In this document: positions 1 to 39,870 of the stretch, one piece after another | How the letters are laid out: each line of letters begins with the position of its first letter | Numbering within the stretch: the first letter of the stretch is position 1 | IMG/VR virus record: IMGVR_UViG_3300013674_000001 | Coordinates: 1 to 39,870 of that record | Origin: a virus | Direction: 5' to 3' (one strand) | Length of the DNA: 39,870 nt | Notes under the pieces: generated by a model | What the model was told of the DNA's origin: nothing | The model's input: the letters and a program-made list of their open reading frames with translations, nothing else | Databases searched by the model: none | Program-made: the position numbers and the translations under genes

Positions 1-127
1 ACATCCGATAATGAAAAGGGAAACCTGCATTGCAACCCACAATGGCCGATACCTGTCTAGCCCATTGCAAGCCACCCACCCTTTACCGAATATCCTAGAA
101 ACCATCAGCTTACCCATCATTTCCCAT
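1..127. repeat. Terminal direct repeat, copy 1 (identical to 39744..39870)
   Basis: Bases 1-127 (acatccgataatgaaaaggg...tacccatcatttcccat) recur base-for-base as the last 127 nt of the window. Read directly. Confidence 0.95.
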
Positions 128-478
128 AGCTCTAATTCTAGTGTATTCGATCACCCATACCAGCATCGTGGAAACCGGGGAAATGGTAACATACTCACTG
201 TCCGTTTGCATCAATACCGCCCAGTAAGCTATCCCGGAAAACCAGTAGATCAAATCAAACATGTAATCTAAGGGCTTGGCATCACGTTCCTTAAGCTGCC
301 ACCACTCCCACAGAACTACAACAATTCCTGCGGCTAGGATTGCCCAAAACATGGTGGTGAAAGGAAACAGGAATAGAATGGCGCCCAGAATTGCCTTTCC
401 GCCCTCGTGGTGAAGGGCTTGATTCATGCCTCCCTCATAAGGACGGCCAGAAAAGTCGTCGGGATCAAATAAAGCCAT
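110..478 (-). CDS. Multi-pass membrane protein, 122 aa, function unknown
   Basis: ATG at 478. Hydrophobic segments AILGAILFLFPFTTMFWAILAAGIVVVLW and LIYWFSGIAYWAVL. Lies in the distal part of the minus-strand late operon. Its 3' end overlaps by 11 nt, across the circular junction, the start of the 145-aa membrane ORF. Confidence 0.7.
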   Translation of the reverse strand: MALFDPDDFSGRPYEGGMNQALHHEGGKAILGAILFLFPFTTMFWAILAAGIVVVLWEWWQLKERDAKPLDYMFDLIYWFSGIAYWAVLMQTDSEYVTISPVSTMLVWVIEYTRIRAMGNDG

Positions 479-526
479 GTTTAACCGATAGCCTAAATTT
501 CGCTGCCGATCAAACCTTTGGTTGTG

Positions 527-838
527 TTAGACTGCGCCTCCACTGCCCACGCTTTCGCTGATAAAACGCCACGCATCGTTTGCATCTTTAAAAAAAGCCA
601 TGATTTCGCCATCCAAATTCATGACTTTTGTAGATCCCCCTCCGAAGTCTAGCGTGCAATTGTTCAGAGAAAAGTTGATGTGACTGTCATACACGCGAAA
701 GTTTGTAACATCCGCTGCCACTGTCAAAGTAATAGCGCCTTCTGTTGTATCGACGAAATAATTTGCCCCACCCTGGGACAACGGGCCGCTTGCTGTAATG
801 GCCTCGTGAATGATTTCACCGTGAATATGCCTAGGCAT
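527..838 (-). CDS. Hypothetical protein, 103 aa
   Basis: Track ORF 527..886 trimmed to ATG 838, which is preceded by GGAGAGG (ggagaggtggaATG) and lies 10 nt after the TAG of the 891-aa gene. The longer start would overlap that gene by 38 nt. Confidence 0.65.
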   Translation of the reverse strand: MPRHIHGEIIHEAITASGPLSQGGANYFVDTTEGAITLTVAADVTNFRVYDSHINFSLNNCTLDFGGGSTKVMNLDGEIMAFFKDANDAWRFISESVGSGGAV

Positions 839-848
839 TCCACCTCTC

Positions 849-3524
849 CTACGGTTGTTTTGTTGTCGATAGCGCTCCCGTGTCATCGACCGTAATAAGC
901 CAGCGACTGCTGTCGGGCGAAGTCAAGATAACGCCTTGTGTAAAGTCGACCGCTTCGGTAACCGCATTTTCAGTTGCTGCGCTGTTAGCGGCCAAACCGT
1001 AACACCATTGCTGCCTTGCATTGACCAGAAGTTGCGACAAGTCGCGGTGAATTAAGAAATGGTCAGGCGTGAATGTTCTAAACTCAGACCCGGCAAGCTG
1101 CCCCATTGTCTGAATTTCAACACTGTCAAAATTCGTGACCGAAATGGGGACATCAATGTCGTTGAACTCATCATTTGCACCCCCTGCTTCACGATAAGCG
1201 CCGACAACGGCTGTTGTATTTGCCGATTGATGCGGCTGAAAGCTGAACAGGAAATCGACGTCGCCAGTGATTGTATAGTCGCCCGATCCGGTCCCAAAGC
1301 TGATCCAATTATCGACGCGCGCCACGGTGGCGGGGGCGGTAAACGTCCGGAAGTCTCCCACGTCTGTAGGGCGCACCGTCACATCGGAGGGCGCCCCCAC
1401 AAGCGTAATGTCGATCAGCAAATCATCGCCAGAAACGCGGCTTTCGTAGCCAATCGTTACATTAACTGTCCTGTTACCATGCAGGGGGCCTAGAAAAACA
1501 TCACGTGAAACCGTCTGACGAGCGACTGCAACGTTGGTATCTGGAAGCGTAACATCAACAAACCCAGATCCTTGAGTGTCAGTGCCGCCAACCAAAATAT
1601 CAATGTCAAGTTGCAAGGTTCGGGAGGTGTTTGTCGCTCCAGTTGGAAACCTCGTTGCTGTAAATGTTGCAACACTTCCTGACGCCGTGCTGATAACTTC
1701 TGTTCCCGCTGTCCGAGTCAAGAAAGTGAAAACGTTTGTTTGAGTTTGATCTACAGTTGACGCCGGAGTGTAGTTATTGACCTGGATGCGGCCGCCGCCG
1801 GTAATCCGGAAGAAGGGGATCGTTTCAGTGGTTCCCCGCAACCACATGAGTGTGTCGTTGCTGGCGCCCGCAACACGGAAACCAAAGCCACGATATGCGC
1901 TTGTTCCCAAACCATCATATCGAACCGTTCCGGATACCGGTATTGAATACGCAACGCCTGACTGCTGGTACCTTGTGCCCCCACCACGATAGTCCGCAAT
2001 ATTTGAATATCCGGGTGCAATCGTAACTGTGGCAACACTGGCCTCTGGATTAAAAATATCCGAAAATGCGGTAAGTTTGTGAACATCAGGGGAGAGCGGA
2101 AACAAAGTAGACATCTTGCCTTCAAGTGTCGAAATTCTCTGTTCATCAAGCTGAAGATTTGCCGAAGCACTGGCAGCAAGACGGCGCCGTAAATCACTAT
2201 TCAACTTAGCTTCTGAGATCGACCCATCGTCAACATTATCCAATGCGTCATAATCGGTGATCGTGTTTAATGTCTGCGTTGATTGCAGGTAAAGGCGAAC
2301 GGTACTACCGGCAGAAAAGTCGTAATCACGGCTGGCAACGTAATCACTTTCACCCCCAAAATTGCCTTCAAAAGTGAAATCCGTAGACATGTTGCCAATC
2401 AGATTAAAGTTTCCAAAAGCATCTTCTTCGTATGCATCAAGCGTTGTTAAAAGCGTTGCGATGGTTGCATTTGTTCCCGCAAACCTAAGCGCAAGGCGCG
2501 CACCGTCGCGATTGGCGGGAACCGCAATAGATCCTTCATCGGTGCTGGCATTCAAATCTGCTGCTGAATAATCCGCTGGGCTGTCATAAATGCGAAACCA
2601 GTGATTTCGATCCTGTGGGCTTCCGTCAAGCTGTTCGCCGCGAATGGTTCTAGTCCGCGTTCCAACGTCTTCTAGGAAAATCTGGCCTTGAAGCGTCAAG
2701 CGTCGGACATCCCCAGCCGCAATCACGAACCAATTGGCGGTGTCCGACCACTGAGTGAAGCTGGCAGCAGACCACACAACCCAATCGTCAGTGTACAGAA
2801 CTTCTCCAAATCTCCCTGAACCATCGGTCGGCGCGTTGACAACCTTGTAAGCGTAGCCTTGTAATACGCCGGATGGTAATGCACCGGTTGACGACGCATC
2901 CCAAGTGGAGGCTTGAAGTTGGATATCGTCAAGCGTGTCACCGGCCGGTGAACCCGCAAGGCGTCCTTCTGCAATAACATTGTAAGACGAAATAACACTC
3001 GAGGTTCGACTGATCTCAAGCGTAACCTGATCACCATGTGCAAGCGTGACATTTGCACGGCCATCAATCTGTGGTGCTGGCGAAAGACGCGGAACGACTC
3101 GTAAACGGTTGTTCGTCACGGTCTCTCCGGCCAAACCGCCCAAATAACTGATTGTTATTCTGTAGAGCTCTGGCAATCCTTCAGTTGAAAGCTGATCAAA
3201 GATGGTTCCCAAAACGGTTTCGCCTGGCAGCGTGAAGGTTCGCAAGCCATTTGCCTGACCAGCGGCGCCTTGCAAGTGTCGGTTGGCTTGCCCATTAAAC
3301 CATTCTGAAAGGTTAGAGTTCTGCGCAGAGTAATCACCGGTGAAAGCAAATATCGGGGCGCCGATCCCAGTTGCGTCAATCCGATCAAGAGCGGTTTGAA
3401 CATCCGACGATCCGTTTATCAAGCCAGTTTGGTTTGTACTGGCGTTCACGATTTGGCTGGCGTCGGCCAACTCGCCTGTTATAGAGGCTATGGGAAATGG
3501 AATTAGGCGCGGATTACTAACCAT
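849..3524 (-). CDS. Tail fibre / tailspike-like protein, 891 aa
   Basis: Long uninterrupted ORF, rich in T/S/G/N/D as in beta-rich receptor-binding proteins. Its start ATG overlaps the stop of the upstream fibre gene (ATGGTTAG). Sits at the distal end of the virion module. Confidence 0.7.
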   Translation of the reverse strand: MVSNPRLIPFPIASITGELADASQIVNASTNQTGLINGSSDVQTALDRIDATGIGAPIFAFTGDYSAQNSNLSEWFNGQANRHLQGAAGQANGLRTFTLPGETVLGTIFDQLSTEGLPELYRITISYLGGLAGETVTNNRLRVVPRLSPAPQIDGRANVTLAHGDQVTLEISRTSSVISSYNVIAEGRLAGSPAGDTLDDIQLQASTWDASSTGALPSGVLQGYAYKVVNAPTDGSGRFGEVLYTDDWVVWSAASFTQWSDTANWFVIAAGDVRRLTLQGQIFLEDVGTRTRTIRGEQLDGSPQDRNHWFRIYDSPADYSAADLNASTDEGSIAVPANRDGARLALRFAGTNATIATLLTTLDAYEEDAFGNFNLIGNMSTDFTFEGNFGGESDYVASRDYDFSAGSTVRLYLQSTQTLNTITDYDALDNVDDGSISEAKLNSDLRRRLAASASANLQLDEQRISTLEGKMSTLFPLSPDVHKLTAFSDIFNPEASVATVTIAPGYSNIADYRGGGTRYQQSGVAYSIPVSGTVRYDGLGTSAYRGFGFRVAGASNDTLMWLRGTTETIPFFRITGGGRIQVNNYTPASTVDQTQTNVFTFLTRTAGTEVISTASGSVATFTATRFPTGATNTSRTLQLDIDILVGGTDTQGSGFVDVTLPDTNVAVARQTVSRDVFLGPLHGNRTVNVTIGYESRVSGDDLLIDITLVGAPSDVTVRPTDVGDFRTFTAPATVARVDNWISFGTGSGDYTITGDVDFLFSFQPHQSANTTAVVGAYREAGGANDEFNDIDVPISVTNFDSVEIQTMGQLAGSEFRTFTPDHFLIHRDLSQLLVNARQQWCYGLAANSAATENAVTEAVDFTQGVILTSPDSSRWLITVDDTGALSTTKQP

Positions 3525-5262
3525 GGGTCACCCTAAATTCGAACGTTCCGGTCTGGCCGCTGTTGTTCTGCTGGGTTAGCAGGTCATATGCTTGGCCGTT
3601 GATTGTGCGTGCGGAGGCTGTGCGCGTCCATGTTGACAGTGTTTCCTGATTAAACGCCGTCTCTACAATGCTGGTGATTGGGCGATCGGTTGGTTCCAGA
3701 ATGCCGATAAATTCTGTTGCAGGCCAAGATCCGCTAATCGTGTAAGTCGATCCTGCCGGCTGCACATCTACGGATGTCAGTAATGAAGTAGCAACCGTGG
3801 CAAAATCATTCGTTGGACGCACGCCATAATACGCCTGTTCATCAGCCGCAACGGCGCGCACCGTGACTATCTGGGAGTTTGACATGATGGTTTGACCGCC
3901 TGTTGTGGTGGCTCGAATCTGAAATGTCACGGTTCCCGCGCTGCTGGTGTCGATACCGGAAAGAAGGACTGTTGCGGTCTGCGCACCGTCTGCACTTGGA
4001 ACCGTCAGGGATAAGTCGTTGCCATCCGTGATAATCAGGTTCATGGAGGCGATTTGCGATGTCTGTGCAGTGGTGAAGGAAATCGTACGGGACTGGTTAA
4101 TGTCCGTTCCAATATCAACGGTAGCAGGCAGGTTGATGCTGAATCCGGTAATGGATGCACCTGGCTGCGGGACACCACCTGTTACCGTTGCGTCTATAAA
4201 GCCATCTGTATCGTCGTAGGCAAACGAAATACCGTTATGGGTTCCGCCTGTGAACATTGCAGCAACAATGTCTTGGATGCTTTCTGTAGTGGGAACAGCT
4301 GATGAAAACGCCAGATCTCTAAACTCGCCGCGCTGAACCGAGCCGACTAGGTAGGGGAATCCCGTAGTGTTTCCCAAGAACGAAACGTTATCGGCCTCAA
4401 CCAGAACCGTGACCTGATCGCCCGTTAACTGCCTGAATGGACTATCCGGGAACGATATGGTGTTATCGCCCAGCGTGAAATTATATCCTCCCGATCCATC
4501 AAGGACAGCAGCTTTGCTTGGCAAATATTTGATGACTCCTTGATTGCCAGTGGCATAGCTTACTGTCACTCGCACATTTGTCATGGTTGCCGCAGTTCGA
4601 AACTTGAACGCATTTGTCTGCGCATCAAGCGTCACCGTATAGTTCATTGATAGCGGGTTTGTGGTGATTGTTTCCGTATCAATGGCCTGAAGTGTGAAAT
4701 CGTTTTCTGCTTCCGTCAGGTAGAATTGGCGCGGAGGATTGCTTGCAGCCGTAGGTCTGGACCTGGCGTCAATAAGATCGAAACGAACATCTGGAAACTG
4801 ACTGTTGCTCAAACGCAGAAAGCTGTTGGCCTCGTGCAGTGTGGAAATATCGCCGATGCGCAGACTATCAGCCTCAAAGCCCGTATCGCCTGGCATAAGA
4901 AGCTCACCACTGGAAAGCATTCTTATGCCACTGTCGGTAAATTCTGTTCGGGCTGTGTTTAGAATGGGAATGCGGTCAGCGGGTACGTTTGTAATGGGAA
5001 GCCCCATACCATCGGCACCGTCTGCACCCGCAGGTCCTTGAATAATTGGGGTGGCAATTTCCCATTGTGAACCATCCCAAAGATACCATGTGGAGGTAGC
5101 AGTAACATTTACAAGAGTTTGATTTTCTAAAAGTTGATTGGGATTGGAAGTTGTCCACAAATCTCTAGCCGCAATGTCAACAAACGGAGAATCAGCCGGA
5201 ACAACAAAACCGAAGCCGCCTCCACTTCCTCCCAGCCCCCTTGCGTCAATAATCTGAACCAT
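3517..5262 (-). CDS. Tail fibre-like protein, 581 aa
   Basis: Long ORF with a short collagen-like run, GPAGADGADGMG, near the N-terminus and T/S/N-rich composition. Translationally coupled to the 891-aa gene. Confidence 0.65.
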   Translation of the reverse strand: MVQIIDARGLGGSGGGFGFVVPADSPFVDIAARDLWTTSNPNQLLENQTLVNVTATSTWYLWDGSQWEIATPIIQGPAGADGADGMGLPITNVPADRIPILNTARTEFTDSGIRMLSSGELLMPGDTGFEADSLRIGDISTLHEANSFLRLSNSQFPDVRFDLIDARSRPTAASNPPRQFYLTEAENDFTLQAIDTETITTNPLSMNYTVTLDAQTNAFKFRTAATMTNVRVTVSYATGNQGVIKYLPSKAAVLDGSGGYNFTLGDNTISFPDSPFRQLTGDQVTVLVEADNVSFLGNTTGFPYLVGSVQRGEFRDLAFSSAVPTTESIQDIVAAMFTGGTHNGISFAYDDTDGFIDATVTGGVPQPGASITGFSINLPATVDIGTDINQSRTISFTTAQTSQIASMNLIITDGNDLSLTVPSADGAQTATVLLSGIDTSSAGTVTFQIRATTTGGQTIMSNSQIVTVRAVAADEQAYYGVRPTNDFATVATSLLTSVDVQPAGSTYTISGSWPATEFIGILEPTDRPITSIVETAFNQETLSTWTRTASARTINGQAYDLLTQQNNSGQTGTFEFRVTHG

Positions 5263-5271
5263 CCTGAACCC

Positions 5272-5547
5272 CTATGTTGCAATCGTCATTGCTACGACAA
5301 GACCAGCAGAGCCCCGCAGATAGAGCCCTTCACCGTTCTGTAGGATAAATCCCCTATCGCGATAGTTTTCGTTAATCATGCCCATTTGGCTGAGATTGTG
5401 ACCCGCAAGGCTTTCTGCGGGTGTTGTGGTATCAATCGCCCAATCTATATCTTTGCCTTGCGGTGTAAGAACAATGTTGGTGTTGTTTGCTGTCGCGCTA
5501 TGCGCAAGCTGCCAAACTTCCGTCAGTATGATGTCTACTGTTGCCAT
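5272..5547 (-). CDS. Hypothetical virion-module protein, 91 aa
   Basis: ATG 5547 preceded by AAGGGG (aaggggcgtcaaacATG). Stop lies 9 nt before the start of the 581-aa fibre gene. Confidence 0.65.
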   Translation of the reverse strand: MATVDIILTEVWQLAHSATANNTNIVLTPQGKDIDWAIDTTTPAESLAGHNLSQMGMINENYRDRGFILQNGEGLYLRGSAGLVVAMTIAT

Positions 5548-5687
5548 GTTTGACGCCCCTTACAAAGAAACAGTCAAGCATGGAAATCCGCTATTGACGC
5601 TCAGATTGCATTCAATTGGAATAAGCATTGCGTGACCCTTAATTCGAATGATTGCCGCCCTATGGTCACGCATTGGGGTGGTGATCT

Positions 5688-5722
5688 GGGGCCGCGACTT
5701 GCCGACACAAGGACGCGGCCCC
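5688..5722 (-). terminator. GC-rich hairpin downstream of the lysis cassette (possible terminator)
   Basis: GGGGCCGCG (5688..5696) pairs with CGCGGCCCC (5714..5722). An inner CTTG/CAAG extension is possible. No clear U-tract on either strand, so function is uncertain. Confidence 0.35.
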
Positions 5723-5765
5723 ACCTTATTCTATCGCGAATAAGTTCTATTGAATAGTGATGGTT

Positions 5766-6005
5766 TTATCCTGTTTCGTCAACGCTCTTGCACTCACGGT
5801 CCCAGGTTGTGTTGGTTTTCCAGTCACGTCTGAGATTTGCTGGTGCATTGGCAGCGCGCCAGTCAAGTTCCGCTTGGGTAAAGCGCCGGGGCTCTTCCAC
5901 ATCGCAGAATAGTGGACCTTCAATTTCCGTTGGCGTCAATGTCCCCCAACAACCACTCAGGAGGAACATCGACAAGATCAGAATCGGGTACAGTGTCAAT
6001 TGCAT
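5766..6005 (-). CDS. o-spanin (outer-membrane lipoprotein, Rz1-like)
   Basis: Signal peptide ending in the lipobox LLSG-C (MQLTLYPILILSMFLLSGC). ATG 6005 is preceded by GGAGAG. An alternative ATG at 6023 adds MTWRAI. The gene starts inside the i-spanin gene in another frame and extends past it (overlapped architecture). Confidence 0.8.
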   Translation of the reverse strand: MQLTLYPILILSMFLLSGCWGTLTPTEIEGPLFCDVEEPRRFTQAELDWRAANAPANLRRDWKTNTTWDRECKSVDETG

Positions 6006-6189
6006 TATCGCTCTCCACGTCATCTATGATAGCTTGGAGTCTGACGCCGCAGCTTTTCAGTGCGGTCTGTATGTGAGTGACTTGCACCAATGCTTTTGCA
6101 GCGCGCTCGCGCTCCACCTTTCCCCACACACCCGTAGCCGTTGCAGCCACAACCAAAGTGCCGATGATGTAATCCTTGAGGCCGAACAT
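5920..6189 (-). CDS. i-spanin (inner-membrane, Rz-like), 89 aa
   Basis: Track ORF trimmed to ATG 6189, 1 nt after the endolysin stop. N-terminal TM segment YIIGTLVVAATATGVW followed by a charged helical region. Contains the start of the lipoprotein ORF. Confidence 0.75.
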   Translation of the reverse strand: MFGLKDYIIGTLVVAATATGVWGKVERERAAKALVQVTHIQTALKSCGVRLQAIIDDVESDNAIDTVPDSDLVDVPPEWLLGDIDANGN

Positions 6190-6190
6190 A

Positions 6191-6826
6191 TCATCCGTCC
6201 TCGTCACGCATGAAGCGGCGCACAATGAAGAACAGGGCAATCAGGGCAACCGCCGTAGAGGCTAAAGTTACGGCTTGAGGGTCAAGAAGCGGGGCAGCGG
6301 TGCGCACAACCTCGTCAGCGGCCGCCACGAGAACGGCAACACCTGCGGCCTCACCGGCCGCCCGCGTCTTCTTGCGTGGCTCTGGTTCCGGTGTGTATCG
6401 TGGAGTTTGTCGCTTCGCAGCTTCCGGCCATTTCTTTGTGCCAAAACTGGCCGCATTCGAACGAGTATCAATATGCGTAAACCCCTTGTCCGCATATTCA
6501 CCGATGCCCTTGAATCCAACCTCTTTGGCTATCCTGATAAACTCTTGCGGATCGTGATTATCCATGCGGCAATCATAGGCCATGGCCTTCATGTGAAGCG
6601 AGCCCTTTGCGCCCCCAACGCGGCGGTTATGCTCGGGGGACCGATAGGCGCTGTTAAGGATCATGGGGCGTCCAAGTCGATTGCGTAACTCCTGCAGCAT
6701 ATCCATGCTGCGCTCATCAATGGCGAGCTTTCCTGTCCCCCTGCACGCTAATTCCTGCGGCGAAAAGCTGAGCCAGCGCCATTGGTCAGTCGGAAATGCG
6801 GTCCAGTGGTTATACACTTTCATCAT
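6191..6826 (-). CDS. Endolysin, LAS-family zinc peptidase (peptidase M15A / D-Ala-D-Ala carboxypeptidase-like) with C-terminal hydrophobic anchor
   Basis: Motifs SAYRSPEHNRRVGGAKGSLHMKAMAYD and GIGEYADKGFTHIDTR match the H..D..H zinc site of the M15 family. ATG 6826 follows AAAGGAA. C-terminal TM-like segment VTLASTAVALIALFFIVRRF. Immediately upstream of the spanins. Confidence 0.85.
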   Translation of the reverse strand: MMKVYNHWTAFPTDQWRWLSFSPQELACRGTGKLAIDERSMDMLQELRNRLGRPMILNSAYRSPEHNRRVGGAKGSLHMKAMAYDCRMDNHDPQEFIRIAKEVGFKGIGEYADKGFTHIDTRSNAASFGTKKWPEAAKRQTPRYTPEPEPRKKTRAAGEAAGVAVLVAAADEVVRTAAPLLDPQAVTLASTAVALIALFFIVRRFMRDEDG

Positions 6827-6889
6827 TAAGATTCCTTTGTCACGAAAAGGATGTGGCATCATATTACTGCATGTTGGGACATTTTGTCA

Positions 6890-8338
6890 TTAGTAGAACT
6901 CTTCCACAACACAGATCCCATCGCCGCCATCGCCGCCATTTCCTTGGCCAGCACCCCCGCCGCCTCCTCCCCCATTTGAACCATCACCACCATTAGCTCC
7001 AACGCCAGCCGTGGCCAATCCTATCCCTGCAGCCCCAAAAAAACTTGAGCCACCATTGCCAGCCGCAAGTGTTGCATCCGTAGGCCCCGGAAATCCTGGG
7101 TTACCAGGTATTAAAATATCTCCGGTTGTAGGGGTGCCTCCGGCGCCCCCTGAATCAGATCCAGTACTGCCAGCGCCTCCAAAACCGCCTCCGGCCACCG
7201 CAGAAGTTCCAAAAGAACTTTGCGCACCATTCCCACCAGCCCCCAATCCAGTTTGTCCCGCGCCCCCCGCGCCAATTGTTACGGTTTCAGATGCTAAGGC
7301 GGAAACATCGATATATATGATTGCAGTTGATCCCGCGCCCCCACCGGCACCTCGTTCATTATTGGCCGATGCACTACCGCCGCCTCCTCCTCCCCCTGTA
7401 ACGGTAACCTTAATTTTTCGGCACCCTGTAGGCCGGTTCCACGTTCCGCTTGATGTAAAAACCTGTTGCGTGGGCGTGGTTCCAAGAGGCGCTATCGGTG
7501 TAACCACCTGCCAATTGTTGCCGTCACAGGTAATCAGCACCCAATTTCCATCTTCCACCAAAAGCGTTGCAGCCCCGTCAATGGTTTCTGATCCATCAGG
7601 GTCAATTGTAACGTCACCGCCATTGGCCCTTACATAAAAGGAAAATCCGGCACCCAGCGTAGCAGCCGCCGTTAAGGAAAGCGTCAAGGTTGCCGTGCAT
7701 ACAATCAGCCCCCCCAGATCGGACCCAACCACTGTGCTTGCAGTGGAAATACTGCGATAGTTTATTTCGTTGGTTCTCTGGTTGGTGATTGAGAAGTCAT
7801 CGCTCAGGGCGTTGTATTGAAGATTGATAATGTCACCGATTTCAATCTCGCCTTCGACTAAATCAAAGTTCTGATTTTTTCGAGCCGGCTTTGCGCCCAG
7901 GCTGTCAATGTTCACTGTGACAGCGCCCGTGTTGACCGCCACGGCTGTAAACACGTAAGTCGCTTTGTCAGTCAGGGCCGCAACGGTAGGCGATCCCTCC
8001 GCAGTAATGTTATCGCCCCCCAGAACATTGGTTAAACCAGTCGAACTAAGGGCGCCAAGCGCCACACCAGCATCCAAGTCCTGAAACACTTGCGTTCCAC
8101 TGGCGTCATTGACCTGAATAGAATATAGCCCCGATAACCAAATTTTGTTTGTTGAGCGGCCCGTGCTGTCAAGCGTCTGAGGGTTTGCAAGAGGCGTCGT
8201 AAGTTGACGGTCAGAGAATATTGCCTTTGGGTTTGCAACCGGGTCAGAGCCCACGAGCCCAATGTACAAAAGCCCCCCCACGATAGGCTTGCCGCCATCA
8301 GATAGAAACTGTGTGTTTTCGTTTATAACCGCTGACAT
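6890..8338 (-). CDS. Tail fibre protein with C-terminal glycine-rich domain, 482 aa
   Basis: Strong SD (AAGGAGActgacgaATG). The motif FTSSGTWNRPTGCRKIKVTVTGGGGGGG followed by Gly-rich repeats is typical of the glycine-rich domain found on phage fibres. Confidence 0.75.
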   Translation of the reverse strand: MSAVINENTQFLSDGGKPIVGGLLYIGLVGSDPVANPKAIFSDRQLTTPLANPQTLDSTGRSTNKIWLSGLYSIQVNDASGTQVFQDLDAGVALGALSSTGLTNVLGGDNITAEGSPTVAALTDKATYVFTAVAVNTGAVTVNIDSLGAKPARKNQNFDLVEGEIEIGDIINLQYNALSDDFSITNQRTNEINYRSISTASTVVGSDLGGLIVCTATLTLSLTAAATLGAGFSFYVRANGGDVTIDPDGSETIDGAATLLVEDGNWVLITCDGNNWQVVTPIAPLGTTPTQQVFTSSGTWNRPTGCRKIKVTVTGGGGGGGSASANNERGAGGGAGSTAIIYIDVSALASETVTIGAGGAGQTGLGAGGNGAQSSFGTSAVAGGGFGGAGSTGSDSGGAGGTPTTGDILIPGNPGFPGPTDATLAAGNGGSSFFGAAGIGLATAGVGANGGDGSNGGGGGGGAGQGNGGDGGDGICVVEEFY

Positions 8339-8371
8339 TCGTCAGTCTCCTTAAGGTGACCGTTGTTTTGC

Positions 8372-8497
8372 TTAGAATATCATAATGCCCAAGCAGTAAG
8401 CACAAAAAACAATAGCAGCGAGCCGACCAAAAAACAAAACCATGTTGCCGATCATGTTGCCTACGTCTGAATTTCTCATTTGATGACTTCTGTTCAT
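8372..8497 (-). CDS. Tiny membrane peptide, 41 aa (below the ORF-track cutoff)
   Basis: Hand translation: MNRSHQMRNSDVGNMIGNMVLFFGRLAAIVFCAYCLGIMIF. SD AGAGGT lies 7 nt upstream. Sits in an AT-rich intergenic island behind a sigma70-like promoter. Confidence 0.45.
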   Translation of the reverse strand: MNRSHQMRNSDVGNMIGNMVLFFGRLAAIVFCAYCLGIMIF

Positions 8498-8525
8498 AGT
8501 TTTACCTCTTGCTTCTAACGGTCTA

Positions 8526-8554
8526 TATATAAGAACATTAACTCGTGCTTACAA
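8526..8554 (-). promoter_or_regulatory. Candidate sigma70-type promoter TTGTAA-N17-TATATA
   Basis: Minus-strand reading: TTGTAAgcacgagttaatgttctTATATAtagaccgtTAGAAGCAagaggtaaaactATG. Shares the TAGAAGCA leader box with the promoter at 23002..23030. Confidence 0.45.
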
Positions 8555-8559
8555 GTTGT

Positions 8560-10227
8560 TTACGGATGGTTTGCATTAGCAGTCCCCGATTGAGCCGCAA
8601 TTTGGCCAGCGTTTTGCATTAACCATGTGGAAAAAACTTGGTTAAAAGCTTTTACATCTTCTGGTCCTTCTGGTCTTGCCATCCCGCGCATGAGTGCCGA
8701 TGCGATTTTTGCGTTCCGACGCTGCATCCTGTTTACAACAGCTCTCCCCGCTGCGCCCGCAGCAATGCCAGTGCCAGTAAGCGCCAAACCGCCCACAGCA
8801 AAAAGAGGGTTGCCCGATGCGGCTGCAGAAATTGTTCCTACGGCTGCTGGACCCGCGCTGGCGGCTCCAGAGATTGCGCCAGTAGGGGCAAATTTTCCTA
8901 TTTTGGTTGCAATATTCTCAGGCAAGCCACCTGTCGCGATGCGCTCAATAATTGCTTTCTGGTCTGCGCTAAGGCCCTGCACACCCTTTTTCCCGTCCTC
9001 TATGTCTTTGAGAATTTTACTGAATTTCTTGCGAATTTCATCATCAAACCCAAGGGTACGAGATTTTCTTGCGTCTATTTCAGCTTTTCGAATTGTAGTT
9101 TCGATCAGGTTTCCGCGCATAGCAGCCGTATAGAGTTTGTTAGCCTCCGCAAGTTGAGGCAAAAGGCCGCTTGTAAAATTGTCATAAGACTTGAGCATCT
9201 GAACACCAATTCGGGCTTCAGAAGGATCTGTACTTGCCGCAATGCGCTGAAAGTTGCGGCGCAGCTTGAGCATTTGCTTTGGTGTCAAGTTTTCCGCGTC
9301 CGCCAGCTCAGAAGCCAATTTGTAACCAGACTTTACCTTTGGCATATCGGCCGCAATCTTTCCGTTGATTAGAAGGCCCTCATTGTCGGCAATCGCAATC
9401 AGGTCGTTAGACATTTGCGAAACCTGTTCCCTCGTGGCCGTCAATCCTTCACGCTCTGCGGCGTCATACAATTCACCCGCAGCTTTTTTGAGAGATCCCT
9501 TTTCGGGGGTGTCTCGAATAGCTCGGTTTACAATTCTCTTATAGGCGCTCTTGTCCGCAGCTTTAAGTCCAGCTTGAGCTCCCGTCGCACCAAACCCCGC
9601 ACCAGCAAGAGACGCAGCAAGTTGCGCAGTTACACTATCTGGGAAATATTCGGTAGCCGCTTGAGCAGCGGTGCCAGATCCAATGTCGGCCGCCAAATCT
9701 GTCAATGCAACGGCGCCCGCACGAGCAGGAACGCTAGCAAGTGCAATTGGAGCAGCCACAGCACCGGCCCCCACTTCCTGACCAACACGACGAGCAAAGC
9801 GTTGGGGGCTGGTTTGCGGTTCAATTTCCGTAACAAGTCCCGCAGCTTGCGCCGCTTGGCTCAGGGATTCAGATCCACCCAATGGTGCCCTTCCGGTTTC
9901 CGCAGTAATTTCAGCGCGTGTTTTCAGGTTGGCACCAGTCGCTTTGTTAACGCCTTTGACGATTAAATCCTGCGACCAATTGGAGAAATCAACAGGGGCT
10001 CCCAGTATCGTCAGAATGCCCTCGTTGAGACCTGAGCCAAGTTGCTCAAGAAAGGAAGTCTCTTCGGGCGTAAACTGGTCGGCCTCTACAGGAGCCTCCA
10101 CCTGAGTTGCTGTCGCAGGGGGCTGAAATTCTGCAAACCGCTTCATCAAATCGGACGCAGGTGCAGCTTCCGCAGGCGCAGCCTGAAACGCCCTGAATCT
10201 TTCCAGAAGTTCTTTTTCGTTTGCCAT
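8560..10227 (-). CDS. Internal virion / ejection protein, 555 aa (positional analogue of P22 gp16/gp20)
   Basis: Ala/Gly/Gln-rich helical protein with a C-terminal Gly/Ala-rich hydrophobic region. Last of three consecutive large genes downstream of the gp10-like hub gene. Confidence 0.6.
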   Translation of the reverse strand: MANEKELLERFRAFQAAPAEAAPASDLMKRFAEFQPPATATQVEAPVEADQFTPEETSFLEQLGSGLNEGILTILGAPVDFSNWSQDLIVKGVNKATGANLKTRAEITAETGRAPLGGSESLSQAAQAAGLVTEIEPQTSPQRFARRVGQEVGAGAVAAPIALASVPARAGAVALTDLAADIGSGTAAQAATEYFPDSVTAQLAASLAGAGFGATGAQAGLKAADKSAYKRIVNRAIRDTPEKGSLKKAAGELYDAAEREGLTATREQVSQMSNDLIAIADNEGLLINGKIAADMPKVKSGYKLASELADAENLTPKQMLKLRRNFQRIAASTDPSEARIGVQMLKSYDNFTSGLLPQLAEANKLYTAAMRGNLIETTIRKAEIDARKSRTLGFDDEIRKKFSKILKDIEDGKKGVQGLSADQKAIIERIATGGLPENIATKIGKFAPTGAISGAASAGPAAVGTISAAASGNPLFAVGGLALTGTGIAAGAAGRAVVNRMQRRNAKIASALMRGMARPEGPEDVKAFNQVFSTWLMQNAGQIAAQSGTANANHP

Positions 10228-10235
10228 GCTGCCCC

Positions 10236-12296
10236 CTAGTTAAAGCTGTCGTTGATGGACTTTTGTTCCTCGGGCGTGAGAGATTCAAACCATTGAGCAA
10301 TTTGCTGCGGCGACATATCCGGTCGCTCCCTTTGAAGTCCCGCAAATGCTGACGGGGACAAAACAGGCGCACCCTGGTCGATCTTCTGACCCAGAACGCT
10401 TTCCGCCATTTCATTCGGGTTAACGAGCCCACCAGACGCAATGCCAAGAGAGTTTGCGTAAGCTTCTCGAAGTTGCCTCTTGAATGCAATGGTGGCGGCG
10501 TCATCTCCCACGCTTGCAAAATATGTATTGGTAACTCGATCAATTTCTGGCTGAGTTGCGGCCGCGCCTGTTTGAATGCGCAAAACACCTTCAGCCCATG
10601 CATTTTTGGCGGCATTGTATTGGCGCCCAGCAGGGGTATTGAAAAAATTACCAATATCACCACCTTGCGTCGCAAGGAACTGCGCAATTGAAGCGGGATC
10701 AAATCCGCCCTGCTCCAATGTATCAAATACGGGCTGTGCACTAGCCATTTGAGCGCCGAAGAGCGCCATTTGACTCTGACGCTCTGTCAGTTTGATTGCT
10801 TCTCCCGTGGGAACATTTACCGTAACACCTGCGCCACCAATAGCAGATATGCGCCCCTCTGGGGACTGTTGATAAGTTTTGGTTTCATCATATCCGACAC
10901 CTAAAAGGCGCTCTGCCTCTTCCGGGGAAAGGACCGTATAGGATGGATCGTCCTTGATGCTGTCGGCAATGGCAGATTGAATTGCTAGCGCGCCTTGCTC
11001 GGGGGGCACAATGCCCCTATCAATATCGCTTTGAAGGTCCGTTATGGTTTGGCCAAGGTCACTTGCTGGCTGCCCTGCTTGCGCGCGCGCTTCAAGTTGC
11101 CTTTCATATTCAGAAACAACAAAATCTTTGATTTCATCAGACACTCCTGGCGACGCCAAGAGAGATGCCACTTGTTGCTGGGTAATCTGCTGAGGTTGAG
11201 GCTGTTGTTGCGCTCCTTGCGCGAAAATTTGAGCCTCGCGCAATCTGCGATCCTCGTTAATACCCTCGTTATCTGAACCCAAAGCCGCAATTGCTTGCGC
11301 CGTTGCCTGAATGTCGCCCGTCCTCGCAACGCTCGCAACCCTTTGAGGCAGTTCCCCGTAGTTGTAGGTGATACTGTCAAGCGCGGCCTGTTGCTGCGGT
11401 GAAAAGCTATCATATACTTCTGCGCCAACCGCAGCACGGGCACGCGGTTTGAACTCCGTCTGAACGCGGCGAACCAAGTCTCTTTCTGCGTCCTCTCGCG
11501 TAACGCGGGTTCCTTCCGTAACCTGGATAACGCGGCCATCTTCGGTTGTGATTGTATCTGATCCATATCCGGTACGCAGTGCGTTTACATCGAAATAAGG
11601 AGTTTCACGGAATCCCTCAAACTCACGGATGAGAGCAAGTGAAGGATCATCTGTTCCAGGATCAAAAACCTGTCCAATAAGGCGCTCCCCAGCACGTTGC
11701 TGCTGTTCAGCCAATCGCCTCTGGCCTGTCGCCTCTTCTTGTGCCAATACAAGCCTTAAGGCTTCGGGGTTTCTGGCCGCCAGTTCAGCGCGCGCCGCAA
11801 GTCTTTCCTGCTGCGTAGGTGCAGGCAATGCCTTAAGTGTCGCGTCTCCCGTCATGGCTGTTTTCTGGGCCTGCAGGTCGATTTCATCAGCGGACAGTCC
11901 CGACATACGCAGAAGCTCGGTTGCGTCCCCCCCTTGGCGCTGCACTTCGCTTGCACGTTCAAGGATAATCTTCTGCTTTTCCGATGGGCTCTTGGCAGCA
12001 AGAATGCGGCGCGAGGTATCAATGCCCACCTGAGCCTCCTGACGTGCCTGATTAATCAGGGTGGGGTTGCGCTGGCCGTTAAGCTGCTGAATCCTTGAGG
12101 CCAAATCCGGGGCGATCCTTTGAAGAAACCCACCGGCGTTTTTCTCTGGCACTGCGGGAAGTCCACTTGCCTGACGCACCAGATTGGTGAGTTCGCGTTG
12201 CTCTCGGCGCTCCCTTGCCTGCTCAATGGCCGGTCCAAATGCTTCCCCCAAATCGATAGCAAGGGACCGACCGTCGAGATTTGCCAGTGTGACCAT
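10236..12296 (-). CDS. Internal virion / ejection protein with embedded lysozyme (GH24-like) domain, 686 aa
   Basis: Central segment LIREFEGFRETPYFDVNALRTGYGSDT...QQQAALDSITYNYG matches the phage lysozyme E-x-EG...Y.D...TxGYG signature (about 11223..11645). Flanks are Q/A/E-rich and helical. SD AAGGAAAG. Confidence 0.8.
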   Translation of the reverse strand: MVTLANLDGRSLAIDLGEAFGPAIEQARERREQRELTNLVRQASGLPAVPEKNAGGFLQRIAPDLASRIQQLNGQRNPTLINQARQEAQVGIDTSRRILAAKSPSEKQKIILERASEVQRQGGDATELLRMSGLSADEIDLQAQKTAMTGDATLKALPAPTQQERLAARAELAARNPEALRLVLAQEEATGQRRLAEQQQRAGERLIGQVFDPGTDDPSLALIREFEGFRETPYFDVNALRTGYGSDTITTEDGRVIQVTEGTRVTREDAERDLVRRVQTEFKPRARAAVGAEVYDSFSPQQQAALDSITYNYGELPQRVASVARTGDIQATAQAIAALGSDNEGINEDRRLREAQIFAQGAQQQPQPQQITQQQVASLLASPGVSDEIKDFVVSEYERQLEARAQAGQPASDLGQTITDLQSDIDRGIVPPEQGALAIQSAIADSIKDDPSYTVLSPEEAERLLGVGYDETKTYQQSPEGRISAIGGAGVTVNVPTGEAIKLTERQSQMALFGAQMASAQPVFDTLEQGGFDPASIAQFLATQGGDIGNFFNTPAGRQYNAAKNAWAEGVLRIQTGAAATQPEIDRVTNTYFASVGDDAATIAFKRQLREAYANSLGIASGGLVNPNEMAESVLGQKIDQGAPVLSPSAFAGLQRERPDMSPQQIAQWFESLTPEEQKSINDSFN

Positions 12297-12308
12297 TCTG
12301 TTCTTTCC

Positions 12309-13139
12309 TTATGCGGCGCGTTGCCTATGATATTCTTCGGCGTTGTGTTCCAAAAGCGCTGTCAGAGGCCCGTAAGCAATGCACTTGAAGCCGCCAAACT
12401 CGGATACGTATTCCGGGTACTTCTGCTCAACCTCGTCAGCCATGAAGCCAAGCGTCGGCGTATCGTAAACCATCATGCCCTCAAGTTCTGGCTTCCAGTC
12501 CCATTGATAAATGCCAAGATCGTTGATTTCACCAACCTTGACCGCGTTATCCTTCAATCGGGGATCGGACAGCGCCAAGCCCAGCAAATTAAAGGCGCCT
12601 TGCCCAAATGCTGCAGCGGCCTGTGCACCCCCCAAAATACCGGATGCCTGATCTTGTCCGATTTGTTGACGCGCCCCAAGAAGGCTTTGTCCAAGTTGTG
12701 AAGCCAATCCAGCCGAGCTTTGAGCCGCACCAAAGCCAAGGTTTGCCAAACCCTGTGACCTTCCCGACAAAAGTTGCTCAATTTGCAATCCAAGTTCTGT
12801 TGGAATGTTGGCAATTTCCTGAACTGCGGTTCCTGATCGATTAAGACCTGCGGCAGAGAGTTGTCCCTGCGCAGCACGCGTGCGCTCAGCGATCAAGGGC
12901 TCTAAGGATTCACCTCCGAGTATTTCCCCAAGGCGCTCTCCAAATCCCGGTATTGAGGCGGCTTGTTCAACGTCTTCCAGAGCACCAGTGCCTGCAGCAA
13001 GAAAGGGCGCAAGATCCTCTCGGGCAATGCCAAACTGGCGCCGCAGTTCCTCAATTCCAAGACGACTTTGGGCCGTGGCCGCGTCTGCCGCCTTTTCCGC
13101 TGCGCGCTTACCAAGGACGCCCCCAACAATTTGTCCCAT
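12309..13139 (-). CDS. Virion protein (ejection- or needle-position) with C-terminal peptidase S74 intramolecular-chaperone domain, 276 aa
   Basis: The C-terminal segment LAL-SDPRLKDNAVKVGEINDLGIYQWDWKPE...GFMADEVEQKYPEYV carries the SDxRxK autocleavage signature of S74 chaperone domains. The N-terminal 190 aa are G/A/Q/L-rich. Confidence 0.7.
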   Translation of the reverse strand: MGQIVGGVLGKRAAEKAADAATAQSRLGIEELRRQFGIAREDLAPFLAAGTGALEDVEQAASIPGFGERLGEILGGESLEPLIAERTRAAQGQLSAAGLNRSGTAVQEIANIPTELGLQIEQLLSGRSQGLANLGFGAAQSSAGLASQLGQSLLGARQQIGQDQASGILGGAQAAAAFGQGAFNLLGLALSDPRLKDNAVKVGEINDLGIYQWDWKPELEGMMVYDTPTLGFMADEVEQKYPEYVSEFGGFKCIAYGPLTALLEHNAEEYHRQRAA

Positions 13140-13144
13140 TGCTT

Positions 13145-13561
13145 TTACCCTTCTCCCCCGCAGTACATTTTCCGCGTCATGATGTAAGCTTTTCCGCCTT
13201 TGTTTTCAGAATGAACACGCAAGCCTGTGCGTCTTGCTATAATACTTGCATGCCGAAAGCTTTTCGCTATCGGAGCCAGAATAGCATCTGCATCCGTATT
13301 TTCAAACAACCATCCGATTGCGTTGCGCGCACTCTTAATTGCTTTCGATCCTCGGCACTTCGGACCCATGCAAGCATGCATGAGAAAATAGTCCTCCTCG
13401 GGCTCAAAAATCCACACCCCTACGTCTTTGCCGTGGTCCGACTCCATAAGATAAATGTAATTGGACGAAATGACCGGCCTCCACTCCCCACCGTCTTGCA
13501 TTGGGTTTGCATCCGATATCATTTTGACGCGCCTGTAATCCTGTGTGCGCTCAAGGGTCAT
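13145..13561 (-). CDS. Hypothetical virion-module protein, 138 aa (possible GNAT-like fold; position of P22 gene 14)
   Basis: ATGA overlap with the upstream gene. The segment CRGSKAIKSARNAIGWLFENTDADAILAPI...ARRTGLR resembles an acetyltransferase-fold core. This is my inference only. Confidence 0.6.
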   Translation of the reverse strand: MTLERTQDYRRVKMISDANPMQDGGEWRPVISSNYIYLMESDHGKDVGVWIFEPEEDYFLMHACMGPKCRGSKAIKSARNAIGWLFENTDADAILAPIAKSFRHASIIARRTGLRVHSENKGGKAYIMTRKMYCGGEG

Positions 13562-13845
13562 GATACAATCGCCCTATCCGTGGTTCTGCGCCAGTTGATT
13601 CCGTCACTGAATGCGGGAACGGCGCCCCCGCTTTCATCGCTGACAAAAATCATACCTCTCGTCACTTCCGATGGGGTTGGCAACGTTGCAACCGTAAATG
13701 TGGGAAGGACAACGGCGTTTCCAAGAAGGTTGGCGTTCAGTCTTAAAACAAGTTCATCAAAGAACACCTGCAGTCCCAAAGAAGCTCGGCCTCCCACAAT
13801 GATTTCTTCGCCATGTTCCGGGTTTGTGACAATCTCGTTAGCCAT
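13558..13845 (-). CDS. Hypothetical virion-module protein, 95 aa
   Basis: ATG 13845 follows AGGGGA. C-terminal motif GMIFVSDESGGAVPAFSDGINWRR. Lies directly after the gp10-like hub gene. Confidence 0.65.
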   Translation of the reverse strand: MANEIVTNPEHGEEIIVGGRASLGLQVFFDELVLRLNANLLGNAVVLPTFTVATLPTPSEVTRGMIFVSDESGGAVPAFSDGINWRRTTDRAIVS

Positions 13846-13848
13846 GCT

Positions 13849-15228
13849 CTATCCCCTGAAAAACGCAAACAAGCCATTGGAGTTAAAGTCTACGCTCTGC
13901 GTTGTGTAAATCCTTAGCCCCATGAACCCGTCATAGGTTCCAAGACCCCCGGGATAATTCCATTCCAGATGGTCAGTGTAATCGCCCAGCGCGCCCAAAT
14001 CTCGAAACAGGTATTCTCCATATTCAACATTGTTGCGCGAAAGTGCGAGTCCCACAGTTCCCGGCACATCATCCCCCGGTCCCCCGTCAAATCCCTGAGA
14101 AATCTGCAAAGAAACCGACTGACATGCAAAGAAATCGTTGTCAGGATGTTGGAACGCCACGTCTATAATTCGCGGAATTTTGTTGCCAAACTCCGTGTCT
14201 ATGTTTTCAATCTTTCCAAACAAGGTACCCGACGCAGAGTAATATGTGCCTTCAAACTGATCAATGAAACCACCATTCCACGGCAATATTTCCCCTTCAA
14301 TGATAGTGGTAAGCTCAAACCATTGACCGTTAAAAAACCCAAAGCTTGCATTGGTTAAAGTGATTGTAAGGATATCGTACCCACGCCATTTGAACCTGTT
14401 TCCGACCGCACGCGATAACTGCTCAAGCGTGTGTTGGCTTAGAATTAAATCCACTCTCTCGTTTGAAATCTTGATGGCGCGGCCTTGGCTCACGAGGTAG
14501 ATGCCGGGGTCTTGGTCTCGCTCACGCCCCACAAAGGCATAAGTGTCGTTGTAGAAAACAAGACCCCCGATGTATCCGTAGTCCAGCCGAGCCCCGGTCA
14601 GACGCGAAAACGGTACAGGCGTCGCGCCGGTGTTTCGGAACAATTCAAAACTATCTGTCCCGGCGATGTAGAGCGTATTTCGCAGGTTGAATGTAGTTGT
14701 GTTTTGGTCCGGCAGTTCTTCCGCGTCAAAGAAGTTAGATGCGCCGACCGTTAATGCATTCGCATCTGTGAAAAACGCAGGATTTGCGCCATTGGATGGA
14801 ATGAACACGAACCTGGCATCAATGAATGTGACGGCATCGCTAGGCTCATAGTTTGCGTTGCCCGAAATGTCCGTCAGAGTGTCTGAGGTATCCAGAGAGT
14901 AGATCTCCCCCCCGCGCACCACCAGAACCGCAGCTGTAAACCCTACAGCACTTTCCACAAGCGTGTTGCCTGCAATGGTTCCTATCGTGGTGAATGTGCC
15001 AGTCTCAACGTTTGTGATTTTTATCAGTGTGGTGCCAACAACTTCGTAAAGCGCGCCGTTCCAGACAAATTGTCCCCGCGCCACAGTCCCAAGGTTGCTG
15101 ATTGTTTCAATCCCCGGCCGCGCGATAACTGCGCCCTGCTGGTTATTGAAACAGTTCATGAGGGTTTGGCGGCTTTTGGGAAGGTTTTCCACACCAACAA
15201 AACCGGGAGGCATTGGGATTTGCGGCAT
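13849..15228 (-). CDS. Tail hub protein, P22 gp10-like, 459 aa
   Basis: Strong SD (AAGGAGGaaaaATG). Size and order match P22 gp10 (472 aa). By-eye matches to gp10 as I remember it: GTDSFELFRNTGATP vs GSSTIEYFSLTGATT, and TYAFVGRE..GIYLVSQGRAIKISNERVDLIL vs SYAFISHP..SVYIIGSGQASPIATASIEKII. Confidence 0.75.
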   Translation of the reverse strand: MPQIPMPPGFVGVENLPKSRQTLMNCFNNQQGAVIARPGIETISNLGTVARGQFVWNGALYEVVGTTLIKITNVETGTFTTIGTIAGNTLVESAVGFTAAVLVVRGGEIYSLDTSDTLTDISGNANYEPSDAVTFIDARFVFIPSNGANPAFFTDANALTVGASNFFDAEELPDQNTTTFNLRNTLYIAGTDSFELFRNTGATPVPFSRLTGARLDYGYIGGLVFYNDTYAFVGRERDQDPGIYLVSQGRAIKISNERVDLILSQHTLEQLSRAVGNRFKWRGYDILTITLTNASFGFFNGQWFELTTIIEGEILPWNGGFIDQFEGTYYSASGTLFGKIENIDTEFGNKIPRIIDVAFQHPDNDFFACQSVSLQISQGFDGGPGDDVPGTVGLALSRNNVEYGEYLFRDLGALGDYTDHLEWNYPGGLGTYDGFMGLRIYTTQSVDFNSNGLFAFFRG

Positions 15229-15237
15229 TTTTCCTCC

Positions 15238-15690
15238 TTAGTTTCGGACGCGACCACCCCGGCGCCAAAAGCTCGGGGAATACTGTCCCTGATCTTGGTA
15301 ATTTCCTTGACCCAAGGGGGTTGTGCTCGACAGTACCTTATTCGGCACCGTAACGCGACCATAGAGGCGACGAATGTTCATGTAGTTGCGCCGCGCGTTT
15401 GATTTCAAATCCGGACCCACAATGACTTTTCCGTTGTCAAACAGGGGCGCAAGTTCGATAGCCAGGTTGGTGACAATAGCGTTTCTCGTATCTTCGGGTT
15501 CTCCAAGTTCGTCCCCGGCTGCATCAAGCGGTCTGGTGCCAAGAACGATGTTCTTTGACAACCACAGCTCAAGCATTGAGTTGAGCTTCTTCCGTCCCGC
15601 TTCGATAGATTCAGGGGAAGGAGGGGAAACCACAGAAACCGCGCCAATCTCGGAAAGCGCGTCCCTGATGATGTCGGTTCCTGTGGACAC
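15238..15690 (-). CDS. Head-to-tail adaptor, P22 gp4-like, 150 aa (GTG start)
   Basis: GTG 15690 preceded by AAAGAGG. The N-terminus IIRDALSEIGAVS...LNSMLELW parallels P22 gp4 LVRAALRKLGVAS...LEAMMAEW. NLAIELAPLF parallels NLACRIAPDY. Sits immediately upstream of the gp10-like gene. Confidence 0.7.
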   Translation of the reverse strand: MSTGTDIIRDALSEIGAVSVVSPPSPESIEAGRKKLNSMLELWLSKNIVLGTRPLDAAGDELGEPEDTRNAIVTNLAIELAPLFDNGKVIVGPDLKSNARRNYMNIRRLYGRVTVPNKVLSSTTPLGQGNYQDQGQYSPSFWRRGGRVRN

Positions 15691-15693
15691 CGT

Positions 15694-15861
15694 TTACGCC
15701 TCTTTCTTAGGGCGACCGCGCCGAGCCTTGGGCTTCGCTGCCGCTGCATCCACGCGATCCCAGCCAAGTTTGGCGCAATACTCAACCGTGGCTTTCTCGG
15801 CGTTGGTGTCGATTTCGGCGCCATTTGGTTTAACCCACCGGATCTTTTCTTGCTCTGACAT
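15694..15861 (-). CDS. Small protein with AT-hook-like C-terminus, 55 aa (below the ORF-track cutoff)
   Basis: Hand translation: MSEQEKIRWVKPNGAEIDTNAEKATVEYCAKLGWDRVDAAAAKPKARRGRPKKEA. Stop is 3 nt before the GTG of the adaptor gene. The competing 139-aa track ORF (15405..15824) overlaps two better genes. Confidence 0.5.
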   Translation of the reverse strand: MSEQEKIRWVKPNGAEIDTNAEKATVEYCAKLGWDRVDAAAAKPKARRGRPKKEA

Positions 15862-15888
15862 GTTTACCCCCATCTACAATTTAAGGGT

Positions 15889-15917
15889 ATTATGAGGGAT
15901 CAAGACGCATATCGCAA
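15889..15917 (-). promoter_or_regulatory. Candidate sigma70-type promoter TTGCGA-N17-CATAAT
   Basis: Minus-strand reading: TTGCGAtatgcgtcttgatccctCATAATaccc. Lies between the HNH gene and the adaptor/hub genes. Confidence 0.35.
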
Positions 15918-15926
15918 GGTTGGTGC

Positions 15927-16481
15927 TTAGCGGCCGTGGTTGATGTGGTGGCCGTATTTCTTCTCTGCGGCTTGTCGTGCAGCAATCGCTTCATCTTTAG
16001 AATCAAACAATCCTAAAAATTTGTCTTCTCCATTCACGTGAATTCTTGCCCTCCATTGACTACAACGAAATTTTGAAACGCCGGTGCAGCCGCTATTGTT
16101 ATCGTACCTACGCGCCATGTTTCTAGCATTCTCAATATCGTCAACCACTCTGAGGTTGGAAATCCTGTTGTCTGCCCGATCACCAGATATGTGGTCTATT
16201 TTCCCATCTGGCCATTCGCCATAAACCAAGCACCAAATTACACGGTGAGCTTTTATTTTTCGGTTCCAGATTGAACCATGCTTGTAGCCAAGACCATCCC
16301 CTGTAGTGAAAGCCTCTTTACCAGCATATCGACTATTCCATTTGTGACATTTGTGGTAAGAACTTTGCTTACCATCTTCAAACATGCTCGGGGTGCGAGT
16401 TAGCCAAAACAGTTTTCCTGTCTTTGGACTGCATCGCAAAAGCTTGCGAAGTTCGAACGGGGATGGTAGGTTTTTAGACAT
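15927..16481 (-). CDS. HNH-AP2 homing endonuclease (free-standing), 184 aa
   Basis: HNH core IDHISGDRADNRISNLRVV..NARN, followed by an AP2-type DNA-binding motif TGVSKFRCSQWRARIHVNGEDKFLGLFDSKDEAIAARQAAEKKYG. Own strong SD GAAGGAGG. Lower GC than its neighbours. Confidence 0.9.
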   Translation of the reverse strand: MSKNLPSPFELRKLLRCSPKTGKLFWLTRTPSMFEDGKQSSYHKCHKWNSRYAGKEAFTTGDGLGYKHGSIWNRKIKAHRVIWCLVYGEWPDGKIDHISGDRADNRISNLRVVDDIENARNMARRYDNNSGCTGVSKFRCSQWRARIHVNGEDKFLGLFDSKDEAIAARQAAEKKYGHHINHGR

Positions 16482-16570
16482 TGAAGCCTCCTTCTCAGGT
16501 TTCGATCACGGGCTCGGCTGTTAGTGCAGCGCGGGCCTTTTTTATTTTAACATCCCGTAAATAATGACGC

Positions 16571-16602
16571 AACAAACGAAAAGGGCGGCACAATCGCCGC
16601 CC
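16571..16602 (-). terminator. Rho-independent terminator downstream of the coat gene
   Basis: Minus-strand reading: GGGCGGC-gattgt-GCCGCCC followed by TTTTCGTTTGTT. Begins about 25 nt after the coat stop codon. Confidence 0.8.
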
Positions 16603-16626
16603 TTCCCAATGATATGCCAACACAAC

Positions 16627-17907
16627 TTATGCGGTCCCAAATGCCTGCCCAGCGAAGAAGGGGTTTAAGACCGCATATGCAGGTCTAAAATCAAATCTCA
16701 CCATCTGCTGGTTTTCGCGGAAGCTGGTACCTTTTGAGACACGGAATTGCAGACCATCTTCTGTGGTTGCAATGGTGTCTGTCGAGTACAGCTTCTTGAT
16801 CGGTACGGAACCGATTGCGAACGCCTGTTTGTGCCAGAACAAGTTTGGCTGATAGGTGGTGGACTGCGCGCCGAGAATGGTCACAACGTCATTGTCCGCG
16901 ATTGCACTGTCGACCGTGTTGTAGGCGCCAGTCGCCTCGTTGATCGCAGGACCAGAGACCACCAGAGTGCCCGCACCGGCTGCCAGCGTCACATCAGAAG
17001 TCACCACGCCGGTCCAGACAACGTTGTTGCCCTGATCGTCGATGATTGCCTGACGTGTGGACAAGTTCAGTCGATTGCGCCCGGTGACCTGGATCATGGT
17101 CCCCGCCGGAATGGTCGGCGTGCCAGTGAAGCCATCGACAGCAATGCTCTGCGTCATTGTGTCTTTGGCAGTCAGGTATGTGCCATCTGGCGTACCGTTT
17201 ACCGCACCAACAAGGTCGCCCCCATAGCTGGGAGCAGTGTAGCTTGCCAGAGTGGTCGCGGTCATGACATCCATGCCAGCGAAGTTGCGGGCAATTGTCG
17301 CCATGGTGTGGGCATCGTAGATCAGATCCCCGGCTTCACCACCTGCGCCCAGCGAGCGCTGATTGCTTGCCAGACTACGCTGGGTATACGGGTTAACCGC
17401 ATAGTACCACATGCCGTCCATGGGAACGCCGTGCGATTGCATCACCGATCCGGCAAGTGCAACCTCGTCCCATGTGTTGACCGCTTGGCCGTGCGTGCCA
17501 GCCAAGAGGCCGGAATTGCGCATCATGAAACCAGCAAAGTCTAGCTCCAGATCGGTCACAATCCGTGTCGCCATGGGCGCCAAGAGTTTGTCGATCTGAT
17601 CCATTTCGACCGCTTCGGCTGCTTCGTTAAAGTTGACTTCCACAGTGAAGTAGTCTTGGATGGTACCAGTTGCCTTACCGGTGATAATGTCCGACGCAGT
17701 AGTGCCCGAAACGTCACCTGTAGCAGTCCGCACCGAACGGTAGTCAGTCGGGCGTTTGAAGTCCACGTTACTGCCAGTGTCAGGACGGAAACGCCCTTCC
17801 AAAAGCTGTGTGTCAACGTTTTTAGACATGACCCTGGCGGTCTCGAATTTCTCCAAAAATACGCGCGCCAGGTATCGCGTAAAGTTACTGTCAAAGTTGT
17901 TGGCCAT
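16627..17907 (-). CDS. Major capsid (coat) protein, P22 gp5-like family, 426 aa
   Basis: Position after the scaffold gene, size (P22 coat is 430 aa), SD TAAGGA, followed by a strong terminator. The C-terminal PNLFWHKQAFAIGSVP-type segment is typical of the P22-coat family. Confidence 0.85.
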   Translation of the reverse strand: MANNFDSNFTRYLARVFLEKFETARVMSKNVDTQLLEGRFRPDTGSNVDFKRPTDYRSVRTATGDVSGTTASDIITGKATGTIQDYFTVEVNFNEAAEAVEMDQIDKLLAPMATRIVTDLELDFAGFMMRNSGLLAGTHGQAVNTWDEVALAGSVMQSHGVPMDGMWYYAVNPYTQRSLASNQRSLGAGGEAGDLIYDAHTMATIARNFAGMDVMTATTLASYTAPSYGGDLVGAVNGTPDGTYLTAKDTMTQSIAVDGFTGTPTIPAGTMIQVTGRNRLNLSTRQAIIDDQGNNVVWTGVVTSDVTLAAGAGTLVVSGPAINEATGAYNTVDSAIADNDVVTILGAQSTTYQPNLFWHKQAFAIGSVPIKKLYSTDTIATTEDGLQFRVSKGTSFRENQQMVRFDFRPAYAVLNPFFAGQAFGTA

Positions 17908-17919
17908 AGCCGTGAGTCC

Positions 17920-18855
17920 TTACTCGAAGGTCGCACCCTTGGGGCCGCGCTGGCGTCTTCTGGTGCCAGCGCCGCCGCCCCTTTGATCCCTGTCAGGATC
18001 GGGCGCGGGTTTGTCTTTCGACTTGGGCCGCGCAACAAGCTTGGCTTCAAGTCTACCCAGTTCGAGGACGCCTTTCACGGGATTGGATTCAATCAAGCCT
18101 TTCAGGTCTTCTGCTTTTCCCGGATTCTTTCCGAGCCAGTACAAAATCACTTCCGACTTGTCCGAATTAGAAATCAACTGGTTGACCACTTCGTGACCAA
18201 GAATGCCAATGGCGTTGTCTTCGGTGTCGTCATAGTCGGGAACTTTCAACGCATCGGCACGGCGGTAATGGTCTTCTTGCCGACCACGTAGCTTGCCTTG
18301 CGTTTCTGTTTCCGTCCGAACCTGTTTCTGCGACTCTTGAGCTTTGGCCAGAACCCCGGCTGCTACGTGATCCTGAAATGCCTTCACGTATGCGGGATCT
18401 GCAATCCCATCGTCAAAGTCATTTGGATCAGGAGGCGCGTCTTTCTTTGATGCGTCCCCATTTTGGTTATCAAGCGCGATTTGCAACAATCTGTTGCGTT
18501 CTCGCTCGACTTCCAGCAGTCCTTCGGCTTCGGTTTTGCCCTCGTTCGCCGCGTCCACCTTTCGGTTTAGCTTGTTGATCCTCTTTCGGATTCCGCGATC
18601 ATCGTCCTTCGGGTGCGACCCGCCGTCACCATCGAGCGCAATCTCGAACTCTTCCTCGTCGTCGCCTTCACCAGATGAGCTATCATCGTTAGTGTCATCG
18701 TCGCCATCTTCAGCGTCGGTGTCGTCATCCTGATCCTCATTCAGAAGATCCTCGCGGGTGATTTCACCATCGCCGTCATCATCTTTGGTTTTATCCTCAA
18801 TGATGAGGGATTCGTCGTTATCTTGCTCTTTGAGTGCCGTTTCAGCTTTCGACAT
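17920..18855 (-). CDS. Scaffolding protein, 311 aa
   Basis: Lies between portal and coat. Highly acidic N-terminal region (DDDTDAEDGDDDTNDD...EGDDEEEFE), helical middle and a basic C-terminus. Size matches P22 gp8 (303 aa). Confidence 0.75.
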   Translation of the reverse strand: MSKAETALKEQDNDESLIIEDKTKDDDGDGEITREDLLNEDQDDDTDAEDGDDDTNDDSSSGEGDDEEEFEIALDGDGGSHPKDDDRGIRKRINKLNRKVDAANEGKTEAEGLLEVERERNRLLQIALDNQNGDASKKDAPPDPNDFDDGIADPAYVKAFQDHVAAGVLAKAQESQKQVRTETETQGKLRGRQEDHYRRADALKVPDYDDTEDNAIGILGHEVVNQLISNSDKSEVILYWLGKNPGKAEDLKGLIESNPVKGVLELGRLEAKLVARPKSKDKPAPDPDRDQRGGGAGTRRRQRGPKGATFE

Positions 18856-18994
18856 CTTTTAACCTCTGTAGATGCTAGAGTAAGGCGCAGCTTCGGGTAG
18901 CTATTCCTAGGCTTTGCCACCGGGTTCAAAGGGGGTCCCGTTCCCTATGCTGTGAATTTAACCCAAAACTGAAATTAGGGCAAATGGGTTGTTT

Positions 18995-19022
18995 TCTGAA
19001 GGAAGGGCGACCGAAGCCGCCC
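18995..19022 (-). terminator. Stable hairpin / weak terminator after the 62-aa gene
   Basis: Minus-strand RNA: GGGCGGC-UUCG-GUCGCCC (7 bp including one G.U, UUCG tetraloop), then UUCCUUC. On the plus strand the same position is an A.C mismatch, which supports minus-strand function. Confidence 0.5.
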
Positions 19023-19028
19023 TCAGTG

Positions 19029-19217
19029 TTAGGTGAAGTTGGCCTTCACGGCCCACATTGCGGCTTGCTCGTAGTTCGTCAGCGCGAGGCTGCGGCACCG
19101 ATTTTCCGGTACGTTGTCGCGCAGATAATCCATCAAATCTTCTGTGCGCTGCTTGATGCCAGCAACAACATCAGAACCAGACGGATTGAATTCGGGAATA
19201 GTGGTTTCGTTACCCAT
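19029..19217 (-). CDS. Hypothetical protein, 62 aa
   Basis: Strong SD (AAGGAGcaagctATG). Ends with a helix motif, SLALTNYEQAAMWAVKANF, of a type I have seen in many small phage proteins of unknown function. Confidence 0.75.
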   Translation of the reverse strand: MGNETTIPEFNPSGSDVVAGIKQRTEDLMDYLRDNVPENRCRSLALTNYEQAAMWAVKANFT

Positions 19218-19279
19218 AGCTTGCTCCTTGGGTTGGCCCGTTGACCCTCAGGCGGGGGAAACGCCGTATTGGCGAATTA

Positions 19280-19483
19280 CTATAAGGATGTCATTGATTT
19301 TCTGTATTTGCAATAAGCCTTTGGAAAACCCAATATAAACCCAAGCCACTCTCTAAATCCTCTAGGATTAACGTATGATATAGACGTTTCCGTAAACCAT
19401 AGAATTCCGGTTCCCGAAAATCTTGGCTCTCGCCTTTTGTCTTCGGAAGGTTTAGGCGAAAATTGTATTTGATCCAGGTCCAT
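19280..19483 (-). CDS. Hypothetical protein, 67 aa, in an AT-rich island
   Basis: ATG 19483 preceded by AAGAGGAA. Starts 18 nt after the portal stop. Noticeably AT-rich with rare codons (ata, aga, agg). Confidence 0.5.
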   Translation of the reverse strand: MDLDQIQFSPKPSEDKRREPRFSGTGILWFTETSISYVNPRGFREWLGFILGFPKAYCKYRKSMTSL

Positions 19484-19501
19484 CGTATCTGTTCCTCTTA
19501 A

Positions 19502-21646
19502 TTACTGCGGTCTGTTCTGATTAATCGGAAACTGGCGCAATTGCTCTCTGGCGCGCTGCCGCGTCTCCTGCAAAAGCTTCACGCCAGTTTGACGAACTTT
19601 TTCTTGCTCGTTGCCAATCTCTGCTATTGTCTTGGCTGTCTGAGCTTCTTTCAGGGCCGTGTTGGCAACCTTCTCTGCGCTTGCTGCATCGAGATTCCGC
19701 GCTTCTGCAAGTGATTGCTGCGTGGCTGCTTCGATAAGCTCTGCCTGCGGATTGGGCGCCCCTGCGGCTTGGGCCAACTGCTGAGCAAATTCGATTTCCT
19801 CATCGGTTTTCGGTTCCTTCAGTCCTAGCTCGATCATCTTGCGATTATTGAAATCCTTGAGTGGTCCAAGACCGGCACCCGTGATGTTATCCATCAGAAC
19901 CGCCAAGGCAATCGGCATATACTGCTCACCGCCCTGAACATTGGGCAGCAATTCCATAATGCCCTTCATGTCCTCGACAGTCTGCTCGCGCTGTGTTTCG
20001 TATTGCGGTCCGACATCTGCGTACGACTTGAATTTCTTTGTGCGCAGATCGTTGCTTTCAACAAACTGGCCCGTTTGTTGGTCCATTACGCTTTCGAGAA
20101 GTCCGACCTCTCCCTCAGTGCCATCACGCTCGAGGGTGCGCTTTATGCGTGGGGTTGTGTAAATCTCTTGGGCCATGGCCTGATAGATTTCACCTGACCA
20201 TGCGATTGCGGTGTCAATGTTTTCGCTGACAACCTGCGTGTTCATGTTCTCACGCTTCATGAGTTGCGCAAGAGCTTTTCCGCTGGCCTCTTTGTCGATC
20301 GCCTCCCCCGCTACAAATCCGGTTTGCTCCTGAATGTATGCCGGGATAATCCCAAGAAGGCTTGTTGTGGATTGGTCCAAAGCTGCGGGCTTGTTGTATC
20401 CAAGCGGACCCATAGCAACAATATTTCCCTCTTCATCGGTGGCATTGTCCACCATGAGAAATGGCTTGTTGTTCTTGTCAGCCCAAATTTCAGAAATGTC
20501 TTGGTTTTCAACCTGCTCGCGGGTAAAAATCGGGACTTCCTGACCCGCTGATGCGCTGTTCTCCGCCAGCTGGGACACCTGCACGTTGTACAGGCGTTGA
20601 GCGTCCTTCATCTTGCGCACCAACCCCCGATAGCGCTCCGTTCCATCAACAAAAGCTCGGTACCCGTATCCAGTAACGACAGGAATGTATTTTCCTGCAA
20701 CACGCTTGGTTTTGCGCAGGATCTCGGTCCCACTGAATACGGTGCGCTCGCATGTCTGGTGAATAACCGTGCGCTCTCTGACAAATGTGCGCGTTTCGTC
20801 GTCGGCCAGTTCGTCCTTGATTTTGTCGTGATCTTCCTTGGAATACGTCTCAACCTTTTCGGTTGCCAGATTGTTGTAAACAAATGCAGTTGTTTCTTTT
20901 CGGACAATCTCATAGCGCGTGGCGATGTAATAGATTGGGATGTCGGCAGTTGCGCCTATGCCACGCCGACCAAAGTCCCTACTTTCAGGCGTGTATGCGC
21001 TAACAGGCTGATGACCTGGAAACTCTTTTTCAAAGCTTGCATCCGTGTATTGGGTTAGGACCGTGCAGTGTCCCGCATCGCGCTTGTCGATGCGCAAAGC
21101 CGACTGATCCCAGTACACGGTGTTGTAGCTGTTGTAGATGGGTTTCCATTCAATGTGCTGGTTTTCGTTTTCCGGGTCGCTGTCGTCGTCAAACTCGTTA
21201 GCCAGCCGCCAAGATCCCACTCCAACAGTGGCGATTTCCATGATGGCGTTGTCTACGGCTATCTTGCCTGAGTAATCCCGAAAGTCAGACCTGTATATAC
21301 CGTTAAGAAGATCTGAATCCTTGGTGGTCGTCCCCCTGTCGTCTGGCTTAAATACAACGCCCGTGGGGTTCTGGTTTCGCTCGCCCAGAAATCTTTGAAG
21401 GGGGTTCGAAACGATATCCAGCTCAAGCCTTACGCGGTCCTCGTGGTCAAACACATCCTCAAACCAGTCTTCCCACATGCCGCCGTCTACGTTGACAAAG
21501 CGCATATCCTCATTGGCCTTGTCGCGCTGATCGTCCATTGCATCCGCATCGCTTTCAATGTCGCGCTTGAAGCGCTCAAGCATTTGCTGCTCTTCGTCTG
21601 TCATCTGAACGTTTGGATCGAGAGATGTCTTGGTCTTGCGGGCCAT
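19502..21646 (-). CDS. Portal protein, P22 gp1-like, 714 aa
   Basis: Size (P22 portal is 725 aa). N-terminal pattern MWEDWFEDVF...RVRLELDIVSNPLQRFLGERNQNPTGVVFKPDD...LLNGIYRSDFR parallels P22 QWDDWLSQY...[21 protein letters not shown]...VLMGMYRTDMR. Long C-terminal Q/A/E-rich helix, as in the P22 portal barrel. Confidence 0.9.
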   Translation of the reverse strand: MARKTKTSLDPNVQMTDEEQQMLERFKRDIESDADAMDDQRDKANEDMRFVNVDGGMWEDWFEDVFDHEDRVRLELDIVSNPLQRFLGERNQNPTGVVFKPDDRGTTTKDSDLLNGIYRSDFRDYSGKIAVDNAIMEIATVGVGSWRLANEFDDDSDPENENQHIEWKPIYNSYNTVYWDQSALRIDKRDAGHCTVLTQYTDASFEKEFPGHQPVSAYTPESRDFGRRGIGATADIPIYYIATRYEIVRKETTAFVYNNLATEKVETYSKEDHDKIKDELADDETRTFVRERTVIHQTCERTVFSGTEILRKTKRVAGKYIPVVTGYGYRAFVDGTERYRGLVRKMKDAQRLYNVQVSQLAENSASAGQEVPIFTREQVENQDISEIWADKNNKPFLMVDNATDEEGNIVAMGPLGYNKPAALDQSTTSLLGIIPAYIQEQTGFVAGEAIDKEASGKALAQLMKRENMNTQVVSENIDTAIAWSGEIYQAMAQEIYTTPRIKRTLERDGTEGEVGLLESVMDQQTGQFVESNDLRTKKFKSYADVGPQYETQREQTVEDMKGIMELLPNVQGGEQYMPIALAVLMDNITGAGLGPLKDFNNRKMIELGLKEPKTDEEIEFAQQLAQAAGAPNPQAELIEAATQQSLAEARNLDAASAEKVANTALKEAQTAKTIAEIGNEQEKVRQTGVKLLQETRQRAREQLRQFPINQNRPQ

Positions 21647-21677
21647 CAGTGAACCTTAAACGAGCAATAGTTGCGCG

Positions 21678-21706
21678 ATTATTGCATTCAAAGCCCTTGC
21701 AATCAA
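21678..21706 (-). promoter_or_regulatory. Candidate late promoter TTGATT-N17-AATAAT upstream of portal
   Basis: Minus-strand reading: TTGATTgcaagggctttgaatgcAATAATcgcg. The spacer contains the inverted repeat ATTGCA-N11-TGCAAT. Lies between the terminator at 21712..21754 and the portal ATG. Confidence 0.4.
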
Positions 21707-21711
21707 TACGC

Positions 21712-21754
21712 ATAAAAAGACCCGACTGGCACCGTCAAGGTTCTGCCAGCCGGG
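21712..21754 (-). terminator. Rho-independent terminator ending the TerL-proximal cassette
   Basis: Minus-strand reading: CCCGGCTGGC-(14-nt loop)-GCCAGTCGGG (10 bp with one G.U) followed by TCTTTTTATGCG. Confidence 0.7.
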
Positions 21755-21828
21755 CGTGAGTGGTATTGAGGCACAGATACAGAGTATCGTGATAGGTGAG
21801 TTAGGTTAGGCCCATGTGCGCCGGGGTG

Positions 21829-22074
21829 TCAATCCCGTTTCTCTCGTTCGCGCATCATGGCGTCAGCCGCTATGTAGGCCCCTTCCGCAATACCTCTCCA
21901 AAAGCGATAAAGTGCCTCTCGCTCTGTTTCGCCTTTGCGCATGTCGATAGGATCACCGCTGTAGGCAGCTGCCTCTAGGATTTTCATCGCGAACTCGTCC
22001 CGCAGCGTCTTTCCATCATGAAACAACGTTATTTCACCGGGTTTGTGTAGGTTAGTATCACTGATATCAATCAT
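21829..22074 (-). CDS. Hypothetical protein, 81 aa
   Basis: The track ORF starts at a TTG (22077). The ATG at 22074 overlaps the upstream stop (TGATG). Contains LRDEFAMKILEAAAYS. Confidence 0.7.
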   Translation of the reverse strand: MIDISDTNLHKPGEITLFHDGKTLRDEFAMKILEAAAYSGDPIDMRKGETEREALYRFWRGIAEGAYIAADAMMREREKRD

Positions 22075-22250
22075 CAATCTGTCCTCGCTTTGGGGCGCAG
22101 AGACTTGCTCGGCGCGGTTTCATTCGGTTGCTGGTGTTCGTGGCACATGAACTCAACCTGGTCCATGTCGTAGAGGCCGGCGTCGTGCGCGAAGTCCTGG
22201 CACTCGTCCCACGAATTGAAGGTGAGGATAATCACGTAGAGAGTTTTCAT
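22074..22250 (-). CDS. Hypothetical protein, 58 aa (below the ORF-track cutoff)
   Basis: Hand translation: MKTLYVIILTFNSWDECQDFAHDAGLYDMDQVEFMCHEHQQPNETAPSKSLRPKARTD. Both ends are coupled to their neighbours by TGATG overlaps. Confidence 0.55.
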   Translation of the reverse strand: MKTLYVIILTFNSWDECQDFAHDAGLYDMDQVEFMCHEHQQPNETAPSKSLRPKARTD

Positions 22251-22786
22251 CAGATTTCCTGCAGCTCGATCACGTCCCCGTTCTCATTGGTGAACGTGCC
22301 GGTGACCGCAAGTCCATCCTTGATGGTGAGAGTAAGTTTGCGTTCATCGCTATCAACTTGCGTCGGAGTCCACGTGACATTAGAGCCGTACAGCTTCACA
22401 GTCTCAACAACTGGTTCTACTACCTTGATACGATAGCGAAGCACATCTGAATCGAAGCTGGGATCTCCGGGGAACGTATGCCACCCCAAATCGTCAACAT
22501 AATATTCAATTTTGCTCCCTTTCTTAGCCGCCAACAACAGCGCGCCCTTCTCAGCGTCTGTCATTTCACCCCACGGGCGCGGCCCGTGGATCAATTCGGC
22601 TATGAGATTGCATTGTAGGTGCTGGTCGTGACCCTCATTCTTAACGGATTCGCCATTTTTCTTAAAATGCCCCAAAGGCGGCACGACCCAAGGATAACTG
22701 TCACCAGGATAATCGGGTGAATAAACAGCGGGACCACCAATGGCATCATTCCCATTTCTGTAAAACTTCCCGGTTTTAACTTCCAT
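22250..22786 (-). CDS. Hypothetical protein, 178 aa
   Basis: Track ORF trimmed to ATG 22786, preceded by GAGAGGGAAAG. Contains PWGEMTDAEKGALLLAAKKGSKIEYY. I recognise no family. Confidence 0.75.
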   Translation of the reverse strand: MEVKTGKFYRNGNDAIGGPAVYSPDYPGDSYPWVVPPLGHFKKNGESVKNEGHDQHLQCNLIAELIHGPRPWGEMTDAEKGALLLAAKKGSKIEYYVDDLGWHTFPGDPSFDSDVLRYRIKVVEPVVETVKLYGSNVTWTPTQVDSDERKLTLTIKDGLAVTGTFTNENGDVIELQEI

Positions 22787-22830
22787 GTTCTTTCCCTCTC
22801 GTTTCTGTAGGCGCAAGTAGGTGGTGGGGG

Positions 22831-22974
22831 TTAGTCATCTTTATGTTGCCGTTTCATTTTGCGATAATGACGCCAATTGTAAAATCTTGCCCACGCAAAA
22901 AAGAATGCGCAAAATAAAATTACCAAGCCCATCCAAATTAAACCTACAATCTCTCCAAGTGTGTAAATAAACAT
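22831..22974 (-). CDS. Tiny membrane peptide, 47 aa (below the ORF-track cutoff)
   Basis: Hand translation: MFIYTLGEIVGLIWMGLVILFCAFFFAWARFYNWRHYRKMKRQHKDD. GGAG lies 9 nt upstream. AT-rich island directly behind the promoter at 23002..23030. Confidence 0.5.
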   Translation of the reverse strand: MFIYTLGEIVGLIWMGLVILFCAFFFAWARFYNWRHYRKMKRQHKDD

Positions 22975-23001
22975 CTCGTCTACTCCTGTGCTTCTACAGG
23001 T

Positions 23002-23030
23002 AATATATAAGCTACCGCTTACAGCGTCAA
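23002..23030 (-). promoter_or_regulatory. Candidate sigma70-type promoter TTGACG-N17-TATATT
   Basis: Minus-strand reading: TTGACGctgtaagcggtagcttaTATATTacctgTAGAAGCAcaggagtagacgagATG. Starts 3 nt after the TerL stop codon. Confidence 0.5.
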
Positions 23031-23032
23031 CC

Positions 23033-24367
23033 CTACCCCAACCTTTTTGCGCGGGGAATGTGCAGTGCTTTCTTCTCCTTCTTGGGGCGCGTCATTTTGG
23101 GAAACAGTTCAGTCATCACCCACACAAGAGCGTCCATACGGTCTGGTGAATAGCCCTGTTCCTTGCGATCAAAGCCCGATGTAAAGCTGCACATCTGGTC
23201 AACCAGTTCGGGCAGTTCTTTTGCGTGTCGCACCTTCTCTTGCTCGTAGAGTGCCGCGATCGGCTCCGCGCGAATATGCTTGCCGCGTGTAGCCGTGACA
23301 AGTTTAACGGGTATAGTTCTACCACGCGCGACAGATCTAATAGTGGCCTCTACCATTTCTCCCCCCTGGTTCTTCTCTGCGACAATGCAATCAGCATCGA
23401 GAGTGTCGTATAGCGATATGGCTTTCCGCGCCCACTCTTCGGGGCGACAAACCCCGCTTTCATCTTCCAGCACGTATCCTCGTCCGTTTGACAGCCCCCC
23501 AGCCACGATACCAGTTTCATTGCTTCCTACCTCTGACGAAATGGCCGGATCGATGGCCACCACAATGCGCTCAAGTTCCGGGGGTGTGTCTATCTTAATC
23601 CACTTGCGGCGCCACAGTGCGTTGTCATCGTCTGCCGTGAATACACCGTCAAAGAATCTGCGGCGCTGTCGCTCTGAGAGATTCTTGAGGCTTTCAATAT
23701 ACTCAGGAGATAAGTTGTCCGCATTGTCGATGGGGTTCACCGTCATGTAACGGTAGTTTTCTTCGTAGTCCGGTATTTCGCGCTTGCTCGGGTCGGCTGG
23801 ATCAACGCCGAGAACAAACATCTGATAAGTCCAGTGCGCAGATGTGGTGGGGTTCAGGTCGATGTACATCTTTTGCTTTAGAATGTTGCCATTGATGTCT
23901 TTGACCACCTGCGCCAAGCGAGATTTCACAAGCTCAAATGCGGTCATGACAATCTGAGACGCTTCGTTCAGGTAGATGGTCACATATTCGCGGCCAAGAA
24001 CCTTATCCAAGCGCTCTTTGTCCTTGAGGCCGGCGAGCCAAATTTGAGACCCATTCGGGAAAGCAAAGTATCCGTCCTTTTCCTTCCACTTGATGACAAG
24101 TCCAGGAAAGGCCAGATCGACCACAGTGGGAATCGTCTCGTTGCCGACCGATTGCTTGGTATCAACACCGTCATTGCGAAATATGGCGTGGCGAGATCCA
24201 GGCGCCTTTAGCGCTCTTACAATGATACTGTAGCAGATGAAGAATGTTTTTCCTGACCTAGACCCACCATAGACCAGGAAGTACCGAGCTGCAGTGCTGA
24301 ATACCGCGCGAACTTCTTTCTGCTTCTCGGTAAGCGTAAAGGTGTTTTGGTCTGGGATGGCATTCAC
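23033..24367 (-). CDS. terL: Terminase large subunit, 444 aa (GTG start)
   Basis: Walker A motif YGGSRSGKTFF. The C-terminal nuclease-type region VAIDPA...CIVAEKNQGGEM is typical of PBSX/P22-type TerL. GTGA overlap with the TerS stop. Confidence 0.9.
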   Translation of the reverse strand: MNAIPDQNTFTLTEKQKEVRAVFSTAARYFLVYGGSRSGKTFFICYSIIVRALKAPGSRHAIFRNDGVDTKQSVGNETIPTVVDLAFPGLVIKWKEKDGYFAFPNGSQIWLAGLKDKERLDKVLGREYVTIYLNEASQIVMTAFELVKSRLAQVVKDINGNILKQKMYIDLNPTTSAHWTYQMFVLGVDPADPSKREIPDYEENYRYMTVNPIDNADNLSPEYIESLKNLSERQRRRFFDGVFTADDDNALWRRKWIKIDTPPELERIVVAIDPAISSEVGSNETGIVAGGLSNGRGYVLEDESGVCRPEEWARKAISLYDTLDADCIVAEKNQGGEMVEATIRSVARGRTIPVKLVTATRGKHIRAEPIAALYEQEKVRHAKELPELVDQMCSFTSGFDRKEQGYSPDRMDALVWVMTELFPKMTRPKKEKKALHIPRAKRLG

Positions 24368-24759
24368 AGTTCGCTGTCGTCTTTAGCAATGATAATGGTC
24401 GGCGCGCGCTGGTCGTTGTCCTTCTCAAACAGACCAAGGTGACGAGATAGCTTATCCAGCGCATTCAGCTTATCTTTGTTGGAAAGAAACGTCTCGTTAT
24501 CTGGGGTGTGGGAAGGCGTGAAGGCAATATCTGCGATTTCCTGCAACACGCGCTCACGGGTAATTTCCAGCTTTTCGGCAGCCTTGGCTTGCGCCTCAGC
24601 AATGGCATTTTGAATGTGAAGTTTTGTCAATAGCTGATAACCTATCTGCCGCGCTGTTTTTGCGCTGTACCCTGCTCTGATTGCAGCCTGAGTTGCGTTC
24701 AGGTCGATAAGATACTCCTGCACAAACCTGGCTTCCTTTTTGGTGAGCTTATTGGGCAT
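24364..24759 (-). CDS. terS: Terminase small subunit, 131 aa
   Basis: The N-terminus KKEARFVQEYLIDLNATQAAIRAGYSAKTARQIGYQLL is the classic HTH signature of Terminase_2-type small subunits. Directly upstream of TerL. Confidence 0.9.
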   Translation of the reverse strand: MPNKLTKKEARFVQEYLIDLNATQAAIRAGYSAKTARQIGYQLLTKLHIQNAIAEAQAKAAEKLEITRERVLQEIADIAFTPSHTPDNETFLSNKDKLNALDKLSRHLGLFEKDNDQRAPTIIIAKDDSEL

Positions 24760-24768
24760 TCGTTTCCC

Positions 24769-25464
24769 CTATGCAAACGCTAGTGTTTTGTGAAAACTTG
24801 CGTCAGTGATATTAGAAATGGCATGCCTTCCAATATATTCCGAATAAGCGGGAGGAATAGCTTCTGACATTTCCGCCAAAGTCGCCCAATTCATGCCCAT
24901 TGCTTCGGACGCAGCGGCCTTGTGGCCGCCCTCCCAAACATCACGCGTACGTCGGCCCCCAGCGCTTGCCGCCCGCTTTCGTGCGTGGCCTCCATACACA
25001 CCAATTACCGGCCTATTGTCGTGATTGCACTTGGGCTGAGGTATATGAAAATTTGCCTCAAATAGCCGGTGACGCCTCAATTGACAGCCTTGGGCACCAA
25101 GGCCAAACATCGATCCGCATAAAAGAACTGGATCTCGAAGAGCCCATGAAGCTTGCTCAACATTTTCAATAACCCAAGGAACCTCTGAAGGCATTCTTTC
25201 CCTAACCGAGTCAATCAAAAGAGGTGCCCCAATAGCACCAGGGGCGTGACGCATTACCGAATATCCCTGACACGGGGGGGACGCCCATATAAAGTCAAAT
25301 CCAGAAAGGTCAAATTCCAAAGCATCCGCTTGGTGAAATTCAAATGGGTATCTCTTTTGATGGACCCAATCCACGCCAACAACTTCAAAACCCGCGCGGC
25401 TCAATCCAACACTTGCACCACCCGCGCAGCAAAACAAATCAAGTGCTTTAAATTTCCTACTCAT
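24769..25464 (-). CDS. DNA (cytosine-5)-methyltransferase, compact, 231 aa
   Basis: Motif [14 protein letters not shown], motif [11 protein letters not shown], motif VI VIENV, motif [13 protein letters not shown]-terminal [12 protein letters not shown]. Very short target-recognition region. Confidence 0.9.
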
Positions 25465-25744
25465 TCACGGCCCTCATTTGATCGCCCTTTGGTTCATGTA
25501 CGATAGCATCGCCTTCACCTTTGGTGTGAGCAAGCGCTTCGGTCATTCCTTGTTTCAAATCCTCAGCGAGATGCATTTGGCCGATAGCTTGGTATACTTC
25601 CATCATGGCTTCCATCGCGGCTTCAACCTTAGCTGCGATATCGGGATTGGACTCAACGAAAGGATGCTCGCCAACGTGCGTGGCGTAGGTGTCCATGAGA
25701 ACAGAGGAGGTGTGCATGGCTTCATGGGCTGAGTAATCGGTCAA
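25457..25744 (-). CDS. Hypothetical protein, 95 aa (TTG start; alternative ATG at 25717)
   Basis: TTG 25744 preceded by TAGGAG. Acidic helical protein. 8-nt overlap with the methyltransferase start. Confidence 0.6.
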
Positions 25745-25756
25745 GGCGTAACGCTC

Positions 25757-25903
25757 CTATTTCCGGCGCTTTGGTTTCTTTCGGCTTTTGCCTGCTTTGG
25801 AAAGTGCTATGGCGACGGCTTGCTTCTGAGGCTTTCCGGACGCACGCTCGGTGCGAATGTTGGCGCTGATGGTTTTGCGGGATGAACCTTTCTTAAGCGG
25901 CAT
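25757..25903 (-). CDS. Small basic protein, 48 aa
   Basis: Track ORF 25757..25972 trimmed to ATG 25903 ([48 protein letters not shown]). The [13 protein letters not shown]-type motif recurs in a widespread family of small bacterial and phage proteins. Confidence 0.6.
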
Positions 25904-26126
25904 TTTTGTCACTACTATCCCAGTTATTTCCGTAATCTCGAACCATTTCCTCGGCAGCCAAGTTGGCAGCAAGCCAGGTTCCTCTTATCTTGCTCCCGCA
26001 CTCAAGGCAGCCTCCACTGACATGATATGCGCCACTTTCGCAATCACAAACATTTTCATTCTTAATCACGCGGGCAAAATGTTTCCTGCAAAGGCGATCA
26101 AACTCTTTTCTCATAACTTTATTCAT
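25893..26126 (-). CDS. Cys-rich (zinc-ribbon-like) protein, 77 aa
   Basis: ATG preceded by AAGGA. Contains [18 protein letters not shown]. Confidence 0.7.
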
Positions 26127-26144
26127 GCGCTTTTATCCTTATCT

Positions 26145-26447
26145 CTACTGATTTGCGCACATCATGGCGTTTTCAAAGGTTGAACCATAAGCGGTGCAGA
26201 AACCAACTGGCGAATTAGGATACCATTGGATTTCCCAAAGACTATCGTGAGCGACCGCTTCTTTGAAATCATCGCGGCTGATCCACTCGCTTTCGTCAAA
26301 TCCATCCGTAGGTCCGTGCGCACATTCATCCTTGCTACGGAAATACTGCTGAACACTTTCATAGACGCCCTTATGGGGATCGTGTGCAATGTGAAGTGTC
26401 ACATGCTTCGGCAAGAAGTCTGTGAATTTCGGATTTTCATGATCCAT
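26145..26447 (-). CDS. Hypothetical protein, 100 aa
   Basis: Track ORF trimmed to ATG 26447, preceded by AAAGGGAAAACAA. This is the same RBS string as on plus-strand genes. Confidence 0.7.
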   Translation of the reverse strand: MDHENPKFTDFLPKHVTLHIAHDPHKGVYESVQQYFRSKDECAHGPTDGFDESEWISRDDFKEAVAHDSLWEIQWYPNSPVGFCTAYGSTFENAMMCANQ

Positions 26448-26512
26448 TTGTTTTCCCTTTCTCTGGTTGATGCATGGACGGTAACATAAGCCACCGTCCA
26501 CAGCAAGAGTGG

Positions 26513-26683
26513 TTACATGCGCTTCATCTTGCCGCCACCCACAGAGGGGTTCGAAGCGAAGCTTTTGTTGTTGGACATGACGGGCTTTGACTTTGGCATC
26601 TTCCTGCCGGGCATAGCCTTATTCATGCCACCACGCGGGTTCGATCCGATCTTGCCCATTCCGTAACCTTTACCTTTGGCCAT
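26513..26683 (-). CDS. Small Gly/Lys/Met-rich basic protein, 56 aa
   Basis: Track ORF trimmed to ATG 26683, preceded by AAAGGAAAC. Starts 13 nt after the upstream stop. Confidence 0.55.
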   Translation of the reverse strand: MAKGKGYGMGKIGSNPRGGMNKAMPGRKMPKSKPVMSNNKSFASNPSVGGGKMKRM

Positions 26684-26696
26684 TGTGTTTCCTTTC

Positions 26697-27107
26697 CTAG
26701 ATCCAGGCGTCGTTGAGCTGAAATCTGGTTTCGATCTGTTCGTTTTCCCCAGTCCCAGCATTGGTGAACGCTGCAATGATGCGATAAATACCCCGACTAG
26801 TCAAAGCGGCGGTTTCGGTTGGAGTTAGGATTCCTGTCCACTCTTCGTTTGAGTCCAGAGGGATGACGCGAGTAATCTCTGTGGTGTCCGCAGGAAACTG
26901 TTTCACGTAGATGGTGCACACCCAGCTTGCCGGGTTGTCGTTGTCCCGATCAATGCGGCTTTGCAGATCTCGCAATGAAAACCTAAAGTCGATACTTTCG
27001 CCTGCATTTATCTGCGGGACGGCGTTGCCAGTTTGAGAGCCCGGCGCCATGACGCGGGCGGTGTCCTGATCTTCGCCGTAGTAATAATACCAACTTCCGT
27101 TTGACAT
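26697..27107 (-). CDS. Hypothetical protein, 136 aa
   Basis: ATG 27107 preceded by AAAGGA. Beta-rich sequence with no family I recognise. Confidence 0.75.
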   Translation of the reverse strand: MSNGSWYYYYGEDQDTARVMAPGSQTGNAVPQINAGESIDFRFSLRDLQSRIDRDNDNPASWVCTIYVKQFPADTTEITRVIPLDSNEEWTGILTPTETAALTSRGIYRIIAAFTNAGTGENEQIETRFQLNDAWI

Positions 27108-27489
27108 TGCGTGTCCTTTTGTGTTTGAGCGCGGGCCGGGCGCTAATCCGGCGCTTCCCTATTGGCATAGTCCGTTATTGGTTCTGCCGCGCTTAGGGAC
27201 TTTGGATGTTTGTCGCTGCATTCACAGAAATCATAGCGTGTAGCTTTCCACGCCGCCGCGCTCAGGAGGTGCAACCCCCGGCCAGTAAATCCTACAGGTC
27301 TTTCGACGTGATCCTGGTTGATCCGGCGCATGTTGCACCACCAAAGAGCGGTTATGCTGAGTTGTGTCTCTTTCCGTTCGCACCCAGCGGGCAAACCTCA
27401 TGACGCTTGTGACACGTAGCTTCCCGAACGCGTTTCGGGACCGGTGAGCCCGAGACAGTTGTCCGGTCAATCCCAGGCTCAAGCACATA

Positions 27490-27648
27490 TTACAACTCCA
27501 CTCCTAAAAGAACAAGAACCCATCGCAACACTTGAATACCAGCAATGACCGTCATCGCAGCGACAGTGACGGCCAGGTAGATGCTCAGCATTCCTATCTG
27601 ATGATGTCGGCGCCGGTTTCTCTGGCGTATGTCGTGTTCGTTGGTCAT
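27490..27648 (-). CDS. Tiny membrane protein, 52 aa (below the ORF-track cutoff)
   Basis: Hand translation: MTNEHDIRQRNRRRHHQIGMLSIYLAVTVAAMTVIAGIQVLRWVLVLLGVEL. ATGA overlap with the upstream gene. Confidence 0.55.
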   Translation of the reverse strand: MTNEHDIRQRNRRRHHQIGMLSIYLAVTVAAMTVIAGIQVLRWVLVLLGVEL

Positions 27649-27926
27649 GCCGTGACCTCCTGAATAGGAGAGTCGATTTCGGCTAAACGTTCTTCAAGAA
27701 TTTGGAGACCGCGAGGTTTTCGGATGCGGTAGCGGACAATGCAATGTTTATCGTGCCCCCATTTCGCGATAACCCAATCCCAGAAAAAATATCCGCACCC
27801 CGGCTTAAGTCGTTTTACGTAGCCATGTTGGTGGAATCCGCATTTTGAAACCAAATGCAAGTACGTGCCAACTGGCACAGGACATCCTTTGCCGTCATGC
27901 TCGATCCACGGACCCCACTCAGACAT
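27645..27926 (-). CDS. Hypothetical protein, 93 aa
   Basis: ATG 27926 overlaps the upstream stop (TGATG). W/C/H-rich (WIEHDGKGCPVPVG...RYRIRKP). Confidence 0.7.
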   Translation of the reverse strand: MSEWGPWIEHDGKGCPVPVGTYLHLVSKCGFHQHGYVKRLKPGCGYFFWDWVIAKWGHDKHCIVRYRIRKPRGLQILEERLAEIDSPIQEVTA

Positions 27927-28120
27927 CACAAGTTAATCCCTGTAAAAAATTGAAAGATCCAAACAACCCCAACAAAGGATAAAAGGCAAGCGCTAAGAAT
28001 TATCAACGCAAACCACATTAACCAAACTGCCTCCATAATCGTAAAGAAAAGGAACCTAAGATCGCTTTTATTTCTGCGAGAAAATTTATCAAACATCACC
28101 ATTTCCCTACCTTTCTGCAT
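27926..28120 (-). CDS. Small membrane protein, 64 aa
   Basis: SD GAGGA. TM segments LRFLFFTIMEAVWLMWFALIILSACLLSFVGVVWIF. AT-rich. Confidence 0.65.
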   Translation of the reverse strand: MQKGREMVMFDKFSRRNKSDLRFLFFTIMEAVWLMWFALIILSACLLSFVGVVWIFQFFTGINL

Positions 28121-28144
28121 TCATCCTCAGTTACTTCATTTTTA

Positions 28145-28720
28145 TCAAAGTCCATCTATCAACTCCTGCGGAATATCCGGAGGCAACGGCTCACCCCAAT
28201 ACCTCATGAACTGAACCGCATGACGCGCCAGCTCGGGATACACGAAAACAACTTCGTCAAATCTGTCGCGCTTTGTTGACAACCATTTTCGGTCTATCTC
28301 CAAACACCTTTGCAATGATTCCATTTCGTCAAATGTCAGGTGACTTCTTTCTCCGCGTGCTGGAACAGATGATGATTTTCTTCTGTTCTGGTTGTCGCGA
28401 TGAGTTTGGCAAATTGAAGAAATTGCTGCAGGAGTCGGTCGCTTAGACTGAAAGTTTCGAACCCAGAACCGACAAGCATGTTCGATGATTTCCTCCGGGT
28501 ACTTTTCGAGAACTGAAATCCAGTCATCCATTGCGCTTTCAAAAACCTCAACCGGATTGTCCGGCTGAAAGTAGTGGCTTAGAAGGGTTTCTATCCGTCC
28601 CGCTATCCAACCTGCATCTGTCTTGTCGTTGTGCTTCTTCTCGCTCATGGCGTTCACTAGCTCGCTGTGCTGCGCGCCGGGCTCTTTCGATAGCGGCCCC
28701 ATCATGCCTTGATTTTCCAT
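28145..28720 (-). CDS. Possible replicative-helicase loader-like protein, 191 aa
   Basis: Track ORF 28145..28777 trimmed to ATG 28720 (GAAAGGAcaaacggatATG). The segment AMDDWISVLEKYPEEIIEHACRFWVRNFQSKRPTPAAISSICQ resembles the W..L..y....i..A.......+.P.....i pattern of G39P-type loaders. Lies directly downstream of the initiator. The function call is inference. Confidence 0.4.
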   Translation of the reverse strand: MENQGMMGPLSKEPGAQHSELVNAMSEKKHNDKTDAGWIAGRIETLLSHYFQPDNPVEVFESAMDDWISVLEKYPEEIIEHACRFWVRNFQSKRPTPAAISSICQTHRDNQNRRKSSSVPARGERSHLTFDEMESLQRCLEIDRKWLSTKRDRFDEVVFVYPELARHAVQFMRYWGEPLPPDIPQELIDGL

Positions 28721-29375
28721 ATCCGTTTGTCCTTTCGTGGGAAGGTATGCTTTCGGGGAACACTCCCGTCCAACCATTCATTATGCTTTTTTCAACGATA
28801 GCGTCAGCCTGTGGGTTTCCGTGAAGCTTTTTTGCAATGAGACAAGCAGCTCTCTCGGTAAGCTTTGCCCTCTTGTGCCTCCGATGATCGATGAAAGCTT
28901 CCGCGCTTTCCTCAGTCATGACGCTACAGAGGATTTCTAATATTTCGTCTTTAGGGGGGAGGGGGGTATTAGTTACTTCTTGGGATATTTCTAAAGGGTT
29001 ATTTGGGTGGTCGTGTGCCACCCCTAGGGGTGGTCGTGTGCCACCCGTGGGGTGGTCGTGTGCCACCCGTGACACTCTGTCACCCGTCAAATAAAGCCCC
29101 TCTAAAGCGGAAAGATTGATACGGTATTCTACTGTGTATCCGCGTGCACAAGAGCGCTGGCCAACTTCAGAAATCAATCCAGCTTCGATCATTTCGCCAA
29201 TTTGACGCTGAACGGTTCTTTTGTTCATCTCAAGTTCGTCAGCGATTGTCTGTTTAGCAGTCCAGATTCCAGAGCCATCATCGCTTGCGCGCGCCGCAAA
29301 GAACATTAAGATTGCTTTTTTCGTGGGAGATCCGACACGACGGTCGGCAACGGCTTTTTGAACGTCCCAGCTCAT
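28548..29375 (-). CDS. Replication initiator (lambda O-like organisation), wHTH N-terminal domain, 275 aa
   Basis: N-terminal wHTH (SPTKKAILMFFAARASDDGSGIWTAKQTIADELEMNKRTVQRQIGEMIEAGLI). Three dyad-symmetric 18-bp iterons and an AT-rich tract sit inside the linker-coding region. C-terminal domain ends in SIMNGWTGVF. The 3' 173-230 nt overlap the next ORF out of frame. Confidence 0.65.
   Translation of the reverse strand: MSWDVQKAVADRRVGSPTKKAILMFFAARASDDGSGIWTAKQTIADELEMNKRTVQRQIGEMIEAGLISEVGQRSCARGYTVEYRINLSALEGLYLTGDRVSRVAHDHPTGGTRPPLGVAHDHPNNPLEISQEVTNTPLPPKDEILEILCSVMTEESAEAFIDHRRHKRAKLTERAACLIAKKLHGNPQADAIVEKSIMNGWTGVFPESIPSHERTNGYGKSRHDGAAIERARRAAQRASERHEREEAQRQDRCRLDSGTDRNPSKPLLSAGQSG
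29006..29068. repeat. Three tandem 18-bp iterons GGTGGTCGTGTGCCACCC (candidate origin of replication)
   Basis: Exact copies at 29006..29023, 29029..29046 and 29051..29068 (spacing 23 and 22 bp). Each is an inverted repeat, GGTGG-N7-CCACC. Followed by a GTGAC-N5-GTCAC palindrome (29069..29083) on one side and an AT-rich tract (28931..29005) on the other. Confidence 0.7.
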
Positions 29376-29719
29376 TCTATTACATCCAATTCATCCTGAC
29401 TATCTTCAATGCATTCTGAAATTAGTTCTCGAATGGCATCATATCCCTGAACTGATTGGCAATCTTCCCTTTGAGCTTTTCCCTTGTGAGGCCAAAAATT
29501 TAAAATTATTGGAGATCCGCCGTTATATCTTACCAATCCAACAATGTGCCAAGGGGCAACATCTGGGTTAGGTTGACTAAAATCAATCCAGTCATATCTA
29601 TCCGATATTTTTCGGAACATATGAACATTGGCTACTTGTTTAGCACTATTGGGATTGTGGTAGATTTCAAAATCAAGTGACAATTCAGCCTCCTTTGTTG
29701 AGGCTGGGCTTGCAAGCAT
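29372..29719 (-). CDS. Hypothetical protein, 115 aa (lower-GC gene)
   Basis: ATGA overlap with the initiator gene at its 3' end. No obvious SD at ATG 29719. Contains WHIVGLVRYNGGSPIILNFWPHKGKAQ. Confidence 0.6.
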   Translation of the reverse strand: MLASPASTKEAELSLDFEIYHNPNSAKQVANVHMFRKISDRYDWIDFSQPNPDVAPWHIVGLVRYNGGSPIILNFWPHKGKAQREDCQSVQGYDAIRELISECIEDSQDELDVIE

Positions 29720-29791
29720 TATTTTGTGATGCTAGAACTTACCCAGCGAGTGAACACCGCTACCATAACCCAACACTGGGACAGATAGCAA

Positions 29792-29820
29792 GGGCCGGGA
29801 TTTTCCTGGCCCTTTTCTTT
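29792..29820 (+). terminator. Intrinsic-terminator-like hairpin oriented on the plus strand, inside the minus-strand operon
   Basis: Plus-strand reading: GGGCCGGG-atttt-CCTGGCCC (8 bp, one G.U) followed by TTTTCTTT. On the minus strand the stem has an A.C mismatch and no U-tract. Confidence 0.5.
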
Positions 29821-29821
29821 G

Positions 29822-30205
29822 CTACGACACAACCCCCCGATGCTCTACTTCCACAACCGGAGGGATTATCCTGACGATCACGCACCCACCGGCCACGACG
29901 CCATTGAACCTGTCGGGAAATCGGGTGCGAAAACCGCTGTCATCGCAGCCCATGGCATCTGCTATGCCGTCTATAGCAGCCTTCTGGGTTGCGGGCATGT
30001 TTTGAATGTCGCGATTGCGGTTTGTAGGTGGGTGAAACTCGAACTCCAGTATTGCGTTAGGTAAACACGGAATTTTTTGCTCTTTTGCAATCGCCCATGC
30101 ATATCTCCTAGCACTTTTGACGGCCTTAGCGCCTACTGCCCAGTGTTTTTTTCGATTCTGCCAGAGATCCGCTTCGGGCCACGGCAAACGGATAACAAAT
30201 GTCAC
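29822..30205 (-). CDS. rusA: RusA-family Holliday-junction resolvase, 127 aa (GTG start)
   Basis: WPEADLWQNRKKHW...NRNRDIQNMPATQKAAIDGIADAMGCDD fits the RusA pattern (..HW.., RD.DN..K...D.......DD). GTGA overlap with the upstream gene. Confidence 0.7.
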   Translation of the reverse strand: MTFVIRLPWPEADLWQNRKKHWAVGAKAVKSARRYAWAIAKEQKIPCLPNAILEFEFHPPTNRNRDIQNMPATQKAAIDGIADAMGCDDSGFRTRFPDRFNGVVAGGCVIVRIIPPVVEVEHRGVVS

Positions 30206-30420
30206 TTCACCAACCCCCGCTCCACAAGTTCGTCCATCAAGTCAAAGTACTCAGTCTCAGAAAGTCCGCAAAGATCCGCCATTTGCTTGCTGGTTGCTTT
30301 GTCCCCGTCTTCCAGTATGGCGCAGTGAACGGCGTAGATACCTCGGGCTGCGATTGAAATGGTGCTGTTGTATAGCACGTTTGGGACTACGGGAGAATCA
30401 GAAGAAATTTGTGGTTTCAT
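30202..30420 (-). CDS. Small winged-helix-like protein, 72 aa; first gene of the leftward operon (possible regulator)
   Basis: SD GAAGGGAAtaaaATG. The segment ATSKQMADLCGLSETEYFDLMDELVERGLV looks like an HTH/wHTH. Adjacent to the divergent control region. Confidence 0.7.
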   Translation of the reverse strand: MKPQISSDSPVVPNVLYNSTISIAARGIYAVHCAILEDGDKATSKQMADLCGLSETEYFDLMDELVERGLVK

Positions 30421-30450
30421 TTTATTCCCTTCAAGTCTGTTGACCGCGAC

Positions 30451-30469
30451 TTGGTAAATCAGTTACCAA
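30451..30469. promoter_or_regulatory. Perfect inverted repeat TTGGTAA-N5-TTACCAA (candidate operator)
   Basis: Read directly: ttggtaaatcagttaccaa. Lies 31 nt upstream of the leftward operon ATG, and between a TTGACC hexamer and the orphan plus-strand terminator. Confidence 0.5.
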
Positions 30470-30521
30470 ATAACTGAGGCCCTTTGATGGTCTTGCCCAT
30501 TTTCCCTTTGGGCTGGTTGCG

Positions 30522-30560
30522 AGAGGCGTCCCAGGTTGGTTTCCGGGGCGCCTCTTTTTT
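30522..30560 (+). terminator. Strong rho-independent terminator on the plus strand with no upstream plus-strand gene
   Basis: AGAGGCGTCCC (30522..30532) pairs with GGGGCGCCTCT (30545..30555): 11 bp including one G.U. Followed by a T-run (TCTTTTTTATAT). Confidence 0.7.
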
Positions 30561-30587
30561 ATATCTTGTTCTTGACACTGTTTGCAA
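30558..30587 (-). promoter_or_regulatory. Candidate leftward early promoter TTGCAA-N18-TATAAA
   Basis: Minus-strand reading: TTGCAAacagtgtcaagaacaagaTATAAAaaag. Its spacer contains the -35 of the rightward promoter (back-to-back arrangement). Confidence 0.4.
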
Positions 30588-30600
30588 GCGCTAATATGTT
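30572..30600 (+). promoter_or_regulatory. Candidate rightward early promoter TTGACA-N17-TATGTT
   Basis: Plus-strand reading: TTGACActgtttgcaagcgctaaTATGTT. Followed by the 12-bp palindrome GGGAAATTTCCC (30615..30626) and the CCAACCAAC...GAAAGGGAA leader before ATG 30654. Confidence 0.5.
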
Positions 30601-30653
30601 GGTGTCACTGAAACGGGAAATTTCCCACCAACCAACCCACGAAAGGGAACATC

Positions 30654-30896
30654 ATGAATAAATTTACTGTAACAGCTTTTGCGTTGGCTCTGGGCGCCAG
30701 CGCTGCATCGGCCGAGTGCTTGGACGCAGGATACGAAGTTATCCCCAACACTGGCGGCACTGCGTGTCATTTTGTTGGAAACTTTGATGTGACTGCAAAT
30801 CGCACAGGCGACGGCTCGGCCATGGAGCAACGTGAAGTTGATCTTGTCTTCAACAAAGACGGCGAACTTGTCAAAGACAAAAGAAACAAAAAATAA
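30654..30896 (+). CDS. Small secreted protein, 80 aa (Sec-type signal peptide)
   Basis: MNKFTVTAFALALGASAASA-EC: a typical signal peptide with an AxA site. Two Cys in the mature part. First gene of the rightward operon. Confidence 0.75.
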   Translation: MNKFTVTAFALALGASAASAECLDAGYEVIPNTGGTACHFVGNFDVTANRTGDGSAMEQREVDLVFNKDGELVKDKRNKK

Positions 30897-30960
30897 ATGG
30901 AAGGTTTTGAAGCAAGCCCGACGAATCGGGCTTGTCACTAAGCCAACCAAAGGAATTGTA

Positions 30961-31266
30961 ATGAACTACAACTTTCCCAAAACACGCACCGCTCTTGCCA
31001 TGCTCGAATCCCTGACATCGCATTATAAAAACCAAGAAGCGGATAGAGTGCTGGCAGATGCAAGGAAAGAGGTATCCGCCTTTGAAGAACCGCTTTTGGA
31101 TCTGGTCGAAAAGTACCTTGAAGAATCCGAAATGGGAGAAAGCTACTTCGGTGTGAAAGCGTGCGGCAATTCCAACTTCGTAAAACGCCTTCGTGATGGG
31201 GGCTCTTTTCACTCTGAGACAGTGGATATCGTGCGATCTTTCATCGCTGATCGACTGAATGCTTAA
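30961..31266 (+). CDS. Hypothetical protein, 101 aa
   Basis: Track ORF 30832..31266 trimmed to ATG 30961, preceded by CCAACCAAAGGAAttgta. The longer form would run through the hairpin at 30913..30934. Confidence 0.7.
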   Translation: MNYNFPKTRTALAMLESLTSHYKNQEADRVLADARKEVSAFEEPLLDLVEKYLEESEMGESYFGVKACGNSNFVKRLRDGGSFHSETVDIVRSFIADRLNA

Positions 31267-31642
31267 GCGAAAAACACCACTTAAGAGAACCGGGTTCAAG
31301 TCAAAGCCGAAACCTATGCGCCGCGTGAGCGCCAAACGTCAAAAGCACTGGAAAAGCCCCGAGGGAAAAGCCGAATTGGAATACATGCGTCTCGTCAAGA
31401 CGCTTCCATGCTGCATATGCGGACACCCCGGACCCTCCGACGCACACCACTGTATCCATAACAGATTTGGCTCAAGAAAAAGATCTGGGTATGATTGCAT
31501 ACCTCTTTGCAAGCCGCATCATCAGGACGGACCGGAAGCCATTCACAACGGCAAAGAAAACTGGCACCGAAAGCACGGACCCGACTATAATTACATAGAA
31601 GAGACCCGAAAAAAGGTTGACATTATACGCAGCCGCAAATAG
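31259..31642 (+). CDS. HNH-type nuclease, Ref/DUF968-like, 127 aa
   Basis: Basic N-terminus, then LPCCICGHPGPSDAHHCIH...CIPLCKPHHQDGPEAIHNG (a Cys4 plus HH arrangement as in P1 Ref-like HNH proteins). Family assignment is from memory. Confidence 0.55.
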   Translation: MLKRKTPLKRTGFKSKPKPMRRVSAKRQKHWKSPEGKAELEYMRLVKTLPCCICGHPGPSDAHHCIHNRFGSRKRSGYDCIPLCKPHHQDGPEAIHNGKENWHRKHGPDYNYIEETRKKVDIIRSRK

Positions 31643-31645
31643 TAT
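31617..31645 (+). promoter_or_regulatory. Candidate internal promoter TTGACA-N17-TAGTAT
   Basis: Plus-strand reading: TTGACAttatacgcagccgcaaaTAGTATtaggcAACCAACCAAAGGGAAAACagATG. The -10 includes the stop codon of the upstream gene. Confidence 0.5.
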
Positions 31646-31671
31646 TAGGCAACCAACCAAAGGGAAAACAG

Positions 31672-31866
31672 ATGTCCGATTATGAAAACGAAACCCGCGA
31701 AGAGTACCTTGAGCGCAACATTGCCGAGGTACGCTACCAGCGCAACATCCTGCAAAACTCGTCATGGGAAAAGGTCCAGCGTTACGACCCAGCGTTGCGG
31801 CGCTCGGAACAACTCATGTCTCTTGAGCTTAAGGAGCTTCGGACCAAGGGCGGGGAGGCTGCGTGA
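31672..31866 (+). CDS. Hypothetical protein, 64 aa
   Basis: ATG preceded by AAAGGGAAAAC. Charged helical protein. TGATG coupling to the next gene. Confidence 0.7.
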   Translation: MSDYENETREEYLERNIAEVRYQRNILQNSSWEKVQRYDPALRRSEQLMSLELKELRTKGGEAA

Positions 31867-32201
31867 TGGATACGAGATTCACTCCGGGGCCTTGGGCACA
31901 ATCTCATAGAAGGGGCTGCGACGAACTGCGAAGGACGCAAGTTTATCCTATAAATGATCCAGACAACACAATCGCAACTTTGCACTGGCATTCGGTCAAG
32001 ACAGAAACGGGGTTCAAGACCGACCGAGAAGCCAACGCCCAGCTAATAGCCGCAGCACCGGAACTGTATGAGGCGCTCATCTCGGCTCAGCACACTGTTC
32101 GCTGGGAGGTCTGTGAGGGTCAGGACCCTGAAAACGAATGCTGGGCAGTCCTTGATCGCATAAACGCAGCCCTCGCCAAAGCACGGGGTGAGAACCAATG
32201 A
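31866..32201 (+). CDS. Hypothetical protein, 111 aa
   Basis: The track start at 31863 is a GTG. ATG 31866 overlaps the upstream stop. N-terminal TPGPW motif is common in small lambdoid early proteins. Confidence 0.7.
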   Translation: MDTRFTPGPWAQSHRRGCDELRRTQVYPINDPDNTIATLHWHSVKTETGFKTDREANAQLIAAAPELYEALISAQHTVRWEVCEGQDPENECWAVLDRINAALAKARGENQ

Positions 32202-32602
32202 CCGGACAACTGGAAAACTTCAACGCCCTAAGAAAGCTTCAGGGTAACGCCAATAAAGCAGAGACTTTCTGGGATAATTACCGCAAAGCCACGGCCAAGG
32301 CTGGCATTGACAAATACCGCGCAGGCTTTGGGGTGGACAACCGGAATCCAAGTTTCGCCGTCAAGACTTTGTTTAGCAGCTACACCGGATCCTACGGCAG
32401 TTCCAGCGTCTACCGCTTCGACTCTTTCGACCGCGAATTGTTGGAAAAGTACATGGTGCGGGCAATGAACGAGTTGTCAGAGGACCTGTTTTCCAAAGTT
32501 GCAGAGTTAATGCGACAGGACGCCAACAAGCTGTTGGGAAAGGCCCGCAAAGAAGTTTCTGACATGCAGGCCGCGCTTTCAGAGGTGGAGGCCCAGTCAT
32601 GA
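32198..32602 (+). CDS. Hypothetical protein, 134 aa
   Basis: ATGA overlaps at both ends. Confidence 0.7.
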   Translation: MTGQLENFNALRKLQGNANKAETFWDNYRKATAKAGIDKYRAGFGVDNRNPSFAVKTLFSSYTGSYGSSSVYRFDSFDRELLEKYMVRAMNELSEDLFSKVAELMRQDANKLLGKARKEVSDMQAALSEVEAQS

Positions 32603-32799
32603 CCTCCCCCACCCCTTTCGACGCACATGTACGCAGTAACGAGTTAGCGTCAGAGGCCACTCCCCGGCCCCGGCAGATGGAAGGTCTGCGTTTTAGATCC
32701 TTTGACATGCGCTGGTGGCAAGGGCCGCCCCGGAAGCAGGACAGGGCAGTAAAATGGATCATTTTGGCGGCAATTATTGTGGGGGCTATTTGGGTATGA
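32599..32799 (+). CDS. Hypothetical protein with C-terminal TM segment, 66 aa
   Basis: ATGA overlaps at both ends. C-terminus WIILAAIIVGAIWV. Confidence 0.6.
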   Translation: MTSPTPFDAHVRSNELASEATPRPRQMEGLRFRSFDMRWWQGPPRKQDRAVKWIILAAIIVGAIWV

Positions 32800-33338
32800 G
32801 TAAACAATCAAAAATCACTTCAAAAGAACTAAAAAAACTGCTTCACTACGATCCGAGCACTGGCGAGTTCACCTGGATCGTAACGCAAGGTTCAGCCAAT
32901 GTGGGCGACAAGGCCGGTACTATTGCTGGCCAAGGTTACTTACAAATTTGCATAAACCGGAAACGATACCTAACACACCGATTGGCGTGGTTATACATTC
33001 ACGGTCTCTGGCCCAAAAACTCTATCGATCACATAGATGGGAATCCTGTCAACAATAAGATTTCCAATCTAAGAGAGGCAACTCATTCGCAAAATTGCCA
33101 GAACCGAGGAATGACGGCCTCCAACACGTCTGGATACTGCGGCGTGTCTCTCACCAAGGATAGAAAAAAATGGAGGGCTCAAATTCGTATTCAAGGCCAG
33201 AAGAAATACCTTGGAACATTCGACACGCCGCAGCAAGCGCATGAAGCGTATTGCGAAGCAGGACAGAAGCACCACGGAAGGTTCTTTAACTCCGGTGAGC
33301 CCAAAGCCCTCAAAACCGAAGGGGGTAGCGATGTCTAA
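32796..33338 (+). CDS. HNH-AP2 homing endonuclease (second copy), 180 aa
   Basis: Track ORF trimmed to ATG 32796 (ATGA overlap). IDHIDGNPVNNKISNLREATHSQN followed by SGYCGVSLTKDRKKWRAQIRIQGQKKYLGTFDTPQQAHEAY. The N-terminus MSKQSKITSKELKKLLHYDPSTGEFTW parallels the copy at 15927..16481. Confidence 0.9.
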   Translation: MSKQSKITSKELKKLLHYDPSTGEFTWIVTQGSANVGDKAGTIAGQGYLQICINRKRYLTHRLAWLYIHGLWPKNSIDHIDGNPVNNKISNLREATHSQNCQNRGMTASNTSGYCGVSLTKDRKKWRAQIRIQGQKKYLGTFDTPQQAHEAYCEAGQKHHGRFFNSGEPKALKTEGGSDV

Positions 33339-33540
33339 ACCATTAAACTGGGGCTCCACCTCCCTTAATAGTAACACGATATACGCCAATGGGGAAAAGG
33401 GTATATACACCATTAGCAAACAAATTGATGCATGGCGCGTCCGCCTTTTTCCAAACACTTTATTCGGGGGAACAAAGCATTGGTTCCGCGACACCCTCGA
33501 AAGCGCAAAGGCATCCGCAGAACAGGAGGATAAGGTATGA
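33331..33540 (+). CDS. Hypothetical protein, 69 aa
   Basis: Track ORF 33211..33540 trimmed to ATG 33331 (8-nt overlap with the HNH stop). Confidence 0.6.
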   Translation: MSKPLNWGSTSLNSNTIYANGEKGIYTISKQIDAWRVRLFPNTLFGGTKHWFRDTLESAKASAEQEDKV

Positions 33541-33842
33541 CAGAGCAAATCCACGACGCAGAAAAGGTCGCCTATTCCTCAATCGTCGGACAGTCAATCA
33601 TGCTGCTCAATGACGCCGGGGCCTGCATCGCCCAGCTATCGGTTCTGAACACGAGCGATCCACAGGGCATTGCCGATCAGGTGGTTGCCGCTTTGAAGGC
33701 TCCAAATCGTCACGCATACAAAGTCGGCGTTGCCGTTGGAAAGGCAAGTGGGCCAGACCGTCAGGCCGCTTTGAACGATCTTGCTGATCTTGGTCAGGAG
33801 TTCGAGACCGCACAGGAGAAGGAGGCAGGACATGGGATGTGA
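33537..33842 (+). CDS. Hypothetical protein, 101 aa
   Basis: ATGA overlap upstream. Overlaps the next gene by 11 nt. Confidence 0.7.
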   Translation: MTEQIHDAEKVAYSSIVGQSIMLLNDAGACIAQLSVLNTSDPQGIADQVVAALKAPNRHAYKVGVAVGKASGPDRQAALNDLADLGQEFETAQEKEAGHGM

Positions 33843-34215
33843 TATCCACACTGTAATAGAGGAAAAGGTTGATGGCCGGTGGATCGGAATTGCGGCTTCC
33901 GACCGAATGAAAAATCGTCCTCTCTACGCGGAGCGGGACTATAGTTTCTTTGGTCAAGTCGCAAATGTACGTGAAAGCGGGCCGCACTACCCCAAGAACC
34001 TGCCCAAAGACGTAAGCGATTTGGCTTGGCACCTCTTTATGAAGTGCCCGACAGACTACCACAGCGCATCCCACATGCCGCTAGAACAGTTCTGCGCAAT
34101 CCACAACGAGCAAAACCCGAAGGAAAGCCGCCTCGAGTATGCGGTTGAGGACTTGACCGGACTCTACAATGAGGACGGTGAGCAGTTCCGCGTGGTGTTT
34201 TGGTTCGACAATTGA
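33832..34215 (+). CDS. Hypothetical protein, 127 aa
   Basis: Track ORF trimmed to ATG 33832, preceded by GGAGGCAGGAC. Starts MGCDIHTVIEEKVDGRW. Confidence 0.7.
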   Translation: MGCDIHTVIEEKVDGRWIGIAASDRMKNRPLYAERDYSFFGQVANVRESGPHYPKNLPKDVSDLAWHLFMKCPTDYHSASHMPLEQFCAIHNEQNPKESRLEYAVEDLTGLYNEDGEQFRVVFWFDN

Positions 34216-34234
34216 CCAAAGAGGACCCCAACCA

Positions 34235-34819
34235 ATGACTGATCACGCGAACACCCGCCCTGACCGTGCACATCCCGGCGTCATCAGCGAACGCAGGATT
34301 TCAGATGTCATCAAAGACCTAGAGCGGTGGCAGGTTAGAGCCGGAGCGCGCGCGATTGAGATCATCAAGGCGTTGGACGCTGAGCGGCATGCCGTCCTGT
34401 CTCTCATGCCAGAGGCCGGGTGGCGGGACGACGTGTTGCGGTGTGAAAAGTGTCAATCGGCAGCAACAAAGCTGTGTCAGATGACAACACATGAATGCGA
34501 TCCCATGCCTATTTGCGAGGACTGCGCAGCGGAGCATGATTCAATCGCTGCCGAAATTAATGACCACGAAATGCGTGAGTTTGGCGCTGAGTATGGGATG
34601 GTAACCTACCACTATTTGCCCCTACCCCCAGCGCCAGACCCCGTAAAGGCTGCGGCGGGGGTGCTGCGGCGTGAATGGGACGAACATGGCGAGGGACTAC
34701 AAGGTCAGCTTGTTACGTATTCTTTGGCGGATGAGGGTTTGGTCCCTGATCTGGACGGCGCTTGGGTGAAACTAGACGATGTGACTGCCGCCCTGCGCGC
34801 TCTAAAGGACGAGTCGTGA
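34235..34819 (+). CDS. Hypothetical Cys-rich protein, 194 aa
   Basis: Track ORF trimmed to ATG 34235. Central CEKCQSAATKLCQMTTHECDPMPICEDC cluster. Confidence 0.7.
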   Translation: MTDHANTRPDRAHPGVISERRISDVIKDLERWQVRAGARAIEIIKALDAERHAVLSLMPEAGWRDDVLRCEKCQSAATKLCQMTTHECDPMPICEDCAAEHDSIAAEINDHEMREFGAEYGMVTYHYLPLPPAPDPVKAAAGVLRREWDEHGEGLQGQLVTYSLADEGLVPDLDGAWVKLDDVTAALRALKDES

Positions 34820-34971
34820 TGGACATTGACAACTATACAGCCGTGACGCTGACCGACGACGATATTCGTGCCGCCATTGTGATGTACGTAGGGGCACAAA
34901 TGGCAGCGCTCAGATGGGGCGCACATACAACGGCAAGCTTCAAGCTGTTGCTTTGGCAAAATGAGAGGTGA
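34819..34971 (+). CDS. Hypothetical protein, 50 aa
   Basis: ATG 34819 overlaps the upstream stop (GTGATG). Confidence 0.5.
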   Translation: MDIDNYTAVTLTDDDIRAAIVMYVGAQMAALRWGAHTTASFKLLLWQNER

Positions 34972-34975
34972 CGCC

Positions 34976-35287
34976 ATGACCACAGAGGCACCGGAGCGGA
35001 TTTGGGCGTTTTATGCGCCAGAAATTGAAGAAGACAACCCGAAATGCACAATCGTAGCAGGTGAACACTGCATGCATGGCGCACAAGAATACATCCGCGC
35101 TGACATAGCCGAAGCCCAGCTTGCAGCAGCACGTCAGGTGAGGCCGTTCACCCCAGATGATCTTGAGAAAATAAGAAACGTACTCGGTTTCTTCGTGCAC
35201 CACCCACTGCATCAAGATCGGGAAACAGCAATGAAGCGGCGCGCGAATGAAATCCTCTCCGCCCTCTCTGAACAGGAGGGGAAGTAG
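34976..35287 (+). CDS. Hypothetical protein, 103 aa
   Basis: ATG 34976 preceded by GAGAGG. An alternative ATG lies at 34961. Confidence 0.7.
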   Translation: MTTEAPERIWAFYAPEIEEDNPKCTIVAGEHCMHGAQEYIRADIAEAQLAAARQVRPFTPDDLEKIRNVLGFFVHHPLHQDRETAMKRRANEILSALSEQEGK

Positions 35288-35288
35288 C

Positions 35289-35507
35289 ATGTTACCCCAT
35301 TACACAATCGAAATTAGCAAACTAACCGACGCAGACATTGGACGGCAGGTTACATTTGTTCATGCCGGTGGAACCAGAGAGTTTGGCACCCTGCACTCTT
35401 GGGACGACAAGCATATCTTCGTGCGCTTTGGTTCAGCCCCGAGGGCAAAGGCAGCCGCATGTGACCCACAGCAACTATCCTGGAGCCGCCCCCATGACCC
35501 ACGATAA
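35289..35507 (+). CDS. Hypothetical protein, 72 aa
   Basis: Track ORF trimmed to ATG 35289, 1 nt after the upstream stop. Confidence 0.65.
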   Translation: MLPHYTIEISKLTDADIGRQVTFVHAGGTREFGTLHSWDDKHIFVRFGSAPRAKAAACDPQQLSWSRPHDPR

Positions 35508-35775
35508 GCTGATAGATCGGTTACGAAAGCCTGTCGAAAGACAGCATGGTTTAAGCAGGTGGGAGAAAATCCGGCTTGACCGTATTGAAGCCGCCGACGC
35601 CCTCACCGCCGCACAGAACGAGATAGAGCGTTTGGAGGGGGCTTTTGCGTTTGCCGAATCCGAGATGAATACGGCAGCACATGTAATGTCTCACTTTGGA
35701 TGTAGCACCGAAGTCGAAGCATATCAAAATGCTGCCAGAATAATTCGTGAAGCTTTGCAGGGAGAAGCCCAATGA
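35494..35775 (+). CDS. Hypothetical protein, 93 aa
   Basis: Track ORF trimmed to ATG 35494. Helical protein (IEAADALTAAQNEIERLEGAFAFAE). Confidence 0.65.
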   Translation: MTHDKLIDRLRKPVERQHGLSRWEKIRLDRIEAADALTAAQNEIERLEGAFAFAESEMNTAAHVMSHFGCSTEVEAYQNAARIIREALQGEAQ

Positions 35776-36014
35776 GTAACACGCCAATAGACAGGATGGC
35801 ACATAAAGCAGCCTTTCGCACGGCATTCGAAATTACAACCTCGACGGACCCTAAGAAGGTTGGCGAATTTTTTGGCATGGATATAGTGTCAACACCACTA
35901 ATGCCAGAAGGTTGGTTTGCTTTGAAGACTGAAAAAGGTGCTATATGCTTTGGTCCGAAAGGTTCGATATGGGTTCCGTTTTTCGACGCAAGCTCTGCAG
36001 GTAGGAAGGGGTAA
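35772..36014 (+). CDS. Hypothetical protein, 80 aa
   Basis: ATGA overlap upstream and TAATG overlap downstream. Confidence 0.7.
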   Translation: MSNTPIDRMAHKAAFRTAFEITTSTDPKKVGEFFGMDIVSTPLMPEGWFALKTEKGAICFGPKGSIWVPFFDASSAGRKG

Positions 36015-36172
36015 TGGGCGATTGTGCGAACCTCTGTGTATCGATTTCCGCTGAGAACGCGACCGTCGGAGGATGGCTTGTCTTTGGCGGACTGTTTGTT
36101 TTGCCTTGGCTATTGGGATTATGGGTAATTGTTTGTGAAATCACCGACGTGGTTTTTCGGAGGCACCAATGA
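36014..36172 (+). CDS. Tiny membrane protein, 52 aa (below the ORF-track cutoff)
   Basis: Hand translation: MGDCANLCVSISAENATVGGWLVFGGLFVLPWLLGLWVIVCEITDVVFRRHQ. TAATG coupling to the upstream gene. Confidence 0.45.
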   Translation: MGDCANLCVSISAENATVGGWLVFGGLFVLPWLLGLWVIVCEITDVVFRRHQ

Positions 36173-36240
36173 AGGTCCACCCCATGACTAACCTCCACCA
36201 AGACCGCTTTTCCCTGTTCTGGTATTTGGTGCAAAAGTGG

Positions 36241-36269
36241 TTGAAATCCTAAACGCACGCATATAGTAT
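36241..36269 (+). promoter_or_regulatory. Candidate internal promoter TTGAAA-N17-TAGTAT upstream of erf
   Basis: Plus-strand reading: TTGAAAtcctaaacgcacgcataTAGTATggggacACCAACCAAAAAGGGAAAAttATG. Same layout as the promoter at 31617. Confidence 0.5.
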
Positions 36270-36296
36270 GGGGACACCAACCAAAAAGGGAAAATT

Positions 36297-36986
36297 ATGA
36301 GTAAAGATACACAGTCTAAGAACTCTATAGCGATTTCACTCACTGCTGCCCAAATGGAAATGGGAAAAGCCTTAAAGCAGTCCGAAAACCCTCACTTTCG
36401 CAGCAAATATGCGGACTTGGGAAGTGTTATGGATGCTTGTTTAGAACCCCTGAATAAACACGGTATTGCCGTCATTCAGCCGACAGGGGAAAATGAGTAC
36501 GGCAGATTTGTAAAAACAGTTTTTATACATGGCGAAAGCGGTGAAACTCTTGAATGTGAAGTGCCACTGATTATTGGCAAAAACGATATGCAGGGCTACG
36601 GATCGGCGGTGACCTATGCGCGCCGGTATGGCCTCATGACAATGGCAGGAATTGCACCTGAAGATGATGACGGCAATGCAGCTGCAAAGGTTGCGCCTCC
36701 CAAAAAACAACCCACTTGGGTTGAAACCATTACCCAAGATTTACCACCTGACGCCACACCAAGGGACAAAGCAGAATCTATAGCAAGTGCCTTATGCGCA
36801 CAATTTCGGCGCATGAAAGGTCTAAAGCAAATAGACCTTGAGTGGGATCGCAGGGAAACACTGATTTCCAACTTGGAAAGCAAGCACAATGACCTTTGGG
36901 GCGATGTGGTTGAGGCTTACGAACAGCGCCGAAACGAACTTGACGGAAGTGTTTCAGAGCAAGAATCCCCACTCAATGGAGGGTAA
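36297..36986 (+). CDS. erf: ERF-family single-strand annealing recombinase, 229 aa
   Basis: NPHFRSKYADLGSVMDACLEPLNKHGIAV...MQGYGSAVTYARRYGLMTMAGI matches the P22 Erf-family signature (NP.F.SKYA.L, GSA.TYARRY). Confidence 0.9.
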   Translation: MSKDTQSKNSIAISLTAAQMEMGKALKQSENPHFRSKYADLGSVMDACLEPLNKHGIAVIQPTGENEYGRFVKTVFIHGESGETLECEVPLIIGKNDMQGYGSAVTYARRYGLMTMAGIAPEDDDGNAAAKVAPPKKQPTWVETITQDLPPDATPRDKAESIASALCAQFRRMKGLKQIDLEWDRRETLISNLESKHNDLWGDVVEAYEQRRNELDGSVSEQESPLNGG

Positions 36987-36999
36987 TCCAATAGGACGC

Positions 37000-37119
37000 A
37001 TGAGCGACCGCCATATCGAAGAACAAGAAAATATGACCGAGGACGAGGCTTTACAAAAGGAGTTTGAACAAAGCTTTTTTCCACTTGAAGTGCCCGAAGA
37101 GACCGAGGACGCCTCATGA
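37000..37119 (+). CDS. Small acidic protein, 39 aa
   Basis: Track ORF 36889..37119 trimmed to ATG 37000, beyond the erf stop. ATGA-coupled to the next gene. Confidence 0.4.
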   Translation: MSDRHIEEQENMTEDEALQKEFEQSFFPLEVPEETEDAS

Positions 37120-37346
37120 GCCTTTTGGAGCAGATGAAAGCCGACGCCAAACTTTGCAACGCCCGTCTTGTCAAGAACGGCGGTTACCTTGAGTCTGAAC
37201 ACAGAATAAAGGAACGTCGCCAAAAGATAGCCGCGTATTTGGATCTCGGAATCTGCCCAGCAGAGATTGCCAGGATTATCGGGGAAAACCAGTCTACGGT
37301 TTGCACTGACACCAGAGCTATACGCAAGGAAAGGGGTGAGTTATGA
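37116..37346 (+). CDS. Small HTH protein, 76 aa
   Basis: The C-terminal half CPAEIARIIGENQSTVCTDTRAIRKE is an HTH of the sigma-region-4 / resolvase type. Confidence 0.65.
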   Translation: MSLLEQMKADAKLCNARLVKNGGYLESEHRIKERRQKIAAYLDLGICPAEIARIIGENQSTVCTDTRAIRKERGEL

Positions 37347-37393
37347 CAACCCCTATCACGGTGCCGTGGACCCATACAGCGGAGGGCGTGTGA

Positions 37394-38431
37394 ATGGGGT
37401 TCAACGTCCTTCAAGGCGACGTGTTCGACATGCTGGCCACGCTGCCAGATGACCACTTTGATTGCGTCGTCACCTCTCCGCCTTATTGGGGCCTGCGCGA
37501 TTACGGTGTTAAAGGGCAAATCGGGCTTGAGCCTACACTTGCCGAACACCTTGAGGTGATGGTTCGCGTGTTTGCCGAGGTGCATCGCGTCCTAAAGCCC
37601 ACCGGCACATGCTGGGTCAATTACGGGGATTGCTACGCCACCACTCCTAACGGGCGCAGCGCCGCCGACACAAAGGCCGCAGGTGGTGATGATCGGACGT
37701 TCAGGGACAAGCCGTTTTCGACCATTCAGGGCGTCCTGAAACCCAAGGACCTTGTGATGGCTCCGAACCGCTTTGCCATCGCCATGCAGGAATGGGGGTG
37801 GTGGGTCCGCTCCGAAATCATCTGGGCAAAGCCGAACCCGATGCCCGAAAGCGTGACCGACAGACCGGCTACGGCGCACGAAAAGATATTCATGTTCACG
37901 AAAGAGGGGCGGTACGACTACGACCCGCAAGCGGTGCGTGTCGGGCGGAAATCAGATGAAGACGCAAACGGTTTTCGTGGAGGATCATACGTAGGCGGCA
38001 AGCCCGGTGTCCGTACCGCTGTTGGGAACAAGAAGACCGACAAACAACGCGGCCATTCACGCCGTCATGCTGGTTTCAATGACAGCTGGGACGACATGCC
38101 CAAGGAAGAACAGCAATCCAACGGCCGGAATCTACGCAACTACGAACCCGCCCCCGTACAGGTCTGGGAAATCGCCACACGGCCCTTCAAGGAAGCCCAC
38201 TTTGCGACGTTCCCGCCCGAACTGGTTGAGCGCTGCCTGAAGGCGGGATGTCCGTCTGGCGGCAAGGTTTTGGACCCGTTCGGCGGAGCCGGAACAACCG
38301 GACTTGTCGCGGATCGCCTGCAGATGGACGCCACCCTGATCGAACTAAACCACGAATACGCAGACATCGCCATAAAACGCATCGATAGCGACCGGGGTGC
38401 CTTATTGGAAGCGATGGAGAAAACCACATGA
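37394..38431 (+). CDS. DNA methyltransferase, N4/N6 (beta-class, SPPY motif), 345 aa
   Basis: Motif IV DCVVTSPPYWGLRDYG near the N-terminus. The AdoMet motif VLDPFGGAGTTG near the C-terminus gives the beta-class order. SD GGAGGG. Confidence 0.9.
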   Translation: MGFNVLQGDVFDMLATLPDDHFDCVVTSPPYWGLRDYGVKGQIGLEPTLAEHLEVMVRVFAEVHRVLKPTGTCWVNYGDCYATTPNGRSAADTKAAGGDDRTFRDKPFSTIQGVLKPKDLVMAPNRFAIAMQEWGWWVRSEIIWAKPNPMPESVTDRPATAHEKIFMFTKEGRYDYDPQAVRVGRKSDEDANGFRGGSYVGGKPGVRTAVGNKKTDKQRGHSRRHAGFNDSWDDMPKEEQQSNGRNLRNYEPAPVQVWEIATRPFKEAHFATFPPELVERCLKAGCPSGGKVLDPFGGAGTTGLVADRLQMDATLIELNHEYADIAIKRIDSDRGALLEAMEKTT

Positions 38432-38517
38432 AACCCATCATCATAGACGCCCTGACACTATTGGGAATTGCTGCGATGGTTTACGCGGCCTTGTGGCTGC
38501 CGTTGTTGTTTAAGTGA
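38428..38517 (+). CDS. Tiny membrane peptide, 29 aa (below the ORF-track cutoff)
   Basis: Hand translation: MKPIIIDALTLLGIAAMVYAALWLPLLFK. ATGA overlap with the methyltransferase stop. Confidence 0.35.
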   Translation: MKPIIIDALTLLGIAAMVYAALWLPLLFK

Positions 38518-38528
38518 GGTAATCCGAC

Positions 38529-38750
38529 ATGAAAAGACGGTCATTTATCACAGGAGCTCTGGCTGCGCCTCTTATTGTAAAAACTCCCGGAATCTTGATG
38601 CCAGTGAAAAAGATCATTCATGCAGGTCCAGAAGTTTTGATTGATGATTTTTCTAAATTTGATGCTGCTTTCACTAGGCATCTTGCTAGAACATTCTTGC
38701 AAAAATTTGAGATAGCTAGAGCCGTTGGTCCTATAACCAATGAGCGATGA
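38529..38750 (+). CDS. Low-GC 73-aa ORF: Tat-like signal fused to a copy of the coat N-arm
   Basis: The N-terminus MKRRSFITGALAAPLIV resembles a twin-arginine signal. The C-terminus FDAAFTRHLARTFLQKFEIARAV aligns with coat residues FDSNFTRYLARVFLEKFETARVM (15/21 identical by eye). AT-rich with rare codons (agg, aga, ata). Confidence 0.55.
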   Translation: MKRRSFITGALAAPLIVKTPGILMPVKKIIHAGPEVLIDDFSKFDAAFTRHLARTFLQKFEIARAVGPITNER

Positions 38751-39246
38751 CGGCAGAAATATCATTCGAGCGCGGTGGGACGGTGCTACGTTTCACCCCG
38801 CTGGCAACATAGCTATCGAGAAATCCCGCAAGCTTGCCGATGGGGAGTTTCTTGGAATTGAGCTGTTGCGTGATCGATCCATGAACTCCCATCGTCACCA
38901 GTTTGCCGAAATCAAAAACCTTTGGATGAATATACCCGAAGACCTACAGAATATGCCCTACGCAGCAACGCCTGAGACGTTTAGGAAGCATGCTTTACTT
39001 GTCTGCGGGTACTATGACGTAGAAACGATCGCTTGCGCCAACCCTGGCGCCGCTGAGCGAGCCGCAGCCCTATTGTCCCGACTGGCTACCAGGTCACACG
39101 GCTATGCGGTCACAGATGTTAAGGAAAATGTGGCGCGCTGCTACACGCCTAAGAGTCAGTCTGTGAAAGCCATGGGGTCAGCAGATTTCCAAAAGTCCAA
39201 GACTGCGGTGCTTGATTGGTGTGCGTCTATCGTAAGCCCAGAATAG
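38740..39246 (+). CDS. NinB/Orf- or DUF1367-like protein, 168 aa
   Basis: FLGIELLRDRSMNSHRHQFAEIKNLW resembles the RS..QN+..WA motif of lambda NinB/DUF1367-type proteins, and a later S.S...M....F segment also fits. Family assignment is tentative. Confidence 0.65.
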   Translation: MSDDGRNIIRARWDGATFHPAGNIAIEKSRKLADGEFLGIELLRDRSMNSHRHQFAEIKNLWMNIPEDLQNMPYAATPETFRKHALLVCGYYDVETIACANPGAAERAAALLSRLATRSHGYAVTDVKENVARCYTPKSQSVKAMGSADFQKSKTAVLDWCASIVSPE

Positions 39247-39247
39247 A

Positions 39248-39436
39248 TTACTTTCTCTCTTCCAGTATGGTTTCAACAGCCACCATTCTTTCCTTGAGAT
39301 CTTGAAGCGCTGCAAGGATTTCCTTGTTTGGGTCTTCCTTGGCTTTGTTGCCGCGTAGGTTCCACAATAGCCAAACTCCGAAAGCTACTGGTAATCCATA
39401 GGTTGCAACGATACCGTTTAGAATTTCAGTCGGCAC
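39248..39436 (-). CDS. Single-pass membrane protein, 62 aa (holin-like topology)
   Basis: N-terminal TM GIVATYGLPVAFGVWLLW and a charged helical C-terminus. Last gene of the minus-strand late operon. Its stop is 1 nt from the stop of the convergent plus-strand gene. Confidence 0.65.
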   Translation of the reverse strand: MPTEILNGIVATYGLPVAFGVWLLWNLRGNKAKEDPNKEILAALQDLKERMVAVETILEERK

Positions 39437-39863
39437 GTGTTATGGCCTCCACGAAAAGCCACATATGCAAGGGGAGAAAGAAGAGACTGGCGTAAAGTCC
39501 GACAACCACAACGCCCCCGGTGAATACTGCTGAATATGACAGCAAAATAAAATTTAGGCAAAACAGAAACGAACCTACCGAAACCATCCAACTCCTGATT
39601 GGTTTGAGCAGACCAACTATAATCATGGACGACGAAGCCATTGTAAGCGCGGCCCACATGGCGGCCGGAAACATGTACGCAAACCGTCCCCACGTTTCTT
39701 CGGCGAATCCTTGCGATTCCGTCATACTGTCAATCCAGAACAAACATCCGATAATGAAAAGGGAAACCTGCATTGCAACCCACAATGGCCGATACCTGTC
39801 TAGCCCATTGCAAGCCACCCACCCTTTACCGAATATCCTAGAAACCATCAGCTTACCCATCAT
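39426..39863 (-). CDS. Multi-pass membrane protein, 145 aa
   Basis: About four hydrophobic segments (e.g. LWVAMQVSLFIIGCLFWI, SFLFCLNFILLSYSAVFTGGVVVVGLYASLFFLPLHMWLF). The 5' end lies inside the terminal repeat. Confidence 0.7.
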   Translation of the reverse strand: MMGKLMVSRIFGKGWVACNGLDRYRPLWVAMQVSLFIIGCLFWIDSMTESQGFAEETWGRFAYMFPAAMWAALTMASSSMIIVGLLKPIRSWMVSVGSFLFCLNFILLSYSAVFTGGVVVVGLYASLFFLPLHMWLFVEAITRAD

Positions 39864-39870
39864 TTCCCAT
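39744..39870. repeat. Terminal direct repeat, copy 2 (identical to 1..127)
   Basis: See the copy at 1..127. Confidence 0.95.

What the first reader, a model, noticed from the sequence alone, without database searches (positions are those of the whole stretch)
21712..23030. Self-contained promoter-to-terminator cassette of four unknown genes between TerL and portal
In the P22-type order (TerS, TerL, portal, scaffold, coat, gp4, gp10) TerL and portal are normally adjacent. Here about 1.4 kb sits between them.
- A sigma70-like promoter (TTGACG-N17-TATATT, 23002..23030) starts 3 nt after the TerL stop.
- A 47-aa membrane peptide follows, then 178-, 58- and 81-aa ORFs chained by 1-nt TGATG overlaps.
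- A good intrinsic terminator follows (21712..21754: 10-bp stem plus TCTTTTTAT).
- A fresh promoter candidate for portal follows (21678..21706).
This is the architecture of a moron-type autonomous unit. None of the four products resembles anything I can name. It is the best candidate in this window for an undescribed accessory function, such as superinfection exclusion, anti-defence or host manipulation.
Basis: partly seen in the sequence, partly recalled or inferred. Interest (0 to 1): 0.62.

Follow-up and report, generated by a model that had tools for sequence, protein, structure and literature searches.

The report
Accessory gene cassette between terminase and portal
A metagenomic P22-type phage carries four small non-structural genes of unknown function, with their own promoter and terminator, between two packaging genes that touch in its relatives; this is a real but fairly ordinary phage add-on gene slot.

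Summary
On the minus strand, TerL (23033-24367) is followed by a sigma70-like promoter (23030-23002, 10/12). Then come a 47-aa membrane peptide and ORFs of 178, 58 and 81 aa chained by TGATG overlaps. An intrinsic terminator (21712-21754, dG -24 kcal/mol) precedes the portal gene (19502-21646).

The cassette is accessory. Relatives with 58-68% identical portals have TerL and portal adjacent or 177-283 nt apart. Only the closest relatives (portal at least 99%) carry the cassette, with swapped content: a fifth 39-aa peptide gene that this genome lost, or a 138-aa gene replacing p47.

The "moron" reading needs three corrections.
- The complete genome has no integrase, recombinase or CI-type repressor, so prophage expression is unlikely.
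- Cassette-free relatives also show a promoter-like site and a terminator at this junction, so these signals belong to the slot.
- The genes are independent travellers, not one system. Elsewhere, p178 and p81 relatives sit alone among early genes.

No product matches Pfam, NCBIfam, PADLOC or PDB. p81 hits only PHROG families without tested function, and p58 is an orphan under strong purifying selection.

Best guess: an early-expressed host-takeover or counter-defence cassette. An Acb2/Tad1-family gene fills the next junction. This scan has noted TerL-portal accessory slots before, on other phage DNA.

The parts
23033..24367 (-). Large terminase subunit gene (TerL), the upstream flank
   Evidence: Pfam Terminase_6N 4e-15, Terminase_3 1e-12 and Terminase_6C 3e-12; PHROG 979 2e-68
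23002..23030 (-). Sigma70-like promoter TTGACG-N17-TATATT, starting 3 nt after the TerL stop
   Evidence: Scores 10/12, the best minus-strand site in the genome and equal to the two early promoters. Only partly conserved in L082, where it reads TTGATT-17-TATCGT.
22975..23001 (-). Predicted 5' leader with the TAGAAGCA box, a small hairpin overlapping the Shine-Dalgarno sequence, and AGGAG
   Evidence: The composite CTTATATAT-N5-7-TAGAAGCA occurs only twice in the genome, here and at 8510-8533. None of 100 shuffles contains it. Hairpin energy is -5.7 kcal/mol.
22831..22974 (-). p47, a 47-aa single-pass membrane peptide with a basic C-terminal tail
   Evidence: Kyte-Doolittle maximum 2.67 over residues 9-27; C-terminal flank net charge +5; gene GC 34.7%. 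No family hit. Identical in L097 and L098, and replaced by a 138-aa PHROG 16527 gene in L082.
22250..22786 (-). p178, a 178-aa protein of a small, unannotated phage family
   Evidence: 27 homologues among 5.8 billion clusters, none annotated. The alignment shows a conserved W-x-E-M-T-D-A-E-K-G-A-L-L-L-A core. AlphaFold2 pLDDT is 79.9. No PDB match; BFVD matches are uncharacterised phage proteins.
22074..22250 (-). p58, a 58-aa orphan protein whose start overlaps the p178 stop (TGATG)
   Evidence: Found only in this lineage. dN/dS against L082 is 0.086 at dS 0.69, so it is a real gene under strong purifying selection.
21829..22074 (-). p81, an 81-aa helical-hairpin protein whose start overlaps the p58 stop (TGATG)
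   Evidence: PHROG 2201 9e-11 (function unknown) and PHROG 30599 1.4e-5. 17 representatives in 1.8 billion proteins. AlphaFold2 gives helices 24-37 and 51-80 with pLDDT 76, and there is no PDB match.
21829..21836 (-). GGGATTGA, the junction of a 108-nt deletion that removed a fifth gene (39-aa membrane peptide) present in L097 and L082
   Evidence: Alignment and BLAST against L082 and L097: the insert is flanked there by GGGAATGA and GGGATTGA.
21712..21754 (-). Intrinsic terminator: 11-bp stem plus UCUUUUUAU
   Evidence: Energy -24.0 kcal/mol, z -4.3, 0 of 200 shuffles as stable. 100% identical in L082 and L097.
21678..21706 (-). Weak promoter candidate for portal (TTGATT-17-AATAAT with TG)
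   Evidence: Scores 9/12, consensus scan only.
19502..21646 (-). Portal gene, the downstream flank
   Evidence: Pfam P22_portal 1.3e-104; about 30% identity to P22-group portals.

Best explanation
This is a hypervariable accessory-gene slot at the TerL-portal junction of an apparently lytic, distantly P22-like phage. It is filled here by two stacked modules.

- **Module 1** is an AT-rich unit: sigma70 promoter, short leader and a tiny membrane peptide (p47).
- **Module 2** is three translationally coupled small genes (p178, p58, p81).

**Shown**
- The genes are real.
- They are absent from the same junction in relatives.
- They are not virion genes.
- They are bracketed by a consensus-quality host-type promoter and a strong intrinsic terminator.

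**Inferred**
- Host RNA polymerase reads the promoter as soon as the DNA enters. It scores as well as the phage's early promoters.
- These genes would then be made early, even though they sit inside the late morphogenesis cluster. Their relatives in other phages lie in early regions.
- The terminator would keep this early transcript out of portal and the genes beyond it.

**Most likely role (inferred, weak)**
- Host takeover or counter-defence by the soluble proteins.
- A membrane-level role for the peptide, such as exclusion of other phages or control of membrane integrity or lysis timing.
For: **Anatomy**

**Accessory status**
- TerL and portal are 2-12 nt apart in L094, L117 and L118. They are 177-283 nt apart and gene-free in L093/L115/L116 and L099. 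L002 also has them next to each other.
- Only L082/L083 and L097 carry the cassette. Their portals are 99.6% and about 99% identical to the window's.

**Flux inside the cassette**
- p47 is swapped for another gene in L082.
- A 39-aa gene present in relatives is deleted here.
- dS is 0.3-0.7 in the cassette against 0.08 in portal.

**Independence of the genes**
- The p178 and p81 profiles co-occur only in this lineage.

**Early-gene character**
- p178 homologues elsewhere lie between Prim-Pol or Toprim replication genes and terminase genes.
- p81 homologues lie next to a primase-helicase or an integrase.

**Promoter strength**
- It scores 10/12, equal to the early promoters.

**No lysogeny genes**

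**Counter-defence context**
- The next junction (portal-scaffold) holds an Acb2/Tad1-hairpin gene: PF24729, 1.8e-12, 47.7 bits against a cut-off of 27.
- That junction also differs between close relatives.
Against: - No transcript data exist. The promoter and terminator are consensus and folding predictions only.
- The genome-wide number of 10/12 sites is no higher than chance.
- The promoter is only partly conserved in L082 (8/12).
- No product matches any known anti-defence, defence or host-takeover family, and no fold match gives a function.
- The link to counter-defence rests on neighbourhood alone.
- Gene-free relatives also show the promoter and terminator pair. These signals may therefore serve the backbone rather than the cassette.
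- The host is unknown.
Confidence: 0.55

Rival explanations
1. It is a classical moron. The cassette would be expressed from a repressed prophage and benefit the lysogen, for example by superinfection exclusion through the membrane peptide.
For: - The promoter and terminator bracket the genes, and the genes are absent in relatives.
- The p47 module is AT-rich.
- P22 itself encodes membrane-acting exclusion functions within its late-region moron (PMC2629481).
Against: - The complete genome with direct terminal repeats has no integrase, serine recombinase, S24-type repressor or HTH_3 protein.
- None was seen among the early ORFs.
- The only genome-collection relative sits on a 40-kb phage-sized contig in a metagenome-assembled genome (MAG), not in a chromosome.
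Confidence: 0.1
2. The promoter and terminator are backbone punctuation of the TerL-portal junction. They may form a small RNA unit or an operon boundary that sets the TerL to portal expression ratio. The ORFs would then be largely neutral or selfish passengers that landed there.
For: - L093 and L099 lack the genes. Yet each has a promoter-like site directly after TerL (TAGACA-18-TATATT at 10/12, or TATGGT at 9/12) and an intrinsic terminator 50-80 nt further on.
Against: - p58 is under strong purifying selection (dN/dS 0.086), and the trio is kept in two lineages with different TerL genes. The genes are therefore not neutral.
- L094, L117 and L118 have no spacer at all, so the punctuation is not essential.
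Confidence: 0.15
3. It is a late, virion-related function: a packaging or head-assembly accessory, or a lysis-timing function with p47 acting as a holin-like peptide.
For: - The cassette lies inside the morphogenesis cluster and on the same strand.
- p47 has one membrane helix and a highly charged C-terminal tail, as holins do.
Against: - The cassette is absent from relatives that share 58-68% identical portal and about 70% identical coat proteins.
- p47 is missing in L082.
- Homologues of p178 and p81 sit in early regions elsewhere.
- No structural PHROG hit was found.
Confidence: 0.1

Closest known systems
Morons of lambdoid phages, as defined for HK97/HK022 and quoted in Villafane et al. 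2008 (PMC2629481)
   Same: One or more genes are inserted between two genes that are adjacent in related phages. They carry their own promoter and terminator and play no part in morphogenesis.
   Different: Classical morons sit in temperate phages and are expressed from the prophage. This genome shows no lysogeny genes. Only the p47 module differs in composition from its flanks. The promoter and terminator are also seen at gene-free junctions of relatives.
The 'ant moron' of P22-like phages, between genes 16 and 9 (PMC2629481)
   Same: It lies on a P22-type virion chassis. It is a late-operon slot with rapidly changing sets of non-assembly genes, ten types in sixteen genomes.
   Different: The junction differs. 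That paper states that no morons are present anywhere else in the morphogenetic clusters of those phages. The content also differs (immI, sieA). Those phages are temperate enterobacterial phages, and the portal here is only about 30% identical to theirs.
TerL-portal accessory slot of epsilon15/phiV10-type phages
   Same: It is the same junction. Small swappable genes with their own signals sit there, some of them anti-CBASS sponges.
   Different: Those units face the opposite way and carry a tRNA-Arg and a structured leader RNA. Nothing comparable was found here: there is no tRNA and no Rfam match.
Acb2/Tad1 cyclic-nucleotide sponge genes embedded among capsid genes
   Same: In this genome a small accessory gene of that family sits at the neighbouring portal-scaffold junction.
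   Different: None of the four cassette proteins matches that family. p81 is also a helical hairpin, but a profile comparison gave probability 0.1%.

Membership tests
Moron (inserted, independently expressed unit in a phage operon) | Absent from the same position in related phages | tested here: met
   L094, L117 and L118 have TerL and portal adjacent. L093/L115/L116 and L099 have short gene-free gaps.
Moron (inserted, independently expressed unit in a phage operon) | Own promoter upstream and own terminator downstream | tested here: inconclusive
   Both signals are present by sequence: promoter 10/12, terminator -24 kcal/mol. There are no transcript data. Similar signals also occur at gene-free junctions.
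Moron (inserted, independently expressed unit in a phage operon) | Nucleotide composition different from the flanks | tested here: inconclusive
   The promoter plus p47 module is 41.5% GC against 51.3% for the genome. p178, p58 and p81 are 50-55% GC, like their flanks.
Moron (inserted, independently expressed unit in a phage operon) | [quoted passage not shown] | tested here: not met
   The complete genome has no match to integrase, resolvase, S24 repressor or HTH_3. Expression itself is not testable with these tools.
Virion assembly core of P22-like phages | Conserved in position across phages that share the portal, scaffold and coat genes | tested here: not met
   The cassette is missing in all relatives with 58-68% portal identity.
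Known anti-defence or defence protein families (Pfam Acb2_Tad1_hairpin, Tad2-like; PADLOC models) | Profile match above the family threshold | tested here: not met
   None of the four proteins has a Pfam, NCBIfam or PADLOC hit. PF11195 (Tad2-like) is absent from the genome. Comparison of p81 with the window's Acb2-like gene was negative.
Holin (considered for p47) | At least one membrane helix plus a charged C-terminus, adjacent to the endolysin, and kept in all relatives | tested here: not met
   The helix and the +5 tail are present. However, the gene lies about 16 kb from the M15 endolysin ORF (6191-6862) and is absent from L082.
Single co-evolved multi-gene system (operon of interacting partners) | The component families co-occur in unrelated genomes | tested here: not met
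   HMM searches with the p178 and p81 profiles over 120 fetched loci found them together only in this lineage. p58 has no relatives elsewhere.

The most novel reading that the evidence does not exclude
One or more of p178, p58 and p81 could be a new kind of counter-defence protein, made early from a private promoter inside the late region. One example would be an inhibitor of host sensors that recognise terminase or portal proteins, encoded right between those two genes. The promoter and terminator slot, which also exists empty in relatives, could be a reusable landing pad that gives any captured gene early expression.
Probability: 0.15. Interest if true: 0.7.

Novelty: new member of a known kind. 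Interest (0 to 1): 0.34.

Why it matters
If the reading is right, this junction is a second place, besides the classical ant moron, where P22-type virion modules tolerate accessory genes. It would also show how a phage without lysogeny genes could express captured early-type genes from inside its late cluster, using a host-type promoter and an insulating terminator.

The p178 family, the p81 family and the p58 orphan are uncharacterised phage proteins next to a recognised anti-immune gene. That makes them reasonable candidates for counter-defence screens.

On present evidence this remains a plausible but ordinary example of phage mosaicism, with no function assigned.

Tried and rejected
**Searches that found nothing**
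- DNA similarity to 50,697 GenBank phages: no match.
- tblastn of p178, p81 and p58 against the same set: no match.
- Pfam, NCBIfam and PADLOC scans of the four proteins: nothing.
- PDB sequence searches with p81 and with the p178 family profile: nothing below E 0.09.
- Foldseek of the p178 model against PDB: best E 0.86. Against BFVD: only uncharacterised phage proteins.
- Foldseek of the p81 model against PDB: best E 1.9.
- Rfam scan of 21000-23500: none. tRNA scan: none. Repeats inside the cassette: none.
- The promoter/leader box was not found in any non-identical locus.

**Ideas rejected**
- *The p178 core is Tad2-like.* I recalled a resemblance between its helix-plus-strands core and Tad2/DUF2829. 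PF11195 finds nothing in the genome, and no Tad2 structure appears among the fold matches.
- *p81 is related to the window's Acb2-like hairpin.* Profile comparison gave probability 0.1%.
- *p47 is related to the 41-aa peptide behind the same leader box.* They share only a 6-residue match in the membrane helix.

**Errors and artefacts**
- and the 41-aa peptide row used a wrong frame for the 41-aa peptide. They should be ignored; they were redone.
- L098 joins window 22706 to window 26337 with 100% identity on both sides. I read it as an assembly chimera, not a rearrangement.
- The 758-aa hit P0034 to p81 is a repeat protein and was judged spurious.

**Not possible**

Full report
**What the window is.** The window is a complete IMG/VR virus record of 39,870 bp with direct terminal repeats. 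Its packaging and head genes run on the minus strand in P22 order:
- TerS, 24364-24759 (Terminase_2, 3e-30);
- TerL, 23033-24367;
- portal, 19502-21646 (P22_portal, 1.3e-104);
- scaffold, then coat.

The portal is only about 30% identical to those of P22-group phages. No GenBank phage shares DNA with the region.

**Checking the observation.**
- The TerL stop is followed after 3 nt by TTGACG-N17-TATATT (23030..23002, 10/12).
- A 27-nt leader carries an AGGAG Shine-Dalgarno sequence.
- Four genes follow: p47 (22831-22974), p178 (22250-22786), p58 (22074-22250) and p81 (21829-22074). The last three are joined by TGATG stop/start overlaps.
- An 11-bp hairpin followed by UCUUUUUAU (21712-21754) folds at -24.0 kcal/mol, z = -4.3.
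- A weak promoter candidate (9/12) precedes portal.

On significance, the promoter is one of only three sites scoring 10/12 or better in the genome. The other two are the presumptive early promoters. That count is not above chance, since Markov simulations give 3.7 per genome. All three sites nevertheless lie in spacers and face genes. The expectation for this particular 58-nt spacer is about 0.003.

The genes are real.
- Against the relative L082, p58 has dN/dS 0.086 at dS 0.69. p178 has 0.46 and p81 has 0.43.
- The p178 start is fixed by the family alignment.
- p47 has one strongly hydrophobic helix and a +5 C-terminal tail.

**Is it accessory?** Yes. I collected relatives through TerL, portal and the cassette proteins from viral, genome and metagenome collections.

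| Relative | Portal identity | TerL-portal junction |
|---|---|---|
| L094 | 65% | 12 nt apart |
| L117 | 61% | 4 nt apart |
| L118 | 58% | 2 nt apart |
| L093/L115/L116 | 68% | 177 nt, no gene |
| L099 | 67% | 283 nt, no gene |

L002, whose TerL is 70% identical, also has TerL next to its portal.

Only the closest relatives carry the cassette.
- **L097** is 99.8% identical in DNA. It has the same four genes plus a fifth, a 39-aa membrane peptide coupled to p81 by another TGATG.
- **L082/L083** have a portal 99.6% identical but a TerL only 47% identical. They carry a 138-aa gene (PHROG 16527, function unknown) in place of p47. After it come p178 (54% identical), p58 (88%), p81 (95% over the last 60 residues) and the 39-aa gene.

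The window lost the 39-aa gene through a 108-nt deletion between GGGAATGA and GGGATTGA. Synonymous divergence is 0.3-0.7 in the cassette and 0.08 in portal. A recombination boundary therefore lies inside p81. This is the pattern of a slot in rapid flux, not of a conserved core.

**Three corrections to the "self-contained moron" picture.**

1. *Lysogeny.* Six-frame profile searches of the complete genome find no tyrosine integrase, serine recombinase, S24 peptidase or HTH_3 domain. The early ORFs I scanned are RusA, HNH endonucleases, methyltransferases and a NinB-like protein. Expression from a prophage, the hallmark of classical morons, is therefore unlikely.

2. *The signals belong to the junction.* In L093 a promoter-like site (TAGACA-18-TATATT, 10/12) lies 16 nt after the TerL stop. 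A hairpin with a U6 run follows about 35 nt later. L099 has TAGACA-18-TATGGT 4 nt after the stop, followed by two terminators. Relatives with a gene-free spacer thus still show a promoter and terminator pair. Either the genes landed inside an existing small transcription unit, or these are scars of lost cassettes.

3. *The cassette is a stack of independent pieces.*
   - The promoter plus p47 segment is 41.5% GC, and the p47 gene itself 34.7%, against 51.3% for the genome. p178, p58 and p81 are 50-55%.
   - The composite CTTATATAT-N5-7-TAGAAGCA occurs exactly twice in the genome, here and at 8510-8533. There it precedes another tiny membrane peptide (41 aa, 8372-8497). None of 100 shuffles contains it. 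This lead came from note e1-3295197 and was confirmed here. The two peptides are not similar.
   - Profile searches over all 120 fetched loci find the p178 and p81 families together only in this lineage.

**What the proteins are.** None matches Pfam, NCBIfam or PADLOC.
- **p178** belongs to a small phage family, with 27 clusters among 5.8 billion and none annotated. It has three modules around a conserved WGEMTDAEKGALLLA core. The AlphaFold2 model has pLDDT 79.9. It has no PDB match and only uncharacterised phage proteins as BFVD matches.
- **p81** matches PHROG 2201 (function unknown, 9e-11) and PHROG 30599 (labelled transcriptional regulator, 1.4e-5). One family member appears to carry an N-terminal ribbon-helix-helix-like segment. 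That is my reading of its sequence and was not tested. The model is a helical hairpin with no PDB match.
- **p58** is an orphan.

In other phages, p178 homologues lie between replication genes (Prim-Pol, Toprim primase) and terminase genes. p81 homologues lie beside a primase-helicase or an integrase. These are early-region positions.

**How it most likely works.** The promoter looks as good as the phage's early promoters. The genes are of the early-region type, and no lysogeny genes were found. The most economical reading has three steps.
- Host RNA polymerase transcribes the cassette early in infection.
- The terminator stops this transcript from running into portal.
- Late transcription either reads through or uses the weak promoter in front of portal.

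All of this is inference from sequence.

The role of the products is unknown. I favour host takeover or counter-defence, for two reasons. The neighbouring portal-scaffold junction carries an Acb2/Tad1-hairpin family gene (19029-19217; PF24729, 1.8e-12, 47.7 bits against a cut-off of 27). That junction is also variable, since L082 has two different genes there. The evidence is neighbourhood only. A membrane-level role for p47 is equally open.

[quoted passage not shown] The unit meets that definition. The same paper notes that classical P22-like phages have morons only between genes 16 and 9. A filled TerL-portal junction is therefore unusual for this virion type, though not for phages in general. 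Earlier notes of this scan (unverified) describe accessory slots at the same junction in epsilon15/phiV10-type phages. The unit fails the prophage-expression criterion. It matches no known anti-defence family, and it is not a co-evolving multi-gene system.

**Verdict.** This is a new member of a known kind, a phage accessory-gene slot. Interest is modest because no function could be assigned.

Noticed in passing
window 19029-19217 (-): A 62-aa gene between portal and scaffold matches Pfam Acb2_Tad1_hairpin (PF24729) at E 1.8e-12, 47.7 bits against a cut-off of 27. It is a probable cyclic-nucleotide sponge (anti-CBASS or anti-Thoeris) embedded in the head-gene cluster. Relatives L093, L094 and L099 have no such gene there.
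   Followed up: partly
window 8372-8554 (-): A second AT-rich unit (38.9% GC) with a promoter-like site, the same CTTATATAT...TAGAAGCA box, a Shine-Dalgarno sequence and a 41-aa membrane peptide lies between two large tail-region genes. The box occurs only at these two places in the genome.
   Followed up: partly
L093 4410-4510; L099 7693-7910: Gene-free TerL-portal junctions of relatives carry a promoter-like site followed 50-80 nt later by an intrinsic terminator, with no ORF between. L093 has a CU-rich run (CCCUCUCUCUCU) there. This could be a small RNA unit or the scar of a lost cassette.
   Followed up: no
L097 1580-1699; L082 2250-2369: A 39-aa, very hydrophobic peptide gene, coupled to p81 by TGATG, is present in close relatives and deleted in the window. 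Each of the three cassette-bearing genomes keeps at least one tiny membrane peptide: p47 only, the 39-aa peptide only, or both.
   Followed up: partly
L082 4697-5733: The portal-scaffold junction of the 99.6%-portal relative holds different genes from the window: an 86-aa ORF hitting PHROG 12296 (labelled tail fiber protein, 4.6e-16) and a 256-aa ORF. This junction is therefore a second variable slot.
   Followed up: no
L098 (JGI 3300013617 contig, 29,550 bp): This contig joins window position 22706 (inside p178) directly to window position 26337, with 100% identity on both sides. It is probably an assembly chimera and creates a false 90-aa gene call.
   Followed up: partly
L082 714-804 versus window 23005-23095: The last 60 nt or so of TerL and the -35 region are 87% identical between the window and L082, although the TerL proteins are only 47% identical. 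A recombination seam therefore lies at the promoter.
   Followed up: no
L120 4775-5011: In a contig from the same metagenome as L097, a 78-aa multi-pass membrane protein (PHROG 2421, 1.9e-10) sits directly upstream of, and overlaps, a portal gene that is 80% identical over its first 74 residues. No TerL lies within 5 kb upstream.
   Followed up: no

What the first reader, a model, noticed from the sequence alone, without database searches (positions are those of the whole stretch)
38529..38750. Early-operon 73-aa ORF joins a twin-arginine-like signal to a copy of the coat protein N-arm
The ORF ends with KFDAAFTRHLARTFLQKFEIARAV. The coat protein (16627..17907) begins MANNFDSNFTRYLARVFLEKFETARVM. 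That is 15 of 21 identical residues by eye, and the substitutions are conservative.

The nucleotide sequences differ strongly. The ORF is AT-rich and uses agg/aga/ata codons, so it is not a recent internal duplication. It looks acquired, or long diverged under selection for the peptide.

The N-terminus MKRRSFITGALAAPLIV looks like a Tat signal, which is odd for a phage early protein.

In P22 the coat N-arm is the docking site for the scaffolding protein. A free N-arm mimic could titrate scaffold to time assembly or sabotage a co-infecting relative. It could act as a decoy for a host system that senses the coat N-terminus. It could also be a remnant of a recombination event. I know of no described function for such a gene.
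Basis: partly seen in the sequence, partly recalled or inferred. Interest (0 to 1): 0.7.

Follow-up and report, generated by a model that had tools for sequence, protein, structure and literature searches.

The report
Tat-leader protein copying the coat N-arm
This 73-residue phage gene is real and belongs to a large, unnamed family of small phage proteins that join one near-invariant twin-arginine (export-type) leader to copies of pieces of the phage's own capsid protein, an architecture I could not find described anywhere and whose purpose is still unknown.

Summary
ORF 38529..38750 (+, 73 aa) ends in a 24-residue helix matching residues 4-27 of the phage's P22-type coat protein, which lies at 16627..17907 on the minus strand. 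The local score is 80, and 0 of 5000 shuffles came near it. The DNA is unrelated in codon use.

The ORF is a 226-bp AT-rich insertion that a close relative lacks.

It is not an orphan oddity. At least 1021 small proteins from metagenomes share its leader, MxRRxFLxGLLAAPxVIxTPGLLMPV[KR], with RR invariant, followed by very diverse but conserved tails. None comes from a cultured phage, and the few genome hits are all Alphaproteobacteria.

In at least five lineages and three unrelated capsid-protein families, the tail copies the N-arm, or N-arm plus P-domain, of the capsid protein encoded in the same genome. It never copies the A-domain. Other tails hit tail-fibre and host-specificity families.

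In several lineages the gene sits beside the large terminase gene in the head module.

Best reading: a two-part adaptor. A bait shows the coat's scaffold-binding surface, and a Tat-type address points to the inner membrane or translocon. What this achieves is inferred, not shown.

I rate it a new kind of phage protein with high interest.

The parts
38529..38750 (+). 73-aa gene (stop included): leader, linker and coat-N-arm-like helix
   Evidence: ORF list and translation. The identical protein is called on 8 contigs from several samples. It belongs to a family of at least 1021 proteins.
38516..38519 (+). GAGG Shine-Dalgarno-like site, 9 nt before the ATG
   Evidence: Read directly from the sequence.
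38529..38609 (+). Leader, residues 1-27 (MKRRSFITGALAAPLIVKTPGILMPVK): twin-arginine motif, 12-residue hydrophobic stretch, conserved TPG-LLMPV-K/R
   Evidence: Family alignment shows invariant R3, R4, P14, P20, M24 and nearly invariant F6, G9, A12, A13, I17, T19, G21, L22, L23, P25. Logo from 130 leaders. TAT_signal matches 20 of 29 members at E<1, best 4e-5.
38610..38654 (+). Linker, residues 28-42, predicted unstructured
   Evidence: AlphaFold model: no secondary structure at 13-40, pLDDT 57-61.
38655..38726 (+). Coat N-arm-like helix, residues 43-66 (KFDAAFTRHLARTFLQKFEIARAV)
   Evidence: Local alignment and shuffles. hhalign P 2.7e-5. Coat-only HMM E 1.6e-5. Predicted helix 46-65.
38519..38744 (+). 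226-bp segment present here and absent from close relative L006 (insertion, or deletion in L006); GC 0.41 against 0.52-0.57 in the flanks
   Evidence: Alignment with L006 and junction reading.
38515..38518 (+). TGAG, left copy of the 4-nt direct repeat flanking the segment
   Evidence: Junction comparison window against L006.
38741..38744 (+). TGAG, right copy of the 4-nt direct repeat. The segment also supplies the ATG of the NinB-like gene, which starts with GTG in L006.
   Evidence: Junction comparison.
16627..17907 (-). Coat (major capsid) protein gene, 426 aa, P22 type
   Evidence: PF11651 E 1.3e-52; phrog_283 E 5e-65.
17827..17898 (-). Coat residues 4-27, the N-arm helix that the ORF tail copies
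   Evidence: Alignments. This stretch is highly conserved in 45 of the 80 retrieved coat relatives whose N-terminus could be read.
17920..18855 (-). Scaffolding protein gene, 311 aa, with a basic C-terminus. It is the only partner of a coat N-arm known from model phages, so it is the inferred (not shown) target of the tail.
   Evidence: PF09306 E 1.5e-11; phrog_648 E 1.3e-23. Sequence. N-arm to scaffold contact in P22 and 80alpha from PMC9962691 and PMC5644958.

Best explanation
What it is (well supported). This is a real accessory gene that moves between phages. Its product is a two-part small protein.

- Residues 1-27 are the leader of a large, unannotated phage family (MxRRxFLxGLLAAPxVIxTPGLLMPV[K/R]). 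It has the hallmarks of a twin-arginine (Tat) signal: an invariant RRxFL, a short and mildly hydrophobic core, and often a basic residue after it.
- Residues 43-66 are an old, diverged copy of the N-arm helix of the coat-protein subfamily that this phage itself uses.

How it most likely works (inferred). It acts as an adaptor made of a bait and an address.

- The bait shows the inner-surface element of unassembled coat protein. In P22 and 80alpha that element is gripped by the C-terminal helix of the scaffolding protein, and after expansion by the neighbouring P-domain. So the bait should bind this phage's scaffold C-terminus (gene 17920..18855) or a coat P-domain.
- The address should take the protein, with whatever it holds, to the Tat receptor or inner membrane of the alphaproteobacterial host.
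- The net effect would be to tether or remove a capsid-assembly partner at the membrane. That could tune or localise head assembly, or interfere with a co-infecting relative that uses the same coat family.

Shown: the homology, the family, the pairing with the resident capsid protein, the insertion, and peptide-level selection. Inferred: binding to scaffold or coat, Tat targeting, and the physiological purpose.
For: Tail and coat N-arm:
- Local score 80, z about 13, 0 of 5000 shuffles reach it.
- hhalign P 2.7e-5.
- Coat-only HMM E 1.6e-5.
- Predicted helix at 46-65.

The family:
- Exhaustive HMMER finds 29 further hits, 28 of them small proteins of 53-117 aa that share only the leader; the other is a 530-aa repeat protein left out of the family.
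- The profile search finds at least 1021 proteins.
- Loci found: 51 in IMG/VR, 32 in metagenomes and 8 in genomes. All 8 genome loci are Alphaproteobacteria MAGs.

Selection on the leader peptide:
- RR is present in 130 of 130 canonical leaders.
- The leader's DNA ranges from GC 0.37 to 0.77.

Tails are functional:
- Median length is 60 aa, and only 2 of 172 are under 20 aa.
- Sub-families are conserved at 28-97% identity.

Pairing with the resident capsid protein:
- The window, L014, L023, L034, L037, L056 and L058 tails each match the capsid protein of their own locus (z 7-16).
- They do not match other capsid types (z at most 2.1).
- The targets are major head proteins of three families: phrog_283, phrog_9953 and phrog_371.

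Which parts are copied:
- Matched segments are always the N-arm (about residues 4-55) or P-domain pieces (78-119, 272-301, 336-372). The A-domain is never matched.
- P22 domain limits come from PMC9962691.
- The N-arm is the scaffold contact in P22 and 80alpha.

Link to head assembly:
- The gene abuts the large terminase gene in L013/L014, L034/L036, L037-L039, L050 and L058. In L034, L036, L037 and L058 a portal gene also follows downstream.

Accessory and mobile:
- The gene is absent from L006, whose flanks are 88-90% identical.
- TGAG microhomology flanks the segment, and it is AT-rich.
Against: No binding, export or expression was tested.

On its own the ORF does not reach the Pfam or TIGR Tat thresholds (11.8 against 22.7 bits). 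There is no AxA cleavage site. The motif TPGLLMPV[KR] after the hydrophobic core is far better conserved than in ordinary signal peptides, which hints at some other recognition event.

A Tat address on a bait for cytoplasmic assembly proteins is paradoxical.

The tail is no closer to this phage's coat than to those of the other relatives, and it differs at coat-invariant positions (S4, N5, SKNV). Its partner may therefore not be the coat's partner.

Here the gene sits in the ERF / methylase / NinB operon, not in the head module. None of 80 loci with related coat genes carries a leader gene within 10 kb, so the gene is dispensable.

Most family tails (over 85%) have no recognisable source. Some hit tail-fibre, J or host-specificity families, which a scaffold-binding model does not cover.
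Confidence: 0.35

Rival explanations
1. Exported envelope factor. The leader is a true, cleaved Tat signal. The mature roughly 50-residue peptide works in the periplasm or on the outer face of the inner membrane. For example, it could exclude superinfecting relatives by binding a virion component that enters the periplasm, as T4 Spackle does, or it could act on the envelope as a cationic amphipathic helix.
For: Invariant RRxF and a signal-like layout. TAT_signal hits in 20 of 29 members. Patchy, AT-rich, accessory distribution typical of conflict genes. Some tails hit tail-fibre J and host-specificity families, whose products do cross the envelope. Precedent: T4 Spackle is an early periplasmic protein that binds a tail protein (PMC7677548). 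The tail helix is amphipathic with net charge +3.
Against: Capsid N-arm and P-domain copies have no known partner in the periplasm. Several lineages place the gene in the head module beside the large terminase gene. The match to the carrier's own capsid subfamily is hard to explain for a periplasmic target. No cleavage motif of the AxA type is present.
Confidence: 0.2
2. Decoy for host immunity. The tail mimics the part of unassembled coat protein that a host defence sensor recognises. Either the decoy blocks the sensor, or the Tat leader drags the bound sensor out of the cytoplasm ('hitchhiker' export of a folded complex).
For: Accessory, horizontally moving, and located here among early-type genes. 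The copied pieces (N-arm, P-domain) are surfaces exposed only before assembly. Tandem copies with different tails occur in L023 and L053. From general knowledge, capsid proteins are frequent triggers of bacterial defence systems, and Tat alone exports folded complexes.
Against: No similarity to any PADLOC model or known anti-defence protein. A faithful mimic should trigger rather than block a sensor. The head-module position in other lineages suggests late expression, too late for a pre-emptive decoy. No candidate sensor is known in these uncultured hosts.
Confidence: 0.12
3. Virion cargo. The capsid-like tail is an incorporation signal that binds scaffold or coat, so the protein is enclosed in the procapsid. 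The hydrophobic leader is the payload, ejected into the next host's envelope.
For: The tail must match the resident capsid system, and it does. The position beside the large terminase gene, with a portal gene downstream where one is held, suggests co-expression with head genes. Only scaffold-facing parts of the fold are kept. From memory, T4 internal proteins combine a conserved N-terminal targeting peptide with variable bodies, and P22 ejection protein gp7 loses a 20-residue N-terminal leader.
Against: The conserved part here is the leader, not the incorporation signal, and a 27-residue payload is odd. The window copy lies outside the late module. No proteomic data exist.
Confidence: 0.12
4. 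Soluble cytoplasmic scaffold titrator. The N-terminus is not a targeting signal, and the free peptide simply competes with coat for scaffold to time assembly.
For: N-arm homology. Known N-arm to scaffold contact.
Against: It does not explain why an RR-invariant leader is conserved across phages with three unrelated capsid families and GC from 0.40 to 0.67. That conservation points to a shared host partner.
Confidence: 0.08
5. Recombination scar. Only the leader matters, or nothing does. The tail is read-through into a captured fragment of a foreign coat gene, without a function of its own.
For: The ORF is foreign in composition and missing from a sister phage. Only two other proteins (P0009, P0027) share this tail type. 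All copies held are identical, so selection on this particular gene cannot be measured.
Against: The tail has diverged at coat-invariant positions yet keeps the helix pattern F-x3-L-x-R-x2-L-x6-R-x-hydrophobic, shared with P0009 and P0027 at 40-46% identity without frame loss. Family tails are long and conserved in sub-families. Capsid-derived tails recur in at least five lineages and always match the resident capsid type.
Confidence: 0.07

Closest known systems
Twin-arginine (Tat) signal peptides (Pfam PF10518, TIGR01409)
   Same: N-terminal RRxFL motif, a short and mildly hydrophobic core rich in Ala, Gly and Pro, and frequently a basic residue after the core. 20 of 29 family members give a TAT_signal hit at E<1.
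   Different: The n-region is very short. There is no AxA site. An extra, nearly invariant TPGLLMPV[KR][PA] block is present. The whole leader is conserved as a unit across hundreds of unrelated passengers. The ORF itself scores below both curated cut-offs.
Coat-protein N-arm of P22-like phages, the scaffold docking helix
   Same: A 24-residue amphipathic helix homologous to coat residues 4-27. Most charged positions are kept: D, R, R, K, E, R.
   Different: It is a free-standing peptide on a leader, not part of an HK97-fold protein. It is changed at positions invariant in coats (S4, N5, SKNV).
SaPI1 CpmB, a satellite protein that copies the helper scaffold's capsid-binding C-terminus (PMC5644958)
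   Same: A small accessory protein that reuses an assembly interface of the head system to bind at the coat N-arm to scaffold contact.
   Different: CpmB mimics the scaffold side, is encoded by a satellite, has no export-type leader, and redirects capsid size. Here the coat side is mimicked, and the phage itself encodes the gene.
T4 Spackle and similar early, signal-bearing superinfection-exclusion proteins (PMC7677548)
   Same: A small phage-encoded protein with an export signal that acts by binding a virion protein of the same phage type.
   Different: Spackle is not derived from its target and binds a tail lysozyme in the periplasm. No exclusion activity was tested here.
Families with a conserved N-terminal trafficking module and swapped C-terminal cassettes, such as polymorphic toxin systems (PMC3482391, abstract seen)
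   Same: One constant N-terminal address joined to highly diverse C-terminal modules. Tandem paralogues and signs of cassette exchange occur.
   Different: The tails here are not toxins but, where recognisable, fragments of virion proteins. The proteins are tiny (53-178 aa) and encoded by phages.

Membership tests
New leader family (provisionally 'RR-leader / virion-fragment' proteins) | N-terminal motif M-x-R-R-x-F-[LI]-x-G-[LA]-[LI]-A-A-P-x-[VI]-[IV]-x-T-P-G-[LI]-L-M-P-[VI]-[KR], starting within a few residues of the start codon | tested here: met
   The ORF reads MKRRSFITGALAAPLIVKTPGILMPVK. It has all 5 invariant columns and 9 of the 10 nearly invariant ones; I17 is V here. Profile score 83 bits, E 1e-17.
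New leader family | Small protein (about 50-180 aa) with a variable tail after the leader, encoded in a phage genome | tested here: met
   73 aa with a 47-residue tail, in a complete circular podovirus-like genome of about 39.7 kb.
New leader family, capsid-mimic subset | Tail homologous to the N-arm and/or P-domain of the major capsid protein encoded in the same genome | tested here: met
   z 13.3 against its own coat and at most 1.3 against seven other capsid proteins. Coat-only HMM E 1.6e-5.
Tat signal peptide (PF10518 / TIGR01409) | Twin-arginine consensus S/T-R-R-x-F-L-K | tested here: met
   K-R-R-S-F-I-T in the ORF. RR occurs in 130 of 130 family leaders and F in 112 of 130.
Tat signal peptide | Score at or above the curated HMM threshold | tested here: not met
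   PF10518 gives 11.8 bits against a cut-off of 22.7, E 0.25. TIGR01409 gives no hit for the ORF. The best family member reaches E 4e-5.
Tat signal peptide | c-region with a basic 'Sec-avoidance' residue and a small-x-small signal-peptidase site | tested here: inconclusive
   K18 is present (position 16 of the logo is R or K in 64 of 130). There is no AxA. T-P-G at residues 19-21 is a possible but atypical site (the rule comes from general knowledge).
Tat signal peptide | Export depends on TatABC and on the RR pair | not testable with these tools
   Needs reporter fusions in wild-type and tat-mutant hosts.
P22 coat protein family (PF11651) | HK97-fold body (A-domain, P-domain, E-loop, I-domain) matching the family profile | tested here: not met
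   No PF11651 or phrog_283 hit for the ORF. Only profile positions 4-27 are matched. The ORF is a fragment-derived mimic, not a coat protein.
Scaffold-interface mimics of the CpmB type | Shares the scaffold's C-terminal capsid-binding helix-and-hook | tested here: not met
   The ORF resembles the coat N-arm, not the scaffold. Against every six-frame ORF of at least 50 aa in the window, no target other than the ORF's own frame, the coat (80) and the portal (60) scored above 35, so the scaffold frame scored 35 or less.
Known anti-phage defence or exclusion proteins (PADLOC-DB) | Similarity to a catalogued defence protein | tested here: not met
   0 hits for the ORF. Among 124 members there was one marginal AbiEi hit, E 0.009.

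The most novel reading that the evidence does not exclude
The family is a phage 'bait-and-evict' device. Each member fuses a Tat address to a fragment of one of the phage's own virion proteins. Any cytoplasmic protein that grabs that fragment is then carried as a folded 'hitchhiker' complex to, or through, the Tat translocon and so removed from the cytoplasm. The grabbed protein could be a host immune sensor of unassembled capsid or tail proteins, or a rival phage's assembly partner. That would be a new, modular and easily re-targeted counter-defence or competition strategy.
Probability: 0.1. Interest if true: 0.95.

Novelty: categorically new. Interest (0 to 1): 0.8.

Why it matters
If the family works as its anatomy suggests, phages of Alphaproteobacteria carry a modular class of small proteins that pair a fixed cellular address with interchangeable copies of their own assembly interfaces.

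That would be a new principle. It could control or sabotage capsid assembly, or hide structural proteins from host surveillance. It would also be a natural example of interface mimicry on the coat side of the coat-scaffold contact.

It also gives a name and a testable hypothesis to more than a thousand 'hypothetical' metagenomic proteins.

The leader with its TPGLLMPV motif may define an unrecognised sorting or processing signal.

The minimal N-arm and N-arm-plus-P-domain copies mark which parts of the HK97 fold are enough for a biologically useful interaction. This is of interest for capsid engineering.

Tried and rejected
- Chance or compositional similarity. Rejected by the shuffles and by the specificity matrix.
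- Second window hit to the portal (score 60). This is a long, low-identity alignment of helical, Ala/Glu/Gln-rich sequence and is not meaningful.
- Pfam E1_4HB hit (E 6.7e-4, 20 bits, cut-off 25, residues 33-61). Judged a chance helix match.
- Truncated 5' end of a longer gene. Rejected: homologues are complete genes of 53-178 aa.
- Conserved non-coding element read as an ORF. Rejected: the leader always starts the ORF. Substitutions are conservative (I/V/L, K/R). Peptide conservation persists across leader GC 0.37-0.77. A conserved antisense ORF seen in 20 loci is the mirror image of the leader.
- Cultured relatives. No match to the region, the ORF or the consensus leader in 50,697 phage records.
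- Solved structures. None.
- Own promoter or terminator. None above background.
- Conserved partner gene next to the family gene. None across lineages.
- More members with this tail type. The profile of P0001, P0009 and P0027 found none. The metagenome scan found only other tail types.
- P0027's contig does not reach a capsid gene.
- The commonest tail (about 130 aa). The AlphaFold model is mediocre (pLDDT 57) and has no Foldseek match in PDB or BFVD.
- A fused scaffold-linker-tail AlphaFold run was not attempted. The tool returns no contact or PAE information, and it refuses sequences that are not from the window.
Full report
1. THE OBSERVATION

The ORF is present at 38529..38750 on the + strand (73 aa, ATG). 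GAGG lies 9 nt upstream. Its stop overlaps the ATG of the following NinB-like gene, 38740..39246.

The coat gene is at the coordinates given but on the minus strand. It is a full-length P22-type coat protein (PF11651 E 1.3e-52; phrog_283). A scaffold gene lies just upstream at 17920..18855.

ORF residues 42-66 align without gaps to coat residues 3-27. Fifteen of the 21 core residues are identical, and the BLOSUM62 local score is 80. Five thousand shuffles of the ORF gave mean 27.3, sd 4.1, maximum 50.

Independent tests agree:
- hhalign of the ORF with its two nearest relatives against 64 coat proteins gives P 2.7e-5 on coat positions 4-27.
- An HMM built from 63 coat proteins alone (the window's and 62 relatives) picks this tail out of 189 family tails at E 1.6e-5.

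At the DNA level, 42 of 72 bases match, and only 4 of the 15 identical residues share a codon. ORF GC is 0.40 and GC3 0.28, against 0.555 and 0.64 for the coat gene. AlphaFold predicts two helices, 3-12 and 46-65. The second is the N-arm-like stretch, with pLDDT 75-81.

2. GENOMIC SETTING

The window is a complete circular assembly. Bases 1-127 repeat at 39744-39870, and other contigs run across the junction.

The minus strand carries an O-like replication initiator, a methylase, the large terminase, portal, scaffold, coat and tail genes. The plus-strand block at 31.2-39.2 kb carries two HNH endonucleases, ERF, an N6/N4 methylase, a 29-codon hydrophobic ORF, the ORF in question and a NinB-like gene. 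No promoter or terminator of its own stands out.

A close relative (L006, a 27-kb contig) has the 29-codon gene directly abutting the NinB-like gene. Its flanks are 81/90 and 447/507 nt identical to the window. The window has 226 extra bases, 38519..38744, bounded by a TGAG direct repeat. Their GC is 0.41 against 0.52-0.57 in the flanks. The segment is essentially the gene and nothing else. The gene is therefore accessory and was gained here, or lost in L006, as a single-gene cassette.

3. IT IS NOT AN ORPHAN

The word-indexed search found only the protein itself. The exhaustive HMMER search of 1.84 billion representatives found 29 more hits. Twenty-eight of them are small proteins of 53-117 aa; the other, a 530-aa repeat protein (P0022), was left out of the family. 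These small proteins share only the first 27 or so residues.

A profile of these finds at least 1021 proteins, none named and none with a Pfam domain. The pattern TPG[LI][LI]MP[VI] retrieves 51 IMG/VR loci. A related pattern retrieves 32 metagenome loci and only 8 loci in 185,579 species genomes. All 8 are Alphaproteobacteria MAGs. No cultured phage in 50,697 records has it.

The leader logo from 130 distinct canonical leaders is RR(130/130) x F(112) L(107) x G(121) L L A(116) A(125) P(130) x V I(118) x T(128) P(130) G(128) L(120) L(127) M(130) P(129) V(116) [K81/R46] [P/A]. The leader's DNA ranges from GC 0.37 to 0.77, so the conservation is at the peptide level.

The leader has the layout of a Tat signal. 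TAT_signal matches 20 of 29 members at E<1, best 4e-5. The ORF alone, however, is below threshold. The TPGLLMPV[KR] block is unlike ordinary signal peptides.

4. THE TAILS

Tails are very diverse but not junk.
- Median length is 60 aa, and only 2 of 172 are under 20 aa.
- Several sub-families are conserved across loci at 28-97% identity.

Comparing every tail with all ORFs of at least 100 aa in the loci gave a striking pattern. Tails match the N-terminal region of a 300-430 aa protein in the same locus. These proteins are major head proteins of three unrelated families:
- phrog_283 (P22-like): window, L034, L058.
- phrog_9953: L014, L037, L056.
- phrog_371 (Mu gpT-like): L023, L027.

A score matrix with shuffles shows the specificity. 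Each such tail matches its own phage's capsid protein or that protein's close relatives (z 7-19). It does not match other types (z at most 2.1). This holds even within the P22-like class: the window tail scores z 13.3 against its own coat and -0.3 against the L058 coat.

With profiles made only from capsid proteins, 12 of 189 tails are detected. The matched capsid segments are always the N-arm (about 4-55) or P-domain pieces (78-119, 272-301, 336-372). The 'mini-coat' tails of L034, L058 and P0127 join both P-domain halves and skip the A-domain. P22 domain limits are from PMC9962691.

A PHROG scan of 124 members gave hits in ten PHROG families. The seven that carry an annotation are all virion-structural and account for eight members: four major head protein, one central tail fibre J, two host-specificity tail proteins and one tail protein. 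The other three families are of unknown function. From memory, structural categories make up roughly a third of annotated PHROGs, so this is an enrichment. I did not compute it.

5. THIS TAIL TYPE

Only P0009 (77 aa) and P0027 (86 aa) share the window's tail type. The common pattern is F-x3-L-x-R-x2-L-x6-R-x-hydrophobic, at 40-46% identity. P0009 lies between a RusA-like gene and a methylase that is homologous to the one in L006. P0027 lies at the replication-packaging boundary.

The coat N-arm is highly conserved in this coat subfamily, which has 450 relatives in IMG/VR. Its consensus, read from the 45 of the 80 retrieved relatives whose N-terminus could be parsed, is NFDSNFTRKLA[RK]VFLEKFESxRVLSKNV. 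The ORF tail is no closer to its own coat than to the others and differs at coat-invariant S4, N5 and SKNV. So it is an old, functionally diverged copy that travelled here from a phage of the same coat subfamily. It is not a fresh duplicate.

6. POSITION IN OTHER GENOMES

- In L034, L036, L037-L039 and L058 the family gene starts at or within a few bases of the stop of the large terminase gene. In L034, L036, L037 and L058 it also precedes the portal gene; the L038 and L039 stretches held show no portal gene.
- In L013/L014 and L050 it lies just upstream of the large terminase gene.
- In L056 it lies 1.9 kb upstream of the capsid gene.

No other neighbour is conserved across lineages. In several lineages the capsid-mimic genes are therefore part of the head-morphogenesis module. 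This ties the function to capsid assembly more than to an early host-takeover role.

7. MECHANISM

In P22 the scaffold's C-terminal coat-binding region docks on the coat N-arm, and after expansion the N-arm packs on the P-domain (PMC9962691). In 80alpha the scaffold's C-terminal helix-and-hook lies on the N-arm helix (PMC5644958).

The family keeps exactly the scaffold-facing and inter-capsomer parts of the fold and drops the parts needed to form capsomers. The leader is conserved across phages with unrelated capsid systems, so its partner is most likely a host component. Its features point to the Tat receptor or inner membrane.

The best-supported model is therefore an adaptor: a bait for a capsid-assembly partner plus a membrane or Tat address. 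Binding, targeting and the physiological purpose are inferences. I give the model 0.35. The purpose could be tethering or nucleating assembly, removing scaffold, or interfering with relatives.

Rivals, set out in the rival section with their tests:
- An exported envelope or exclusion factor (0.2).
- An immune decoy, possibly evicting a sensor by Tat hitchhiking (0.12).
- Encapsidated cargo (0.12).
- A soluble scaffold titrator (0.08).
- A recombination scar (0.07).

8. COMPARISON AND NOVELTY

The parts resemble known things: a Tat signal peptide, the coat N-arm, interface mimicry as in SaPI1 CpmB, signal-bearing exclusion proteins such as T4 Spackle, and constant-address/variable-cassette families.

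The combination matches no catalogued family in Pfam, PHROGs, NCBIfam, PADLOC or PDB. It is an invariant RR leader joined to fragments of the carrier phage's own virion proteins. Five literature searches found no description.

I classify it as a new kind of phage protein. The caveat is that its function has not been demonstrated.

Noticed in passing
window 1-127 and 39744-39870: Exact 127-bp terminal direct repeat, the signature of a circular assembly. The true genome is about 39,743 bp, and contigs L001 and L002 read across the junction.
   Followed up: yes
window 38428..38517 (+): 29-codon ORF encoding a hydrophobic peptide (MKPIIIDALTLLGIAAMVYAALWLPLLFK). It is conserved in relative L006 (81/90 nt, 25/29 aa) and so is probably a real small membrane protein. 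Function unknown.
   Followed up: partly
window 37394..38431 (+) against L006 1987..2529: Module swap. The window has a 345-aa N6/N4 DNA methylase where the close relative has an unrelated 180-aa methylase. A homologue of the latter lies downstream of the leader gene on the P0009 contig (L007). The window also has a second methylase at 24769..25464 (-) and two HNH endonucleases at 31259..31642 and 32715..33338 (+).
   Followed up: partly
L023 4969..5247 and 5244..5702; L053 9565..10002 and 9992..10273: Tandem pairs of leader genes with unrelated tails in one phage. In L023 the first copy carries the capsid N-arm mimic.
   Followed up: partly
L034/L036 10001..10474; L058 9998..10477; protein P0127: 'Mini-coat' members. 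The leader is followed by about 130 residues that align to the two halves of the capsid P-domain (capsid residues about 78-119 and 336-372) with the A-domain missing. The gene starts right after the large terminase stop codon.
   Followed up: partly
L010, L015, L016, L019, L020, L022, L024, L027, L031, L032, L040, L047 (family gene in each): The commonest tail in IMG/VR loci is a conserved domain of about 130 aa (PFAYVSGVWLNG...WFDNVASITSYEYTDKNPETNPY). It has no PHROG, PDB or Foldseek match. The AlphaFold model is only partly confident (residues 31-90, pLDDT 71-82).
   Followed up: partly
L060, L062-L065 (Rhodomicrobium sp. MAG JBAUNL01): One metagenome-assembled genome holds five separate contigs with leader genes. 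These may be phage contigs binned with the host, and they hint at the host range.
   Followed up: no
window 38541..38765 (-), and antisense of the leader in 20 loci: A 74-aa ORF runs antisense to the gene. Similar antisense ORFs cluster across loci only because the leader is conserved. Judged an artefact of mirror-image reading.
   Followed up: yes
window 39248..39436 and 39426..39863 (-): The last genes of the minus-strand late block converge on the ORF's operon. They encode a 62-aa protein with one hydrophobic segment plus a charged helix, and a 145-aa protein with several hydrophobic segments. These may be lysis genes. No family match was found for the two scanned.
   Followed up: partly
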